Notes under the pieces: generated by a model | Seen by the model: only the letters and a program-made list of their open reading frames with translations | Told to the model about the DNA's origin: nothing | The model's database searches: none | Assembly (NCBI GenBank): GCA_051532055.1 | Contig: JAOPTX010000015.1 | Span: forward strand, 153,334 to 217,333 | Direction of reading: 5' to 3' | Source of the DNA: Fibrobacterales bacterium | Lineage (GTDB): Bacteria > Fibrobacterota > Fibrobacteria > Fibrobacterales > JAOPTW01 | Length of the DNA stretch: 64,000 nucleotides | Made by a program: the position numbers and the translations under genes | Shown: positions 1 to 64,000 of the stretch, one piece after another | Layout of the letters: every line of letters starts with the position of its first letter | Position numbering within the stretch: position 1 is the first letter of the stretch

Positions 1-820
1 GGTGACTGTTACTTATGATAATTTTTTGAGCTTCGAATGGAATGCCAAGAAAGTCACACCCGTGGGTTTGGAAGTTTTCAATTGAATCAGTAGTGAAAAA
101 CTGGTGTGAGCTATTTTTTGAGCATTGTGCATCAATTTCAGGGTGTCTGACAAGATAATCTTTGAGGCTTTGCGCAACAAGGGCGTCCTGACTTACAATG
201 GTAATATGTTTAGGGGTGTAAGATTTAATTTTCTCAAGAAGCATTGGGAAGTGTGTGCATCCTAGTACAATAGTGTCGATATTGGGGTCTTTATCGAGAA
301 GGATGTTAATATCCTTCTCGATAAAATAGTCAGCACCTTGGCTTTTGTGTTCATTATTTTCAACAAGGGGGACCCACATTGGGCAGGCTTGCTGAGACAC
401 AACGAGCTCTTTATGGAGCTTTTTAATTTCAAGGGGATACGATTTTGAATTAATTGTTCCAGGTGTGCCGAGAATTCCAATATGTCCAGTTTTTGTTATT
501 TTTGGTAATTCTTCAATAGTAGGCCTTAAAACACCAAGTACTCTGTTATTGGGTGATAGTAAGGGTAAGTCGTTTTGTTGGATTGAACGAAGTGCTTTAG
601 CAGATGCAGTATTACATGCTACAATAACTAAGGGGCAGCCAAGTGAAAAGAGTTTTTCGACGGCTTCTAATGTATAGGAGTATATTGAATCAAATGATCG
701 TGGCCCATAGGGAGCCCGAGCATTATCGCCAAGATAGATAAAGTCATGATCCGGGAGTTCATTAAAAAACTCTTTTAAGATAGTGAGACCACCATAACCG
801 GAATCAAAGACTCCAATCAT
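1..820 (-). CDS. murI: glutamate racemase (3' end runs off the window edge)
   Basis: Missing from the ORF track because it has no in-window stop. Manual translation from the ATG at 820-818 gives MIGVFDSGYGGLTILKEF..YLGDNARAPYGPRS..VIVACNTAS..IVLGCTHFP, which contains both catalytic-Cys motifs of MurI. The frame stays open down to nt 2. Confidence 0.9.
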   Translation of the reverse strand, partial: MIGVFDSGYGGLTILKEFFNELPDHDFIYLGDNARAPYGPRSFDSIYSYTLEAVEKLFSLGCPLVIVACNTASAKALRSIQQNDLPLLSPNNRVLGVLRPTIEELPKITKTGHIGILGTPGTINSKSYPLEIKKLHKELVVSQQACPMWVPLVENNEHKSQGADYFIEKDINILLDKDPNIDTIVLGCTHFPMLLEKIKSYTPKHITIVSQDALVAQSLKDYLVRHPEIDAQCSKNSSHQFFTTDSIENFQTHGCDFLGIPFEAQKIIISNSH

Positions 821-1722
821 TATTGTGCCTTAAATATATTTATGTGATAGCCGCCCTCTTTGTCGGTCGGGTCAGCAGTCTGATGAAACACATCCATAAT
901 TACAGGAGACTCTGTATAAGAACTTTCGTCAAAACTAAAGAGTACAGTGGACTCCTCATCTTTGATAAGTCTTTCCAAAGCACATTCACTGAAGAGGCAT
1001 CTCCATTGCACGAGGTCAGTTAGTTCTTCACGAGGAGCATTAGCATAATCTATTTGGACAAATACCCCTGCCTCGTTTAAGAATTTTCTGATATTGTTTG
1101 CATAGACTCGAGAAGTCATAAGATCATCAAAAATATCTTCTTTGTCGGGATTAGCATCAACTTCATCTTCAGGGTCCATCTCTCTGAATCGAGCGAGCAT
1201 TCCAGCGACATCATTGTCTTGTGCGTCTGCATATCCATTATCGTTAAATAGATCGAGGCTATCATCATCAGTAATTAAGTTGGGAAAACAGAGTATCGCG
1301 AGGTCAGCTTTTCCTTGAGGTATATCAAAATTGGGGAGTTTGGAGCAGTACAGGCGAAATTGAGATCCATCTTCTGTAAAGAGGCCTTCAGAATGTGTAA
1401 TAGATGCTTTTCCATTTGATCGTTCAACGAATGCATTGAGTAATTTATCGGAACCATCAACCCCAATAATTGTGGATTGTGGAAACACTTCATTGAGTAG
1501 TATCATTAACTCACCAGAACCACAAGCATAGTCTACAATAAACTTTGGGTCTGACAAATTGTTTTTACGGTAGTATTGGGCACACGTTTTGACAATATTT
1601 GAATAGGCGTTGAGATGATCTTGATCAGAACACTGTGAAAGCCACCAAGTACCTATTTGTGAATCGTAGATATCGGCCTTACCAGCAGCGAGTAGGTTTT
1701 CAAAATCAACATTTGTGCTCAT
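820..1722 (-). CDS. class I SAM-dependent methyltransferase, substrate unknown
   Basis: 300-aa ORF with SAM motif I (VDYACGSGEL) and a following IIGVDGSD acidic loop. Its TAA stop overlaps the murI ATG by 1 nt (TAATG), which suggests co-transcription. Confidence 0.65.
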   Translation of the reverse strand: MSTNVDFENLLAAGKADIYDSQIGTWWLSQCSDQDHLNAYSNIVKTCAQYYRKNNLSDPKFIVDYACGSGELMILLNEVFPQSTIIGVDGSDKLLNAFVERSNGKASITHSEGLFTEDGSQFRLYCSKLPNFDIPQGKADLAILCFPNLITDDDSLDLFNDNGYADAQDNDVAGMLARFREMDPEDEVDANPDKEDIFDDLMTSRVYANNIRKFLNEAGVFVQIDYANAPREELTDLVQWRCLFSECALERLIKDEESTVLFSFDESSYTESPVIMDVFHQTADPTDKEGGYHINIFKAQ

Positions 1723-1854
1723 TACAACTCCTTACATTTTCAATAAATCTAACAACTCAGTATACCTTTGTATCAAAAGATAATGGGTTTGATCTGTTCA
1801 AGATATAATTTGAGTTGAAAATAGTCATTAAATTGTTAACTTTCGACACTAATT

Positions 1855-1927
1855 GGGGTTATAGCTCAGTTGGTAGAGCATTTCGCTGGCAGCGAAAGGG
1901 TCAGGAGTTCGAATCTCCTTAACTCCA
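1855..1927 (+). tRNA. tRNA-Ala (anticodon GGC)
   Basis: 73-nt cloverleaf GGGGTTA..TAACTCC+A. The anticodon loop is CTGGCAG and the G3:U70 alanine identity pair is present. The T-loop is TTCGAAT. No CCA is encoded. Confidence 0.9.
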
Positions 1928-1946
1928 TTTTTTCAATTGTAAATAC

Positions 1947-1995
1947 GAAATTACTTCGTAATTTCAAATTAGGCGTACCGATGTACGCCTAATTT
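1947..1995 (+). terminator. two back-to-back hairpins downstream of tRNA-Ala
   Basis: Two perfect stems: GAAATTAC-TTC-GTAATTTC (1947-1965) and a 13-bp stem AAATTAGGCGTAC-CGAT-GTACGCCTAATTT (1966-1995). The only U-run is the TTT that ends the second stem. Confidence 0.5.
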
Positions 1996-2312
1996 GTAAA
2001 TGCCTCATACCTTGATATCTAAAATCGGAAAATTCTTTGGTGTCAGAGGCATGAAATAAATTTATCTGATTTTCCTGTTCAATATTTTTCAAAGAGAAAT
2101 CCTTTCCATTCTTAGTATCAAATTCTGTTACATTTTAAATCAATCGATAGTTTATTGAGTGTTGCCTCTATAGTCTTGTAAGAAATATTTCATAGTGCTA
2201 AAATAACTAACTATTGAGAGTTGTGACTGTACTCAATGTTCACAGGATTAATGTACATTGGTTGTGATATAAAAGGTGTGTGATTAGGTTGTATCAAAGG
2301 AAGGGGAAGCTG

Positions 2313-3590
2313 ATGAATTCATCATTACAATGGTTCTATATAATTACGATGCTATTAAGTAGTCATTTAGGGGCTGCAACTCTATCAAGTATTACTGAAG
2401 AAGCATTGAGTAAGGGGACTCATGTTGAAATTGCACGGCAAAAAGTGGCAATGGCTAATGCGGATGTCTCTATTGTAGGGAGCTTACCTAATCCAGTTTT
2501 TGGATATGGGTGGTACGGTGAGTCTGTTGAAACTAAGGTCGGGCCACAAGAGCAGAAATTGAGTATTACTCAAAAAATTCCATGGATTGGCAAACTTAAG
2601 GATCGAGTCGACATAGCTGAAGTTGAAGTTAATAAGCAAAGATTGGATCTTCAGACAATGCAGGCGAGCGTTGTATATCAAGTGAGAATGATCTGGGCTG
2701 AAATATGTTACCTATCCAGAGCGCGAGATATAAATAAAAAGACGCTTGCTCTGTATGAAAATTGGATGGAAAAACTACGTTCCGACTATGAATCTATGCG
2801 AACGTCTTATAGTAGAGTTATAAAAATGGAGACTGAAGTGACAGTGCTCCAAGAGGATATTTTTACTATTGAACGCAAATTAGCAGATCAATATACAAGG
2901 CTTGGAGTGTTTCTCAATCGTAAGATGTTGGGAGAATTTTTTAGTGATTCATTGGCATTGTATGCGAAACGAGCGGGAGATCAAGAGATAGATACCGTCT
3001 TGAGGATGAGTCCACAACTACAAAAGAGTCAATTACAACGCGAACTTTGGAAAGAAAAAGAGGAGCTTTCGAAGGGGGGGTATTTTCCCGATTTGGCAGT
3101 AGGGGCGACTTATATACAGACTGGTGATGCCGTTGGTATGAATGAAAGCGGTAAAGATCCGTGGATGCTGACAGTTGGTATAAGTCTTCCTCTCAATATT
3201 ATTCAAACGAATGCACAGGTTAAAAAAGCTCAGTTAGGAACTCAGCAAGCGGCGTCTAAAGCTCAGGAGATGAAGCTTTCCCTCGATGCCCTGATACAGA
3301 CTACACAAAACTTAATAGCTGAGTCTCAACGAATACAGTCATTGTATACCGATCGAGTGGTGCCGGATATTGAAAAATCAATACGGGTACAAGAAAACCA
3401 ATTTACCGTTGGGAATATTGATTTTATGCAACTTCTTGATGATTATCGTATGCTACTCAGGCTTCAGCTACGGGTGCATCAAGCCCTCAAAACTGAGTTT
3501 CAATCAAAAGCAAAAATACTTTGGATTGGTGGTGATGTCACTACCACTTTTAGCTATCCCTATGTGGTAGTGAATAAGGAGATACCATGA
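2313..3590 (+). CDS. TolC-family outer-membrane efflux protein (CusC/CzcC-like)
   Basis: The ORF is open from a GTG at 2280. The ATG at 2313 follows AAGGAAGGGGAAG and starts a signal-peptide-like sequence (MNSSLQWFYIITMLLSSHLGAA). It is long and helical, with two repeat halves typical of OMF proteins. Its stop overlaps the next gene (ATGA). Confidence 0.75.
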   Translation: MNSSLQWFYIITMLLSSHLGAATLSSITEEALSKGTHVEIARQKVAMANADVSIVGSLPNPVFGYGWYGESVETKVGPQEQKLSITQKIPWIGKLKDRVDIAEVEVNKQRLDLQTMQASVVYQVRMIWAEICYLSRARDINKKTLALYENWMEKLRSDYESMRTSYSRVIKMETEVTVLQEDIFTIERKLADQYTRLGVFLNRKMLGEFFSDSLALYAKRAGDQEIDTVLRMSPQLQKSQLQRELWKEKEELSKGGYFPDLAVGATYIQTGDAVGMNESGKDPWMLTVGISLPLNIIQTNAQVKKAQLGTQQAASKAQEMKLSLDALIQTTQNLIAESQRIQSLYTDRVVPDIEKSIRVQENQFTVGNIDFMQLLDDYRMLLRLQLRVHQALKTEFQSKAKILWIGGDVTTTFSYPYVVVNKEIP

Positions 3591-5341
3591 AAGATTCTAC
3601 TAATAAGAAGTTTAAAGTAATGGGCATACTGCTATTAGTAGTGGTTGCATTTTTTATGGGTAAAACTACGACGTCCTCTAAAATTGATGTATATGAGCAT
3701 ACTGATACTCATATTGAAGAAACAGTGTGGACTTGTTCAATGCATCCTCAAATTAAGTTACCCAAACCAGGGAAGTGCCCTCTCTGTGCAATGGACTTGA
3801 TACCACTTGAAAAAGATGATATGGTGGGCGAAACAGGAGAACCACAGATAAGGCTATCTGAGTATTCACGTAAACTGGCGAGTGTGAGAACGGCACGGGT
3901 CCAAAAAGCTACAAAAAATTCAACTCTTGAATTGGTGGGTGAGTTAGTATGGGATGAGACAAAGCTAAAAACAGAGACCGCTTGGTTTGGTGGGAGAATT
4001 GAAAAATTAAATGTTTCATTTACTGGGCAGTATGTTAAAAAAGGGCAGGTTATCGCTGAGATTTATAGTCCAGAGTTATACGCGGCTGCTGAAGAATGGC
4101 GACAATCAAAAGGATCTGATAATGATCGTCTCAAACAATCGGTGCATAAAAAGCTTAAGCTCTTAGGGCTTGATGATGATGATATCAAAAATTTATCAAC
4201 GATTAACTCTGAGCGGGTCATTCAGCGGGCGAAATATAGTGGTGTTGTAGTACGCCGAAGCGTTGAAGAAGGTCAATATGTAAAAATAGGATCTCCTTTA
4301 GTTAAGCTGGGTTCCACTCGGTCACTTTGGGTAGAGCTCGATGTATTTGAGCAAGATCTCCCGGGAATTCGAATAGGCCAAAAAGTTATGTTGAAGACTG
4401 AGAGTTTACCTGGGGAAGAATTTAAATCTACTGTTGGATTTATTCACCCTGTGTTGGATAAAATGAATCGGGCAGTTAAGGTTCGCTTGTCAGTCGCCAA
4501 TAGAAAGACTATGCTTAAGCCGGGGATGTTAGTACGGGGAAACATTTCGGTCAAAGGATTGACAGAGAAGTTATTGATACCTGAGTCAGCGCCATTGCTC
4601 ACTGGTGAAAGAGCAGTGGTATATTTAGAAATTGAGCCAGGAGTTTACACGGGTAGGGTTATTGTGTTAGGCGAGCATGTTGGTGCCTATTATGAAGTGT
4701 TAAAAGGTCTACAAGAAAATGATGTCATTGTTGCACGTGGCGCCTTTAAAATAGATGCAGCAATGCAAATTCAAGCCCTTCCTTCAGTGATGTACCCTAA
4801 AGGAGGTGGTTTGGCAGATGCCCACAAACATAATGCTATTGTGAAACAACAAAGCAAAAGTGGGGATGAGAAGAATGCCTTAAATAAGGGAATACTTGAT
4901 AGCAAGGGGAGTAAGTGGTTGGAAACCTATTTTTCAAGCTATATCAAACTACAGAAGGCTTTAGTCGCAGATGATGTAGAAAAAGCAAAGGCAAGCATAC
5001 TTTCCCTTGCGGCACAATTACATTCTATACCTAAAATTTTAAATGATGGACATACGAAACATAAGGCGGCGGGGTTTAAAGCTTCCGCAGAGTCGGGCGA
5101 CATAAATAGTATACGGAGTGAATTCCTGACTCTTTCTACAGCCTTGATACAGTGGCTCCGGAGTACCGAACTAAAACCAGGAAAAGGTGCAGCAATTTAT
5201 TTTTGCCCTATGGCAAATAAAAATAACGGAGCAGAATGGCTTCAGCAGGGTGGAGATGTACAAAACCCTTATTATGGAAGTGCGATGCTAGAGTGTGGGG
5301 AGCAGCGTTTGGTACTTTCCAAGCCTGAAGAGGATAAGTAA
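3587..5341 (+). CDS. RND efflux periplasmic adaptor (CusB-like) with an N-terminal Cys-rich metal-binding motif and a DUF3347-like C-terminal extension
   Basis: Contains WTCSMHPQIKLPKPGKCPLCAMDL (heavy-metal-binding domain pattern), a central HlyD/CusB-type barrel region, and a C-terminal YFCPMANKNNGAEWLQ..NPYYGSAMLECG pattern. Its stop overlaps the cusA-like start (TAATG). Confidence 0.85.
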   Translation: MKDSTNKKFKVMGILLLVVVAFFMGKTTTSSKIDVYEHTDTHIEETVWTCSMHPQIKLPKPGKCPLCAMDLIPLEKDDMVGETGEPQIRLSEYSRKLASVRTARVQKATKNSTLELVGELVWDETKLKTETAWFGGRIEKLNVSFTGQYVKKGQVIAEIYSPELYAAAEEWRQSKGSDNDRLKQSVHKKLKLLGLDDDDIKNLSTINSERVIQRAKYSGVVVRRSVEEGQYVKIGSPLVKLGSTRSLWVELDVFEQDLPGIRIGQKVMLKTESLPGEEFKSTVGFIHPVLDKMNRAVKVRLSVANRKTMLKPGMLVRGNISVKGLTEKLLIPESAPLLTGERAVVYLEIEPGVYTGRVIVLGEHVGAYYEVLKGLQENDVIVARGAFKIDAAMQIQALPSVMYPKGGGLADAHKHNAIVKQQSKSGDEKNALNKGILDSKGSKWLETYFSSYIKLQKALVADDVEKAKASILSLAAQLHSIPKILNDGHTKHKAAGFKASAESGDINSIRSEFLTLSTALIQWLRSTELKPGKGAAIYFCPMANKNNGAEWLQQGGDVQNPYYGSAMLECGEQRLVLSKPEEDK

Positions 5342-8300
5342 TGTCACAGAAGATCACTGATCCAAATCCAGGTCTTATTGGGAACCTTATCCGTTTTAGT
5401 TTAGAGAAAAAACTGATAGTTTTTATTGTGTTGTTGGGTGTATTGTTTGCAGGGTTTTCGACAGCCCCTTTTGATTGGAATCTAGCGGGGCTTCCCCGCT
5501 CTCCTATCCCTGTAGATGCCATTCCTGATATCGGTGAAAACCAGCAAATTGTATTTACTAACTGGAATGGTCGATCACCGCAGGATGTTGAGGATCAAAT
5601 TACCTATCCATTGACAGTACAGTTGATGGGGGTGCCGGGCGTTAAAACAATTCGGTCGTACTCATATTTTGGGTTTTCTAGTATCTATGTGATTTTTAAA
5701 GAAGATGTTGAGTTTTATTGGTCTCGAAGTAGAATCCTTGAAAAATTGAGCAGTCTTCCCGCAGGGGTTCTCCCATCGGGAGTCCAACCGGCATTGGGGC
5801 CTGATGCGACGGCATTAGGCCAGGTCTACTGGTATACCCTTGAGGGACTCGATTCTGAAGGAAAACCCACCGGTGGATGGGATCTCGACGAACTACGAAG
5901 TATCAATGATTTTTATGTGCGTTATGCGCTTCAGAGCGTTGAGGGAGTTGCAGAAGTGGCTGCCGCAGGTGGCATGGTTCGGGAGTATCAAATAGATATA
6001 GATCCCGATAAGTTACGTCATTATGATATTAGTATAGAGCAGGTGTATAAGGCTGTATCAGAATCTAATCAAGATGTTGGAGCTCGTACAGTTGAAATTA
6101 ATCGCATGGAGTATGTAATTCGCGGTAAGGGAAATGTACGGAATATTGATGACCTTAAGGCGACCGTTATTAAAGACCATGATAATCATCCGGTGTATCT
6201 CGAACAAGTAGCCCATGTATATCTGGGCCCCGCTCCACGGAGAGGGGCACTTGATAAAGGAGGTGCTGACGTGACGGGTGGTGTGGTCGTCGTTCGGTAT
6301 GGTGACAATCCACTCGAGGCCATAAAGGGGATTGAGGCAAAAATTGCAGAAATCGCAGCCGGGCTTCCTCAAAGAGTTCTTGATGATGGCACTATAAGTA
6401 AAGTGAGTGTCGTTCCCTTTTATAATAGGGCAGGTCTTATTTATGAGACGCTAGATACCTTAAGTAGCGCCCTCAGTGAAGAAATATTAATTACGGTGAT
6501 TGTTATTTTATTTATGCTCGGTCATCTTAGGTCAAGTATTGTGATTTCATTACTGCTCCCAGCAGCGGTGCTCGCCTGTTTTGTAGCTATGAAGCTCTTT
6601 GGGGTTGATGCGAATGTGGTGGCCTTGTCAGGGATTGCAATTGCTATCGGCACAATGGTGGATATGGGGATTATAATATCTGAAAATATCGTTATCCATT
6701 TACAGCAGGCTTCAGAAAAAGATTCAAAAGTAATGGTTGTCTATCGGGCAACTAAAGAGGTTGCAGGAGCAGTTGTTACAGCGGTAGCCACAACAATCAT
6801 CAGCTTTATACCCGTGTTTACAATGACCGCAGCTGAGGGTAAACTTTTTAAACCCCTTGCATTTACCAAAACATTCGCTCTTGGAGGGGCGCTTGCATTA
6901 TCCCTATTTGTTATCCCGCCCCTCGCAGTACTTCTGTTTAAAAAAGGCAAAGAGTTTTCAACAAAACGGCAGGAGCGTAATAATAAATGGTTTCTTCGAG
7001 GGTTATTAGTACTGGCAACAGTAGTGCTCTCTCATCATTGGTTGCCACTTGGTCCTGAATTCGGGGAATTTTTAAATCTTCTTTTTGTTTCGCTTTTACT
7101 CTTTGGAGTACTGTGGCTAATTCAGTTGTTTATAAAATATTACCCTCATATGTTGGGATGGTGCTTGGAGCATAAAGTGTTATTTTTATCGGCTCCAATT
7201 TTGATTCTAATAATGGCAGGAAATATTTGGCGAACTACGGGAAATGAATTTATGCCTGCCCTCGATGAAGGCTCATATTTACTTATGCCTACCACTATGC
7301 CACACGCTGGGTTTGAAGAGGCTCAAGAACAACTTGCCCTTCTCGATCAGATGATAGAAACTGTTCCAGAGGTTGAAATGGCGGTGGGTAAACTAGGTCG
7401 GGCAGAGACATCTCTCGATCCGGCACCTACCTCCATGTATGAGATTGTAATTAATTATAAAAATGAGTATGGGGTTGATAGTACAGGGGGGAGGGTGCGC
7501 CAATGGCGAGATCATATCAAGTCTCCTGATGATATCTGGAATGAAATTGTTAAAGTAACTAAGATTCCGGGGGTAACCTCTGCGCCAAAATTGATGCCTA
7601 TTGCAGCGCGCATTGTGATGCTACAAAGTGGTATGCGTGCCCCGATGGGCTTAAAAGTAAAGGGTCCAAATCTTCAATCTATTGAAGCGTTTGGGATGAA
7701 GGTTGAAAAATATTTGAAAGATGTTGAAGGAGTTGAACCTGCCACAGTCATTGCAGATAGAATAGTAGGGAAGCCTTATTTAGAATTTGATATTGACCGC
7801 AGAAAAGCTGCGCGTTTTGGACTCTCTATAAAGCAGATTCAAATGACTTTAATGACGGCTCTTGGAGGAAGAACTGCTTCTTATACGGTAGAGGGGCGTG
7901 AGCGTTATCCCATTCGCATCCGTTATATGAGGGAAAAAAGAGATGATTTAGATGCTATGCGTGGCCTACTTATTCGAACTTCACGGGGGGTACAAGTACC
8001 TATTTCTCAAGTTGCAACAATTAATTTTAGTAGAGGTCCCATGGTGATAAAAAGTGAAGATGGCTTTTTGGTGGGATATGTGGTCTTTGATAAAGAGTCT
8101 GGGTTGGCTGAAACAGAGGTAGTAGAATCGGCTCAATCTCATCTGCAGCATCTTATAGACAATGGGACATTGTCAGTCCCTGATGGCGTCAGTTATGTTT
8201 TTACGGGTAATTATGAGAATCAGCTCAGAGCTAAAAAGACTCTTTCTGTCGTCCTGCCCATTGCCCTTCTTGTTATACTGCTCATTCTCTATCTACAGTT

Positions 8301-8805
8301 TGGGAGTTTCTCAACAACGCTAATGATTTTTAGTGGGATTTTGGTGGCTTGGGCAGGTGGTTTTTTACTGATTGGTCTGTATAACACTGAATGGTTTTTA
8401 AACTTCTCTCTTTTTGGAGTCGATTTTCGTGAACTTTTTCAGATTCGAACGGTAAATCTATCTGTTGCTGTGTGGGTTGGATTCATAGCGCTGTTTGGTG
8501 TCGCCTCTGATAATGGGGTAGTTATCAGTGAATACCTTAAACAGAAGTTTTCAAAACAAAAAGCAAATAATAAGCAAGAGGTGCGGAAGTTAGTGATTGA
8601 GGCGGCGACGAGACGTATCAGACCTTGTCTTATGACTACTGCCACAACGCTCCTTGCCCTCATTCCTGTCCTTACAAGTACAGGGCGAGGCTCTGATATT
8701 ATGCTTCCTATGTCTATACCGTCATTTGGTGGTATGTTAGTTGTCATTATAAGTGTATTTGTGGTGCCAGTTCTCTATTCAATCAAGGAAGAGAGAAAGG
8801 TTTAA
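5341..8805 (+). CDS. CusA/CzcA-family heavy-metal efflux RND permease
   Basis: 1154-aa ORF with a 12-TM RND layout and two large periplasmic loops. It shows typical CusA/CzcA strings (VDAIPDIGENQ, ALSGIAIAIGTMVD, FGVASDNGVV). Confidence 0.9.
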   Translation: MSQKITDPNPGLIGNLIRFSLEKKLIVFIVLLGVLFAGFSTAPFDWNLAGLPRSPIPVDAIPDIGENQQIVFTNWNGRSPQDVEDQITYPLTVQLMGVPGVKTIRSYSYFGFSSIYVIFKEDVEFYWSRSRILEKLSSLPAGVLPSGVQPALGPDATALGQVYWYTLEGLDSEGKPTGGWDLDELRSINDFYVRYALQSVEGVAEVAAAGGMVREYQIDIDPDKLRHYDISIEQVYKAVSESNQDVGARTVEINRMEYVIRGKGNVRNIDDLKATVIKDHDNHPVYLEQVAHVYLGPAPRRGALDKGGADVTGGVVVVRYGDNPLEAIKGIEAKIAEIAAGLPQRVLDDGTISKVSVVPFYNRAGLIYETLDTLSSALSEEILITVIVILFMLGHLRSSIVISLLLPAAVLACFVAMKLFGVDANVVALSGIAIAIGTMVDMGIIISENIVIHLQQASEKDSKVMVVYRATKEVAGAVVTAVATTIISFIPVFTMTAAEGKLFKPLAFTKTFALGGALALSLFVIPPLAVLLFKKGKEFSTKRQERNNKWFLRGLLVLATVVLSHHWLPLGPEFGEFLNLLFVSLLLFGVLWLIQLFIKYYPHMLGWCLEHKVLFLSAPILILIMAGNIWRTTGNEFMPALDEGSYLLMPTTMPHAGFEEAQEQLALLDQMIETVPEVEMAVGKLGRAETSLDPAPTSMYEIVINYKNEYGVDSTGGRVRQWRDHIKSPDDIWNEIVKVTKIPGVTSAPKLMPIAARIVMLQSGMRAPMGLKVKGPNLQSIEAFGMKVEKYLKDVEGVEPATVIADRIVGKPYLEFDIDRRKAARFGLSIKQIQMTLMTALGGRTASYTVEGRERYPIRIRYMREKRDDLDAMRGLLIRTSRGVQVPISQVATINFSRGPMVIKSEDGFLVGYVVFDKESGLAETEVVESAQSHLQHLIDNGTLSVPDGVSYVFTGNYENQLRAKKTLSVVLPIALLVILLILYLQFGSFSTTLMIFSGILVAWAGGFLLIGLYNTEWFLNFSLFGVDFRELFQIRTVNLSVAVWVGFIALFGVASDNGVVISEYLKQKFSKQKANNKQEVRKLVIEAATRRIRPCLMTTATTLLALIPVLTSTGRGSDIMLPMSIPSFGGMLVVIISVFVVPVLYSIKEERKV

Positions 8806-8914
8806 TTGCACAACAGGGCTCTAGTTAAAGCGGAAGATTAAAAAGCGACCCACTTTTTTCCGTTCTGGATAGTTCCTTTTCTATATTGAAAGTGAATTAT
8901 TGATTGAGGCTCAT

Positions 8915-9940
8915 ATGAAAATTGTAGCAGTTGTGTTGTTGGGTGTTATAACACTCTTTTCCGCTGAGGTTTCATTTAAAAACCCTGATATCAAAACACG
9001 TTATTCTAAAAAGCTTCAAGAACGAATCAACTCTGGTGATGAATTATTACAAGAGTTTAACGGTGACGGGGAGTTTGAGGCACTATTACAGGCACATCCT
9101 GAATTGTGGGTCATTACTAACCTAAAAGATAGTATCGAACTTGCAACCTCTCTCAAGCTTGATTTGGTCTACATTGATGGTATTAATGAAGAGTCAATGT
9201 GTACTATACGGCGACCTGAGTCAATTGATACTCGTATGGTATGGGATGTAGAACTGGGTGTTGACTTTATATCTGGTGGTGCTAGTATAATACCTGAACA
9301 TATAAAGATCTGTTTTGAAAAGATCAAATCTGAGGTGGGGTATGCTTATTATAATGATAAAAAAGAGATTGTAAAAGTGCTTCCTGAGCAAATAGCAAAT
9401 GATCTTGAAGTGTACAGAGTGGCAGGAGATATTGCTGAAGATTTACAACTCAAGGTACTGGCTATTCAAAAAGAGTTTATTACAACCACAAAGTGCCCAC
9501 AAAACATTGAGTCTTATTTGGTTCTCATGGATATTTATGAGCAAGTTGACACCTTAATACAAGATATTTTCCAAGCAGAGAACGACCTAAGTGTTGTAAA
9601 AAATGGTGGGAAAAAAGTTACTGCATGCGCTTTCAGCAAACAGTGGAATGAACAATACTCAGAAGATTTCGATGTTACTTGTAATATTACTGACAACAGC
9701 TGTATCATTACTCAAAGCGAAGATGGCAGACGTGAGTGGGTGATGAATTTTGACCAGAATACCTTTGAATTTCAAGGAGAGAGTATTCTCTTTATTCCCA
9801 TAGGAGATCAGAGTATTCATGATGGAGGGCAAGTTATGGATCTTAGATTAATACCGTTATCGCAGAATCTCTATATTGAAGCGTATTTGAGTAAGGACAA
9901 AAAACCGGTTTCGCTTGGGCTTCTGACAATAGAAAAATAA
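8915..9940 (+). CDS. hypothetical secreted protein
   Basis: The ATG at 8915 follows GAGG and starts a signal peptide (MKIVAVVLLGVITLFSAEV). No motif recognised. Same strand as the efflux operon, 95-110 nt downstream. Confidence 0.5.
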   Translation: MKIVAVVLLGVITLFSAEVSFKNPDIKTRYSKKLQERINSGDELLQEFNGDGEFEALLQAHPELWVITNLKDSIELATSLKLDLVYIDGINEESMCTIRRPESIDTRMVWDVELGVDFISGGASIIPEHIKICFEKIKSEVGYAYYNDKKEIVKVLPEQIANDLEVYRVAGDIAEDLQLKVLAIQKEFITTTKCPQNIESYLVLMDIYEQVDTLIQDIFQAENDLSVVKNGGKKVTACAFSKQWNEQYSEDFDVTCNITDNSCIITQSEDGRREWVMNFDQNTFEFQGESILFIPIGDQSIHDGGQVMDLRLIPLSQNLYIEAYLSKDKKPVSLGLLTIEK

Positions 9941-9977
9941 AAAAGTCCCAGCTCTCATTGAGAGCTGGGACTTTTTT
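9939..9977. terminator. bidirectional rho-independent terminator
   Basis: An 11-bp GC-rich stem GTCCCAGCTCT/AGAGCTGGGAC flanked by an A-run and a T-run. It sits between the convergent genes ending at 9940 (+) and 9993 (-). Confidence 0.75.
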
Positions 9978-9992
9978 ATTAAATGTTTGATT

Positions 9993-10496
9993 TTAAGTCT
10001 CTTCACTTCCTCGAGCCATGATTACTTTACCAGTGCGAATATATTCAACGATATTGAATTTTTCACAGAGCTCTTTCATAGAATCGATTTTTTCTGAATC
10101 ACCCGTTACCTGAATAATGGCGGAATCGGGAGTCATGTCAACAGTCATCGCTTTGAAGTGTTGGATGATTTGTAAGAGTTCAGTTCTGTGTTCTGGTGGG
10201 CACTTGATTTTGATAAGCGCAAGCTCTTTTTCAACGATATCATCACCAGTGTGGTCATTTGCATGCAACACATCAACAAGTTTTTGTAATTGCTTGATAA
10301 TTTGTTCAAGAATATCTGGATTACCACGAGCGACGATATTCATTCGAGCAAATCGTTCCTCTTTTGAGGGGGATACGACTAGTGAGTCTATGTTATAACC
10401 GCGACGTGAAAATACCAATGCGATACGAACGAGAGCGCCGGGTCTGTTTTCAACCAGTAAACTAATAGAGTGAGCGGGGTGTTTGTTGTAGGGCAT
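9993..10496 (-). CDS. ilvN: acetolactate synthase small (regulatory) subunit
   Basis: 167 aa with an ACT-domain start, LLVENRPGALVRIALVFSRRGYNIDSLVV. Overlaps the ilvB stop by 1 nt. Confidence 0.9.
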   Translation of the reverse strand: MPYNKHPAHSISLLVENRPGALVRIALVFSRRGYNIDSLVVSPSKEERFARMNIVARGNPDILEQIIKQLQKLVDVLHANDHTGDDIVEKELALIKIKCPPEHRTELLQIIQHFKAMTVDMTPDSAIIQVTGDSEKIDSMKELCEKFNIVEYIRTGKVIMARGSEET

Positions 10497-12211
10497 TAGG
10501 TGCTCCCAGTTGGTTTTTCAAGTTTTACTTTTGGTGCTTCTGTCATCATGCTAGAATAGGGGGCGCCAGCAGGAATCATCGGGAAGACATTTGCTTCTTT
10601 TTCTACTTCACAGTGAATAAGAACAGGACCTTCATTAAAATCGAGTGCTCGTTCAATAATTTTTTCTACGTCAGCGGCGCGTTTTAGTTTCAATGCTTTA
10701 ATTCCATAGGCTTCTGCAAGTTTGCAAAAGTCAGGATTGTCAGAGAGGTCAACACCTGAATAGCGTTTGTCATAAAACATATCCTGCCACTGGCGTACCA
10801 TACCGAGAAACTTATTATCCATTACAAATACTTTAACGGGTATTTTTTCACGAGCAATGGTTGCAAGCTCCATAAGGGTCATCTGAAAGCCGCCATCACC
10901 GACAATGGCAATGGCAGTTCTGTTTGGATTGCCGACAGCCGCACCAATGAGGGCGGGAAATCCATAGCCCATTGTGCCAGCGCCGCCTGAGGTAATACAG
11001 CATCGAGGGGTGTTGTGAGTGTAAAACTGTGCAGTCCACATTTGGTGTTGACCTACATCAGTTGCAACAATGGCTTCGCCTGAAGTTTTTTGATGCAGAA
11101 CATCGATAATGTGCTGCATTTTTAGTCCACCCTGTTTTTTATAGTGGAGTGGGAATTTTCTCTTCCAGCCGGTTATTTGCTTGAGCCATTTTGTTGTATC
11201 AGCCTTAACTATTAATGGTGTTAATTCTTCTAGTACTTGTTTTGCGTCTCCAATGATTGAGACATCGGGTGTGAGGATTTTGCCAATTTCAGCAGGGTCA
11301 ATGTCGATATGGATTTTAACGGCATCTTTACAGAATTCATCAAGTTTTCCAGTGATGCGATCGTCCCATCGTGAACCAATAGACATAATAAGGTCACACT
11401 CTTCAACAGCTTTGTTGGCATAAGCGGTTCCATGCATGCCGAGCATTCCAAGCGATAAGGAGTTTGAACCAGCTATAGCACCAGCTCCAAGAAGAGTGTT
11501 GGTAACAGGAGATTGTAATTTCTCCGCAAACTCGGTTACCTGTTTCGAAGCGTCAGAAATTATACATCCTTGGCCAGCTAATATTACTGGGCGTTTTGCC
11601 TTTGAAAGGAGTTCAGCTGCTTTGCGAATTGCGCTTTCATCACCCTTTTCAGGAATAGAATAACCAGGGAGGTCAATGGTGGCATCAATAGGATTTGTGC
11701 AGAGCCCTGTCGCTACATCTTTAGGGACGTCAATTAATACAGGGCCTGGGCGGCCTGTCTTTGCAATATAGAAACTCTCTTTAACTACTTTCGCAAGCTC
11801 ATTTACATTTTTAACGAGAAAGGAATGTTTCACACAAGCAAAACTCATTCCAGAGATGTCGCTTTCTTGAAATGCATCTTTTCCAAGTTGCGAGGTTATG
11901 GTTTGGCCACTAATTACAACTATAGGGACTGAGTCCATGTGTGCAGTGTAGATGCCAGTTAATGTATTTGTCGCTCCTGGGCCGGAGGTTACAAGAACAG
12001 CACCTGGCTTCCCTGTTGCACGCGCATACCCATCTGCCATATGCACAGCAGATTGTTCATGACGAACAAGGATAAGTTGTATTGTTGAATCGAGTAATGC
12101 GTCAAAAAGAGGTATTGCTGCACCTCCAGGGTAGGCGAATACGCATTCAACACCCTCTTTTTTTAGAGAGTCGATAATGATTTCTGCGCCACTTAGATAT
12201 TTTTTTGCCAT
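10496..12211 (-). CDS. ilvB: acetolactate synthase large subunit (ThDP-dependent)
   Basis: Carries the ThDP/FAD enzyme motifs GYARATGKPGAVLVTSGPGATN and GDGGFQM..ELAT. The ORF is open from 12253, but MAKKYLSGAEII at 12211 fits the usual N-terminus. Confidence 0.9.
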   Translation of the reverse strand: MAKKYLSGAEIIIDSLKKEGVECVFAYPGGAAIPLFDALLDSTIQLILVRHEQSAVHMADGYARATGKPGAVLVTSGPGATNTLTGIYTAHMDSVPIVVISGQTITSQLGKDAFQESDISGMSFACVKHSFLVKNVNELAKVVKESFYIAKTGRPGPVLIDVPKDVATGLCTNPIDATIDLPGYSIPEKGDESAIRKAAELLSKAKRPVILAGQGCIISDASKQVTEFAEKLQSPVTNTLLGAGAIAGSNSLSLGMLGMHGTAYANKAVEECDLIMSIGSRWDDRITGKLDEFCKDAVKIHIDIDPAEIGKILTPDVSIIGDAKQVLEELTPLIVKADTTKWLKQITGWKRKFPLHYKKQGGLKMQHIIDVLHQKTSGEAIVATDVGQHQMWTAQFYTHNTPRCCITSGGAGTMGYGFPALIGAAVGNPNRTAIAIVGDGGFQMTLMELATIAREKIPVKVFVMDNKFLGMVRQWQDMFYDKRYSGVDLSDNPDFCKLAEAYGIKALKLKRAADVEKIIERALDFNEGPVLIHCEVEKEANVFPMIPAGAPYSSMMTEAPKVKLEKPTGST

Positions 12212-12669
12212 TTTTAAGGTCACCCATTGTTTGTGATTGGTAAAATGTACCAAATATTAGGGTAAAAGCCAAAAGATTGATTCATTTGTTTAGTTGTTTT
12301 GAGTGAAATTCCTTGTATTTTGTTTAAGTGGCGGTTTAGAGCAGCGCCCGTGTTGATAAAATGGCCATATTTTAGTTAAGTTGTTCTTTGTTGGTGTGGC
12401 TTTGTTATTTTGGTTAGTTTGGCTGTTCGCAGTTTGTTCTCGGTGTAAAAAATACGCAATGTGGGTAAAAGTGTAAAAATAGACTTGTATCCTAGCGATA
12501 AATAATGTTGTTTTGTGAAACACAATAAATAATTGCCCTGTTTCTCTAAAAAATGAGGAACAAGGGGGGATTGTTTACACATAGGAAAAGTAATTTGCGT
12601 TTTTTTATTATATATAATGAGAACGTTAAAACATCATACAACAACACTGATATATAACAGGAGAAATAA

Positions 12670-13293
12670 ATGGGTATTATTCTTAAAGGTTTTGGCTTGG
12701 ATCAATCCGGATGGGGCTTCATGTGGGCAATTGCAATCATGGGTGGTCTTGCACTGGGTCTTACAGTAGAGAGATTTTACTACATAGTGATTAAGTCTGG
12801 CAAAGGCAGAAAAGAGTTTATGAAAAATATTGCCGGAATGCTAAAATCTGAAAAAGTATCCGAAGCTATTAACTATGCAAAAACATCAGAGCTTCCATTA
12901 GCAAAATGTATTTATGCTGTGTTGTCTAACAAAGATCGTGGTGAGAAAGGGATGACTAAAGCACTTGATGAAGTATTCCTTACTGAAGCTCCAAGGGTTA
13001 ATCGTTATTTAAGTGTTCTGATGACTCTTGCAAATGTTGCAACACTCGTGGGTCTTATTGGTACTATTTTTGGTCTAATCATGGCGTTTGATGCGGTAGC
13101 GAATTTACCTGCAGCTGAGAGACCAACCGCACTTGCAAATGGTATTGCAGTAGCGATGAATACTACCTTCTGCGGACTATTTGTGGCTATTCCACTCATG
13201 TTTGCTCAGGGATATTTTTCAATGGAATCTGAAAGAATAATTGAAGAAATGGAAGAAAAATCACTGAAAGTTATCAATCTGTTTGATAAATAG
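12670..13293 (+). CDS. exbB: MotA/TolQ/ExbB-family proton channel
   Basis: 207 aa with VGLIGTIFGLIMAF and AVAMNTTFCGLFVAIPL motifs. An AGGAG Shine-Dalgarno site lies upstream. Confidence 0.85.
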   Translation: MGIILKGFGLDQSGWGFMWAIAIMGGLALGLTVERFYYIVIKSGKGRKEFMKNIAGMLKSEKVSEAINYAKTSELPLAKCIYAVLSNKDRGEKGMTKALDEVFLTEAPRVNRYLSVLMTLANVATLVGLIGTIFGLIMAFDAVANLPAAERPTALANGIAVAMNTTFCGLFVAIPLMFAQGYFSMESERIIEEMEEKSLKVINLFDK

Positions 13294-13333
13294 AAACTAT
13301 CAAATTATTGATTAACCTTTTCAAGGATTGTCC

Positions 13334-14134
13334 ATGTCGAGAAAAAGAAAAAAGATAAAAGCAGATGATCTCGATCTGTTGCCGGTAATGAATCTCTTTT
13401 CGATTCTAATTCCGTTTTTGCTTTCAGTTGCTGTTTTTCAAAAAATGGCAATTGTTGAAGTAAATATGCCATCGAGATCTATAATGAATAATGCCCCCAA
13501 TAAACCCGATGATCAATCATTATCATTAACGGTAGCTATTACTGGAAATGGATTGGAATTGTGGGCTCGGGGTGGTTCTTTGCCGAAAATTTATACGAAG
13601 GAGATGCATACATACAGATGTAAGTCTGATGAAAGCTCTTTTCGTGTTGATCCGGCTAAATTTAGCGAACAAAATCCTGTGAAGTGTAAAAGTGGCGATG
13701 TTGCTTCGAAATACGAGATAGAGACTATACATCTCTATGGTCTTGAAAAAACATCTGAAAAAGATCCAGGTAAAATAATGAAAGCAGTATACAATAGTAA
13801 CGACTCTGTTATTATTGACCAAACTGCAAATTTTATTCAACGACTTGACACTCTTAAGGTAGGAGATATTGTAGCTACCCTTGAAGAGGGATCAGGCCGA
13901 AAGGCTGACGCTGAAATAATGAGCGGTTTTCGTGAAGATTATCTCTCGGGTTATGATATGCTCGCTAAGACGTTAATTGGTATTAACAATCGATTTGGTG
14001 ACCTGCCTGATGCACAAAATATAATTGTACTTGCAGATGATAAAATCGTGTTCGATAAAGTAATCAATGTTATGGATGTTGCTCGTGAAGCTGGCTTTTT
14101 TAAGATCCAACTTGCTAAATTGGGAGGGAGCTAA
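13334..14134 (+). CDS. exbD: ExbD/TolR-family protein, long variant with an internal insertion of about 130 aa
   Basis: N-terminal TM with a conserved Asp (DLDLLPVMNLFSILIPFLL) and a C-terminal IIVLADDKIVFDKVINVMDVAREAGF. About twice the normal ExbD length. The ATG at 13334 follows AAGGA. Confidence 0.7.
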   Translation: MSRKRKKIKADDLDLLPVMNLFSILIPFLLSVAVFQKMAIVEVNMPSRSIMNNAPNKPDDQSLSLTVAITGNGLELWARGGSLPKIYTKEMHTYRCKSDESSFRVDPAKFSEQNPVKCKSGDVASKYEIETIHLYGLEKTSEKDPGKIMKAVYNSNDSVIIDQTANFIQRLDTLKVGDIVATLEEGSGRKADAEIMSGFREDYLSGYDMLAKTLIGINNRFGDLPDAQNIIVLADDKIVFDKVINVMDVAREAGFFKIQLAKLGGS

Positions 14135-14634
14135 TGGCACGTATGGGTAGAACCTATGGTGAAAAAGAGCAAAAGCTTAATATCACCTCTATGATGGACG
14201 CATTTACAATTGTACTTGTGTTTCTTCTCAAATCATTTGCTGCAGAAGGTAACCTTCTTACTCAAGCTGACAATATGAAACTTCCCTATTCTGTTTCTCA
14301 GAAACAACCAACAGAAGTATCTCTTTTGATTGTTGTTGACTCTGATCAGGTTCTTATTGATAACGTTCCCGTTATTGAAACGAAATTAGTTCGTGCTCAA
14401 GATTCACTTCTTGTAGCTCCAATGGTCGAAGAACTGAAAAAGAAGCGCGATGCTGAAAAGAAAGCTGCGTTAATCAGGGGCGATGATGGTGATGGCGAAG
14501 AAGGTGGTAAAGTTATCGTACAGCTCGATAAAAATACAGAGTATGACATTATGTACAAAGTAATGGCGACTTGTGGATTTGCAGAATATAATAATGTGGC
14601 CTTTGCAGTAGTGCAGAGAACACCAGGAGATTAA
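14134..14634 (+). CDS. exbD: ExbD/TolR-family protein
   Basis: 166 aa with NITSMMDAFTIVLVFLL in the TM and VIVQLDKNTEYDIMYKVMATCGFAEY at the C-terminus. Its start overlaps the previous stop (TAATG). Confidence 0.8.
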   Translation: MARMGRTYGEKEQKLNITSMMDAFTIVLVFLLKSFAAEGNLLTQADNMKLPYSVSQKQPTEVSLLIVVDSDQVLIDNVPVIETKLVRAQDSLLVAPMVEELKKKRDAEKKAALIRGDDGDGEEGGKVIVQLDKNTEYDIMYKVMATCGFAEYNNVAFAVVQRTPGD

Positions 14635-14645
14635 CAGGAGAACCA

Positions 14646-15593
14646 ATGACTAAAAATGATCCTAAAAATAATAAGGTAAAAGAAGTCGACAGGTTTACCG
14701 AAGCCCTGATGCCTGAGTCAGACGAAAGGGTGTATAAGTTTTCTGTTGTCTTTATAATTATTTCTTTAATCGCTTCTGCGCTATTTACAACTATTGTAAT
14801 TGTTCCTGAAATTATTCTCGCTAAGGAAACTGCCGAAATTGAAGCAGTTATGAAGATCGAGGAAAAAAAGAAGGAAGAGAAAAAAGAAGAGAAAAAGAAA
14901 AAAGCGAAGAAGAAACGCAAAAAGACCGGTGGTGGTGGTAAAAAACGCGGCAAGGGGACTCCAAATGCTCCGCAAAGTCGTGGTGTATTAAAGTTGTTAA
15001 CCTCACGTACTACAAAATCGGGCTTTAGTGCTTATTCGCTTATGAAAAACAAGAGCTTTGCTAAAGATATCAACAAGGTTCTTAAGAATGTTGCAGGTCT
15101 TCAAAAGACTGGAAAAACCAAATTGGGTGGTCGTCGAGGTAAAAAAACCTCTAAGTTTAATGACGGGTATGCGGAAGGTGGATCTGGTGGTATTGGAGAT
15201 ATGCTGAGTGGACTTCTTGGTGGGGGCGGCGGTGCTGTTTCTACTGGAGCTAAAGGTAAATTCAGAGCGCCAAGTAGCTCGGATATTGATATGGGTCAAG
15301 GAGGGGGCAACCGTTCTAAGTCATCTATCATGCGAGTTGTGAGAAGTCGTTCTCCTGGTCTGCGTCATATTTATAATAAATACCTTAAAAAGCATCCTGG
15401 CTTTGCTGGTAAAGTAAATTTGAATTTCACTATTGCCCCAAGCGGCAAAATCATTAAGATTAAAATAGTGGGATCCTCTACAGGGGTTAAAGCCTTTGAC
15501 AATGAGGTTAAAAACAAAGTACGTCGTTGGAAATTCGAAAGAATTAAATCGGGTAACTGTACGATTACGCTTCCCTTTGCTTTCTCTGAATAG
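14646..15593 (+). CDS. TonB/TolA-like energy transducer with an AgmX/PglI-type C-terminal domain
   Basis: N-terminal TM, a Lys/Glu-rich linker, Gly-rich stretches, and a C-terminal LRHIYNKYLKKHPGFAGKVNLNFTIAPSGKI..RWKF pattern. Confidence 0.65.
   Translation: MTKNDPKNNKVKEVDRFTEALMPESDERVYKFSVVFIIISLIASALFTTIVIVPEIILAKETAEIEAVMKIEEKKKEEKKEEKKKKAKKKRKKTGGGGKKRGKGTPNAPQSRGVLKLLTSRTTKSGFSAYSLMKNKSFAKDINKVLKNVAGLQKTGKTKLGGRRGKKTSKFNDGYAEGGSGGIGDMLSGLLGGGGGAVSTGAKGKFRAPSSSDIDMGQGGGNRSKSSIMRVVRSRSPGLRHIYNKYLKKHPGFAGKVNLNFTIAPSGKIIKIKIVGSSTGVKAFDNEVKNKVRRWKFERIKSGNCTITLPFAFSE
14859..14904 (+). repeat. 46-nt uninterrupted homopurine tract (codes the E/K linker)
   Basis: Reading 14859-14904 directly gives only A/G (GAGGAAAAAAAGAAGGAAGAGAAAAAAGAAGAGAAAAAGAAAAAAG). 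Confidence 0.8.
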
Positions 15594-15601
15594 CAAATTT
15601 T

Positions 15602-15633
15602 AGAGCCGGCTTATTCAAGCCGGCTCTTTTTTT
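15602..15633 (+). terminator. rho-independent terminator
   Basis: AGAGCCGGCTT-ATTC-AAGCCGGCTCT followed by a T-run, directly after the TonB-like stop. Confidence 0.8.
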
Positions 15634-15812
15634 ATTTACCGATGAAATGATGTGATTTTATTTTCTCAAAGCGATCTTTAAATTTCCTAAAAAAGGTTGG
15701 AAATAGATGGATTATTTTTCTGAGTTCAACGGATGGTGTTCCTCTGTTTTTTATCCCAAAGAGACAAAAAACAGTTAGCTTTTATCTATAACGAAATTAT
15801 GGAAGGTATCTC

Positions 15813-17225
15813 ATGAAAAAACTGTTGGTTGGTTCATTTATAGTGGGGCTCTGTTACTCTGCGGCTTTTGCTACATATGCTCGAATAGAGTCTATGGGTA
15901 AAAATTCAACCTATATAATGGATGACATGAGTATTTTTGATAACCCAGCAAATATTGGAATATATCCAAATTATTTAATTGGGGAGATGGGGACTTATCT
16001 TGATGACGTAGATCAAGGGAGTAATTTGGACCCTCAAAATCCTTGGTTTGGTGGAATATTTGCTATTGGAATAGGTCGTAATGCAAAAGCGGATCCTCGT
16101 TTTTCTATTGCGGGTGCCTTTAATCGTGTTGATCAAAAATTGTTCCGTTTCTTTCCGGATAAAATAGTAGTGAGAGACGTCTCTTCAAACGCTATAGGGA
16201 TAGACCCTACTATAGCAAGTATTGTTAAGGATACAACCCTTCCTGGTTTAAATCAAGCGCACCTTGTTGAGGTCCCCTCACCGACAACTAATTTTGATGG
16301 CTTTCTTGGGCTTTCTACTGAGTCAGGTGATCTCTATGGTCTTCATGTGTATGTTGCCTATCAAGATGGTGCCAATGAGCAGAATGGTATGTATCAGTTG
16401 AATAATGAAGCAAATGCCTCAATTATTAAGATGGATGCAGGAACTAATTTACAAGTGAGTAGTACTATTGATGCAGAAGTAGCAATAGGTATTGCGAGTA
16501 TGCAGTATGGTAAAGGGACTTTTATTGATTGGGATAATCTTTCTTATCTTGCAAATGCTCGACTCTTTTCAACGGTTGACATGATTAATGGTGAACTCGT
16601 ACCGACAGTGTCTTATGGTAATTATACTCTACCAGGGCAAGAGGCTGTGGAGATTCAAGCGGGTCTAGGGATTAATGTTTCTATGGATAACATGGGTTTC
16701 TTTTGGCTTGGTTTTGACTTCATAAGTAACACCTCAAAATATGTATCTAAAAGCGTTTCACAAGGATTGGGTTCTACTATTAGTTCTTATCCAAGTTTTT
16801 ATAATTATGAGGGTGAGGTGGTGTATTCAACATTTTCCACAACCAGCAACACTACGGCTGGGAAAGATGTTGTATCTGAGACTGGTGGCAAAATTAGTTT
16901 TGGTATCGAACGATCTATCTGGTGGGACTGGTTTATTATACGCGTAGGTGGCCAGAAAGTTATTACCTATGTCGATTGTGATCTTGCTGTCGAGGAAGGG
17001 GGCTACTGTGGTGAGTTTACCAATGTAAATGGCTCTGGAAATTACATGAGAACAAATGTAGCAGGCAATGGAACCAATAGTGATCATGTAGGATTTGGTT
17101 TTGGGATTAATGTTGAAGAGAAATTAAAAATTGATGTGACTGTTGCAGAAGATCTGTTATACAGAAACCCGTTTTCAGGACAGGGTCGATTCTTTTCACG
17201 ACTTTCAGCAACGTACTCTTTTTAA
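15813..17225 (+). CDS. outer-membrane beta-barrel protein, possibly PorV/FadL-like
   Basis: Signal peptide, an N-terminal ARIESMGKNSTYIMDDMSIFDNPANIG pattern (resembles the gARa.gMGga..DD.sa..NPAg start of PorV-type barrels), alternating beta-strand character, and a C-terminal ...ATYSF aromatic end. Confidence 0.55.
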   Translation: MKKLLVGSFIVGLCYSAAFATYARIESMGKNSTYIMDDMSIFDNPANIGIYPNYLIGEMGTYLDDVDQGSNLDPQNPWFGGIFAIGIGRNAKADPRFSIAGAFNRVDQKLFRFFPDKIVVRDVSSNAIGIDPTIASIVKDTTLPGLNQAHLVEVPSPTTNFDGFLGLSTESGDLYGLHVYVAYQDGANEQNGMYQLNNEANASIIKMDAGTNLQVSSTIDAEVAIGIASMQYGKGTFIDWDNLSYLANARLFSTVDMINGELVPTVSYGNYTLPGQEAVEIQAGLGINVSMDNMGFFWLGFDFISNTSKYVSKSVSQGLGSTISSYPSFYNYEGEVVYSTFSTTSNTTAGKDVVSETGGKISFGIERSIWWDWFIIRVGGQKVITYVDCDLAVEEGGYCGEFTNVNGSGNYMRTNVAGNGTNSDHVGFGFGINVEEKLKIDVTVAEDLLYRNPFSGQGRFFSRLSATYSF

Positions 17226-17240
17226 GGGATAGCTAACTAG

Positions 17241-17624
17241 GTGATTTATTTGTTATTTTTATACAGAGCCAGCATTGTCTGGTTCTTTCTTGTTTTATTG
17301 ATAGGCTGTACAGATTCTCGGTTCACTATTGAAAAAAAATTAGATAGCCTGTTGCAAAGTGACCTTAAGATGATCGTTGCTCAGCAGTTGAATGAGGTAG
17401 AAAGAAAGAATATTCTTGATACGCCTTACTACCGTGTTGACGATTTACGCTTTTTTCAGGGCGACACTGCTAATTTGTATGCTGCTTATGCGAGGGTCTC
17501 TTTTTTCTTTTATCAAGAGATTGCTCTTAAAGAGGTGCGCAAGTATCGTTTTAATGCCCAATATAATTATTGGGATCGTTATGAAAAAAAACTGAGACAT
17601 TTTTCTGAAACTTCAAAAAAATAA
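17241..17624 (+). CDS. hypothetical lipoprotein
   Basis: GTG-start ORF with a lipobox-like LLIGC. No other motif recognised. Confidence 0.4.
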   Translation: MIYLLFLYRASIVWFFLVLLIGCTDSRFTIEKKLDSLLQSDLKMIVAQQLNEVERKNILDTPYYRVDDLRFFQGDTANLYAAYARVSFFFYQEIALKEVRKYRFNAQYNYWDRYEKKLRHFSETSKK

Positions 17625-17721
17625 GCACTAGTGAGACATAACTAGTTACTTTTTACACTATAACACAAAACCAGTAGAATGCTATTGGGATATTCAGGCA
17701 TTAAATAATAAGAGGTGAACA

Positions 17722-18738
17722 TTGTTTTCACGAGTATTTTCCAGTGATATTGGAATTGATCTAGGAACCGCCAATGTGCTGGTTAATGTATCTAACAAGG
17801 GAATAGTAATAAATGAACCTTCGGTCGTTGCAGTAGATAGACGATCGGGTAAGGTGGTTCATATTGGCTCTGATGCAAAAAAAATGCTCGGAAGAACTCC
17901 TGATGAGATAATAGCATGCCGTCCTATGAAAGATGGTGTAATTGCTGACTTTAAACTCGTTGAGAGTATGCTTCAGCACTTTATTAAAGTGGTACAAAAA
18001 TATCCACTCTTCTTTTTACGTCCTCGTGTTGTTATTGGAGTTCCATCTGGTATTACCGAAGTAGAAAAAAGAGCAGTGGTAGATGCAGCTCAAAGAGCTG
18101 GCGCAAAAGAAGTACATCTTGTAGCAGAACCTATGGCAGCAGCTATTGGCATGGGAATTCCTGTTGAAGACCCGTCAGGTAATATGGTTATTGATATCGG
18201 AGGTGGTACCTCAGAAATTGCTGTAATAGCACTCTATGGAATTGTATGTGATACTTCTGTACGGGTTGGGGGTGATGAAATGGATGAAGCGATTATCGAT
18301 TATCTCAAACGCACCTATAATCTATTAGTAGGTGAAAGTACCGCAGAGCAAATTAAGCTACAAATAGGATCTGCATTTCCTCTTGAAGAGGAATTAGAGA
18401 TGCAGGTGAAAGGGCGTGATCAAACTGCAGGTATACCTCGCACAATGAATATTTCTTCAGTTGAAGTGAGAGAGGCTTTAAATCAGCCAGTTACTTCTAT
18501 TGTCGAAGCGGTAAAACAGGCACTTGAACGAACACCTCCTGAGCTTTCTGCTGATATCTTAGATAAAGGTATTGTTATGACTGGTGGCGGTGCTCAACTT
18601 CGTGGTCTTGATGAACGTTTGAGACAAGAGACTAATCTTCCTGTGAATGTAATTGATGATCCGTTAGTATGTGTTTGCAAAGGTACCGCACGAATACTTG
18701 AAGATATGGAGAAATATCACAAGGTTCTCATGAGATAA
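17722..18738 (+). CDS. mreB: rod shape-determining actin homologue MreB
   Basis: Contains DIGIDLGTANVLV, VAEPMAAAIG and VIDIGGGTSE. TTG start 4 nt after AGAGGTGA. Confidence 0.95.
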   Translation: MFSRVFSSDIGIDLGTANVLVNVSNKGIVINEPSVVAVDRRSGKVVHIGSDAKKMLGRTPDEIIACRPMKDGVIADFKLVESMLQHFIKVVQKYPLFFLRPRVVIGVPSGITEVEKRAVVDAAQRAGAKEVHLVAEPMAAAIGMGIPVEDPSGNMVIDIGGGTSEIAVIALYGIVCDTSVRVGGDEMDEAIIDYLKRTYNLLVGESTAEQIKLQIGSAFPLEEELEMQVKGRDQTAGIPRTMNISSVEVREALNQPVTSIVEAVKQALERTPPELSADILDKGIVMTGGGAQLRGLDERLRQETNLPVNVIDDPLVCVCKGTARILEDMEKYHKVLMR

Positions 18739-18749
18739 GGTGGGCATAA

Positions 18750-19580
18750 GTGTCAGCTCCTGTTAAGTCGTATGATTCAATTGTTGCTTTTTTAAAGTAT
18801 GGTAGGGGCATAACCTCTTTCCTAATTTGTATTGTAATTTCGTCAAGTCTTTTTAATCTTAATCTCGTTCAGAAAAAAACAATTTTTGACATCAGTATCA
18901 GCACATTCTTAGCACCTGCACAAAAAGTGCTCATGTGGATGGAGGGAATTAAAGATCTTCAGGCTGAAAATGTGTTGCTAAAGGAAGAGAAGGCGCGACT
19001 TCGGTTAGAAAATGATCTCTTGATTGAAGCTAAAATAGAGAATGTACGCCTCAAAGATTTTCTGTCTTTCAAACAAACAGAAGAATACCCTCTTATTTTT
19101 GCTCAAGTTATTGCGCGAGACCCTGGACGATTGCACTCCTCGTGTGTTATTGATGTGGGATCTAAAGACTCAATAGAAGTTAATATGCCTGTTTTTACTG
19201 CAAACGGTGTGGTAGGAAAGGTTTTTAAAGTGTTTAATTCTCACTCATATGTACAATTTCTTAATGATCCAGCATCTAAAGTATCCGCTATTGAGAACAG
19301 GTCGAGGACCATAGGGGTTCTTCAAACCGTTGACTCATATACGTTAGAACTTGCAGTACCTAATTATGCTGACGTGCGAGTCGGCGATACTTTGGTTACC
19401 TCAGGGTATGGTGGTATATTTCCAAAAGGTATGCGTCTTGGTGTAATTACAGGATTTATATCGGGTGATATTGAACTTATGAAAAAAGCAGAAGTAGCGC
19501 TCTTTCAAAGTCCAGCATATGTTGAAGAGGTATTTGTTCTAAAGAAAGAATCTGATTGGGTATTTAAGGGAGGAAAGTGA
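18750..19580 (+). CDS. mreC: rod shape-determining protein MreC
   Basis: Position after mreB. TM, coiled coil (LQAENVLLKEEKARLRLEN) and C-terminal beta domains (VVGKV..GGIFPKGMRLG). Confidence 0.85.
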   Translation: MSAPVKSYDSIVAFLKYGRGITSFLICIVISSSLFNLNLVQKKTIFDISISTFLAPAQKVLMWMEGIKDLQAENVLLKEEKARLRLENDLLIEAKIENVRLKDFLSFKQTEEYPLIFAQVIARDPGRLHSSCVIDVGSKDSIEVNMPVFTANGVVGKVFKVFNSHSYVQFLNDPASKVSAIENRSRTIGVLQTVDSYTLELAVPNYADVRVGDTLVTSGYGGIFPKGMRLGVITGFISGDIELMKKAEVALFQSPAYVEEVFVLKKESDWVFKGGK

Positions 19581-20056
19581 GAACGGCAATCGTAATTATA
19601 TTTGCATTCGGTGTACTGATTCTTCAATCAACACTCATAGAATTATTGAGTATTAATGATGTGAAACCAGATCTCACTATTATTTTTCTTGTTTACATTA
19701 GTTTGTTATTTGGTCCTGTTGCAGGTGTATTTACAGGCTTTTTACTGGGGATTATTCAAGATATTTATAGCTATGAGTTTTTAGGTGCCCATGCTTTGAT
19801 AAAATCAGCTATTGGTTATTTTGTTGGCCTTTTTGAAGAAGAGCTCATTAGCTTGGACTACATAACTAAAGTTATAATTCTCGTGTTTGTCTTTTATCTT
19901 CACGATATCAGTTATGGATTCCTTATTGATATGAAGTTTGATGAAGTTATAGCGTTTGTAAAACACAAGTCCCTATGGGAGAGCATCTATACCATTATTT
20001 TGGGGGCGTTTATCTTCTATTTAACGCATACCAACAAAAAAAACCATGTTCAATAA
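19577..20056 (+). CDS. mreD: rod shape-determining protein MreD
   Basis: 159-aa polytopic membrane protein with KPDLTIIFLVY..GFLLGIIQD. GTGA overlap with mreC. Confidence 0.75.
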   Translation: MRTAIVIIFAFGVLILQSTLIELLSINDVKPDLTIIFLVYISLLFGPVAGVFTGFLLGIIQDIYSYEFLGAHALIKSAIGYFVGLFEEELISLDYITKVIILVFVFYLHDISYGFLIDMKFDEVIAFVKHKSLWESIYTIILGAFIFYLTHTNKKNHVQ

Positions 20057-22340
20057 TAGCTCACTCCAAGAAGATCAGCATAATAGAAATGTAAAAAGTT
20101 CATTTCTTGTGTTAATTGTTGGTTTTGTTTTTCTTATTCTAGTCTGCCGTCTTTTTTATCTACAAGTGATTATGTATGATGAGAATGTCCGACTTTCAGA
20201 ATCTAATCGAATGCGAAAGATTATTATCAAGGCTAATCGCGGGAATATATTTTCTCGCAATAAAGAGATGCTTGTACGTAATAGAGTTTCTAACAATATC
20301 ATGGTAGAGCCTAATAAAGTTAAGGGACTGAGGGGGTTGCGTTCTGTTGTATTTAACAAAGATAGCACTGAAGATGCATTTTTAAAAAGTGAAGTATATG
20401 CAGAGAGAAAGGCCAAATTTGATGGGTATCTCAGAGAGTGGATTGAAGAAGTCGGTGATTCCATCATATATAAGACAATTCCTGATGCTTATGTTATAGA
20501 AGAAAGAAGAAAACTTACCACTGACTCCGTTTATAAAGTAGAGACTATTAGGCGACTATTTGGTGATTCCATAAAGGTATCTTTTGAAAAACTTCATTTA
20601 AAGGCCCTTCTTGATAAACAATCAGCACCGAAAAAAGACTCCATATATAGGTTACAAAAAAAACGACCCGGTTATGAAAAACGGGTTGCTATCTATGAGC
20701 GCAAATTAAAATGGTTTGTAAAGAATAGTCTGTGGGATTTTAGAATGAAATTAGAACAAGAAAAAGTTAAGAATCTTGATCTGTTTCACAACTTGTTAGC
20801 CCTTAGAAATGTTGATAATAAACAAGTATTTGACACCCTGCAAGCAATGGAGCGCATTCATGCAGCGAGCAGAAAGAATAGATTTAAACGACATCTACTA
20901 CTGGAAGATGTTGATTATGAAGTAGTATCTCTTGTAGTAGAGCATCAGGAACATTTACAGGGAGTGGTGGTTGAATATGACCCAAGGCGTTTCTATACTA
21001 GTGGTAAAACTGCTGCCCACATATTGGGATACAACTCAGAAATTACAGAGGATGAACTCAAGGATAGTCTTTTTACTGAATATAAACAGGGTGATTACAT
21101 AGGGAAGTCTGGAGTTGAAAAAATCTACGAACCAATGTTTCGCGGAGAAGATGGGATTAAATTTGTTGAAGTTGATGTGTATGGTCGAGAGCTAGGTCTT
21201 TTAGAGAGTATGCCTAATGAAAAAGCTAAGGCAGGGTATAACGTCGTAACCACAATTGATTTAGATCTTCAGAAAGTTGCTGAAGAAGCCTTTGCTGATA
21301 CGTTAAAGGGGGCCCTTGTTGCTCTTAATCCTCAGAATGGAGAGATATTGGCTATTCTATCTTCTCCAGCATATGACCCGAATATTTATTCAATAGAGGC
21401 ATCTCTCAGAAATGCTGCGATTGCTGAATTAAGAAGTGCAGATAAACCATCATATAATAGAGCAGTATTGGGGACCTATCCTCCAGGGTCACTTTTTAAA
21501 CTTTTTACATCTATTGCCGGAATGGAAACAAAGAAAGTTACACCAACATTCAAGTACAGAAAGGCGTGTAATGGAGCATTTAAATTTGGCCGAAGGGTAC
21601 AAAAATGTTGGAAAGCATCGGGTCACGGAAGAATGGATGTAATAGATGCGTTGAGAGAGTCATGTGATGTCTATTTTTATCAATTAGGCTTAGATATAGG
21701 AATGGACTCAATCAATAAATATGGGCGTATGTATGGCCTTGCGAGTAAAAGTGGGATTGACCTCCCTACAGAAAAATCAGGTTTATTAATGGATTCTACC
21801 ACATACAATAAACGCTTTAAACATAAAGGGTGGCGTTGGACTCGTGGCCAAATTCTAAATTTGGCCATAGGGCAGGGAGAGTTAGTAACCCCTCTCCAGA
21901 TGGCAAACGCTTTTGGAGCACTTGCAGCTAATGATTCATTGTACCGGCCCCACTTACTGAAAGAAGTTGTTGATGAAAATGGCCTTGTTATAAAACGTTA
22001 TGAACCAAAAGCGTTAAATGCAATTGATATATCAGATGAGACCTATAACACTATTATTACAGCAATGGAAGAAGTTATATCAGCTCCCCATGGTACTGGT
22101 GGATGGGCTCGAGTTAAAGGTGTTCGTGTAGGTGGTAAAACGGGATCTGCTGAGAATCCCCATGGTGAAAAAACCCATGCGTGGTTTGCTGCTGTTGCCC
22201 CCCTTGAGAAGCCAGAAATTGCTATAGCAGTTTTGGTCGAAAATGCAGGCCATGGTGGTTCTATTGCTGCACCAATTGCAGGCAAAGTACTGCGCCACTA
22301 TTTTGGAAGAAAAAAGAAGGTGACCAATGATACACAGTAG
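20046..22340 (+). CDS. mrdA: penicillin-binding protein 2 (elongasome transpeptidase), with a large N-terminal insertion
   Basis: Transpeptidase motifs are present: PPGSLFK (SxxK), a CDVYFY region and GGKTGSAE (KTG). 764 aa, against about 600-650 for typical PBP2. Confidence 0.9.
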   Translation: MFNNSSLQEDQHNRNVKSSFLVLIVGFVFLILVCRLFYLQVIMYDENVRLSESNRMRKIIIKANRGNIFSRNKEMLVRNRVSNNIMVEPNKVKGLRGLRSVVFNKDSTEDAFLKSEVYAERKAKFDGYLREWIEEVGDSIIYKTIPDAYVIEERRKLTTDSVYKVETIRRLFGDSIKVSFEKLHLKALLDKQSAPKKDSIYRLQKKRPGYEKRVAIYERKLKWFVKNSLWDFRMKLEQEKVKNLDLFHNLLALRNVDNKQVFDTLQAMERIHAASRKNRFKRHLLLEDVDYEVVSLVVEHQEHLQGVVVEYDPRRFYTSGKTAAHILGYNSEITEDELKDSLFTEYKQGDYIGKSGVEKIYEPMFRGEDGIKFVEVDVYGRELGLLESMPNEKAKAGYNVVTTIDLDLQKVAEEAFADTLKGALVALNPQNGEILAILSSPAYDPNIYSIEASLRNAAIAELRSADKPSYNRAVLGTYPPGSLFKLFTSIAGMETKKVTPTFKYRKACNGAFKFGRRVQKCWKASGHGRMDVIDALRESCDVYFYQLGLDIGMDSINKYGRMYGLASKSGIDLPTEKSGLLMDSTTYNKRFKHKGWRWTRGQILNLAIGQGELVTPLQMANAFGALAANDSLYRPHLLKEVVDENGLVIKRYEPKALNAIDISDETYNTIITAMEEVISAPHGTGGWARVKGVRVGGKTGSAENPHGEKTHAWFAAVAPLEKPEIAIAVLVENAGHGGSIAAPIAGKVLRHYFGRKKKVTNDTQ

Positions 22341-23559
22341 TGATGACCAGCGTGTTGATGTAACCTTTCTTACGGTACTTTTTGCAATTATTTCTATTGG
22401 TGTATTGATGGTATATTCGGCGACATTCAATGCTGAATCAGCATTCTATGAAACCTATTGGTTTAGACAAATAATTTATTTTGTTATTGGGGCCTTTATT
22501 GCAGGGGTTATCGTATTAGTTCCTCCCAAAGTCCTTTACTCTTCAGCCTACCCCCTTTACTTTATGTCCTTGCTCACACTAGCATATGTAGGGTTTGGTG
22601 GAGGTGAGTCAGTAAAAGGAGCAGCACGTTGGATTTCTATTGGTGGTTTTCGACTGCAACCTTCAGAGTTTGCTAAAATTGCCTATTTGCTTGCTATGTC
22701 TCGGATGCTCTCACAGAAAACTCTTTCACTTTCAAAGTTAAAAGGGTTTATAGGTCCTGGTGTACTTTTCATTGTTCCATTTGGTTTAGTATTGGGTCAA
22801 CCAGACCTAAGTACTGCTCTTGTATTTATGGTGATGACATTAATTGGGTTTTACTGGGCTGGGCTCTCAGTATTAGAAATAATTGTGCTTATTTCACCGG
22901 CTATTAGTGTTGTGACAGCTCACAATCAATATATTTGGATGGGAGTGTATGCATTACTCTTTTTATTGGTAATTTCACAAAAACTCGACCTTAAAGTTAC
23001 AATACTGATCTTGCTCATTAATCTCGCCGCTGGTTTTGGTTCATTTATGCTTTGGAATAATGGCCTCAAAGAGCATCAACGGTCTCGGATTCTTACTTTT
23101 GTCGATCCAATGAGGGACCCTAAAGGAGCGGGGTATCAGGTTATTCAGTCAAAGGTAACTATTGGATCTGGTGGGATATATGGAAAAGGCTTTGGTAAAG
23201 GTACTCAAGTTAATAACGAATTTTTACCAGAAGAGCATACGGACTTTATATTCTGTGTGTTGAGTGAGCAATTCGGTCTAATAGGTTGTGCTGTTGTGTT
23301 ACTCTTATATTTTATGTTGATTCAGAGGATGCTCTCAATTTGTAGAATCGTACGGGATGGGTTTCTCAATTTTATGATTATAGGGATAACCGCAATTCTT
23401 TCGTTTCATATTTTCGTTAATATTGCAATGACGTTAGGTATGATGCCTGTTACGGGGCTCCCTCTACCATTCTTTTCATATGGTGGGTCATTTGTCATGA
23501 CTTGTATGGTTCTTGTCGGACTAGTTATTAATATACGACTCAAGGGCGAATCAGACTAG
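22327..23559 (+). CDS. rodA: SEDS-family peptidoglycan polymerase RodA
   Basis: FtsW/RodA/SpoVE pattern: RLQPSEFAKI, GYQVIQSKVTIGSGGIYGKG, EEHTDFIF, GLPLPFFSYGGS. Confidence 0.9.
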   Translation: MIHSSDDQRVDVTFLTVLFAIISIGVLMVYSATFNAESAFYETYWFRQIIYFVIGAFIAGVIVLVPPKVLYSSAYPLYFMSLLTLAYVGFGGGESVKGAARWISIGGFRLQPSEFAKIAYLLAMSRMLSQKTLSLSKLKGFIGPGVLFIVPFGLVLGQPDLSTALVFMVMTLIGFYWAGLSVLEIIVLISPAISVVTAHNQYIWMGVYALLFLLVISQKLDLKVTILILLINLAAGFGSFMLWNNGLKEHQRSRILTFVDPMRDPKGAGYQVIQSKVTIGSGGIYGKGFGKGTQVNNEFLPEEHTDFIFCVLSEQFGLIGCAVVLLLYFMLIQRMLSICRIVRDGFLNFMIIGITAILSFHIFVNIAMTLGMMPVTGLPLPFFSYGGSFVMTCMVLVGLVINIRLKGESD

Positions 23560-23654
23560 CTGATATAATACCCCAAAATAATAAAAGTACTAAAACAAAT
23601 AATGGCAAAATATCTAATGGTGTGTGATCAAGCTCTCACTTTAACTATTAGTGG

Positions 23655-23683
23655 TTGAGTTTGCTCCTGAATAGTGGTATTCT
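23655..23683 (+). promoter_or_regulatory. sigma70-like promoter TTGAGT-N17-TATTCT for giant gene 1
   Basis: The hexamers and the 17-nt spacer were counted directly. An almost identical box precedes the paralogous gene at 29245-29273. Confidence 0.45.
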
Positions 23684-23716
23684 AATAGAATAGAGAGCCA
23701 CGGCTAGGAGTCTATC

Positions 23717-26700
23717 ATGAAAAGTTTGTTGTTAATTATCACCCTTCTTATAGGGTTTGAAAGTGTCCATGCACAAAATATCTCACAAGTTGGGTTCGAC
23801 CCAGAGTCTAATCGACTCTACTTTAGTTTTGATCAACCGTATATCACAATTGGTTCTGGTACGATAACAATTGATGTAATAAATAATGGCCTCTGGGAAA
23901 ACCCTATTGTTATAACTAATTGGAATACATATGCCGTTGGTAATGGAGTTACTATGCATATTGACTTTGCAGCGATTAATGACAATAGAATTTTAAATAT
24001 AATTGGACATGGTGTAGAGCTTCACGGAAACTTTCCATCAGGGATAGTACAATCGGCTGCAACACAAAGTGAACCTGATAATAGGAAGATATATTTGACA
24101 GATGGTGGACCATATGTTGAACGGGCAAGTTACTCTGAGTATAATAATGAAATACAAATATGGTTTACTCACCTTTTTGATGCCAGTACAGCTTTTAGTG
24201 GTGAGATAAGACTTTCAAATGATTCTTTTCAAAAGAGTTACCTTCTTGAAAACATAGCAGTCACCCAGAGTCCTGGACAACCAGTTCTCAATATTGTACT
24301 ACCCGAAGAGCTTAATTCTGCAGGCTTGGACCCTTATAATTGGATAATAGCCCTTGACCCAAACGTTGTGTTTTTTACAGACAATGATGGAAATATAGAG
24401 GGCAACTATCAATTATCAACAATGAGTGAATTAAGAATGGAATATTTTGATCATTCGTATCACTTCAATTCTTCTTATGTAAACGATGATATAGGTGGGG
24501 ACCCTTATCTATACGTGGAAATGTCAGAGCAGGCCATGTATAGTGGCGCAGGAGTAGTAGTAACTGCCCTAAATTCTCTTGGGGTAACAATCGAGTCTAT
24601 ACCATTGGATTTATCAGAAAATAGCCCCCCTGTAAATTCTTTTGATTTTTCACCAAGTATCTTTCTTAATACAACTCAATATTCAAAAATTGAGTCTTGG
24701 TTAAATTTGGGATACTATATTCAAGTAAATGCAGCAGAGGGAGCGTATTATGAATATAATTCAAATAATCTACCTGCATTTTCTATTCCATTTTCAAACA
24801 CCTCAGGTTGGTATATTGAAGGATACGATACATTGTATGTACAGCAAGGGCCTACATTTTACTCTATTCTTAATAAATATGATGAATCATCACAAATGGA
24901 ATACCAGGTTACATCAAAGGATGAATCAATACTTCCTTCAAATGGAATATCTGTAAAGCCTGTTGACAATGGATTTATTATAGAAGTATTACATTATATG
25001 AAATCAGGAACTGTACTCGATATAGATATATTAGCAACTGATGTTACTACTGGCCAATTTTCTAGAAAATTAGTGACGGTTAAGAAAGAGAGTGAAGAGG
25101 TACATTTTCTGGATATTGTCCAAAGTCGATTTGTAGAGAGTGAAGGTATTAGTCAATTAGTAGTGGACCTGACTGCACCAGTATTTGTGAGCAATGCTAC
25201 ACAAATTGTTATTGAAGCACTAGAAAGTCCATTTGAACATGAATCGTTAGAAGAATTCAGGCTCAATACCTCCGAAAACCCTATTGAGGGTGATGGCACT
25301 CAACATTTTAAGATAGGGTTAAGTGATACCCATATATTGCAAATTAAACGCTGGTATAGTGAAGGACATTTTGTAAAGATCGTTTTTGAAGAGGGTGCTT
25401 TGAGTCCAAAATTTTCTGAAATAGATATAGGAGGCTACACCTTTAGAGAAATTGGCGAAGGAATGAAAAACCCAGATGCGATAGAGTTTGATTACTATCA
25501 ACAATTTACAATTGGTTTAGATATAGAGGATAAAATATCTTTTTGGGTGCATAACCCAAGAGGGCCCTACGAAGATGTTGTTATTACAGAGATAGTGAGT
25601 CGTGATCCAGGAATTGTTACTGCATATTATAGTGGACTTAATAATAATGGTGAGCAAGAAATTAACGTGACTGGAATGTCTCAGGGGAGCACTGTTTTAA
25701 CCCTTACTTTTAATAATGGTTTTGCGATTTCAGAAGAAAAGCTCTATATAAATGTAACAGAAGATGTTGTGTATAATAATGGTATTAGAACAGAAGTACC
25801 CATGAATTACTCGATCTGGCCTAATAGTTATCATAGCGTAACTCTTTGGGCTGAAGCAACACCAAACCGTGAAAATAGTTATTTCTATATAACGGGATAT
25901 TCAACAAATAGTGATGTTGTAGAATTGATGGACTATAATACTGAAAGTTATTCTGATTTTTGGCTTAACTTTGAATCACATAATTCTGGTAATGCTCAAC
26001 TGGTTTTAACTATTACGGATGAGTTGGGTAATACCACTGAGAGAATTATCGAGGTTATTGTAGAGGATAATGGAGATCCTGGAATGGGAGGAATGGGGGA
26101 TTGTTATGGGCCTTGCCTAAATGATGTAACACTTATATATGATGAGGGAGTTAATGCATTAAGCTTACGTTGGAATGATTTTGTAAATATAGCGTACGAT
26201 TCAGAAATTGTATTAATGAGTCAAAATAATAAAGAGGGAGTTTCAGAGGAACAGGAAATAAGTATTCCAATTAATATTAATAATGTAACACGAATGGGAA
26301 CAGACATGGAGTTATCTATTAGTGAAACATTGAAGAATACAATCCTTGACCAATATAGATCATCTCATAATATGAGAGCAGTAATACCAGGAGGAGTATT
26401 TTATACTAATGATAATGTGTATTATGAGCCCGATAGCAGAGAGATATGGTTTCATCTGGAACAAGGTAATAATTTTGAAATATTCGCTTCTTGGTATCAG
26501 CCTATTGAAGGAAAAGTTACTATTGAATTTGATGGGGAAATCAAAATGGATCAACTCTATGCAATGTCTGGCACCTTAAGAGTAGGAACTTCAAATACAA
26601 ATAATGTTATAATACCATTTGCTAATCCAAGTACCGAACATGCGCATTGGTGTGGAACTGAACCGAGTGGCTATGAGCAAGAGTGTACTACTACTATTGA

Positions 26701-29068
26701 TATATATATCAGTCCTGAACAGAAAAAGTCAATAACTGAACTGGGAGACCAAAATAACCTATTAATTGCAATGAATGATGGCGCATTTTATAGTCGATAT
26801 GGTAATCCATTGGTAAATGCACAGTTTGATAATAAAATACGAATTTACTTTGGGACTGACGGTGGAGAAAATTGGGTTCAATCGGCAACTCTTAGTCCTA
26901 ATGATGGTCGGATTGTACTCAATATGGATAGAGAAATTAGTTCACTCTACGATATAACTCTTGATGAATCAAATTTCAGTGGGACACAACTTTTTATGGT
27001 TATGGTAGTTGATGTCAAGGGAGTTGATAATCAGTATAACAATGATAGTGAAGGTGGTGACCTGCCACCAGATAGTGATCCACGGGTATTGTATATTTCA
27101 AGGGCTCAAAATGGTGTCCAACTATTAGGTAATCAAATTATTATAACACTCAACCAAGAAAACAGAACTAAGGTTCAAAATTGGCGTGGTGATTATCGAT
27201 ACGCTCTTGATTATGGCGATATTGGATTTATGGTTGGCCCTGAAACTATGACGAGTACAGCTGGTGAAGTGGGTGGTGGTTTTGAAAATAGTATTGAGGT
27301 ACTCCCATTTGATGATGTAGAAGGAAGTGACGTTGAGGGCTCTTCTGTACCAGCGCCTCAAGTTAAGGTAGTAACCAATGAAGGTTTGAGCTATTTTGAA
27401 TGCAGTGGAGACACCACATGGATTGTAACAGTATATCCTAACGCCATACGAAATGACTGTATTGTAGGACAAAGAGTCTATTTAGAAAAAGGGGCTACCT
27501 ATCGGGTTGTTGCACAAGATAGTGAGGGAACTCCTAGTGATGCGGTAACTCAATCAAGTTTAGGTAGGCCAGTTCCAGATATTAGAATTGATACAACAGG
27601 AACTGCCCTACTCATTGGGTTTGTTTCCGAAAATGTTGATGATATAGAAAATGCGACATTTAGCTATAGTATTCGTGTTGGTGATAGTGTTGTTGTGGGC
27701 GATACCGCTTATACAAGTTGGGGCCATCAATTCTTTGGAGATAACGGTCAAACCTATATCATAGAAGCTAAAATGGAAAGCTTAGAGAAGGGAGAATTAG
27801 GTTTTATAAATCAATTTTCAATAACAGATACTATAACCCTTATTGCCCCGAGTACGTTATCAGTAAAAGCAAATGAATGGAATATGCTCTCATTTGGTGG
27901 TACGCCATTCCAAGTCTCGCAGCTTACTGATAGTGAAACTCTTTTTAAATGGGACGATAATAAAATTGAAGACCTACTTTTTAGTAAATACCTTTCGAAA
28001 GATGAACTTGATAATATTGAGCCTGGGGAAGCGTGTTGGTATCATTCAGAAATGGATACAGAGATTGAGTTAAAATATACAACCGAGACAATTTCAACTG
28101 TGTTAAGTCATGGAGATGAAGGCTGGAATCAAGTTGCTAATCCTTATAGTTTCAATTTGAGTACCAACGCTTTTGGTGAAAATATGGAGTTTTTTAAATG
28201 GAATGGTAGTCAATATTACAAAGTTAATTATCTCAAGCCAGGTGAAGGATATTTGACCTATGTTACTTCTGATGAGAGAATTACAATAGGTAAAGTAGTT
28301 GCATGGAAAACAGATGAGCTCTATTCTCTACAGACCTATAAAAAAGCGATGACAAATGAACAAGACTGGGAAATTACCGTTACACTTACCAGTGATGATG
28401 GAACTTTGCAGGATCAATATAATGTTATAGGTGTGAAGCCTATGGCGAGTAATGGTTTTGATGAATTGGATAAATATGAACTACCGGGAACAATGGATGA
28501 TGCGGTGATATTTTCAGTTCTTGAGGGGGATAAGATTCTCAGAACTAATTTTAAAGAACCGATAGAAGACATTGGGCTATGGAAAGTATCTGTAGGGACA
28601 ACGAGTGAAAACACATCGAATGGTACCCTCTCTTTTGAAGGAGTTGATGCAATACGGAGCCTCGGTTACTCTCTATTCCTTACAGACGGAGCCGTACAAA
28701 CTGAAATTGTTGGAACTTCTATACCGGTATCATTAACTGAAAATAAAGAATATGGTATTGTTGTCGCCAGAAGCGGTGTATCACTATCGTCTCAAGCTGT
28801 TGGTGCTGGGGTATTTAATTATCCTAATCCTGTAAGAGGTTACACACAAATTAGACTCCGTGGAGTGTACTCTATGGATGATAAAGCTACACTGAGGGTT
28901 TTTGATGTGAAGGGTTCAGTGGTTTACACTGGTGTGTATAATACAGACTCTGATATTATATGGCATGCAGAGTCTAACAGTGGAACTCCATTAGAACATG
29001 GGATGTACTATTACGAGCTTCAAATTGGTGGAACATCATACTCAAATGTCATGATGGTTGCAGAGTAG
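23717..29068 (+). CDS. giant secreted repeat protein with a T9SS type-A C-terminal sorting domain
   Basis: 1783 aa with a signal peptide (..ESVHAQ). The C-terminus FNYPNPVRGYTQIRL..LRVFDVKGSVV..GMYYYELQ fits the Por secretion-tail pattern. Paralogous to the next gene. Confidence 0.8.
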   Translation: MKSLLLIITLLIGFESVHAQNISQVGFDPESNRLYFSFDQPYITIGSGTITIDVINNGLWENPIVITNWNTYAVGNGVTMHIDFAAINDNRILNIIGHGVELHGNFPSGIVQSAATQSEPDNRKIYLTDGGPYVERASYSEYNNEIQIWFTHLFDASTAFSGEIRLSNDSFQKSYLLENIAVTQSPGQPVLNIVLPEELNSAGLDPYNWIIALDPNVVFFTDNDGNIEGNYQLSTMSELRMEYFDHSYHFNSSYVNDDIGGDPYLYVEMSEQAMYSGAGVVVTALNSLGVTIESIPLDLSENSPPVNSFDFSPSIFLNTTQYSKIESWLNLGYYIQVNAAEGAYYEYNSNNLPAFSIPFSNTSGWYIEGYDTLYVQQGPTFYSILNKYDESSQMEYQVTSKDESILPSNGISVKPVDNGFIIEVLHYMKSGTVLDIDILATDVTTGQFSRKLVTVKKESEEVHFLDIVQSRFVESEGISQLVVDLTAPVFVSNATQIVIEALESPFEHESLEEFRLNTSENPIEGDGTQHFKIGLSDTHILQIKRWYSEGHFVKIVFEEGALSPKFSEIDIGGYTFREIGEGMKNPDAIEFDYYQQFTIGLDIEDKISFWVHNPRGPYEDVVITEIVSRDPGIVTAYYSGLNNNGEQEINVTGMSQGSTVLTLTFNNGFAISEEKLYINVTEDVVYNNGIRTEVPMNYSIWPNSYHSVTLWAEATPNRENSYFYITGYSTNSDVVELMDYNTESYSDFWLNFESHNSGNAQLVLTITDELGNTTERIIEVIVEDNGDPGMGGMGDCYGPCLNDVTLIYDEGVNALSLRWNDFVNIAYDSEIVLMSQNNKEGVSEEQEISIPININNVTRMGTDMELSISETLKNTILDQYRSSHNMRAVIPGGVFYTNDNVYYEPDSREIWFHLEQGNNFEIFASWYQPIEGKVTIEFDGEIKMDQLYAMSGTLRVGTSNTNNVIIPFANPSTEHAHWCGTEPSGYEQECTTTIDIYISPEQKKSITELGDQNNLLIAMNDGAFYSRYGNPLVNAQFDNKIRIYFGTDGGENWVQSATLSPNDGRIVLNMDREISSLYDITLDESNFSGTQLFMVMVVDVKGVDNQYNNDSEGGDLPPDSDPRVLYISRAQNGVQLLGNQIIITLNQENRTKVQNWRGDYRYALDYGDIGFMVGPETMTSTAGEVGGGFENSIEVLPFDDVEGSDVEGSSVPAPQVKVVTNEGLSYFECSGDTTWIVTVYPNAIRNDCIVGQRVYLEKGATYRVVAQDSEGTPSDAVTQSSLGRPVPDIRIDTTGTALLIGFVSENVDDIENATFSYSIRVGDSVVVGDTAYTSWGHQFFGDNGQTYIIEAKMESLEKGELGFINQFSITDTITLIAPSTLSVKANEWNMLSFGGTPFQVSQLTDSETLFKWDDNKIEDLLFSKYLSKDELDNIEPGEACWYHSEMDTEIELKYTTETISTVLSHGDEGWNQVANPYSFNLSTNAFGENMEFFKWNGSQYYKVNYLKPGEGYLTYVTSDERITIGKVVAWKTDELYSLQTYKKAMTNEQDWEITVTLTSDDGTLQDQYNVIGVKPMASNGFDELDKYELPGTMDDAVIFSVLEGDKILRTNFKEPIEDIGLWKVSVGTTSENTSNGTLSFEGVDAIRSLGYSLFLTDGAVQTEIVGTSIPVSLTENKEYGIVVARSGVSLSSQAVGAGVFNYPNPVRGYTQIRLRGVYSMDDKATLRVFDVKGSVVYTGVYNTDSDIIWHAESNSGTPLEHGMYYYELQIGGTSYSNVMMVAE

Positions 29069-29101
29069 TTAACTACATTTGTTCCTTATAAAAGCTGATA
29101 C

Positions 29102-29153
29102 TTAAGGGTGTTAGCCTTATTTAAGGGTCAAATAGATCAAACTTCAAATAGAT
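29102..29153 (+). repeat. two pairs of short direct repeats upstream of giant gene 2
   Basis: TTAAGGGT occurs at 29102 and 29121. TCAAATAGAT occurs at 29128 and 29144. Confidence 0.6.
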
Positions 29154-29244
29154 GTAAAGTTATGAATAACGAGTAGAACTTTTTTTCTAAAAAAGTGATA
29201 CAATCTTTAAAATGTGATGGACAGTACATTTTAGAAATTTGAAC

Positions 29245-29273
29245 TTGAGAGTAGTCTTGTATTAACCTATTCT
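29245..29273 (+). promoter_or_regulatory. sigma70-like promoter TTGAGA-N17-TATTCT for giant gene 2
   Basis: Same architecture as 23655-23683, and TATTCTAA..AGAGAG continues to match downstream. Confidence 0.45.
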
Positions 29274-29301
29274 AAAGAGAGACAGTAGTTGGGGGTCGTT
29301 A

Positions 29302-32300
29302 ATGAAAAAGTATGCTATTCTATTAATTGTTATTTTAATTCAATCAGTTTATGCACAAACTATTTTAGCTCCCCGTTATGCAGATGGGGATAGTTCTGAT
29401 GTGCGCACGATTTATCGGGGCACTACTGTCACTATGTTACTTGAGACTCAAGCTTTAAACTATAAGTTTGACTGGGATAATAGCAACCCAATTCAAGCTG
29501 TACTTGAAGATTCATCAGCTTCACATCCTGATATTCCTATAACTATTAATATCGTTGATTACTGTTTGGGAGGGTCCGATTGTATGAATATTACATTCAC
29601 GGTTCCTGATAGTGTGCGTTATGGTGAGTGGCGCTTTAAAGTTATAGGAACAACTGATCCTAATATGCGATACTACCCAATAGCAGTTGTAGAAAAGCCT
29701 CTTCTTGTTTTTAATTATCAGACTGATTCACTCTGGTTTGAATCAATAGCTACGCCTTTACAAGGTCAGATAGGGTATTTTGATCTACCGGTTAAATATA
29801 TAGATAATAATGAAATAGTAACCAGTGGAATTATTGATGGCTGGACAAGTTTAGATCTTCTGTCGGGAAATATTTGGCTTGTTCCTACAGCGCAAGCTAC
29901 TAATAATCCAAAAGTGGAAATTAAACATGGTAGTAAAATGTTTATAGATATACCAAGAAATAATACTATACAGATTGAGCCTGGTCCTTCTTATCAATTC
30001 CAGAAGCTATATGAAGCATTTGATATACCTGTTAATATAATTAATTCCCCTCATTTTATTACAAAGGCTGAAGTAGAGCCAGGCGATTCATTACTCACCA
30101 TTTACTTTTCAGAGAAGATCGATACTACCTACTATTCAAGCGGTCCGTTGACTCTTCGTAACGGAGCACAGTCTTATTCAATTTCTAATATTCAGGATCG
30201 AATTATCTACATAGGAGATTCGACTCAGGTAGTTATTCAGATGCCTCAAATGGTGCAAGGTCTTAGTCCTTCCACATGGTACTTAGAACTTGACTCTCTT
30301 GCATTTAAAACGTATCCAATTTCGGGAGCTCTTTCTGTATATAATGCAGAAGTAAAGTATGAAGATAACTTTTCTGTTGATACAGTATATAGTAATACAA
30401 CTCAACTAACGAGCGCATACATGTCACACGACATGTATAACATAACTATGTTTTGGGATGCCCCTGTTGTATTTGATAGTTTACAAGGGGCGCGTTTGGT
30501 AGCAAGAGATTCGGTTGGTGTTGCTCAAAAGTATATTGATCTATATACAAACCTATATAATAGTACTGACCCCAACCTTCCTTATGTTGGTGATAGTGTT
30601 CAATTTTATATGTCTATTATGGAAATTGACTCTGTAATAAATTGGGAAAAAGAAGGTTATCAGGTGAGTATGAGCATTCCCTATGGGCAATATAGAGATT
30701 CCTTAACAAGTAGTTTGATACCGGCACAAGAAGTGCCGATAGTACTTCTTGATGATGGTATGTACCTATATGCTTATGATAGTGTTAATGTGATAAATAG
30801 CCAATATTCATCTTTTTTAGAATTGGATTTTACAGGTTATATAGGGGAGCCAGATAATTATATGCTGGCTGCATTGGTAGATAGTAATGGTGTCATTAAT
30901 GCTTCAGATGTCTACTTTCATTGGACAGGGGTATCTTGGATGATGCGGATTGAAAACATACCTGATTCTGGAACGGTTAATCTTGCTATTCAAATTACAT
31001 CACCTTTGGATGGAACGATTAAAGAACATGGTCTCTATTTTAATATTCAAAGTAATGTGAAGCCACCACTTACCTTAATAGATTCAAGGCTTACATTTGA
31101 TAGCATTCTCAATACCAATATAATTACATATCAATACAGTCATGTTGTTGAAAGTAAACATTTAGATGTATCTCTGAAGGCTTACGATAATGAATATCTT
31201 GGCGTTCGTTATGATAGTTTACAATTAATGTCACTTTCAGTGTTAATCGACTCATCAAAAACTATTGCTATGGGATTAACTGCCGCTCAATTATATACAA
31301 TTAATAATTGGGTCACAAATGGGTACACTGTTGTTACGGAAATAAATAGAGGGTTTGTTGCATCTCTCGAGTCAGGTGTAGAGACAAAAGAAGATATTAT
31401 ACAACTGCTCCCCGAAGATTCAATTTATATAGACCCTAAATTATTAGGTCCACATATTTTACAATTACCAGTAACTCAATTAACCGGTGTAATAGATTTT
31501 GAACTTTTTATTCAGTATGGAACGCAAAGTTCCTATTTGTTTAAGCCTATTTATTTTGATTCAGCGTATATTAATTTAGTCGACTCCATTACAACGTCTT
31601 TTAAAAATATTGAGATGCCATACTCTCTCATGGGTCAAACTGGTCAGACATCATTTAAAATAGTAGCTGGTGAGAATATGTACTATGTGTTTGATACTCT
31701 TGATGTAACATTAGAAATATTTGACCCTTATTTCCCTGGTGCATATTCCCTTCTGACTCCGTCAATTGGAAATTTAGAAAGTAATAAAGACACTGTTATT
31801 ACGGTAAGTGTCGATACCAAATATCCTCTTGCTGACCTTGAGCTTATAGTAGTCAGTTCCAATGGTCTTATTCCTGCTGCAAATAGAATAATTACAAAAT
31901 CAGGATATCGAACCTGGGATGTATTACTTACCCCTGTGATGAGCGGCGAGGAAGTCCTTGTTTTTGAACTCATACATCCTGTAGATGGTGTCTATACAAG
32001 CATCACACAAACAATCACAATAGCTCCCCAACAAACGGGCTTTTCCATTGATTCGGTAGCAAGGAATATGAGCTATACTGATATTCAAGATGTGGGTATA
32101 TCCCTTAGCTCAGAGTTTAGCCTTGAATTGGATCTCTCAGATGTGACTAATATGCTCACCAGTAATTCAGTGGCATTAGCCTCAAGTATCCCTAGTATGT
32201 GGGTTTTAAAAATTGATCCTGAAATGGATGAGGTAGGAGAACTTGTTGCTCTTTTAAAAGTGGTCGATTCAAATGGGATTGTTGTCGAGGAGCATTTTGT

Positions 32301-35300
32301 CCATACCTCTGTCGCATATAATAAATCAATTGTTATAGAACCATTTGATAATTTTTTACACCCTGGACAAACTCAACTCGTAACGATACATACCCAACCT
32401 GATTTTAATTTGACTGCGGAAACGGGTGAACCAAATGTACTGCCCAATAGTTCTATTAATATTTTTAAACAAAATGATACTCAATGGATACTCTCAATCA
32501 CTCCGGAATATGGGCAGTGGGGGAATACTGATATCATAATTCGGGCATTCAATGGATCGCCATTTGAAGTCGAATTTGAAAATATTGCAATTGAAGTTGC
32601 AAATGAAGTAAATGTCGACTTACTCTATGAACCATGTGTTGGCCTCTGCCTAGAGACTGTTCAGTTTCACTATAATGCATTCAATAGTAAATTGAGCCTC
32701 TTCTTTAACGATGTTATTTCTATTGAACAAAGTGGAACGGTACAATTTACCTCATATATCTATGATAGTAAAGATGATATGGTTCCCGATATTGGTGATC
32801 AGTATGAGTTACCTATTACTACTACTGCAATCATTGCAGGTACAAGTATTGAGTATACACTGTCTGAAGAACAAAAGAGAGTCATACAGAATCTAGACCT
32901 TAATAGTGATGACCTAAGGGTGTCGGTGGCATCTGGAACCGTACAAGGGACCTCTAATGGAATATTGAATAGTGGACGATTGGTTCCTGTTCATATTGAT
33001 AAAGGACCAAAATTTCAAGTATATGGTGCACAATATGATCCATTTGATAAAGAGATACGGCTTAAATTTGATGAATCCATAGATGACAATCTTTCAATAA
33101 CCGGTTCAGTCATTAAAATTGGTTTGGGTTCCCCACCTTCATCTACTATAGATATTGTAATTAATGATTATAGTATTGGAAGAAATGACTGTGTTGACGA
33201 TTGTAATACATCATCTGAATTGTCAATTCAGTTAAGTGACTCTGATTGGAATGCGTTGGAAGAACTAGCAGAAACTTCTATAAATAATCTCTTTATCAAT
33301 ATTCCAAATGGAACATTTACGGATATTTCAAATCAAGCTCTTGAGGAATCCGCTTTCAATGATAATATTCCTCTCAGTTTTGGGGTTGGCTATGGAGAGA
33401 ATTGGATTGAAAATGCTATTGTAGATCTCGTAAATGGAAGAGTAGAAATCACGTTTAACAAAAGTCTTGAGAGTTATCAAGATAGAGTTCTTGATATTGA
33501 AAATGGCTCCCAATCAACCCTCATGGTTATTGGAGTATTAGATCAGCAATACGATGTTTCAGATAGACATCCATTAGTGAGCCAACCTAATATGGTTTAT
33601 GTAGGTAGCGCTTCTGATCAAGTAACGTATGATGCACCGCTCGGAAAGCTTTTTGTAGAACTCAATGATCAAAATAAAGCAAAGATCATGTCATGGATTA
33701 GCACTTATGGTACAACTCTTGAAGGTAAAGCGGTAGTCTATTTCCCTCATAATACCTTAGGCGCACCATCTGGTGTTAAAAACCCTGAGCTTACTGCCCT
33801 TGCTTCAACAGGAACAATAACGATTCCTGTTGAAGGGAGTGTCATTGCGGCCCCTGATGTAAAAGTAGAGACGGGAGAAGGTATTGATTACTTTGTCATG
33901 GAGGATCAGTGGAAGATGTTTGTGACAGAGACAGCTATAGCTATTAATCCAACCTCTTCTGTTGAAGAAAATGTTGAGATAGGAAGTCGCATCTATTTAC
34001 AGGCAAATAAATTTTATCATGTTGTTGCGTATGAAGATGCACAGTATTCAGAGGCTGTTGTTGTTGATGCTTCAAAATATGCGGCACTAGATTTATCAGT
34101 AAAACAATCTGGCACAGCATATAGGGTCTCGTTTGTGACACGCGATAATATTACTATGAGAAATGCTACATTCGGAATGGTTTTACATCGTCCCGGTACT
34201 CTGCAAGAAGATACCCTTCAAGGTATTAAAGATGCTCACATAACGTCTTTTGGCTTTGATGGCGATACCATTGTAGTAAATGCCTATCTTGAGTCTCTCG
34301 AGGAAGGGGACTCGACATTTATTGCATCCTTTAATAAAAGTAAAACTTTTGTATTAAAGCTTCCACAAATTAAGAAGAGTGTACCGGCATCAGAATGGAA
34401 TATGATTTCATTCGGTTCAACAGAAAAAATTGTTGCTGATCTTGGTGCCTACACAACAGTATTTTGGTGGGATGATTCTAAATTACTCGACCTACTCTAT
34501 GGACGATATCGATCAGCGGAAGAATTGTCAAGTATTAAACCAGGTCAATCGGTGTGGATATATTCTGATGTTTCGCAAGATATACATCAATATTTTGATA
34601 CTACTGAAGTAAGTATTGAACTAATTGCTGGTGATGATGGGTGGAATCAACTTGCAAATCCTTATGGGTTTAATCTTGCGGTCGAAGGTTTTGGAAATCG
34701 AGAGTTCTTTAAGTGGAATGGAGTGAGTTATAGTAAAGTAAATTACTTAAAGCCGGGTGAAGGGTATTGGTCAACGGTAAGTGAAAATGAAGTACTCACC
34801 ATAGAACGTCTTCCAGTGTGGGATACAGCTCTTTCAGAGCGTAATAGTGAAATTACCTTTAAAAAGGGTGCCGCATCACGTCAGTTGTGGGATCTTGGAA
34901 TTGCCCTCTCACTTAATAATCGTGGAGTTGTTGATCAATATAATACTATTGGTGTTAATCCGTTAGCTGATAATAAGGTTGACTTTCTAGACAAAAGAGA
35001 GCTTCCCCAAAATATGAGTGATGTTCCGTCACTATCTATGGTAATTGATGGGAAACGATACCGCAATGACCTTAAGAAACCTATAGACGGTGCCGCTGAA
35101 TGGGTGCTTGCTGTTGATGTTCCGGAGGGTAAAGGAGGAGTGGCGCATCTTCAGCTTGATGGGTACTCGTCATTAAAGAATTTGGGATATTCGCTGTATC
35201 TTGTAGATGGAAGTAATGCAAAAAAACTTGAATCAAGTAAAACCGAACTGTTGTTAAAAGGTTCGACCCAATATCGACTTATAGTAAGTGAAAACGCTTT

Positions 35301-35589
35301 AAATACAAATCATCTAACGCGAGTGCCCACGCTCTTTAACTATCCTAATCCCGTGCGAGGAGATACGAGAATAATGGTTCAAAATCTTACTATGCCCGGT
35401 AAGACCATGGTTTTTAAAGTGATGGCTGTTGATGGAAGTGTTGTATATGAAAGAGTATATTCATATCAAACATCTTTTACTTGGAATCCGGTCACTATGA
35501 GTGGGGCACCTCTTAAAAGCGGGCTCTACTTCTATAGCGTATCAACAGGGGCTCATTTTATCCAGAGCACCCTACTTATAATGGAATAG
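29302..35589 (+). CDS. giant secreted repeat protein with a T9SS type-A C-terminal sorting domain (paralogue of 23717-29068)
   Basis: 2095 aa with a signal peptide (..QSVYAQ). C-terminal FNYPNPVRGDTRIMV..FKVMAVDGSVV..GLYFYSV. Its C-terminal ~985 aa are colinear with gene 1. Confidence 0.8.
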   Translation: MKKYAILLIVILIQSVYAQTILAPRYADGDSSDVRTIYRGTTVTMLLETQALNYKFDWDNSNPIQAVLEDSSASHPDIPITINIVDYCLGGSDCMNITFTVPDSVRYGEWRFKVIGTTDPNMRYYPIAVVEKPLLVFNYQTDSLWFESIATPLQGQIGYFDLPVKYIDNNEIVTSGIIDGWTSLDLLSGNIWLVPTAQATNNPKVEIKHGSKMFIDIPRNNTIQIEPGPSYQFQKLYEAFDIPVNIINSPHFITKAEVEPGDSLLTIYFSEKIDTTYYSSGPLTLRNGAQSYSISNIQDRIIYIGDSTQVVIQMPQMVQGLSPSTWYLELDSLAFKTYPISGALSVYNAEVKYEDNFSVDTVYSNTTQLTSAYMSHDMYNITMFWDAPVVFDSLQGARLVARDSVGVAQKYIDLYTNLYNSTDPNLPYVGDSVQFYMSIMEIDSVINWEKEGYQVSMSIPYGQYRDSLTSSLIPAQEVPIVLLDDGMYLYAYDSVNVINSQYSSFLELDFTGYIGEPDNYMLAALVDSNGVINASDVYFHWTGVSWMMRIENIPDSGTVNLAIQITSPLDGTIKEHGLYFNIQSNVKPPLTLIDSRLTFDSILNTNIITYQYSHVVESKHLDVSLKAYDNEYLGVRYDSLQLMSLSVLIDSSKTIAMGLTAAQLYTINNWVTNGYTVVTEINRGFVASLESGVETKEDIIQLLPEDSIYIDPKLLGPHILQLPVTQLTGVIDFELFIQYGTQSSYLFKPIYFDSAYINLVDSITTSFKNIEMPYSLMGQTGQTSFKIVAGENMYYVFDTLDVTLEIFDPYFPGAYSLLTPSIGNLESNKDTVITVSVDTKYPLADLELIVVSSNGLIPAANRIITKSGYRTWDVLLTPVMSGEEVLVFELIHPVDGVYTSITQTITIAPQQTGFSIDSVARNMSYTDIQDVGISLSSEFSLELDLSDVTNMLTSNSVALASSIPSMWVLKIDPEMDEVGELVALLKVVDSNGIVVEEHFVHTSVAYNKSIVIEPFDNFLHPGQTQLVTIHTQPDFNLTAETGEPNVLPNSSINIFKQNDTQWILSITPEYGQWGNTDIIIRAFNGSPFEVEFENIAIEVANEVNVDLLYEPCVGLCLETVQFHYNAFNSKLSLFFNDVISIEQSGTVQFTSYIYDSKDDMVPDIGDQYELPITTTAIIAGTSIEYTLSEEQKRVIQNLDLNSDDLRVSVASGTVQGTSNGILNSGRLVPVHIDKGPKFQVYGAQYDPFDKEIRLKFDESIDDNLSITGSVIKIGLGSPPSSTIDIVINDYSIGRNDCVDDCNTSSELSIQLSDSDWNALEELAETSINNLFINIPNGTFTDISNQALEESAFNDNIPLSFGVGYGENWIENAIVDLVNGRVEITFNKSLESYQDRVLDIENGSQSTLMVIGVLDQQYDVSDRHPLVSQPNMVYVGSASDQVTYDAPLGKLFVELNDQNKAKIMSWISTYGTTLEGKAVVYFPHNTLGAPSGVKNPELTALASTGTITIPVEGSVIAAPDVKVETGEGIDYFVMEDQWKMFVTETAIAINPTSSVEENVEIGSRIYLQANKFYHVVAYEDAQYSEAVVVDASKYAALDLSVKQSGTAYRVSFVTRDNITMRNATFGMVLHRPGTLQEDTLQGIKDAHITSFGFDGDTIVVNAYLESLEEGDSTFIASFNKSKTFVLKLPQIKKSVPASEWNMISFGSTEKIVADLGAYTTVFWWDDSKLLDLLYGRYRSAEELSSIKPGQSVWIYSDVSQDIHQYFDTTEVSIELIAGDDGWNQLANPYGFNLAVEGFGNREFFKWNGVSYSKVNYLKPGEGYWSTVSENEVLTIERLPVWDTALSERNSEITFKKGAASRQLWDLGIALSLNNRGVVDQYNTIGVNPLADNKVDFLDKRELPQNMSDVPSLSMVIDGKRYRNDLKKPIDGAAEWVLAVDVPEGKGGVAHLQLDGYSSLKNLGYSLYLVDGSNAKKLESSKTELLLKGSTQYRLIVSENALNTNHLTRVPTLFNYPNPVRGDTRIMVQNLTMPGKTMVFKVMAVDGSVVYERVYSYQTSFTWNPVTMSGAPLKSGLYFYSVSTGAHFIQSTLLIME

Positions 35590-35590
35590 A

Positions 35591-36322
35591 ATGAAAAAGA
35601 GGTTGAGTAACATTGTACATCAGAAATTTGCTCTACTAGATGCTCTGCTTTTTGGTGATCAATGCAGCTACTGCCATGAGAAAAAGCGTAAAAATTATCT
35701 TATGTGTGATACATGTACCCAAAAGCTATCACTGTTTTCAGAGTCTGATGCGCAAGTACAGCTGCCAAATAGTGATAATAGATTGTTATCACTTTTTCCT
35801 ATGACAGAATTAACTAAAAAGATTATCCATGATATTAAGTATAACCAACTACCGTCTCTCGCGACCCAATTATTAAAAGATACTCCCGTCAATTACTTTC
35901 ATGATATTGATTCACAGACACTATTAGTTCCTGTTCCATTACATAGTAAAAGAATGAGAGAGCGAGGGTATAATCAAGCTAAAGTAATTGCTCAAGGTGT
36001 TGCAGAGAGGACGGGGGCTACTGTCGTATCTCACCTATTAAAAAAGAATCATCATACAGGAAGTCAAACAAAATTGGGTAAAGAAGAGCGTCATCAAAAT
36101 ATGCAGAACGTTTTTAGTCTTATAAGAGGAACATCAATATCGGGAAAAAATGTAGTTGTTATTGATGACGTGTTTACAACAGGAGCAACAACTCAATCAT
36201 GTATAAATGCTTTGGAAAAAGGGAATCCTCAAAGCTTACATGTATTTACTCTCGTTCGGGCTGATATACAAGAAAAAAGTGATTTTGCAAAAGAGTTACA
36301 ATTGCACAATAATAATTTATGA
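35591..36322 (+). CDS. comF: ComF-family phosphoribosyltransferase-fold protein
   Basis: N-terminal Cys pairs (CSYC..CDTC) and the PRPP motif VVVIDDVFTTGATT. Confidence 0.8.
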   Translation: MKKRLSNIVHQKFALLDALLFGDQCSYCHEKKRKNYLMCDTCTQKLSLFSESDAQVQLPNSDNRLLSLFPMTELTKKIIHDIKYNQLPSLATQLLKDTPVNYFHDIDSQTLLVPVPLHSKRMRERGYNQAKVIAQGVAERTGATVVSHLLKKNHHTGSQTKLGKEERHQNMQNVFSLIRGTSISGKNVVVIDDVFTTGATTQSCINALEKGNPQSLHVFTLVRADIQEKSDFAKELQLHNNNL

Positions 36323-37213
36323 AACGATTGAGTTTCCACCCTTGTGGGTGGCGATTTCAAGGCGTTGATAGGCAATAGTTAATGTATCTGGAAGTATTGA
36401 CTCAGGGTTTTCTGAAGAGAGTTCTAAAATTTCTGCAACTCCTGAACTACAGGTTGTTTTTACTTCGTCACTATTACATAAAAATACTTTCGCAGCTACC
36501 TCATCACTAATTCTTCGAATAACTTGGAGCGCTTGTTCTTTTGCGCAATCATAAAAACTGGCAACTAATCGGTGCTCTTGATACCGTGCAAGAAGATCAT
36601 ACGGACGTAAATGTTTTTTACAAATGTCGGCAAACTCTTTAAGAATTTGATCGCTATAGACTTTAGAATACTTTTGGCAGATTGCGCTGTAATCATCAAG
36701 AGCAAGCATTGCAAATGATATCTTCTTTGCTTTTTCTTTAACAATATCAATCTGCTTTTCTGCTGCAATGGTAAAATGATCTCTTTTAAGGAGCTCAGTT
36801 AATGGATCAACAGTTGTATATTCTTTGAGCTCTGTTTCAGCCTGGTTCTTCATTACTTGTCTTTGGATTTCTTGTAAGACAGATGTTAAGTTAAGTGGGC
36901 GATAGAGTCGAGGGAACTTTCTGTTGTCGTAGGGAACAGTTTTTTGCTCTGGTTTAGGGTCATTGCAGACGAAGAGAATTGGTGTATCTTGATATCTAAT
37001 ATCATTTTTAATCTCTTGAGCAAAACTGTAATTATCTCTTGATTGGAGAGGAGTATCGATGAGCACAGCTGCTGGGGTATTATTTGTATCGAGTGTATGC
37101 CAAGTGTGTTCTTCTGATTCCGTAAAGAGCACTACATATTGAGAATCGAGTACTGCCTGAAATGCATCTCTATCTTCACTCTTACAAAATACAACTATAC
37201 TCTCTTTAAGCAT
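36317..37213 (-). CDS. pseudo-receiver plus degenerate GGDEF-domain protein (A-site lost, I-site RxxD kept)
   Basis: GGDEF fold markers DPLTELLKRDHF, LALDDY, TCSSGVAE and AYQRLEIATHKGGN are present. The signature reads RPYD-LLARY-QEHRL where RxxD-x5-GG(D/E)EF is expected. Confidence 0.75.
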   Translation of the reverse strand: MLKESIVVFCKSEDRDAFQAVLDSQYVVLFTESEEHTWHTLDTNNTPAAVLIDTPLQSRDNYSFAQEIKNDIRYQDTPILFVCNDPKPEQKTVPYDNRKFPRLYRPLNLTSVLQEIQRQVMKNQAETELKEYTTVDPLTELLKRDHFTIAAEKQIDIVKEKAKKISFAMLALDDYSAICQKYSKVYSDQILKEFADICKKHLRPYDLLARYQEHRLVASFYDCAKEQALQVIRRISDEVAAKVFLCNSDEVKTTCSSGVAEILELSSENPESILPDTLTIAYQRLEIATHKGGNSIVS

Positions 37214-37326
37214 ATTCCTTCCCAGTTTTTAAGTATTGAAAAGATACAATTTCTTGAGTGATTATCCGATGAGTTTATTGTAAACAATACAAAATGGAAA
37301 AGTACGGAGCCGTTGAAACGGGGAAT

Positions 37327-37361
37327 ACAAAAAACGCCCTCTTACAATGTAAGAGGGCGTT
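37327..37361 (-). terminator. rho-independent terminator of tRNA-Ser
   Basis: 13-bp stem AACGCCCTCTTAC/GTAAGAGGGCGTT followed on the minus strand by a T-run (plus-strand AAAAAA at 37327-37332). Confidence 0.7.
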
Positions 37362-37365
37362 TAAG

Positions 37366-37446
37366 CGGAGAATGAGGGACTCGAACCCCCAAGCCTTGCG
37401 GCGGCGGTTTTCAAGACCGCTGACTTACCAATTAGCCTAATTCTCC
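37366..37446 (-). tRNA. tRNA-Ser (anticodon UGA)
   Basis: The reverse complement GGAGAAT..ATTCTCC+G folds as a class II tRNA. The anticodon loop is CTTGAAA, there is a 13-nt variable arm (GCC-GCAA-GGC), and the T-loop is TTCGAGT. Confidence 0.85.
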
Positions 37447-37621
37447 ATTGGTGAAGACAAAGGTACTATTTCGTTTTTTAACTGTCAATAATTTTAAAGG
37501 GCATAACTGTGAAATAGTTAAAAGAGATTACAATTTCGTATTCAAAGATCAGGAATAGCTGATATAGGTATATCAATTACTATATTTCGTCCCAAATTGA
37601 ACAATTGTAAGCGAGAATATA

Positions 37622-38851
37622 ATGACAAAAGTAAACTCTAATTACGGAAAACTACAAGCTGGGTATCTCTTTCCAGAAATTGGCCGACGTGTTTCTAACT
37701 ATGTTTCAGAAAACCCTGATAAAAAAGTATTAAAACTTGGTATTGGCGATGTAGTACTACCTCTTCCAGAAGCTGTTCGTAAAGCGATGCATAGTGCGGT
37801 CGATGAAATGGGCACAATAGAAGGTTTTAGAGGATATGGTCCTGAACAAGGATATGACTTTTTAAGAGAAGCCATAGCAGGTGATTATGCTGAGAAGGGA
37901 TGTGATGTTGCCGCTGATGAAATTTTTGTCTCTGATGGCTCAAAATGTGATTCTGGTAATATTCAAGAGATCTTTGATGCAAATAGTAAAATTGCTCTTA
38001 CAGATCCAGTTTATCCTGTGTATCTTGATACCAACGTTATGGCAGGAAGAACAGGTGATGTAAACGAAAAGGGCCAGTTCGCCGGTATGACGTACCTGCC
38101 TACAACTGCTGAAAATAACTTCTTTCCAGCACTTCCAGATGTTGATGTTGATCTGATTTACCTTTGTTCACCTAATAACCCAACGGGTACGGTGATGAGT
38201 AAAGAACAGTTAACTGAGTGGGTTAATTATGCCAAAGAGAAAGGCTCAATAATTTTATATGATGGAGCTTATGAAGCATTCATCGGTGATGCTTCATTAC
38301 CCCGGTCCATTTTTGAAATTCCTGGAGCAAAAGATGTTGCTATTGAGTTCAGAAGTTTTTCTAAAAATGCAGGGTTCACTGGCGTACGCTGTGGCTATAC
38401 TGTGGTACCAAAAGGGCTTATGGGTAAAAATAGCGCCGGCGAAGATGTGTCGATTCATGCTCTTTGGAATAGACGCCATTGCACAAAATTTAACGGTGTT
38501 TCGTATCCGGTACAACGTGGTGCTGAAGCAGTATATTCACCTGAGGGTAAGGCTCAAATTGCAGAGCTTATTGAGTATTACATGAACAACGCTAAAATTA
38601 TTGGTGAGGGTCTTAAGAAAATTGGTATCGAAATTTATGGTGGTACTAATGCTCCATATATTTGGCTCAAGACTCCTGAGGGAATGAGTTCATGGGATTT
38701 CTTTGATAAACTTCTTAATGAGTGTCAAATTGTTGGAACACCTGGTGCAGGTTTTGGTGCTGCAGGTGAAGGATACTTTCGCCTCTCTTCATTTTGCATC
38801 AAAGAGAATGTTGAAGAAGCTGTTGCCCGTATCACAGCATTTTTAAAGTAG
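37622..38851 (+). CDS. dapL: LL-diaminopimelate aminotransferase
   Basis: N-terminal [20 protein letters not shown] is characteristic of DapL, and the PLP-Lys region is [15 protein letters not shown]. Confidence 0.9.
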
Positions 38852-38896
38852 ATCTAAAAAGTATATTTTCTCAATAACATAAAATATTGAGTTCTC

Positions 38897-38919
38897 AAGG
38901 GCCCCTATGGGGCCCTTTT
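38897..38919 (+). terminator. rho-independent terminator
   Basis: AAGGGCCCC-TAT-GGGGCCCTT followed by TTTT. Confidence 0.75.
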
Positions 38920-38977
38920 CTATTGATATTATGGGTAATACATTGGCCTTGATATCTGTCTCTATGGTATAATTTAA

Positions 38978-40147
38978 ATGATTGTTTTTTGGCGCGAGAT
39001 GACCGTGTCCCAGTTTAAAAAAGATTTGACGAGTAGTGAACTGGTGGATCTTCTTTTTAAATATACTGCAAAGATTGCTGAGGAGCGTAGCCTTGACAAT
39101 CTTTTAATCTTAATGAATGACCTCGGTAAAAAACTGGTTGTGTGTGATCGCTGTACCCTGTGGCTTATTGATAAAAACAAACAAGAGGTATGGACTAAAG
39201 TTGCTCATGGGGTGGATGAAATTAGGATGCCCATCGGTAAGGGTGTTGTTGGAGAATGCATCATGACAGGTCAATCAATAATAATTGATAACGCCTACAA
39301 TCACCCTACTTTTAATAAAACAATTGATAAAGAGACGGGTTATCAAACGCGTTCAATTATTGCGGAACCTATTTATGATGGAGGTGGTTCTATCATGGGG
39401 GTGTATCAAGCAATTAATAAACTTACTGAAGAAGGGCGATTTACACAATCTGATCTAGAACACATGAATCTCAGTGCAACCTATCACGGCAAAGCTCTTG
39501 AGTCTGCAATGCTCCTTAAGGAGATTGAGAGCACCCAGAGCGACCTTGTTTTTATTTTGGGTGAAGCGGGGGAGAGTCGATCAAAAGAAACGGGTAATCA
39601 TGTGAAGCGGGTGGCGGGGTACTGTGAGATTCTATCGCGTGCTTATGGATTGCCTGACGAAGAAGTTGAGTTGATAAAAATAGCTTCACCACTTCATGAC
39701 TTAGGTAAAATTGCTATTCCGGATTCGATATTGAAAAAACCTGGTAAATTGACATTCGAAGAGTTTGAGATTATGAAAACCCATGCGCAAATTGGTGAGG
39801 ATATTTTAATGGGCTCAGACCGACCACTCATAAATGCCGCTCGAATTATTGCTGGTGAACATCATGAAAAATGGAATGGAAAAGGGTACCCACGTGGGAC
39901 TTCAGGAGAAGCAATTCATCTCTATGGAAGAATTGCCGCAATTGCTGATGTATTTGATGCATTAGTGAGTGATCGGTGCTATAAAAAAGCTTGGCCTATC
40001 GAGAAAGTCTTGATTCTTTTTCGAGAAGAACGAGGAGAGCACTTTGATCCATCTTTGGTAGATCTCTTTTTTGAAAACCTCCAGGAATTTATCCGTATAA
40101 AAGAGGCCTATGTTGATGAATTTGATGCGTCTCAAGCAGTGTATTAA
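38978..40147 (+). CDS. GAF-domain / HD-GYP-domain protein (putative c-di-GMP phosphodiesterase)
   Basis: The GAF-like N-half contains CDRCTLWLID..GVVGEC. The C-half has HDLGKIAIPDSIL and HHEKWNGKGYPRG (HD-GYP). The start may instead be the ATG at 38999. Confidence 0.85.
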   Translation: MIVFWREMTVSQFKKDLTSSELVDLLFKYTAKIAEERSLDNLLILMNDLGKKLVVCDRCTLWLIDKNKQEVWTKVAHGVDEIRMPIGKGVVGECIMTGQSIIIDNAYNHPTFNKTIDKETGYQTRSIIAEPIYDGGGSIMGVYQAINKLTEEGRFTQSDLEHMNLSATYHGKALESAMLLKEIESTQSDLVFILGEAGESRSKETGNHVKRVAGYCEILSRAYGLPDEEVELIKIASPLHDLGKIAIPDSILKKPGKLTFEEFEIMKTHAQIGEDILMGSDRPLINAARIIAGEHHEKWNGKGYPRGTSGEAIHLYGRIAAIADVFDALVSDRCYKKAWPIEKVLILFREERGEHFDPSLVDLFFENLQEFIRIKEAYVDEFDASQAVY

Positions 40148-40258
40148 TTGAGATTACATCACATTGTTATGAGTTATTAATAATGATGTGATGTGTTCAA
40201 TGACAAATACGCATACGATTAATTATTAGTAAATAATCGTATGCTAAAAAAAGAAATT

Positions 40259-40295
40259 AAAAAAGGCTTATCTCTAAATGAGAAAAGCCTTTTTT
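40259..40295. terminator. bidirectional terminator between convergent genes
   Basis: AAAAGGCTT(A)TCTC-TAAAT-GAGA(A)AAGCCTTTT with an A-run on one side and a T-run on the other. Confidence 0.65.
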
Positions 40296-40312
40296 AATTA
40301 AACTTGAGGTAA

Positions 40313-40759
40313 TTAATTTAAAATAGATTGGATGATGCTGCTCACTGCTTTGTTGTCTGCACGACCTTTTATCTTAGGCTGTACAGCTTTCATTACTTTT
40401 CCAAAATCTTTTTTATCTTCAGCACCAACTTCTTCAATGGTCTCACCAACAATGGCCATAAGCTCTGCTTGAGAGAGTGCATCAGGGAGATATGTTTTTA
40501 AAATGATTACAGAAGCTTCTTCTTTTTCAACAAGATCTGCGCGTTCACCTTTCTTAAACATTTCTATACCATCATTTTTTTGTTTGATGGTTTTTTGAAT
40601 GGCATCAATAACTACATCGTCACATATGTCGATATTATTATTGATGCTAATATTTTTAATGTCGGAGTGCAACGTTCTGAGAAGAGCGAGTTTATCCTTA
40701 TTGCGATCTTTCATAGATTGCTTGACATCAGCTAAAACTCGATTTAACAAAGCAGACAT
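40313..40759 (-). CDS. yqeY: GatB/YqeY-domain protein
   Basis: 148 aa. The pattern L..D.K.AMK.RDK..L..LR...S..KN over two helical halves, and its usual position next to rpsU. Confidence 0.8.
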   Translation of the reverse strand: MSALLNRVLADVKQSMKDRNKDKLALLRTLHSDIKNISINNNIDICDDVVIDAIQKTIKQKNDGIEMFKKGERADLVEKEEASVIILKTYLPDALSQAELMAIVGETIEEVGAEDKKDFGKVMKAVQPKIKGRADNKAVSSIIQSILN

Positions 40760-40788
40760 TACAGTTCCTTCAATGAGAGTGATTGGTC

Positions 40789-40998
40789 TTAGTAGAGACG
40801 TGTTTTTTGTGCGTCTGCACGTTCTTTCAATCTTTTTCTTTTAAGAGCGGTTTTAAGCTTCTTTCTAGTCTCTGTTGGTTTCTCGTATCTTTTACGGTTC
40901 TTCACATCAGAAATAACGCCATTCTTTTCACAGGTTTTTGTGAAGCGTTTAAGAGCTTTCTCAAATGGCTCACTACTTTTTACGGTTACGCCTATCAA
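40789..40998 (-). CDS. rpsU: 30S ribosomal protein S21
   Basis: 69 aa and basic: VTVKSSEPFEKALKRFTKTCEKNGVISDVKNRKRYEKPTE. TTG start about 8 nt after GAGGT. Confidence 0.9.
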   Translation of the reverse strand: MIGVTVKSSEPFEKALKRFTKTCEKNGVISDVKNRKRYEKPTETRKKLKTALKRKRLKERADAQKTRLY

Positions 40999-41170
40999 TT
41001 AAATTACCTCATTTGGGTTGTTTTTATAAAATTCTTGACGAATATAGGTTAATAGAGAAGGATTGTCATTTAATTACTCACGCATGTAAAATTTAATTAT
41101 CTTTAAAAATTATGGGTTTTATTGGAAAAAAAGCGTAAAATATACCAATTGAGCGCTATCAGGAGATATA

Positions 41171-41959
41171 ATGAAATATACAGGCATAATTTTAGCTTCT
41201 ATTCTTGTCGCACTTTGCTTTTTAGCTTGTGGTGACAAAGAAGAGAAAAAAGTTGATATTATTACTGAAACCCTTGGACAGCCTGTGAATGACTCAGAGA
41301 ATGGCCCAGCAACTGATATCCCTGAAGAAGAATTTGAGGATATCGAAGAAGCGGTTATTCCAGAAGAGCCTACAGCCCTAGCGGATGATGAATATATACC
41401 AAAGCTGTATGAATCAGGGCCATATGTATTACAAGTTGGCGTGAGTCCTTCCGAGGTGATTGCAAGGAAATTATCAGCAAAAATCGAATCTAAGGGATAC
41501 ACACCTTATATATCTATGGTAGAGAACCCTGGTGATCTCGTTGGTACTTTTTATCGTGTTCGGATTGGGTATTTTAAGTCTTTAACTCAGGCGCGACTTT
41601 TTGGACATAATGTACTTATGCCTATGAATATCGCTTTTTGGATTGATAACCGAAAAAATGATGAGGTGGGTAACCCAACAAAAACCGAAGAAGATGTTGG
41701 CGATGAAGAGATGGAGGATGAGTTAGTTGAAGAGGTGACAGACGTTACTGTTGAATCAGATGACACCGAACAACCTGTTAAGAACGAAGAAATGTCGCCA
41801 GCTGCTGATAATGAAGTAACTTCAGAAGAAGTACCAGCGGCATTTACTGCTCCCAAAAAAGAAAAGATTCAAGGGTCAAAGACTAAAAAAACACCAGGGA
41901 AAGGTGATGATTGGGCAAGTGACTCGGATGATTGGGCAAATGATGATTGGGGCAAGTAG
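41171..41959 (+). CDS. SPOR-domain lipoprotein with an acidic DDW-repeat tail
   Basis: Lipobox FLACG. A SPOR-like core (YVLQVGVSPSEVIARKLSAKIESKGY..FYRVRIGYFKSLTQA). C-terminal GDDWASDSDDWANDDWGK. Confidence 0.7.
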   Translation: MKYTGIILASILVALCFLACGDKEEKKVDIITETLGQPVNDSENGPATDIPEEEFEDIEEAVIPEEPTALADDEYIPKLYESGPYVLQVGVSPSEVIARKLSAKIESKGYTPYISMVENPGDLVGTFYRVRIGYFKSLTQARLFGHNVLMPMNIAFWIDNRKNDEVGNPTKTEEDVGDEEMEDELVEEVTDVTVESDDTEQPVKNEEMSPAADNEVTSEEVPAAFTAPKKEKIQGSKTKKTPGKGDDWASDSDDWANDDWGK

Positions 41960-42044
41960 AAAATAAGCGGTAATTTACTATCTTTTATACGTAAGTATGG
42001 TCAGGCATAATGTCTGGCCATTTTTTTGTAATATGCGAGGAATA

Positions 42045-43361
42045 ATGTCTGATCAAGTTGGGAAGAAAGTTGGTATTATAAATTTAGGCTGTTCAAAAAA
42101 TCTTGTTGATGGTGAGTCCATTGTATCAGAGTTTAGTGAACAGGGCTATGAGCTTTCGGAGTCTATTGAAGAATGTGAAGTTATCCTTGTAAATACGTGT
42201 GGTTTTATTGAAAGCGCCAAAGAAGAGTCAATCAATGAGATTCTTGGAGTGTGTAAGCAAAAACAAGATGGACAAAAAGTTGTAGTAACTGGATGCTTAT
42301 CTGAGCGGTATAAAGAAGAGCTTAAGAAAGAAATCCCTGAAGTTGATCTCTTTGTTGGTAATTATGTACCAGGTGAATTGATACAAAAACTTGACATCTC
42401 TCAAGAGGAGCTCTGTTCAACGGGAAGTTTTGCTAAAAGAATTCTTCTGGGGGCAGAACACCACCACGCTTATCTTAAAATTAGCCGCGGGTGTAACCGC
42501 ACGTGTGGTTTTTGTGCTATACCACTTTTTAAGGGAAAACAAGATTCTCGAACTATCGATAGTGTGGTGCGTGAAGCACAGTGGCTTCAAGAGCAAGGGA
42601 TACAAGAGATCTCTTTAGTTGCTCAAGACCTCACTTATTTTGGTAGAGAAAAGCGTAAGGGTGAGACACTTGAGAAACTTCTTAAGACACTCATGAAAGA
42701 GACAGATATTCCTTGGTTTAGATTAATGTATATGTATCCTGGCTTTGTAGATGATGGGCTTCTTGAAACGATTGCAGTACAGGATCGAATTTGTAATTAT
42801 ATCGATATGCCACTGCAACATGGCTCAGATAGAATGCTGAAAAATATGAGAAGAGGACACACTAAAGAGCAGCTTCTTACTATTCTCAGGAAATTTAGAA
42901 ATGCAATTCCTGACCTGGCCATCAGAACAACTTTTTTACTTGGGTATCCAGGTGAAACTGAGGAAGATTTTCAACAACTTATGGAAATGGTTGATGAGTT
43001 TAAATTTGACCGCCTTGGATGTTTTACCTTCTCAACAGAGGAAGGTACACCTGTAATGGATATGGGTCTTCCTTCTGTGCCTCTAGACGTTGCAGAAGAA
43101 CGGGTTGAAGAGCTTATGACCATGCAGCAGAATATCTCGTTAGAGCGTAATCAAAGTCTCATAGGCTCTATTCAAAATGTTATTATTGATAGCGTTCCTG
43201 AGGGAAGTGATTATCATTTTGTTGGCCGTACCCAATGGGATGCTCCTGAAGTTGATAATTTTGTTAATATCGTTGAAGGCTCTGCCGATTTGGGGAGCTT
43301 TAGAAAAGTTCAAATAATTGATGGGTCGGAATATGATCTAGAAGCTCGATTTGTAGATTAG
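42045..43361 (+). CDS. rimO: ribosomal protein S12 methylthiotransferase
   Basis: Contains VGIINLGCSKNLVDGE, the radical-SAM motif CNRTCGFC and a TRAM-like C-terminus. The ATG at 42045 follows GAGGAA; the ORF is open from 41997. Confidence 0.9.
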   Translation: MSDQVGKKVGIINLGCSKNLVDGESIVSEFSEQGYELSESIEECEVILVNTCGFIESAKEESINEILGVCKQKQDGQKVVVTGCLSERYKEELKKEIPEVDLFVGNYVPGELIQKLDISQEELCSTGSFAKRILLGAEHHHAYLKISRGCNRTCGFCAIPLFKGKQDSRTIDSVVREAQWLQEQGIQEISLVAQDLTYFGREKRKGETLEKLLKTLMKETDIPWFRLMYMYPGFVDDGLLETIAVQDRICNYIDMPLQHGSDRMLKNMRRGHTKEQLLTILRKFRNAIPDLAIRTTFLLGYPGETEEDFQQLMEMVDEFKFDRLGCFTFSTEEGTPVMDMGLPSVPLDVAEERVEELMTMQQNISLERNQSLIGSIQNVIIDSVPEGSDYHFVGRTQWDAPEVDNFVNIVEGSADLGSFRKVQIIDGSEYDLEARFVD

Positions 43362-43459
43362 ATTTTAGCATGAATATACGGCGTTATTTGAGTTTCGACG
43401 TACTCAAATACGCTTTCAATCAAAATGCCTTGTATCTCCATACTTAAAGTCTAATCTAC
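43353..43459. repeat. 107-nt nested inverted-repeat element between convergent genes
   Basis: The outer 15-bp arms are GTAGATTAGATTTTA and TAAAGTCTAATCTAC (one G:U), and they overlap the rimO stop. The inner hairpin at 43381-43413 has a 9-bp core TATTTGAGT/ACTCAAATA. Confidence 0.6.
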
Positions 43460-43494
43460 GTTCAGTTTGAAGCTATTGGGTTATTAGAATTCGG

Positions 43495-44151
43495 TTACTT
43501 GCGTTTACCTGTGATTTTGTCTTCGAGTTTAAAAAGGCTGCCGTATAGCTGAATCAGGTCGTCAATCCAGATAGCGTCACGCTCTGAAATTAGTTTACAG
43601 ACTTCAGAAACGTTGTTTGCATTGTTGTAAGGGCCCACTTGATTGTCAATTTTAGCAAAAGGTCTCATGAAGACTGAAGCTGAAAATTGAGCCCTCAAAG
43701 AGCGGTGAAGGCGGTCAAAGAGGCGTTTTTTAACTGTTTGAATGTCTTGCTGAATTGTATTGGGAGGTACTTTTTCACTCAGCTTTTTCTGAATATCGGC
43801 AAGTTCGGAAGCAATTGATTCTTTGTCTGGCTTTGGTATATAGAGTTGCTTATTGATAAAGAAGCGCTTAAGGTTTTTAAATTCTCGTTCTAAGAGTTCA
43901 GGACCAAAGGTGTTTGCAAAAGGTGTAAAGTCTTTGGTTATTTCTTTTATTTTTAAGTGTTTACCTTGGCGTTCTGCCCATGTATCAAGTCGCTCTATCA
44001 ATCGTAGTGCTATAGGTTCATTTCCTACTAAAAGGAATGACTCAGCTTGAATTATTATGGTGTCAGCATAGGCGTATTTATGTGTTCCACTTACTGTGTC
44101 ACTTTTCAGTTGGGCTATTCTTTTTTTCCACTCATTAATACGCGTTTGCAT
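43495..44151 (-). CDS. hypothetical cytoplasmic protein, last gene of the stator operon
   Basis: 218-aa ORF 5 nt after the MotB-like stop. No TM or signal peptide, helical character, no motif recognised. Confidence 0.5.
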   Translation of the reverse strand: MQTRINEWKKRIAQLKSDTVSGTHKYAYADTIIIQAESFLLVGNEPIALRLIERLDTWAERQGKHLKIKEITKDFTPFANTFGPELLEREFKNLKRFFINKQLYIPKPDKESIASELADIQKKLSEKVPPNTIQQDIQTVKKRLFDRLHRSLRAQFSASVFMRPFAKIDNQVGPYNNANNVSEVCKLISERDAIWIDDLIQLYGSLFKLEDKITGKRK

Positions 44152-44156
44152 TTTAA

Positions 44157-44828
44157 TTATCCGTCTATTTTTGAATCGATTGTAGGGACTCGGATGATCT
44201 CTACTCGTCTATTTTTCATACGATTGGATTCGTGACTGTTTTCAACCTTGGGGCGGAACTCACCAAAACCTGCAGCAAAAATTCTTGATGGTACTAATGT
44301 ATTACTTTTCTTCATAAGTATGTTTACCACATTAGTCGCTCTCTTTGTAGAGAGTTCCCAGTTTGATTTAAAGAATTTAGAATTAATAGGTATATCGTCT
44401 GTATGCCCTGCCACCATGAGCATTTCATTCTTTCCAAGACTACTTCCTAAGACGTCACTTATTTTTCGAAGGACATCTTTACCTTTCTTTTTAACTATTG
44501 AACTACCGGTCGAGAAAAGAAACTCTGCTTGTATTTCAATTTTACCATCAGTTAAAGTGACAGACCCATCTCTGAGAGAGTTTCCGAGGGCTTGTGCAAG
44601 AAGAGCGTCACGCTCGCGCTCTGCTTTCTCCTTTGCGGCTTTCTCTTTTTGAAACTCCTCTTCTTTACGAGTGAATGCATCGATTTGTTTTGTTAGCTCT
44701 GCTTCTTTATCAGATTTCAGTGAAGACATAAATATAAATGCGATAAGAAAGAGTACGAAGAGAGCCATGGTCAAGTCGGTAAACATAATCCATGGAGTTT
44801 CATCGTGTTTATCTAGGTGAATAGCCAT
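44157..44828 (-). CDS. MotB/OmpA-family stator subunit (ZorB-like)
   Basis: N-terminal TM with a conserved Asp (WIMFTDLTMALFVLFLIAF), a coiled-coil linker, and an OmpA-type peptidoglycan-binding C-domain (GHTDDIP..NWELSTKRA..NRRVEI). There is no gap to the upstream gene. Confidence 0.8.
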   Translation of the reverse strand: MAIHLDKHDETPWIMFTDLTMALFVLFLIAFIFMSSLKSDKEAELTKQIDAFTRKEEEFQKEKAAKEKAERERDALLAQALGNSLRDGSVTLTDGKIEIQAEFLFSTGSSIVKKKGKDVLRKISDVLGSSLGKNEMLMVAGHTDDIPINSKFFKSNWELSTKRATNVVNILMKKSNTLVPSRIFAAGFGEFRPKVENSHESNRMKNRRVEIIRVPTIDSKIDG

Positions 44829-46622
44829 CTAAACCTCTGGCTCCTGGTCATACTCTTCAAGTGATTCACCTTGTAATTTCACTTGCTCTAAAACTTCAAT
44901 AAGAATTTCTTGAGTCTTGAGTGCATTTTCAACCAACACTTCTGAGGCTTTCTCATGGAAGGCCTCGAGGGTGGATTCAAGCTTCTCATAAAAACTATTT
45001 TGGTCATCTGTTTCAGATTCAGAAGAAGAGATGTGTTCAATTAAAGATTCAACTCCTATAGTAAACATCTCGAGAGATGCTTGGAACTCAACTTGGTTGA
45101 TTTTCATGAGGTTACCGCCCTCAGAAATATTTTCAGTAAAGTTCATGAGTGAACTCATTTGCTCTGAGTATTGGGTTTCAAGTTCTTTACCTAATTTTTC
45201 TTGTATCTCAAAATTGACTTTTGCCGCTTGGGCGAGGGTTTCGAACTCGTCTTGTAGCTTGCTAAACCCATCTCGACTTATCATACTGATAGACTCTTTG
45301 AGGCTTTCTGTAAACTCGGTTGTTTTTTGGAATACGGTATCCATCTGACCTTGATTATGGCTCATGTATTCAGTTTGAAGCCCCCTGGATTGCTCTTGGT
45401 GGGTATTGAGTAGTTCCATCTGTTTTTCAATTTGCTGCCCTTGAGCTTCTGGTATGGACTGTATTACAGTGTGGAGATTGTCGAGTTGAGTTGAAACACC
45501 TTGTGTACTCAGCTCAGCAATTTCTTTTTGCATATCAGGAATGGTTTTAATAAAACTGTTCAGCTCTGAAAGGCGCTCAGCAATTTCATTTGATGTGTTA
45601 CTGCTAATTTCTTTTTGGGATTCAAGAATTGAGTGGGCGCTATTCTCAACTTGAGAACTAAATGATGCGAGAAGTTCTCTTTGAGTTTCAATGGCCTCTG
45701 AGGCACTTTGGGAATGTTTGCTAATGATGTCATCAAGAACGGATTTATGAGAGCCAGAGAGTTGTTCAATTACTAGAGAGTTTGCATCTGTGATTGATTG
45801 TTGCAATGTGGTAAACGTAGACTCTAGTTTGTCACTAATTTGGTTACTCAGTGATGCAGAGTTATTGGTTAGCTGTGTACTCATATCGTTTGAGTGTTCA
45901 GTAAGTTTACTGCCAAGGGAATCTACAAATTGTGAGAGGTTACTGCTGAGCTCTGTAATGAGTTGTTCATTACGATTCTCCTGTTCAGGAGCGAGCTGGG
46001 GAATGAGATAAAAGTGAGTGTACTCTTCTACTTCGGACATCATCTCAATATAAGCATTTTTAACCACAGAGTTTGCGACGCTTAAAAGCATGAATGCAAT
46101 GAGACCTGTTAAACTGGTGCCAAAAATACCATTCATGTCAGAGAAAATTGTAGTTATAAGTGTTTGAATTTCAAAACTTTCACTCATTGAACTTCCGGCT
46201 GTGGAAATTGCACCCATCAAGCCAAAAAAGGTGCCAAGAAGACCGAGAGTCATAGTAAGATTGGCTGCTGAAGAGCCTAGTTTACTCGAAGCGCGAGCAG
46301 AGAGTATTTCAGAAAATGCAGAGAGGTCGACATGTTGATCGCGAGATTGTAGATCTTTGAGGATTTCATAGCGCTGATAGATAATTCTATCAGAAGGTTC
46401 AATAGTCGAATTTCCCGTACTCTTTTGTTCATGGATAGCATCTATTTCTGCTTGGGCAAAGGCGAGATTCTTAAGGTTCTTTAATTGGGTATATGCAAAG
46501 ATAGCAAGGAGCACTCCCCATATTACATAGCCATAAAGGGGGAACTGAAAATAGAGACACCCAATAAGACCTGCAAGTCCGAGGATGCTGAGAAAGATTA
46601 TTTTCCGTACAGCTGCTTTCAT
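44829..46622 (-). CDS. MotA/ExbB-like channel protein with a helical C-terminal tail of about 400 aa (ZorA-like architecture)
   Basis: Two N-terminal TM segments, then LGLLGTFFGLMGAI and GIFGTSLTGLIAFMLL (MotA_ExbB signature). Residues from about 200 to 597 are Ser/Gln/Glu/Leu-rich with no further TM. Confidence 0.75.
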   Translation of the reverse strand: MKAAVRKIIFLSILGLAGLIGCLYFQFPLYGYVIWGVLLAIFAYTQLKNLKNLAFAQAEIDAIHEQKSTGNSTIEPSDRIIYQRYEILKDLQSRDQHVDLSAFSEILSARASSKLGSSAANLTMTLGLLGTFFGLMGAISTAGSSMSESFEIQTLITTIFSDMNGIFGTSLTGLIAFMLLSVANSVVKNAYIEMMSEVEEYTHFYLIPQLAPEQENRNEQLITELSSNLSQFVDSLGSKLTEHSNDMSTQLTNNSASLSNQISDKLESTFTTLQQSITDANSLVIEQLSGSHKSVLDDIISKHSQSASEAIETQRELLASFSSQVENSAHSILESQKEISSNTSNEIAERLSELNSFIKTIPDMQKEIAELSTQGVSTQLDNLHTVIQSIPEAQGQQIEKQMELLNTHQEQSRGLQTEYMSHNQGQMDTVFQKTTEFTESLKESISMISRDGFSKLQDEFETLAQAAKVNFEIQEKLGKELETQYSEQMSSLMNFTENISEGGNLMKINQVEFQASLEMFTIGVESLIEHISSSESETDDQNSFYEKLESTLEAFHEKASEVLVENALKTQEILIEVLEQVKLQGESLEEYDQEPEV

Positions 46623-46640
46623 TAAGAGAATCCTTTTAAT

Positions 46641-47582
46641 TTACTTTTTATTTTTAAAGAGGTCGAGTTGTCCTTGTGAAAATCCGCGCGAAAATATTTC
46701 CCACTTAGTTTTGTACCAGTGTGATAATTCGAGAGAGATTCCCAGGCAAAAGTCGATATAATCTTCTGTAAATGCTCTGAAACCATTGTCCCATAAACCT
46801 AGTGGGTTCCACACTCTATTACCAATAGCGTTAAAAAGTGCAGCTTCAGTAGCGTAATAGCGTTTAGGTTGTTTTTGAATACCTGTGATAAACTTCTTTT
46901 GTGCAAGTGTGTAGAGGGAGCTTCGTATGTTTGTAATTACATTTTGATCTATGTTACGAAGACCGGCTTCAAGGGTAGGGAGTATCTTGGTTACAGGGGT
47001 CGAAATAGAATTTTGATGCCAAAGATTCGATCCATTTTTTTGAATATGGGTTGCTCGTGAATAAGTTGTAACAAGATTTTTTTCTGAATCGCCTACCATC
47101 AGATGGAGTGTTTGTAAAAAGAAATCTTTTATCTCTTTGGTGCGATGGCCAACTTTAAGTCGGTACCCCTCATCACTTTTTTCAATCCAGCCACCTTCTC
47201 TAAGGACGGGAAGCATGACATCAGCGGTGAGTCTCTGAGCCCATTTAGATCTGAAGTCTGCAAATTTATCTTCTATTTCTTTATTCAGGGCGTTAAACTC
47301 TCGTTGGCAAAATTTGAGACACTCTTCTGATTCAGAAATATATTCACTCTCTAGGGTGAAGTTTTTCTGAGATTGTTCAATATGTTCCCTTAATATAATG
47401 GAGTATGAGTTGTTCATTGAATGACTCAATTGTTGAACTACCTCTTGTTGAGGCAAAAAGCTTTTAAGGTCAACAATTGACTGACCGGTAAACTGTTTGA
47501 AAGCTTTCCTGAAGTTACTATCCAAAGGGTATATTTTCGGTTGAATTTCGAAGTAGAAATATAGAAATTCTAGGGGGATCAA
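46641..47582 (-). CDS. hypothetical cytoplasmic protein
   Basis: 313-aa ORF 18 nt upstream of the MotA-like gene. No TM and no recognised motif. The start is uncertain: the TTG at 47582 lacks a Shine-Dalgarno site. Confidence 0.45.
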   Translation of the reverse strand: MIPLEFLYFYFEIQPKIYPLDSNFRKAFKQFTGQSIVDLKSFLPQQEVVQQLSHSMNNSYSIILREHIEQSQKNFTLESEYISESEECLKFCQREFNALNKEIEDKFADFRSKWAQRLTADVMLPVLREGGWIEKSDEGYRLKVGHRTKEIKDFFLQTLHLMVGDSEKNLVTTYSRATHIQKNGSNLWHQNSISTPVTKILPTLEAGLRNIDQNVITNIRSSLYTLAQKKFITGIQKQPKRYYATEAALFNAIGNRVWNPLGLWDNGFRAFTEDYIDFCLGISLELSHWYKTKWEIFSRGFSQGQLDLFKNKK

Positions 47583-47639
47583 CAGTGAAAATTGGGAGGC
47601 CTAACAAATTGGTTAAACCACCATTTCATTAATGAGAGC

Positions 47640-48332
47640 TTAAAAAGTAGTTTCTATTGATTTCCAGATAGATTTCGCGATTTTCTTCTCTGTTATTGGT
47701 TTTTGACTCATGTTGATAGCATTCATGATTCGATTGTTTTTGTTCACCGATTGGGTAAGCTTCAATACGCCATCCATTTCAAGATAAGTACCAAATGCAT
47801 TGTTCTCAATAGTAGCACCTTTCACAGATACCTCTCCATTTGCAACAGTAATACCATAGCGGTTCTCGGTAAATGACCCACCACTAATGTGAACATCCTT
47901 AGAATTTTCGATCCATACACCATAATGGTTATTGATAAATTGACTCTCTTTTAATGTACCGTGAACATTGAGAAATGAATTTTTAAAGCCGTTCATAATC
48001 ACAACATAATTCATGACAATTGGTGATTGAGACCCATTAATATGCAGTCCAACCCAATGATTACTCGGGTTCTCGGCATGAAAAACAATGTTTTTTTGAG
48101 GGGTACCAAGAAATCGGATATGGCCTCTCAGGAGGAGCTTTGTGTAGTTTCTAAATTTGAGTACAACACCACCTTCAATCGTAAGAGTGTCTTCAGTATT
48201 GTTAAAAAGGTTTTCGTCGATTATATAGGGGCTATCACCCTGGTGAAGATAGACAGAACCCTTAAGAGAGGTTAGTATGGTGTTGGCATTGAGAGTTGTA
48301 ACGAGTAGCGCAATTGATAAAAATTTTATCAT
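47640..48332 (-). CDS. secreted parallel beta-helix repeat protein
   Basis: Signal peptide (MIKFLSIALLVTTLNA), and PbH1-like repeats of about 22 aa (NNHYGVWIENSKDVHISGGSFTENRYGITVANGEVSVKGATIENNAFGTYLE). Confidence 0.6.
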   Translation of the reverse strand: MIKFLSIALLVTTLNANTILTSLKGSVYLHQGDSPYIIDENLFNNTEDTLTIEGGVVLKFRNYTKLLLRGHIRFLGTPQKNIVFHAENPSNHWVGLHINGSQSPIVMNYVVIMNGFKNSFLNVHGTLKESQFINNHYGVWIENSKDVHISGGSFTENRYGITVANGEVSVKGATIENNAFGTYLEMDGVLKLTQSVNKNNRIMNAINMSQKPITEKKIAKSIWKSIETTF

Positions 48333-49123
48333 GGAACCCTCTGAAGTGTAACAGACTGAATAATTTGATAATTTGGGAATAGCTTGTTTGCAATTTTAAG
48401 ACTGACAGTTCCGGAAATATCAAAATTGCCAAACTCCAGATCACCATCATCAATGTTAAACACAAGAGAACCTTGGCCAAGAATAAAATTATCTTCTGCT
48501 ATCATTAGTGCACTCTCTTCTATTTTGTATTTAAGAGTGGTTAAAATTTTGGCAAATGACTGATCACCATTGGAATAAATATCATTGACTTTAAACCATT
48601 TATAAAGGTAGTTGCTCCTGTTTTCTCCTGTAGGAATTTTGAGTTGCTTTTCCCAGGTGTCCCCGATGTATGTTTCATGCCTGGGGAGAGATGGCTGAAT
48701 TTTAAGGAGGATGTTTGCGAGGTTAAAACCTGATACTTCCATTTCATCTGCAGCATTATTTTTTTCAAAGTCCTTGATTTCACCATAGGGATTAATTTTA
48801 AACTCAGATTTTTGAGAAAGAAGATAGTGCTCAATATGACGACACTCTTCTACGGTATATTGATTAGATCTGAAATCAATAGAGTCTATTCCGATTAAAA
48901 ACCGGCTGGTTTTGTCGTCAAAAGCTGATAGCAATGATTTGGTGAAGTAGATTTGCGCTTCACTAAAGAAACTACTCTCAGAGTCACCCGAAATCAGTTG
49001 GAGCTTTGTTTGTAAGAAATAATGACGTGGGGTTTCAGAAGTAAGATTAAAAGAGAGTTGTTTTGTCTCTTTTTGACACGCTGTAAATATGAGGATTGTT
49101 AATAAAAGGAGTGTTTTACCCAT
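48329..49123 (-). CDS. hypothetical lipoprotein
   Basis: Lipobox LIFTAC and beta-rich character. Overlaps the next gene by 4 nt (ATGA). Confidence 0.55.
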   Translation of the reverse strand: MGKTLLLLTILIFTACQKETKQLSFNLTSETPRHYFLQTKLQLISGDSESSFFSEAQIYFTKSLLSAFDDKTSRFLIGIDSIDFRSNQYTVEECRHIEHYLLSQKSEFKINPYGEIKDFEKNNAADEMEVSGFNLANILLKIQPSLPRHETYIGDTWEKQLKIPTGENRSNYLYKWFKVNDIYSNGDQSFAKILTTLKYKIEESALMIAEDNFILGQGSLVFNIDDGDLEFGNFDISGTVSLKIANKLFPNYQIIQSVTLQRVP

Positions 49124-49127
49124 TAAG

Positions 49128-49736
49128 TTAGTCTTCGCTAAAATCTATTGTAACATTTGTTAAATTTAAGTCTTTTAGCTGCGACTTTTGGGATAAATTT
49201 CGATACTCATCATTATTCTGGATGATTAACCCAAGTATTTTTGCACAATCTTCAGCTGTTTCTGCTACAACGAGCTCCTCAATATCTGGTGAAAATAGAT
49301 AGAATTTACCATCTTTTTGCCATTGAAGGGTTTTGATATTAGCTTCATCAAGTGCTGTTTCAACAATGGTTGGTTTCTTGATTTGTGAAGTAATAATCTC
49401 TTTGAGCTCATCAGGTGGAGTTGTTTTTAGAATACATTGATTGATTTTGTAGTTCTTAGCTTTTTTGGTAATGGTTTTATCAAATTCAGCTGAAGTAAGA
49501 AGAATAGGGGTGCGTTTGTATTGAGGAAGTTTGCGGATTTTTGTTGCGAGGTCAAATCCAGTGATACCTCCACCAAGATTATATTCTACAAGGAATGCAT
49601 CAAAAGTGTGTGATTTAATTAATTTCAAGGCATCCTGAACATTATTGGCAGGAAAAGTCTCTGCAATATCACTCAGATCTTTGGAGGTTTGCGCAGTTGC
49701 CTCTTTGCTGTCATCTAAATGGAGTATGTTAAACAA
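49128..49736 (-). CDS. single-domain receiver protein with Glu at the phospho-acceptor position plus a C-terminal domain of about 80 aa and unknown function
   Basis: CheY-like landmarks are present: LHLDDS (acidic pair), FLVEYNL (E51 where the Asp is expected), ILLTSA (Thr) and ILKTT (Lys). TTG start 4 nt after GAGGTGA. Confidence 0.7.
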   Translation of the reverse strand: MFNILHLDDSKEATAQTSKDLSDIAETFPANNVQDALKLIKSHTFDAFLVEYNLGGGITGFDLATKIRKLPQYKRTPILLTSAEFDKTITKKAKNYKINQCILKTTPPDELKEIITSQIKKPTIVETALDEANIKTLQWQKDGKFYLFSPDIEELVVAETAEDCAKILGLIIQNNDEYRNLSQKSQLKDLNLTNVTIDFSED

Positions 49737-49789
49737 CGGTCACCTCACAGTTTATAACAAGTGGTAGTACTATTTTATTGGTTTATTGT

Positions 49790-49817
49790 ATTATACTTTC
49801 GGCTATTATGCACTGAA
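49790..49817 (-). promoter_or_regulatory. candidate promoter TTCAGT-N16-TATAAT for the seven-gene operon
   Basis: Read on the minus strand, directly downstream of the trxB terminator and about 50 nt upstream of the TTG start. Confidence 0.3.
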
Positions 49818-49823
49818 AAATGA

Positions 49824-49856
49824 TAAAAAAAGGGGAGTTTCTAAAAAAACTCCCCT
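49824..49856 (-). terminator. rho-independent terminator of trxB
   Basis: 10-bp stem AGGGGAGTTT/AAACTCCCCT with a minus-strand T-run (plus-strand AAAAAAA at 49824-49830). Confidence 0.7.
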
Positions 49857-49913
49857 AGATTCAAATGGTGGCCTTCAAAAAGCAGTCAACATTAAGTTTT
49901 GCTTAAAGGTCGT

Positions 49914-50858
49914 TTATGTTTGGTCGAGTAAAAAGTGCTCTGCTTCTAGAGCAGCCATACAGCCAGTACCTGCGGATGTGATCGCCTGACGGTATTTACT
50001 GTCTTGCACATCACCAGCGGCAAATACACCGGGTACAGTAGTTTTAGTAGTGCCTGCTTCAGTTACAATGTAGCCTGTTGAGTCTGTCTCAACTTGTCCA
50101 TTCAAGAAACCAGTATTCGGAGTATGCCCAATTGCATAAAAGAGGCCCTTGGCTTCGATTTTTGTTTGCTCTCCCGTTTGTGTATCTTCACACACAACAT
50201 GTGATAATGTAGTCTCTCCAAGTGTCTCTTTGGGGACGGTATTCCAAAGAATTTCTATTTTATCATTATCAAAGGCCCGTTTTTGCATAGCTTTTGAGGC
50301 CCGGAGTTCGTCACGACGGTGAACGAGATAAACTTTTGAGCCAAATTTAGTAAGATGTACTGCTTCTTCTACTGCAGAATCACCACCACCAATAACCATG
50401 AGTGGAACATTTTTAAAAATGGGAAGTGCACCATCACACACAGCACAAGCCGATATCCCTTTCTGCCAATAGAGATCTTCACCAGGGAGGTTCATACGGC
50501 GGGCAGTTGCACCCGTTGCAATAATGACCGTTTCTGCTTCTAATGTCTCTCCACCTTCAACGGTTAACAGAAAGGGGCGCTTTGATAGGTCGGCAGATTC
50601 AATAGTTTCTGTCCGAATTGTGGTGCCAGAATTAACAGATTGGTCACGCATTTGGAACATAAGTTCTGGACCAGAGATACCAGTGGGGAATCCAGGGAAA
50701 TTTTCAATTTCTGTAGTGGTTGTAAGCTGTCCACCTGCTGCAATACCACCAGCCATAAACCCTTCAAACATTATAGGGTTGAGATTTGCTCTACCTGCAT
50801 AAATTGCGGCAGTATGCCCTGCTGGGCCAGATCCGATAATAACTACTTTTTCAGCCAT
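49914..50858 (-). CDS. trxB: thioredoxin-disulfide reductase
   Basis: Contains VVIIGSGPAGHTAAIY, the redox motif CAVCDG, and GGGDSAVEEA. The ORF is open from a TTG at 50873, but the ATG at 50858 (MAEKV) is more likely. Confidence 0.9.
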   Translation of the reverse strand: MAEKVVIIGSGPAGHTAAIYAGRANLNPIMFEGFMAGGIAAGGQLTTTTEIENFPGFPTGISGPELMFQMRDQSVNSGTTIRTETIESADLSKRPFLLTVEGGETLEAETVIIATGATARRMNLPGEDLYWQKGISACAVCDGALPIFKNVPLMVIGGGDSAVEEAVHLTKFGSKVYLVHRRDELRASKAMQKRAFDNDKIEILWNTVPKETLGETTLSHVVCEDTQTGEQTKIEAKGLFYAIGHTPNTGFLNGQVETDSTGYIVTEAGTTKTTVPGVFAAGDVQDSKYRQAITSAGTGCMAALEAEHFLLDQT

Positions 50859-50975
50859 AATAATTCCATTCAATATTTTAATTTAAAAGTAATAATAACG
50901 AATTCTAGACAAAAGGGAAGGGTTGTAATAGTTACAGTATTGATTAAAAAAGCAAATACTACAAAGATAAATACT

Positions 50976-51002
50976 AAAAAAGGCCACCTCAATGAGGTGG
51001 CC
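50976..51002 (-). terminator. rho-independent terminator of gltD
   Basis: GGCCACCTC-AAT-GAGGTGGCC followed by a T-run on the minus strand. Confidence 0.75.
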
Positions 51003-51024
51003 CAAATAAGTAATGAGTATTTAA

Positions 51025-52482
51025 TTATGCAAAAAGGTTTGTATTTGCTTTCTGTTCAAGTTGTGAAGGACGTTTTTGTAAGAACTCATCAACTGAAACA
51101 GCACATTCTCTCCCTTGAGAAATGGCAGTAACCACGAGAGATTGACCAATATGAGCGTCACCACAGGTAAACACATTGTCCCCTGCAGTTGTTTTATAGT
51201 TGGTAAATGTTTTCACATTACCACGTTCATCATAATCGACACCAAGAGTGTCACAGAGGCCATCGTGTTGTGGGTGTAAAAAGCCCATCGCGAGGAATGC
51301 ACGTTCACACGGGATTTCTTTTTCTGAGCCCGTTACTTCAACAGGTTTTCCATCAGTCCACTGGACATCAACAGTTTTTACCGCTTTTAGGTTTCCATCA
51401 TCATCACCAATAAATTCTTTGGTCATGATGGAATAAAGCTGTTCCACACCTTCTTGGTGTGATGTAGTAAACTTTTTGACACGTGGATAGGATGGCCAAG
51501 GATTATTTGCTGCACGTTGGGCGGGAGGCTCAGGCATGAGTTCAAACTGTTTTACGCTTGATGCGCCATGGCGGTTAGAGGTCCCAACACAGTCCGATCC
51601 AGTATCACCACCACCAATAACAACTACATTTTTATCAGTTGAAAGAATATCTTCGCCTTCATACTCTTTGCCTTGTACACGTTGAGAATTTTGTTTGAGG
51701 TATTCCATTGCATAATAAACACCTTTAAGACTTCTGCCTGGAACAGGAAGGTCACGAGGGACTGTAGATCCAATAGCTAATACCATTGCATCGTAATCTG
51801 ATTTAATGTCTTCAATGGCAATATCTTTGCCAACATTGGCATTGATTTTGAATTCGATACCTGCTTCGACCATTACAGCTAAACGACGATCAATTATTGA
51901 TTTGTCGAGTTTGAAATCAGGGATACCATAACGAAGGAGACCTCCAATAGCATTATCGCGTTCGAAAACAGTTACTTTGTGACCAGCAGAATTTAGCTGT
52001 TCAGCAGCTGCAAGTCCGGCTGGGCCAGAACCGATAACTGCGACAGTTTTACCTGAACGAGGTACTGTACACTTTTTGTTAACCCATCCTTGTTTAAACG
52101 CTTCTTCTATGATAAAACGCTCAATATTGTGAATGGTTACTGGAGGTTGGTTAATTCCAAGAACGCAGCTTCCTTCACAAGGTGCGGGACATATGCGCCC
52201 CGTAAACTCAGGAAAGTTATTTGTAGAGCTAAGTATATCATAGGCTTCAGCCCAGTCTTCTTTATAGACAGCATCATTGAATTCAGGAATGATGTTCCCA
52301 AGTGGGCACCCATTGTGACAGAAAGGGGTACCACAGTCCATACAACGACCAGCTTGATCGTGGATTTTTTCTCCAAAATCTTCGTCTTTGTAGAACTCTT
52401 TGTAATGTTTTACACGTTCTTCAGCTGGTTGTTTACCTGGCTCTTCACGGTCAAAATTTAAGAAACCTTGTGGATTACCCAT
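51025..52482 (-). CDS. gltD: glutamate synthase (NADPH) small subunit
   Basis: Fe-S Cys clusters (CMDCGTPFCHNGCP, CPAPCEGSC) and GSGPAGLAAA. Overlaps the gltB stop by 8 nt. Confidence 0.9.
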   Translation of the reverse strand: MGNPQGFLNFDREEPGKQPAEERVKHYKEFYKDEDFGEKIHDQAGRCMDCGTPFCHNGCPLGNIIPEFNDAVYKEDWAEAYDILSSTNNFPEFTGRICPAPCEGSCVLGINQPPVTIHNIERFIIEEAFKQGWVNKKCTVPRSGKTVAVIGSGPAGLAAAEQLNSAGHKVTVFERDNAIGGLLRYGIPDFKLDKSIIDRRLAVMVEAGIEFKINANVGKDIAIEDIKSDYDAMVLAIGSTVPRDLPVPGRSLKGVYYAMEYLKQNSQRVQGKEYEGEDILSTDKNVVVIGGGDTGSDCVGTSNRHGASSVKQFELMPEPPAQRAANNPWPSYPRVKKFTTSHQEGVEQLYSIMTKEFIGDDDGNLKAVKTVDVQWTDGKPVEVTGSEKEIPCERAFLAMGFLHPQHDGLCDTLGVDYDERGNVKTFTNYKTTAGDNVFTCGDAHIGQSLVVTAISQGRECAVSVDEFLQKRPSQLEQKANTNLFA

Positions 52483-55400
52483 TAACAGCCTCCTTTAATT
52501 CGGCTTTTTTTCTTAGTAGTACCTTTTTATAATCAGTTGGCATTACTTTTATAAATTTCTCTAGGTTGTTTTCCCAGTCTGCAAGTATTGCTTCTGCAAC
52601 ATCAGATCCGGTAAAACTGTGGTGATTTTCAAGCATTGTACGAAGCATAATAATATCTTCTTCGTCTTTAGTATCAAATTCAACCATACCCATATTACAG
52701 TTTTTCTCAAAAGTGCCATTAGGGTTGTAAACATATGCAACACCACCACTCATTCCGGCAGCAAAGTTACGCCCTGTGTCACCAATGATAATTGATAAAC
52801 CGCCAGTCATATATTCACAACCGTGATCACCTATCCCTTCAACAACAACCTTGGCTCCCGAGTTACGTACGCAAAAACGCTCACCTGCAATTCCACGGAT
52901 ATACGCTTCACCTCTAGTAGCACCAAAGAATGCAACATTACCCACGATGATCTCATTTTTAGGATCAAAAGGAGCTTTTTTATCAGGGTACACTACAAGG
53001 TTTGCTCCCGAAAGACCTTTACCAAAGTAGTCATTAGCATCACCTTCAAGCTCAAAACGAATACCCTTTGCAGAGAACGCGCCAAAACTTTGCCCCGCTG
53101 ATCCTTTAAATTTAATGTGAATCGTATTGTCAGGAAGGCCTGCAGCATCATATTTTTTAGATATTTCATTTGATAAAATTGTACCAGTAGCTCGGTCTGT
53201 ATTAAGTATCTCGAGCTCTGCAGTAACCTTTTCTCCGCTTTCAAGAGAAGACTTTGCAATTTTAAGAAGTTTTTGATCAAGTACTACATCGAGACCGTGA
53301 TTCTGTTCAATTGAACAAAATTTAGTTTGGTTTTCATCACCTTGTTCTTTGTAGAGAATTGGGCTGAGGTCGATGTTTTTGTATTTCCAGTGATCAAATT
53401 TATTTGGCATTTCAAGACAATCAACTTGTCCAACCATTTCATTTACTGTTCTAAATCCAAGCTCTGCCATAATCTCTCTAAGGCCTTGAGCAAGCATAGT
53501 AAAGTAGTTTACAACGTGATCAGGGTTGCCGGTAAAACGTTTTCGCAACTCTTCATTTTGGGTTGCAACACCTACAGGGCAAGTATTCTCATGACACTTA
53601 CGCATCATAATACACCCTTCAACAATAAGCGCTGTCGTTGCAACACCCCATTCTTCGGCTCCAAGAAGAGCTGCTACAGCAATATCTTTTGGAGTTTTCA
53701 TATGGCCGTCTGCTTGAACAGTAATACGATTTCTGAGTTTATTGCGTACAAGTGTTTGATGGGCTTCGGCAAGACCGAGTTCCCAAGGAAGACCTGCGTG
53801 CTTAATGGAACTGAGTGGCGATGCACCAGTACCACCATCGTGCCCAGAAATAAGAACAACGTCAGCTTTACCTTTACATACGCCTGCAGCAATCGTACCA
53901 ACACCCGCCTCAGATACGAGTTTTACATTGATTCGTGCAGCGCGGTTTGCATTTTTAAGGTCATAAATAAGTTGTGCGAGATCTTCAATAGAGTAGATGT
54001 CGTGGTGAGGTGGAGGTGATATAAGACCAACACCTGGTGTGGAGTTACGGGTAGAACCAATCCAGTCATTTACTTTGTGACCAGGTAGGTGTCCGCCTTC
54101 TCCGGGTTTTGCACCTTGCGCCATTTTAATTTGAATTTCATCTGCATTTGTGAGGTAGTAACTATGTACGCCAAAACGTCCTGATGCAACTTGTTTAATT
54201 GCAGAACGCATTGAGTCGCCATTTTCCATCGGTTTAAAACGCCTTGGATCTTCGCCGCCCTCACCAGAGTTTGATTTACCGCCAATACGGTTCATTGCAA
54301 TAGCAAGAGTAGTATGGGCTTCCCAAGAGATCGAACCAAAAGACATGGCACCGGTTGCAAAGCGTTTGGTGATTTTTTCTACTGATTCAACTTCGTCAAG
54401 GGGGATACTTCCCTTAGATTTAAAGTCCATAAGTCCACGAAGCGTATATGCTTTTGTAGCATCTTCATCAGAGACTTTACAGAACTTTTTGAACGTGTCG
54501 TAATCGTTATTTTTAGATGCTTCTTGAACGAGTGAAATCGTTTCTGGATTAAACTGGTGATCTTCACCACGGTGTTTCCATTGGTATACTCCACCCACAT
54601 CAAGACGTGGATTAGGGATATGTGCTTCAGGAAATCCAATTTTATGTTTCGCAAGAGTCTCTTTGGCAATGTCGTTAAGAGTAAGCCCTTGGATACGAGT
54701 TACCGTTCCAGTAAAATAGAGGTCAACAACTTCTTTACTTATACCAACAGCTTCAAAGATTTGTGCAGCTTGATAGGATTGTAAAGTCGAGATTCCCATT
54801 TTTGAGAAAATCTTAAGAAGGCCACTGTTGATGGACTCTGCGTAATTTTCAAAAAGTTTTTCAGCGCTATATTTCTCTTTGAGTTTATCCGTTTCATTAA
54901 GATCAACGAGAGTTTCAAGTGCGAGATATGGGTTAATAGCAGAAGCGCCATAACCAATAACCGTTGCAAAATGGTGAGTTTCAATAACATCTGCTGCTTC
55001 AACAATAATATCTGCCTTGCCACGAAGTCCTTCACGGATTAAGTGGTGATGTACAGCTGCCGTTGCAAGAAGTGATGGAATACCTGCGTGGTCACTGTCG
55101 ACGCCACGATGCGAAAGACAGATAATAGAGAACCCATCCTCAACAGCATCTACTGCATAACGGCAAATTCTATCGATAGCTTTTTTGAGTGTTCCCGCTT
55201 GATCAATAGCGCGGAAGGTAATATCAATAGTTTTTGTTTGAAAGTGATCATTATCAATATATTTCAATTTTTCAAGATCAGCATTACTAAGTACTGGGTG
55301 TTCTATCTCAACTTTATGACAGTGACGTGCGGTCTCATCAAGGAGGTTTTGTGATCCGCCCACATGGGAATGCAATGCCATAACCATACGTTCACGAATT

Positions 55401-57004
55401 GAGTCAATTGGTGGGTTCGTTACTTGAGCAAAGAGCTGTTTGAAGTAGTTACCGAGATGCTGAGCTCTATGAGACAGGACTGCAAGTGGGGTATCATTAC
55501 CCATTGACCCAAGAGGTTCTTTACCTTGGTTTGCCATTGGTTCTAAAATTACTGAAACATCTTCTTTTGAAAAACCAAATGCCTGCTGTCTGTGTAAAAG
55601 CACAGTATGGCTTGGCTGTTTAACCAATTCTTGTGGCTCAGGAAGGTCTCTAAGGTCAATTTTGTACTCTTTTAACCAATCTTGATATGGTTTTTGTGAA
55701 CAGACCTGTTCTTTGATCTCTTCATCAGATATGATGCGCCCCTGCTCGAGGTCTGCAACAAACATTTTACCTGGCTGAAGACGACCACGTTTTACTACGA
55801 TCGAAGGATCGATACAGACACAGCCTGATTCTGATCCCATGATAAGGGTGTCATCTTTGGTAACCATATAACGAGAAGGTCTAAGGCCGTTACGGTCAAG
55901 AGTAGCACCGACAATTTTACCATCGGTAAAACAGAGTGACGCAGGTCCATCCCAAGGTTCCATTATACATGCGTAATATTCGTAGAATGCTTTTTTAGCT
56001 TCTGACATTTGATCATGTTGTTGCCACGCTTCTGGAACAATCATCATCAGTACATGGGGGAGTGAACGACCACTGAGTACGAGGAGTTCGATTACCATGT
56101 CGAGGTTTGATGAGTCCGACGAATCCGGATTACAAATAGGTAGAATCATATCGAGTTCTTCTTTCGAGAACTTTGTTGATTCAAAAAGTGCTTCACGTGC
56201 TTTCATCCAATTCAGATTACCACGAACCGTATTTATCTCACCATTATGCGCAATGTAGCGAAATGGTTGAGCCAAACGCCACGAAGGAAATGTATTGGTC
56301 GAGAAGCGTGAGTGTACTAGGGCAAGAGAACTTACGACATCTTTATTTTTAAGGTCGTCAAAATAGGTTCTCACTTGTTCTGTATTAAGTTGTCCCTTAT
56401 AAAGGATAGTCCTATACGAAAGTGAGATAATGTGGAAGATATCATTGATATTAACCACTGTTTCGTGGGTGATACGATTGGTGTATTTGCGAAGAACAAA
56501 AAGTCTTCGTTCAAATGCATCTTGATCGAGCTCAATCGGTTTACGAATAAATACTTGCTCAATGTGTGGTTCAGTATCACGAGGCGCTTGGCCTAAATTA
56601 CTGTTATCCACAGGGACATGACGGTAGCCAAGAATCTCTAGGCCAAGTTTATCACAGTGTTTTTTAAAAATTGCTTTACACTCATCACGGGTGTCTTCTT
56701 CTTGTGGCAAGTAACACATGCCAACACCGTATTCACCTGCTGAAGGGAGCTTAATATTAAGTTTAAAGCACTCTTCAGTAAAAAAAGCATGAGGAATCTG
56801 GAAAAGAATTCCTGCACCATCGCCAGAATTTGCATCGTATCCGGTACCACCACGGTGTTCCATACGTGCAAGCATAGTGAGTGCATCATCGATAACGTTG
56901 TGTGACTTACGTCCCTTAAGGTTTGCTACGAAACCGATACCACAGCTATCATGTTCAAATTCGGGTCTATAAAGCCCTTGATTTGTCTGTTTATTTAAAG
57001 CCAT
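52475..57004 (-). CDS. gltB: glutamate synthase large subunit
   Basis: Ntn amidotransferase start ..FEHDSCGIGF, followed by the FMN/3Fe-4S and GXGXG domains. The ATG at 57004 follows GGAGGTAACAGGA; the ORF is open from 57034. Confidence 0.95.
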   Translation of the reverse strand: MALNKQTNQGLYRPEFEHDSCGIGFVANLKGRKSHNVIDDALTMLARMEHRGGTGYDANSGDGAGILFQIPHAFFTEECFKLNIKLPSAGEYGVGMCYLPQEEDTRDECKAIFKKHCDKLGLEILGYRHVPVDNSNLGQAPRDTEPHIEQVFIRKPIELDQDAFERRLFVLRKYTNRITHETVVNINDIFHIISLSYRTILYKGQLNTEQVRTYFDDLKNKDVVSSLALVHSRFSTNTFPSWRLAQPFRYIAHNGEINTVRGNLNWMKAREALFESTKFSKEELDMILPICNPDSSDSSNLDMVIELLVLSGRSLPHVLMMIVPEAWQQHDQMSEAKKAFYEYYACIMEPWDGPASLCFTDGKIVGATLDRNGLRPSRYMVTKDDTLIMGSESGCVCIDPSIVVKRGRLQPGKMFVADLEQGRIISDEEIKEQVCSQKPYQDWLKEYKIDLRDLPEPQELVKQPSHTVLLHRQQAFGFSKEDVSVILEPMANQGKEPLGSMGNDTPLAVLSHRAQHLGNYFKQLFAQVTNPPIDSIRERMVMALHSHVGGSQNLLDETARHCHKVEIEHPVLSNADLEKLKYIDNDHFQTKTIDITFRAIDQAGTLKKAIDRICRYAVDAVEDGFSIICLSHRGVDSDHAGIPSLLATAAVHHHLIREGLRGKADIIVEAADVIETHHFATVIGYGASAINPYLALETLVDLNETDKLKEKYSAEKLFENYAESINSGLLKIFSKMGISTLQSYQAAQIFEAVGISKEVVDLYFTGTVTRIQGLTLNDIAKETLAKHKIGFPEAHIPNPRLDVGGVYQWKHRGEDHQFNPETISLVQEASKNNDYDTFKKFCKVSDEDATKAYTLRGLMDFKSKGSIPLDEVESVEKITKRFATGAMSFGSISWEAHTTLAIAMNRIGGKSNSGEGGEDPRRFKPMENGDSMRSAIKQVASGRFGVHSYYLTNADEIQIKMAQGAKPGEGGHLPGHKVNDWIGSTRNSTPGVGLISPPPHHDIYSIEDLAQLIYDLKNANRAARINVKLVSEAGVGTIAAGVCKGKADVVLISGHDGGTGASPLSSIKHAGLPWELGLAEAHQTLVRNKLRNRITVQADGHMKTPKDIAVAALLGAEEWGVATTALIVEGCIMMRKCHENTCPVGVATQNEELRKRFTGNPDHVVNYFTMLAQGLREIMAELGFRTVNEMVGQVDCLEMPNKFDHWKYKNIDLSPILYKEQGDENQTKFCSIEQNHGLDVVLDQKLLKIAKSSLESGEKVTAELEILNTDRATGTILSNEISKKYDAAGLPDNTIHIKFKGSAGQSFGAFSAKGIRFELEGDANDYFGKGLSGANLVVYPDKKAPFDPKNEIIVGNVAFFGATRGEAYIRGIAGERFCVRNSGAKVVVEGIGDHGCEYMTGGLSIIIGDTGRNFAAGMSGGVAYVYNPNGTFEKNCNMGMVEFDTKDEEDIIMLRTMLENHHSFTGSDVAEAILADWENNLEKFIKVMPTDYKKVLLRKKAELKEAVNG

Positions 57005-57207
57005 ATTTATCCTGTTACCTCCGTTAATACGCATTGCATTATACTCAAATGTTGCGCAAAGGAGTTATGAATATCCGTTTTTCATCTCATTTTCTAATTG
57101 CTCGGTCAAGATAGTAAAATTTAGTTATAATTTCTAGTCTAAAGTGAGCTGTCTACAGAGAGCTATTGGTCAACATGACACTATAAAGTGTCTTTTTTTA
57201 TTAAAAA

Positions 57208-57630
57208 GTGGAATATATGGTCAAAATTGAACTGTTACTTGATGAATCCGAAGCCTTAAATGCAAAAGAGCCCACAGGGACATGCTTGTTTCAAAATGAA
57301 ACAGAGGAGGTGCGAGGTGAGTATACTTACTTGGACGCATGGTTTATTTGCCTCATTAAAGGGCTCGACTCAATACGGGACGAGGAGACTGCAACTATTG
57401 ATGTTGAATTTGCCGACCAACCGGAAGCCATGATCATTGAAAAAATGAATGGGGCCTTGGTGCTCTCCTATTTCGGGGAGAAATGCTCTGTTGGTGCACA
57501 AATATTTTTTGAGTCAGAACTTAAAAAGGTTATAGCTCATTTTATCGATAGGTTTAAGAAGACAGAAGCGTATAGTGATAATACCTTTTTTGAGGTATTA
57601 GAAGATTACTGTGCTACAGGGGATGTATGA
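57208..57630 (+). CDS. hypothetical protein
   Basis: 140-aa ORF that is acidic and has no TM. Overlaps the next ORF by 4 nt. Confidence 0.4.
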   Translation: MEYMVKIELLLDESEALNAKEPTGTCLFQNETEEVRGEYTYLDAWFICLIKGLDSIRDEETATIDVEFADQPEAMIIEKMNGALVLSYFGEKCSVGAQIFFESELKKVIAHFIDRFKKTEAYSDNTFFEVLEDYCATGDV

Positions 57631-58034
57631 TAGCCCGCTTGTTGTGTACTTGGTGTTTTGTGGTGACGGCACTCTTTGCAGCCGAGTCACAGTCAATACT
57701 GGTAAATCCAGGAATAATTGACATAGGTATGCTCGACTCAACTGTTGATTCAGTATTTGGTACTGCCTATATATATAGTAAAAACGATTTTTCTATAAAA
57801 ATACAGTCTCAAGATGATGTAACTCATACCTCCACAGAGGTTACTTTAACACTGCACAAAGACGGATCTGTTGAAGAAAGTACATTAGGGCAGTATCGTG
57901 GTTACAAAGTTTTGATGGCCGTATCGGTCAAAGATGCGGCACAAGGTAAGTCAATTAGAAAATTCATCACTTTTGATTCTTCAGAATTTCCAAATGAAAA
58001 AATTGGTTTAATGCTCGTGGGATTTAAACAATAA
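57627..58034 (+). CDS. hypothetical secreted protein
   Basis: 135 aa with a signal peptide (..VVTALFAAESQ) and beta-rich character. Confidence 0.45.
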   Translation: MIARLLCTWCFVVTALFAAESQSILVNPGIIDIGMLDSTVDSVFGTAYIYSKNDFSIKIQSQDDVTHTSTEVTLTLHKDGSVEESTLGQYRGYKVLMAVSVKDAAQGKSIRKFITFDSSEFPNEKIGLMLVGFKQ

Positions 58035-58078
58035 CACCTTGTTGATTAATAGCATTCTTTTTATTATTGTCTCACAAT

Positions 58079-58152
58079 CGGGATGTAGCTCAGTCTGGTA
58101 GAGTGCTACAATGGGGTTGTAGTGGTCGTTAGTTCGAATCTAATCATCCCGA
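58079..58152 (+). tRNA. tRNA-Pro (anticodon GGG)
   Basis: Acceptor stem CGGGATG..CATCCCG+A, anticodon loop ATGGGGT, T-loop TTCGAAT. 74 nt, with no encoded CCA. Confidence 0.9.
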
Positions 58153-58198
58153 CTCAACAAAAAAAGCTCCTTTTAGGGGCTTTTTTTGTTGAGTCGGG
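58148..58198 (+). terminator. long hairpin terminator overlapping the tRNA-Pro 3' end
   Basis: A stem of about 23 bp, CCCGACTCAACAAAAAAAGCTCC / GGGGCTTTTTTTGTTGAGTCGGG. Its left arm begins inside the acceptor stem. Confidence 0.65.
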
Positions 58199-58406
58199 AC
58201 GGTATTGTAGGGTGTGCTGTTCGATAAGCCGTGAGCAATAGTACTCATGTTCATTTCTTCCAGTGTAATAGTTTTATTGAGAATACAATTAATCTAATTC
58301 TAGAATAGGACCTTTATTATATTATATAATTGATAAGCTAAAGTTTTTTGGTTAAAAATCGATTAATATTAACAGATGAACTCCCATGGTGTGGTGATTT
58401 CTGTTT

Positions 58407-59537
58407 TTGTACGATCCAGGAAGAAGGTACAGTTTGAAAAAGGTCGTTTTTGGAATAGTCAGTGCGCAGAGTTGTCTATTTGCCCAGGTGACTGCAGAAT
58501 CAATGAGTAAATCATTTACGGATAGTATTAATCCTACCATTATTATTGTGGTTGCGATTATTGCCGTTCTTCTGGTTGCGTTTTTCGTGTTGTGGGAAAT
58601 AAAAAAGGTTGATGCTCAAAAACAGCTGAAAGCTGAAGTGAGTTGGAATAAGTTTTTTACAATGGTGAAGGAAAAAGAACTCTCTGAAAAGAAAATTAGC
58701 CTTTTGAAAAAAATGATCACTTTGGGTGACGTAAAAGCTGCTGATTCTATCCTTTTTTCTCCTGTTGTATTTGAGAATATCATTGAGAACTACTATACGG
58801 TCCTTGAAAAGAAAGGAACAGTTGGAGCGGCACTCTCCTATGAGTTGATCCATGAAATACGAGATGAGCTTGGATATTCACGTCTTCCCCTTGAAACACC
58901 TTACGTATCAACGCGACAGTTAAAAGTTGCGACTACCTTAATGCTTCAAGAAGAGGGAATGAAGCAGACAACAACCTCGAATATCGATGACAACAAAGAA
59001 CAATTTTGGAAAATTGGCAATAAATTTGAAAAAATTCTAAAGCCGGGGTCTGAAATGAAGGCATCTTTTACCCGAAATGGGGATGGCGAATATCATATCA
59101 CGACAAAAGTTGTTAAATGCACACCCGATGAAATCACCTTAGAGCATTCCAGGCAGGTATCAAGAAAACAACAAAGAAACTGGGTGCGGGTTGATGTTAA
59201 TCTTCCCATTATGGTGATTGCGACGCTCGAGTATGAAGATGGTCAGAAAGTTACTGAAAAGGTTCGCGGTAGAATTCGTAATATTTCGGGAGGTGGTGCA
59301 TCGATACGACTTCCCATTAGAATCCCAGGTGACAGTTCAATATTTATGAATTTTGATCTCTCGGGAGTGAAATTTAATAGGATTGAAGGTCACATTATTC
59401 GTGTAAGTGATAAAGCTGATGGGGCAGATGAAACGTTTCAACATTCACTGAAATTTATCGACTTAGAATCTCAGCTTCAAGAAAAGATTGTACGCTATGT
59501 TTTTGAGGTCCAGAGAAAAGAATCTCAGTGGCGCTAA
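58407..59537 (+). CDS. membrane-anchored PilZ-domain protein (c-di-GMP receptor)
   Basis: PilZ motifs RKQQRNWVR (RxxxR) and NISGGGASI ([D/N]xSxxG), with one TM near the N-terminus. The start is uncertain: TTG at 58407 or ATG at 58503. Confidence 0.75.
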   Translation: MYDPGRRYSLKKVVFGIVSAQSCLFAQVTAESMSKSFTDSINPTIIIVVAIIAVLLVAFFVLWEIKKVDAQKQLKAEVSWNKFFTMVKEKELSEKKISLLKKMITLGDVKAADSILFSPVVFENIIENYYTVLEKKGTVGAALSYELIHEIRDELGYSRLPLETPYVSTRQLKVATTLMLQEEGMKQTTTSNIDDNKEQFWKIGNKFEKILKPGSEMKASFTRNGDGEYHITTKVVKCTPDEITLEHSRQVSRKQQRNWVRVDVNLPIMVIATLEYEDGQKVTEKVRGRIRNISGGGASIRLPIRIPGDSSIFMNFDLSGVKFNRIEGHIIRVSDKADGADETFQHSLKFIDLESQLQEKIVRYVFEVQRKESQWR

Positions 59538-59719
59538 ATACCGAATTTAATTGAAAAATAAGCCAATTTGTGGTAACCTTTATAGTATATTTGCCTATAA
59601 GAGGTTGAGTCTATTAGAGTTATCTTAGAAATTGAAGGGGTGCATCAAGAGATGAGGATGCCAATTATGATAGTGAATACTCACTATACTTCGTCCTTGA
59701 ATGTGAACTTTGAGGTGTT

Positions 59720-60862
59720 TTGAGCTTTTTAACTGATTTTATTAAAAAGGTTAAAGGGGAGTCTACCACATTAGGTATAGACGTTGGACACCATTGTGTA
59801 AAGATCGCTAAGGTTACTCATAATCAAAACTCTTTCAAGCTTGTTGACTATGGGATAGTTGAAGTTCCCTTTGGAACAATAGTTGATGGGGTTATTCAGA
59901 ATAGTGAATCCCTTGGTGGCATTATTTTAAACCTCATTGATCATATGGGAGGTGTTGACTCAAATACTGATGTCGTTCTCTCTCTTTCTTGGTCAAATGG
60001 TGTTTTGGCTGATATTGTAAAAATGAGAACTCAGCCTGGTATGGCTGATGAAGAATTGATATTGGCTGAAGCGGGAAGACGCGCGCCATTTGATGATCCA
60101 GATATTACTTTGGATTATAAGATCTTGAATAAATCAGAAGAATCTAATGATATTGATGTCTTATTAGTTGCAGTGAAAAACGATATATTGAATCGGTGGG
60201 TTGTCTTTTTTAAAGACGCAGGGATACACCCTGCAGTTATCGATGCTGATACCTTTGGTTTGTACAATGCACTGAACTATATATTAGAAAATGAAAGTAG
60301 TACTGATGGCCTAGAGGAAAGTCTAGAACCAGAAAGTGATCAAGGGCCAGTAGAAGAAAAGAATAATAGTTATGGTATTCTCAATCTTGGTCATGCGAAA
60401 TCAAATATTACCTTTGTGAATAAAGGGCTTTACCATTCTACTCGAGATATACCGAGAACTTCAATTGAAGGAGTCGCTCGGAAATTTGCTCGGAGTTTAG
60501 GTGTTCGTCAGGAGAAGGCCTTTGGTATTATCCATGGTGAGACCTATGAAGGAATCACCGATGAGATGATAGAACAGGCGTATCGGGATGCCTTTGAAGA
60601 TCTAGCAATGGATACCCAACAGATGTTTAATTATTTTAAGCAAACTGGTGGAAAGGGTGAGCTAAGTCTCTATTTGTGTGGTGGTGGTGCAGCATTGGCT
60701 GGTATTGTCGAAGCATTTACAGAACGCTTGGAGGTTCCAGTACAGCTCCTCGATATCGGTAAAAATATAACCGTTGATGAATATAAATTTCCCGATGGAT
60801 TGGATCAAGAAGTCTCTTCACAGTTAGCTGTTGCTATTTCTATGGCGATGAGGAAGGTGTAA
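59720..60862 (+). CDS. pilM: type IV pilus assembly ATPase-fold protein PilM
   Basis: Contains LGIDVGHHCVKIAKV and LCGGGAALAG. TTG start 3 nt after GAGGTG. Followed by pilN and pilO. Confidence 0.85.
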   Translation: MSFLTDFIKKVKGESTTLGIDVGHHCVKIAKVTHNQNSFKLVDYGIVEVPFGTIVDGVIQNSESLGGIILNLIDHMGGVDSNTDVVLSLSWSNGVLADIVKMRTQPGMADEELILAEAGRRAPFDDPDITLDYKILNKSEESNDIDVLLVAVKNDILNRWVVFFKDAGIHPAVIDADTFGLYNALNYILENESSTDGLEESLEPESDQGPVEEKNNSYGILNLGHAKSNITFVNKGLYHSTRDIPRTSIEGVARKFARSLGVRQEKAFGIIHGETYEGITDEMIEQAYRDAFEDLAMDTQQMFNYFKQTGGKGELSLYLCGGGAALAGIVEAFTERLEVPVQLLDIGKNITVDEYKFPDGLDQEVSSQLAVAISMAMRKV

Positions 60863-61438
60863 GTGGAACGTATTGAGCTCAATTTAATACCGATTGAACA
60901 CCGTCTCAGTAAGATGGATCATACGTGGATGCTCGACCGTAGGGTCATTTACCCTAGTTTTATATTATTGATCGAACTTGTTATTTTTGCAATAGCTTGG
61001 ATAACTATTTCTGAAACAAATCGGCAATTGAATAATGATTTAGAGGCTATCAATCATAAAATTAGACTTCAAGCTCCGATACAGAAAGAGATTAAAACTC
61101 TTGATGAAGCACTGCAAAAGAAAAAACGTAAAAATCGAGCATTAAAATCTATTGAAGTAAGTAAAAAACGATGGATAGAAATTTTTGAAGATATTAGTAC
61201 CACCTTACCAGGTAATATGTGGGTATTAAACATTATTCAAAATAAAGAAGTGTCGAAAGAAGTTCTCTTAAAAGGGGTCACCTATAACTTTTCAGAGATT
61301 TCACAATATATGATGGCTTTGGAGGAACAGCGTAGTTTTCAAGAGCTTCTGTTGAACTCAATAATTACTATTAAGTACAAGTCTAATACAGCCTATCAGT
61401 TTGAAATAAAGTGCATTTTGAAAGAGAGTGTAGAGTAA
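60863..61438 (+). CDS. pilN: type IV pilus assembly protein PilN
   Basis: N-terminal ELNLIP motif, a single TM, a coiled coil and a C-terminal alpha/beta domain. GTG start adjacent to the pilM stop. Confidence 0.75.
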   Translation: MERIELNLIPIEHRLSKMDHTWMLDRRVIYPSFILLIELVIFAIAWITISETNRQLNNDLEAINHKIRLQAPIQKEIKTLDEALQKKKRKNRALKSIEVSKKRWIEIFEDISTTLPGNMWVLNIIQNKEVSKEVLLKGVTYNFSEISQYMMALEEQRSFQELLLNSIITIKYKSNTAYQFEIKCILKESVE

Positions 61439-61441
61439 CAT

Positions 61442-62065
61442 ATGTTTGAAGATCACAACAAAATTCGTACAATGTACGCTGCAGCAGTAACACTACTGAT
61501 AGTGGCTATTGGCTATGGATTTTGGAGTCTCTTTCTCATTGAGAACTGGAACTTTATTGATGTAAATAAAGAAAATATCAAAAATAGAGAACTTCAGTAT
61601 CAGCGAATACAGAGACAGGTGAAACGGGTTGATGACTTGAGAACTGAAGTACGTAAAGCTCAAAGAGAGCTCACTGAATTAAAGGCTATGTTTCCTGATC
61701 AGGAGTCTGTACCTTTACGGTTGAATGACTTATATAAAGTGCTTCGTACTTCTGGAGTTAAAATCACAGGATTCAAGCCACTAGAACAGAAAGACATTAA
61801 ACCTGTAAATGCTGCTGATGACCCTAAATATCACTATAGAGAAAATATTTACACTGTTGAGTTAGAAACAGGGTATCATATGCTTGGTGTTTTGTTTGAA
61901 GGATTGGCAAATCTTGGGTATCCTATCTCTTTGAGAAATGTACGCATTAATAAATATGCTGGACTTGAACAGGAGCTTGAAAAAAGTGAACGTCATGGCT
62001 GGGTTCCGACAACAATTGCCGTGTCATTTAATTTGGTCACCTATTCATCAAGGGAGGGCAACTAA
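61442..62065 (+). CDS. pilO: type IV pilus assembly protein PilO
   Basis: TM, coiled coil (VDDLRTEVRKAQRELTELK) and a C-terminal domain, in the expected position of the operon. Confidence 0.7.
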   Translation: MFEDHNKIRTMYAAAVTLLIVAIGYGFWSLFLIENWNFIDVNKENIKNRELQYQRIQRQVKRVDDLRTEVRKAQRELTELKAMFPDQESVPLRLNDLYKVLRTSGVKITGFKPLEQKDIKPVNAADDPKYHYRENIYTVELETGYHMLGVLFEGLANLGYPISLRNVRINKYAGLEQELEKSERHGWVPTTIAVSFNLVTYSSREGN

Positions 62066-63900
62066 TGAAAATTAAAGTAGTGCTCCTTTGTATTGTTATG
62101 GCAATGACAATTTCGGCCGCGAGCCTAGAAAAAGTTTATGCTGGATGCGAAATTGGCTCGTGCTCAATTAAGTTCTCGTTTGATTCAAAAGGAAATCTAC
62201 CAAGGTATCATCAGAAATGGAATGAGCGTGAAAATGAGCTTCAAGTGCTCTTTAAGCAAACCACATTTGGCTTTAAAGATAAGAGCTTTAAAGTGCCTAG
62301 TTCACAGTGGTTAAAAAATGTGTATGTACACAATTATACAAAGGGAACTGTACGGTATCAGGTTTTTCGATTCCGCTTTATAAAACCACAAACTTTTAAT
62401 AAAGTACCTGTTTCACTTATCAATAATAGTGAGTTCAAATTTTCATTTAAAAATATTTCAGTTGCTCATAAAGCTTGGACTTTGAAAAGAAAGAGTACTA
62501 CGGAGCCTTTAGATCTTGAAAATAAGGTACCAAAGCGAAAAATAGTTAAGGCCCAAGCAAAGAAAAAGAAACAAGAAGTGGCTATTAGGGTGCCAAAGGT
62601 TGTTGAGGCTAAAATTACAAGTAAGTCGATACAGAAGAAGCCGGTGGCAAGTAGTCTTAAAGAAAAAGACACTGTGCCTGTAGATAAGAAATTGATCCCG
62701 GTACCGTTATTGAAAGAGAATAGGCAAGATGTTAATACATTCACTAAAATGAGTTATAGTAAGAATCGAAATTTAAAGCGATTTTATTTAAGTTTTTTAA
62801 AGCCTGACCTACAATACAATCATTCCATTACCCGTAATATTGTTGAATTGACATTTAAAAATCTAAAATATAAAGCTGGAATTAAGAACTTTAGCCTACC
62901 AACAAATGATATTGTCCGAAGTATAACTTATAACAAATCTCATAAGAAGCATACTATTAGAATTGTACTCCATTCGAATGGTGATCAATATAGACTCTTT
63001 GATTATGAGAATAAAATAGTGCTTCAGTCAGTGACTAATAGCGTGCAAAATCAATTGGTTTTTTGGAGTAATATAAACAGTCGAGAAGAATTTGTTCAGG
63101 CACCAGAAAAGCTAAGGTCTCCAGAAGCGTCATTAGAAGATTTCGAGAAGTCTCTTGGAAAAGAGGGCGACACTACTATTAGTTTAGATAAAACATTTGC
63201 CCTTGGGGGCGGTGTTAAAGAGTTAATAGCAATTGGTGATAGAGTGAGTGTGAGAAGCAAGCCTACGACAGCGTCAAAAGTTCTCGATTATCTTGATTTT
63301 GGGAAACGCGTAACATTTCTCGACATTCAAGATAATTGGTACAAAATTACCTATAACAATATGACAGGATTTGTTTTTAAGACACTTCTCTCTTATGAAG
63401 ATAAATTAACTGAGGAGCAGGGGCGACGTCTCATGAAGCAAGTAAATGCCAGTTTTGCTCAATTGAAAAAAAGAGCTACTATAGCCCCAGAGCTTGCGTT
63501 GACCGTTCAGGAAGTAGTTGAGAATAACAATGATGAAGCATCTCATGAGTCACCATTAGTTGCTCCTGTTGGTCCTACTGAAGAAGAACTGGTGGGTGAT
63601 TTATCCGACAAAATTAAGTATTCAACATTTGGACGTCGAGATCCTTTTATTCCTGTTACCGGTCCGGATGACTCTGGGATAAATATTGATGGCGTTAAAC
63701 TCGTTGGGATTATTTGGGATAAAACATCCCCGATTGCAATTTTAGAAGATGTACGAAATACAGGTGTTTCTTATACTTTGCAGGTGGGTGATAAAATCCT
63801 CAATGGCAAAGTTGAAAGAATAACCGCAACAGAAATTGTGTTTCAGTTGTCTGAATTTGGTGTACAACGACAATATTCAATGGCATTGCCAGAAAATTAG
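62065..63900 (+). CDS. PilP-like protein fused to two AMIN-like modules and an SH3b-like domain
   Basis: Signal peptide. The C-terminal RDPFIPV..VKLVGIIWDKTSPIAILED..YTLQVGDKI..V..I....IVF fits PilP. An SH3b-like VSVRSKPTTASKVLDYLDFGKRVTFLDIQDNWYKITYNNMTGFV is present. 611 aa, against about 170-200 for typical PilP. Confidence 0.6.
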   Translation: MKIKVVLLCIVMAMTISAASLEKVYAGCEIGSCSIKFSFDSKGNLPRYHQKWNERENELQVLFKQTTFGFKDKSFKVPSSQWLKNVYVHNYTKGTVRYQVFRFRFIKPQTFNKVPVSLINNSEFKFSFKNISVAHKAWTLKRKSTTEPLDLENKVPKRKIVKAQAKKKKQEVAIRVPKVVEAKITSKSIQKKPVASSLKEKDTVPVDKKLIPVPLLKENRQDVNTFTKMSYSKNRNLKRFYLSFLKPDLQYNHSITRNIVELTFKNLKYKAGIKNFSLPTNDIVRSITYNKSHKKHTIRIVLHSNGDQYRLFDYENKIVLQSVTNSVQNQLVFWSNINSREEFVQAPEKLRSPEASLEDFEKSLGKEGDTTISLDKTFALGGGVKELIAIGDRVSVRSKPTTASKVLDYLDFGKRVTFLDIQDNWYKITYNNMTGFVFKTLLSYEDKLTEEQGRRLMKQVNASFAQLKKRATIAPELALTVQEVVENNNDEASHESPLVAPVGPTEEELVGDLSDKIKYSTFGRRDPFIPVTGPDDSGINIDGVKLVGIIWDKTSPIAILEDVRNTGVSYTLQVGDKILNGKVERITATEIVFQLSEFGVQRQYSMALPEN

Positions 63901-63909
63901 GATAGGTGT

Positions 63910-64000
63910 ATGAAAAAAATAGTGGTTTTGCTTTTATGGCTCTGTGTGTCAATACACGCGCAGTTTGATGATGCATCCATCTATGCCGATGATGTAACCT
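63910..64000 (+). CDS. 5' end of a secreted protein, probably the PilQ secretin (runs off the window)
   Basis: The ATG follows TAGGTG and starts a signal peptide (MKKIVVLLLWLCVSIHAQ). The call rests on position after pilMNOP only. Confidence 0.4.
   Translation, partial: MKKIVVLLLWLCVSIHAQFDDASIYADDVT

What the first reader, a model, noticed from the sequence alone, without database searches (positions are those of the whole stretch)
44832..45995. Cytoplasmic tail of about 400 residues on the MotA-like protein
**Seen.** After the last TM (GIFGTSLTGLIAFMLLSVANSVV), the protein continues for about 400 residues. This stretch has no hydrophobic segment and is dominated by S/Q/E/L/T. Examples are LSSNLSQFVDSLGSKLTEHSNDMSTQLTNNSASLSNQISDKLESTF and LESTLEAFHEKASEVLVENALKTQEILIEVLEQVKLQ.

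An internal pair of similar kink motifs is present: IKTIPDMQKEIAEL and IQSIPEAQGQQIEKQ.

**Inference.** This is a long alpha-helical or coiled-coil tail. Using the general figure of about 0.15 nm rise per helical residue, a fully extended tail would span tens of nm. Ordinary MotA, TolQ and ExbB proteins, including the ExbB at 12670-13293 in this window (207 aa), have no such extension.
Basis: partly seen in the sequence, partly recalled or inferred. Interest (0 to 1): 0.7.

Follow-up and report, generated by a model that had tools for sequence, protein, structure and literature searches.

The report
ZorA-like motor protein's long helical tail
The 400-residue tail is real and is the helical cytoplasmic shaft typical of ZorA, the membrane motor of the Zorya anti-phage system, but here it sits in a six-gene cluster with unknown partner proteins that is conserved in every related Fibrobacterota locus examined.

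Summary
The gene at 44829-46622 (-) encodes a 597-aa protein with four N-terminal TM segments and a 410-aa acidic tail that has no hydrophobic segment.

- **Tail structure.** AlphaFold2 predicts the tail as almost all helix. Its hydrophobic residues repeat every 3.66 residues (11/3, hendecad), not every 3.5. Genuine type III ZorA tails give the same signal.
- **Homology.** The head matches ZorA and the next gene matches ZorB (OmpA-type, invariant TM Asp). The tail is therefore best read as a ZorA-type shaft about 45-65 nm long.
- **Conservation.** All 86 distinct homologues keep a tail (301-456 aa). The middle is variable and indel-rich. The last ~130 residues are as conserved as the channel helices.
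- **Accessory genes.** The gene order g3-A-B-g6 mirrors type III Zorya (ZorF-A-B-G). However, g3 and g6 show no significant similarity to ZorF, ZorG, ZorC, ZorD or ZorE. Two periplasmic genes (g1, g2) are added upstream.
- **Distribution.** The cluster was found almost only in Fibrobacterota, always in the same order and mostly with the same neighbouring housekeeping genes.
- **Motor-less variant.** Soil Fibrobacteria keep g1, g3, tail with tip, and g6, but lack TM3-4, the B gene and g2.

Verdict: a new variant of a known kind. Its biological role (defence or housekeeping) is unresolved.

The parts
44829..46622 (-). Gene A: ZorA-like protein, 597 aa (four-TM head plus tail)
   Evidence: ORF. 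PADLOC ZorA3 2.9e-13 over aa 125-571. PDB profile hits to E. coli ZorA 8qyd at 1.7e-7 and Shewanella ZorA 8vvn_C at 2.9e-7. hhalign against genuine ZorA3 gives Prob 97.5.
46062..46622 (-). Head, aa 1-187: TM1-TM2 hairpin, cytoplasmic loop, TM3 (GLLGTFFGLM), periplasmic loop, TM4 (GIFGTSL)
   Evidence: Hydropathy. The K/R-rich loop at aa 48-121 and the K/R-free loop at aa 141-164 were read from the sequence and fit the positive-inside rule. The Foldseek search of the whole AF2 model matched TolQ, ExbB, MotA and ZorA chains of ~215-250 residues over ~210-250 aligned columns, TM-score ~0.5 when normalised to the target. TM3 and TM4 columns are 0.88-0.91 conserved.
45246..46061 (-). Tail shaft, aa 188-459: acidic helical segment with hendecad periodicity. 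The middle (aa ~240-380) is hypervariable and indel-rich.
   Evidence: AF2 helices. Period 3.66, with 0 of 300 shuffles reaching the observed power. Crisp register at aa 217-287, with positions 1, 5 and 8 of 11 hydrophobic. Conservation 0.2-0.4, with indel blocks of 6, 7, 11, 14, 18 and 29 columns.
45420..45623 (-).
   Evidence: Offset-29 self-similarity score 48 against a null of -14.8 +/- 13. In alignment A1 only the window protein and its close relative P0002 have these motifs.
44832..45245 (-). Tail tip, aa 460-597: conserved module (LMxxNQxE..A.LEM; LEAFHE[KR]ASEVL.ENA.KTQEIL.EVLEQ) without a significant 3.66 periodicity
   Evidence: Conservation 0.76-0.93 and no indels. Periodicity not significant. 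About 32-42% identical over the last ~70-160 residues to the motor-less A' proteins, where the rest of the tail is not aligned by BLAST.
44157..44828 (-). Gene B: ZorB-like protein, 223 aa, one TM with invariant T17-D18-L19 plus an OmpA-type peptidoglycan-binding domain
   Evidence: PADLOC ZorB3 6.6e-39. Pfam OmpA 1.2e-16. hhalign against ZorB3 gives Prob 100. D18 invariant in 75 of 75 sequences. The gene abuts the stop codon of gene A.
46641..47582 (-). Gene g3: cytoplasmic all-alpha protein of ~294 aa (the real start is probably near 47525), immediately upstream of A
   Evidence: Conserved in all loci, including motor-less ones. 77 clusters, none with a Pfam domain; every cluster that carries a source name is Fibrobacterota. 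AF2 pLDDT 91.2, pTM 0.87. No fold match in PDB or BFVD.
43495..44151 (-). Gene g6: cytoplasmic protein of 218 aa, immediately downstream of B
   Evidence: Conserved in all loci, including motor-less ones. No Pfam, PADLOC or NCBIfam hit. Only a weak C-terminal resemblance to DUF2894/ZorG (Prob 2.7-10.7).
47640..48332 (-). Gene g2: protein of 230 aa with an N-terminal signal-peptide-like segment and a right-handed beta-helix
   Evidence: Pfam Beta_helix 1.2e-8 and NosD 1e-5. Present in all four-TM loci and absent from motor-less loci. The signal-peptide-like N-terminus was read from the sequence.
48329..49123 (-). Gene g1: probable lipoprotein of 264 aa (N-terminal hydrophobic stretch ending ...FTAC); orthologues hit DUF6263
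   Evidence: Conserved. DUF6263 at 1.7e-6 to 1e-4 in orthologues, 28.2 bits against a cut-off of 26.7 in the best case. Kept in 3 of 4 motor-less loci. The lipobox-like N-terminus was read from the sequence.
49128..49736 (-). Response-regulator receiver gene 4 nt upstream of g1; probably the first gene of the operon in this lineage only
   Evidence: Pfam Response_reg 1e-11. Same arrangement in L002. Promoter-like site at 49819-49790 and terminator-like site at 49856-49831 just upstream; these are consensus matches only. Most Fibrobacter loci have a deaminase gene here instead.

Best explanation
The tail is the cytoplasmic shaft of a ZorA-type ion-driven membrane motor.

**Shown**
- The head is a MotA/TolQ/ExbB-fold channel subunit, homologous to ZorA.
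- The adjacent gene B is a ZorB homologue with the invariant TM aspartate and a peptidoglycan-binding domain.
- The tail is acidic, helical and built on an 11/3 (hendecad) hydrophobic repeat, like genuine type III ZorA tails.
- Tail length varies only in the proximal and middle part. The C-terminal ~130 residues are a conserved module.

**Inferred by homology**
- Five A subunits surround two B subunits.
- The five tails bundle into one unidirectional coiled-coil tube about 45-65 nm long.
- Ion flow through TM3/TM4 and B-Asp18 turns A and its tail around the cell-wall-anchored B dimer.
- The conserved tip is the docking or communication surface for the two conserved cytoplasmic partners g3 and g6, as the E. 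coli ZorA tip is needed to recruit ZorD.

**Context**
- The system is a g3-A-B-g6 module with the gene order of type III Zorya, but with accessory proteins that are not detectably related to Zorya's.
- It carries two extra periplasmic components (g1, g2).
- In the genomes examined it keeps the same gene order and mostly the same neighbouring housekeeping genes, which looks like vertical inheritance rather than transfer in a defence island.
- Whether its output is phage defence or a housekeeping signal from envelope to cytoplasm is not resolved.
For: **Homology**
- PADLOC gives ZorA3 at 2.9e-13 and ZorB3 at 6.6e-39.
- hhalign against genuine type III proteins gives A 97.5% and B 100%.
- Among solved motor A subunits only ZorA chains are hit by sequence (8qyd, 8vvn).
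- The Foldseek search of the AF2 model matches TolQ, ExbB, MotA and ZorA chains.

**Tail**
- AF2 predicts almost all helix.
- Period 3.66, 0 of 300 shuffles reach the observed power; 78 of 86 family members peak at 3.7.
- Genuine ZorA3 tails peak at 3.60-3.66 and are acidic.
- Tail length is 301-456 aa in 86 homologues.
- Indels occur only between aa ~214 and 402, and the tip has none. This fits a single-pass shaft and not a symmetric hairpin.

**Motor residues**
- B T17-D18-L19 is invariant in 75 of 75 sequences.

**Module**
- The order g1-g2-g3-A-B-g6 is found in every locus that is long enough (76 complete).
- g3, tail with tip, and g6 are retained together even where TM3/4, B and g2 are all missing. 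This ties TM3/4 to B, and the tail to g3 and g6.

**Published basis for tail function**
- PMC11946911 reports a tail modelled as a 70 nm pentameric bundle, loss of defence in all tail truncations, and a tip deletion that abolishes ZorD co-localisation.
- PMC11890865 reports that the five ZorA C-termini bundle into the tail.
Against: - The 5:2 stoichiometry, pentameric bundling and rotation were not tested here. The AF2 monomer has pLDDT ~45-55 in the tail.
- Pfam MotA_ExbB scores only E 0.041, below its threshold.
- The tail and tip show no significant profile similarity to ZorA3 tails (Prob 0.3-1.6). No DUF802 hit was found.
- No beta-hairpin is predicted in the cytoplasmic loop, unlike E. 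coli ZorA (PMC11946911).
- The motor-less variants show that tail, g3 and g6 can persist without any ion channel. Rotation is therefore not obligatory for whatever the tail module does.
- Tip-to-g3/g6 contact is inferred from co-retention only.
- No nuclease or other recognisable effector is present in the cluster.
Confidence: 0.6

Rival explanations
1. It is a genuine but very divergent type III Zorya anti-phage system. ZorAB senses envelope damage during phage entry and the tail activates g3 and g6, which would be unrecognisably diverged ZorF and ZorG.
For: - The gene order X-A-B-Y is the same as DUF3348-A-B-DUF2894, which was found in 45 of 45 complete metagenomic type III loci and in plasmid loci.
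- Sizes are similar: g3 ~294 aa against ~230-256 aa, and g6 ~218 aa against ~189-232 aa.
- The best PADLOC hits for A and B are the type III models.
- g6 and DUF2894 align weakly at the equivalent C-terminal motif GP(Y/L)N..E..P..FL (P 0.003-0.017).
- The tip aligns collinearly with the ZorA3 C-terminus, but not significantly.
- Type III Zorya protects E. coli from phage (PMC8565338).
Against: - g3 against DUF3348 gives Prob 0.1-0.3.
- PADLOC ZorF/ZorG models hit none of the 6 members of each family that were scanned.
- The cluster shows the same order and the same housekeeping neighbours: a TadA-like deaminase upstream in 64 of 78 loci, and argininosuccinate lyase downstream in 33. Only Fibrobacterota-named relatives turned up. 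This is unlike the patchy, island-borne distribution usual for defence systems.
- Two extra periplasmic genes are present.
- A motor-less variant is conserved.
Confidence: 0.3
2. It is a housekeeping, lineage-specific envelope machine of Fibrobacterota, for example envelope integrity, surface or adhesion organelle function, or cell-cycle signalling. The tail would act as a cytoplasmic scaffold or ruler and not as a defence signal wire.
For: - 112 species-level genomes encode a relative, and the 80 loci kept are nearly all Fibrobacterota.
- The operon order is invariant and the neighbourhood is syntenic and housekeeping.
- The operon is coupled to a response regulator in this lineage and sits next to a Ser/Thr kinase in the motor-less lineage.
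- Periplasmic lipoprotein and beta-helix partners are present.
- No nuclease-like effector is present.
[quoted passage not shown] The orthology is unverified.
Against: - No functional data exist.
- The only characterised relatives with such tails are defence motors.
- How many Fibrobacterota genomes lack the cluster was not measured.
- Chromosomally fixed defence systems do exist.
Confidence: 0.3
3. The tail folds back on itself as an antiparallel helical hairpin, like a chemoreceptor signalling domain. It would then be about half as long, with its C-terminus returning to the membrane.
For: - Hu et al. report HHpred similarity of the distal ZorA tail to the chemosensory-array signalling unit (PMC11946911).
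- AF2 puts helix breaks at aa 211-216, 288-291, 371-375 and 534-540.
Against: - Indels are confined to aa ~214-402, with none in aa 403-586. A symmetric hairpin needs matched indels in both arms.
- The most conserved part is the C-terminal end, not the middle where a hairpin tip would lie.
- E. coli ZorA is seen by negative-stain EM as a long tail, and deletions shorten it (PMC11946911).
Confidence: 0.07
4. The tail is an apolipoprotein-like amphipathic region that lies on a membrane or lipid surface, or it is a disordered low-complexity S/Q/E/T linker.
For: - Pfam Apolipoprotein E 1.1e-4 and PDB profile hits to apoA-IV, apoA-I and apoE.
- An 11-residue periodicity is also typical of lipid-binding amphipathic helices (general knowledge).
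- The composition is biased.
Against: - The Apolipoprotein score is 22.4 bits against a cut-off of 90.
- Net charge is -48, with K+R only 6.1%. That is unfavourable for binding an anionic bacterial membrane (inference).
- Only about 3 of every 11 positions are hydrophobic, a narrow stripe.
- A strong periodicity, few Pro and Gly, and an all-helix prediction argue against disorder.
- The tip is highly conserved.
Confidence: 0.03

Closest known systems
ZorA/ZorB of Zorya type III (DUF3348-ZorA[DUF802]-ZorB-DUF2894; e.g. Caballeronia plasmid NZ_CP071132.1, Aquabacterium pTB101)
   Same: - The best profile matches for both A and B are to type III.
- The gene order is the same: accessory gene, A, B, accessory gene.
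- The tail is long, acidic and helical with the same 3.6-3.66 periodicity.
- B has a TM Asp and an OmpA-type domain.
   Different: - g3 and g6 are not detectably homologous to DUF3348 or DUF2894.
- There is no DUF802 hit, and no significant tail or tip similarity.
- The tail is shorter: 301-456 aa against ~500-815 aa in the three ZorA3 examples.
- Two extra periplasmic genes are present.
- Found here almost only in Fibrobacterota, with conserved synteny.
- A natural motor-less variant exists.
E. coli type I ZorAB (PDB 8qyd; Hu et al., Nature 2024, PMC11946911)
   Same: - Sequence-profile match over the TM3 region and proximal tail (1.7e-7).
- Same concept: an ion-motor head, a long cytoplasmic helical tail, and a tip required for partner recruitment.
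   Different: - The E. coli ZorA tail follows TM3; here there are four hydrophobic segments.
- No beta-hairpin or Ca2+-site region is predicted in the cytoplasmic loop.
- The partners ZorC (EH-signature) and ZorD (nuclease) are absent. The confident g3 model returned no significant match to any PDB chain.
ExbB/TolQ/MotA 5:2 motor subunits, including the window's own ExbB at 12670-13293
   Same: The head has the same fold and TM3/TM4 motifs (GLxGT..G). The B partner carries the TM Asp.
   Different: - These proteins have no long tail.
- Their partners are ExbD/TolR-type, or they work with flagellar rotor proteins.
- Pfam MotA_ExbB is below its threshold for this protein (0.041) and strong for the window's ExbB (4.6e-26).
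Exchangeable apolipoproteins (A-I, A-IV, E)
   Same: Helical repeats based on 11 residues. This explains the weak Pfam and PDB hits.
   Different: The score is far below the family cut-off. The tail is acidic, has a narrow hydrophobic stripe, and lies in the cytoplasm fused to a membrane motor. The resemblance is in repeat type, not homology.

Membership tests
ZorA (A subunit of Zorya 5:2 motors) | Sequence homology of the head to ZorA profiles or structures | tested here: met
   PADLOC ZorA3 2.9e-13 and 1.9e-10, ZorA1 7.9e-5. PDB 8qyd 1.7e-7 and 8vvn_C 2.9e-7. hhalign Prob 97.2-97.5 against genuine ZorA3.
ZorA (A subunit of Zorya 5:2 motors) | Long cytoplasmic alpha-helical tail following the last TM helix | tested here: met
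   The tail is 410 aa and almost all helix. Period 3.66, the same as ZorA3 tails. It is present in all 86 homologues.
ZorA (A subunit of Zorya 5:2 motors) | Adjacent ZorB with a TM Asp and a peptidoglycan-binding domain | tested here: met
   ZorB3 6.6e-39. OmpA 1.2e-16. D18 invariant in 75 of 75 sequences.
ZorA (A subunit of Zorya 5:2 motors) | A5B2 stoichiometry with a pentameric tail bundle | not testable with these tools
   Only a monomer AF2 model was possible. Multimer modelling or EM is needed.
ZorA (A subunit of Zorya 5:2 motors) | Beta-hairpin / Ca2+-binding membrane-proximal cytoplasmic domain (described for type I E. coli ZorA) | tested here: not met
   The AF2 secondary structure of aa 48-120 is helices only. 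This is a model-based test. The feature may be specific to type I (PMC11946911, PMC12505986).
Zorya type III system | Gene order accessory-zorA-zorB-accessory on one strand | tested here: met
   g3-A-B-g6 in the window and in every related four-TM locus whose contig covers the cluster (76 complete). Type III order confirmed.
Zorya type III system | ZorF = DUF3348 protein upstream of zorA | tested here: not met
   No Pfam or PADLOC hit for the g3 family. hhalign Prob 0.1-0.3 against a 37-sequence DUF3348 profile.
Zorya type III system | ZorG = DUF2894 protein downstream of zorB | tested here: inconclusive
   No Pfam or PADLOC hit. hhalign finds only a 37-41 column C-terminal match, Prob 2.7-10.7, P 0.003-0.017.
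Zorya type III system | DUF802 repeats in the ZorA tail | tested here: not met
   No PF05650 hit at E <= 0.1. Tail-to-tail hhalign gives Prob 1.6.
Zorya type III system | Protects against phage | not testable with these tools
   A phage challenge experiment is needed.
Zorya types I and II | ZorC + ZorD, or ZorE, encoded next to zorAB | tested here: not met
   PADLOC gives no hit for any of the five other genes scanned around A and B: the response regulator, g1, g2, g3 and g6. The g3 model returned no significant match to any PDB chain.
Flagellar stator MotA/MotB | MotA family membership and MotB equivalog scores | tested here: not met
   Pfam MotA_ExbB E 0.041, below the gathering score. All NCBIfam MotB/MotS/MotD scores are far below their cut-offs. 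The tail is absent from MotA. No flagellar gene lies in the cluster.
Apolipoprotein A1/A4/E domain | Pfam PF01442 at or above the gathering score | tested here: not met
   22.4 bits against a cut-off of 90.

The most novel reading that the evidence does not exclude
The Fibrobacterota cluster is not a defence system but a vertically inherited cellular machine derived from a ZorAB-type motor. Its functional core would be the coiled-coil tail with its conserved tip plus the two unknown cytoplasmic proteins g3 and g6. This core can work with or without ion-driven rotation. Natural variants that have lost TM3/4, ZorB and the beta-helix protein together, while keeping tail, tip, g3, g6 and the lipoprotein, point that way. 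If so, long-tailed 5:2 motors would have a second, non-immune biological role, and nature would have supplied its own 'motor-off' control.
Probability: 0.3. Interest if true: 0.8.

Novelty: new variant of a known kind. Interest (0 to 1): 0.55.

Why it matters
**How ZorA tails signal.** This is still an open question. This family shows which parts of the tail are constrained:
- a shaft that tolerates indels, many of them 7, 11, 18 or 29 columns long;
- a tip as conserved as the ion channel;
- two partner proteins that always travel with the tail.

**A natural experiment.** Some lineages keep tail, tip and partners but have lost the channel helices, ZorB and the beta-helix protein together. This separates 'motor' from 'tail module' and can be exploited directly.

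**Is it immunity at all?** A ZorAB-like system with conserved synteny across a phylum, and with no recognisable nuclease, raises the question of whether long-tailed 5:2 motors are always immune systems.

**Annotation.** Some orthologues are currently named 'fimbrial protein' or 'hypothetical protein'. Those names should be revised.

Tried and rejected
**Searches that found nothing**
- Pfam, PADLOC and NCBIfam scans of g3 and g6 gave no family.
- Profile-profile comparison of g3 and g6 with DUF3348 and DUF2894 was run first with 4 seed sequences, then with 37-58 sequences harvested from 80 metagenomic type III loci. There was no significant match; only a weak g6/DUF2894 C-terminal motif appeared.
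- The near-invariant Glu47-His48 in g3 suggested the ZorC 'EH signature'. The confident g3 model (pLDDT 91) found no significant match to any PDB chain (best E 0.23) or in BFVD. The idea was dropped.
- Tail and tip were compared with ZorA3 tails. The alignment is collinear but not significant, so no homology is claimed.
- A profile search for g3 relatives outside Fibrobacterota returned 77 clusters. None has a Pfam domain, and all the named ones are Fibrobacterota.
- A literature search for the F. succinogenes orthologue found only one proteomics table entry, FSU_0286. The orthology is not verified by sequence.
- The MotAB evolution paper does not mention Fibrobacter and excluded Zorya proteins from its phylogenetic analyses.

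**Readings rejected**
- The heptad coiled-coil reading was rejected: power at period 3.5 is ~0.06.
- The disorder, lipid-binding and hairpin readings were considered and down-weighted (see the rival explanations).
Full report
**1. The observation**

The gene at 44829-46622 on the minus strand encodes 597 aa. Hydropathy gives four hydrophobic segments, at about aa 5-27, 25-47, 122-140 and 165-188. The remaining 410 residues have no 19-residue window above a Kyte-Doolittle score of 0.77.

The tail composition is E 14.4%, S 13.9%, L 10.2% and Q 9.5%, with 5 Pro and 12 Gly. Net charge is -48.

The loop at aa 48-121 carries nine K/R residues and the loop at aa 141-164 carries none (read from the sequence). 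By the positive-inside rule the tail is cytoplasmic.

The comparator gene at 12670-13293 is a normal ExbB. It hits Pfam MotA_ExbB at 4.6e-26 and is followed by two ExbD genes and a TonB gene.

**2. Physical nature of the tail**

AlphaFold2, run with 11 homologues, predicts helix for aa 152-210, 217-287, 292-370, 376-533 and 541-589. pLDDT is about 45-55 in the tail and 70-84 over most of the head.

A Fourier analysis of hydrophobic residues gives one dominant period of 3.66 residues. Its power is 3.23, against 1.12 +/- 0.28 for the maximum in shuffles, and 0 of 300 shuffles reach it. Power at 3.5 is 0.06. This is an 11/3 hendecad pattern, not a heptad one. In aa 217-287, positions 1, 5 and 8 of each 11 are hydrophobic. 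Of the 86 family members, 78 peak at 3.7 and 8 at 3.6.

Hendecads are associated with right-handed or nearly straight bundles (general knowledge). Hu et al. observed a right-handed supercoil at the start of the E. coli ZorA tail (PMC11946911).

The last ~130 residues show no significant periodicity.

Self-similarity is also high at offsets 11 and 22, and low at 7, 18 and 25.

**3. What family it is**

- PADLOC models match gene A as ZorA3 (2.9e-13, aa 125-571) and the next gene as ZorB3 (6.6e-39).
- Pfam MotA_ExbB is sub-threshold for gene A, at E 0.041.
- A family profile searched against PDB sequences hits E. coli ZorA (8qyd, 1.7e-7) and Shewanella ZorA (8vvn_C, 2.9e-7). It hits no MotA, ExbB, TolQ or GldL chains. 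The other hits are apolipoproteins, which share 11-residue helical repeats.
- A Foldseek search with the AF2 model matches TolQ, ExbB, MotA and ZorA chains with TM-scores of about 0.5 when normalised to the target.
- I fetched genuine type III Zorya loci from plasmids: DUF3348, then DUF802/ZorA, then OmpA/ZorB, then DUF2894. I fetched 80 more from metagenomes.
- Profile-profile comparison with these gives A 97.5% (head only) and B 100%.
- Gene B has an invariant T17-D18-L19 in its TM helix in 75 of 75 sequences and an OmpA domain.
- ZorA3 tails show the same 3.60-3.66 period and are also acidic.

The tail therefore belongs to the known class of ZorA tails. Published work models that tail as a pentameric bundle of about 70 nm. 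All tail truncations abolish defence, and deleting the tip abolishes ZorD recruitment (PMC11946911; also PMC11890865).

**4. Tail conservation**

Among 86 distinct homologues the head is 173-198 aa. The tail is 301-456 aa, with a median of 396. Mean frequency of the commonest residue per alignment column is:

| Region | Conservation | Notes |
|---|---|---|
| TM3/TM4 | 0.88-0.91 | |
| aa 241-380 | 0.21-0.56 (0.2-0.4 in most 20-residue blocks) | up to 60% gaps |
| aa 461-580 | 0.76-0.93 | no gaps |

All indels fall between aa ~214 and 402. The insertion blocks are 6, 7, 11, 14, 18 and 29 columns long. Most of these are sums of 7 and 11, as expected if indels preserve the coiled-coil register (inference).

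The one-sided distribution of indels argues against a symmetric antiparallel hairpin and for a single-pass shaft with a constant tip. At 0.15 nm per residue the family spans about 45-68 nm.

**5. Genomic context**

Five metagenomic contexts and 80 species-level genomes were examined. All show the same same-strand cluster wherever the contig allows: g1-g2-g3-A-B-g6. It is complete in 76 loci, and the rest are cut by contig ends.

- g1 is a probable lipoprotein. Its orthologues hit DUF6263.
- g2 has a signal-peptide-like N-terminus and a beta-helix.
- g3 (~294 aa) and g6 (~218 aa) are cytoplasmic and hit no family.

The scan found 112 genomes that encode a relative. Of the 80 loci kept, almost all are Fibrobacter, Hallerella, Fibrobacteraceae or Fibrobacterales, including F. 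intestinalis ATCC 43854. Five loci (L064, L067, L075, L081, L083) carry other labels and all come from one series of 'cleanbin' assemblies; four of them place the match at the same coordinates as the uncultured-Fibrobacter loci L028 and L036. They are probably mis-binned.

The neighbours are housekeeping genes and are largely syntenic. A TadA-like deaminase lies upstream in 64 of 78 loci, a radical-SAM/SPASM gene in 37, and argininosuccinate lyase lies downstream in 33.

In the window, a response-regulator gene sits 4 nt upstream of g1. A terminator-like and a promoter-like site lie just before it, so the operon here is probably seven genes.

This pattern is that of a vertically inherited core locus, not of a mobile defence island. 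That is an inference. The fraction of Fibrobacterota genomes that lack the cluster was not measured.

**6. The accessory genes**

The order g3-A-B-g6 is that of type III Zorya (ZorF/DUF3348, then A, then B, then ZorG/DUF2894; PMC8565338, PMC11890865), and the sizes are similar. Even so:

- g3 against DUF3348 gives Prob 0.1-0.3.
- g6 against DUF2894 gives only a 37-41 column C-terminal match (GP[Y/L]N..E..P..FL), with Prob 2.7-10.7.
- A profile search with g3 found 77 clusters. None has a Pfam domain, and all the named ones are Fibrobacterota.
- g3 folds with high confidence (pLDDT 91.2, pTM 0.87) into an all-alpha structure. It has no significant match in the PDB (best E 0.23) or in BFVD.
- No nuclease-like effector is recognisable anywhere in the cluster.

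**7. A motor-less variant**

The exhaustive HMM search found 52 representatives at E <= 1e-30. It also revealed proteins of 456-537 aa with only the two N-terminal TM segments, a tail of about 400-470 residues with the same 3.66 period, and the same tip motifs. They have no GTFFG/TM3-TM4 region.

These proteins come from 'Fibrobacteres' and 'Fibrobacteria' MAGs. Four contexts (L092-L095) read: pseudouridine synthase, Ser/Thr kinase with TPR repeats, g1, g3, A', g6. HMM searches confirm g3 and g6 in 4 of 4 loci and g1 in 3 of 4. No B or g2 is found within 6-7 kb, even in six-frame translation.

A further four-TM relative of unknown taxon has g3-A-B without g1 or g2.

So g3, the tail with its tip, and g6 form the invariant core. 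TM3/4, B and g2 are lost together. This links TM3/4 functionally to B, as expected for a channel. It also links the tail to g3 and g6, and it shows that the tail module can persist without a motor.

**8. Mechanism (best estimate)**

- *Shown:* ZorA/ZorB homology, a helical hendecad tail, a conserved tip, and co-retention of the tail with g3 and g6.
- *Inferred from the solved ZorAB structures:* an A5B2 complex anchored to peptidoglycan by B; ion flow past B-Asp18 turning the A pentamer and its single-pass tail bundle of ~45-65 nm; and the tip acting as the contact site for g3 and/or g6.
- *Open:* the signal sensed, possibly through the periplasmic g1 and g2, and the output. I give roughly equal weight to 'divergent, chromosomally fixed Zorya-like defence' and 'housekeeping envelope-to-cytoplasm system'.

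**9. Novelty**

A long helical tail on a MotA-like protein is already known from ZorA. What is new here:

- a ZorAB relative with a new accessory gene set, found almost only in Fibrobacterota;
- two added periplasmic components;
- conserved synteny with housekeeping neighbours;
- a clear division of the tail into shaft and tip;
- natural motor-less derivatives.

Some orthologues are currently annotated 'fimbrial protein' or 'hypothetical protein'.

Noticed in passing
L092-L095 (e.g. L092 4949-9544): 'Fibrobacteres' and 'Fibrobacteria' MAGs carry a motor-less version of the cluster: g1-g3-A'(2 TM + tail + tip)-g6. It has no ZorB and no beta-helix gene. It always lies downstream of a 900-960 aa Ser/Thr kinase with TPR repeats and a pseudouridine synthase gene.
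   Followed up: partly
window 49128-49736 (-): A stand-alone response-regulator receiver gene lies 4 nt upstream of g1 and is preceded by terminator-like and promoter-like sites. This suggests two-component control of the operon in this lineage. Most Fibrobacter loci have a TadA-like deaminase at that position instead.
   Followed up: partly
L064, L067, L075, L081, L083: Contigs carrying the Fibrobacter-type cluster are labelled Oscillospiraceae, Eggerthellaceae, Sodaliphilus, Senegalimassilia and even Methanomethylophilaceae. All come from one series of 'cleanbin' assemblies. Four of the five place the match at the same coordinates as the uncultured-Fibrobacter loci L028 and L036. They are probably mis-binned Fibrobacter contigs.
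   Followed up: no
L017 and L074 (both assembly JAKSIE01, Horse_feces13 MAG): One MAG holds two complete copies of the six-gene cluster on different contigs. This is either paralogy or a mixed bin.
   Followed up: no
L043, L056, L060 (upstream of g1): An extra g2-like beta-helix ORF (263 aa) lies on the opposite strand just upstream of the cluster in three Fibrobacter loci.
   Followed up: no
orthologues P0305, P0306 (NCBI MCQ2091863.1, MCQ2089041.1): NCBI names these ZorA-like proteins 'fimbrial protein'. [quoted passage not shown] The name probably comes from the biased tail composition.
   Followed up: partly
window 12670-15593 (+): An ordinary Ton system (ExbB, two ExbD, TonB) lies in the same window. 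The organism therefore has a tail-less 5:2 motor alongside the tailed one.
   Followed up: yes
window 38978-40147 (+), 41171-41959 (+) and 41997-43361 (+): Just beyond g6 lie a large ORF (38978-40147) and a small one (41171-41959) whose positional counterparts in the syntenic locus L002 carry GAF + HD and SPOR domains respectively. A 454-aa ORF (41997-43361) lies where L002 has a radical-SAM methylthiotransferase-like gene (UPF0004, Radical_SAM, TRAM). The window ORFs themselves were not scanned. All are housekeeping or signalling neighbours, with no integrase or other mobile-element gene among them.
   Followed up: no
g3 protein (window 46641-47525, -): g3 gives a very confident AF2 model (pLDDT 91, pTM 0.87) with no significant match in PDB or BFVD. 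It has near-invariant residues, including E47-H48, D146/E148, R157, K180 and a C-terminal W-Y..K-W...R-G motif. It is possibly a new fold or a new functional site.
   Followed up: partly
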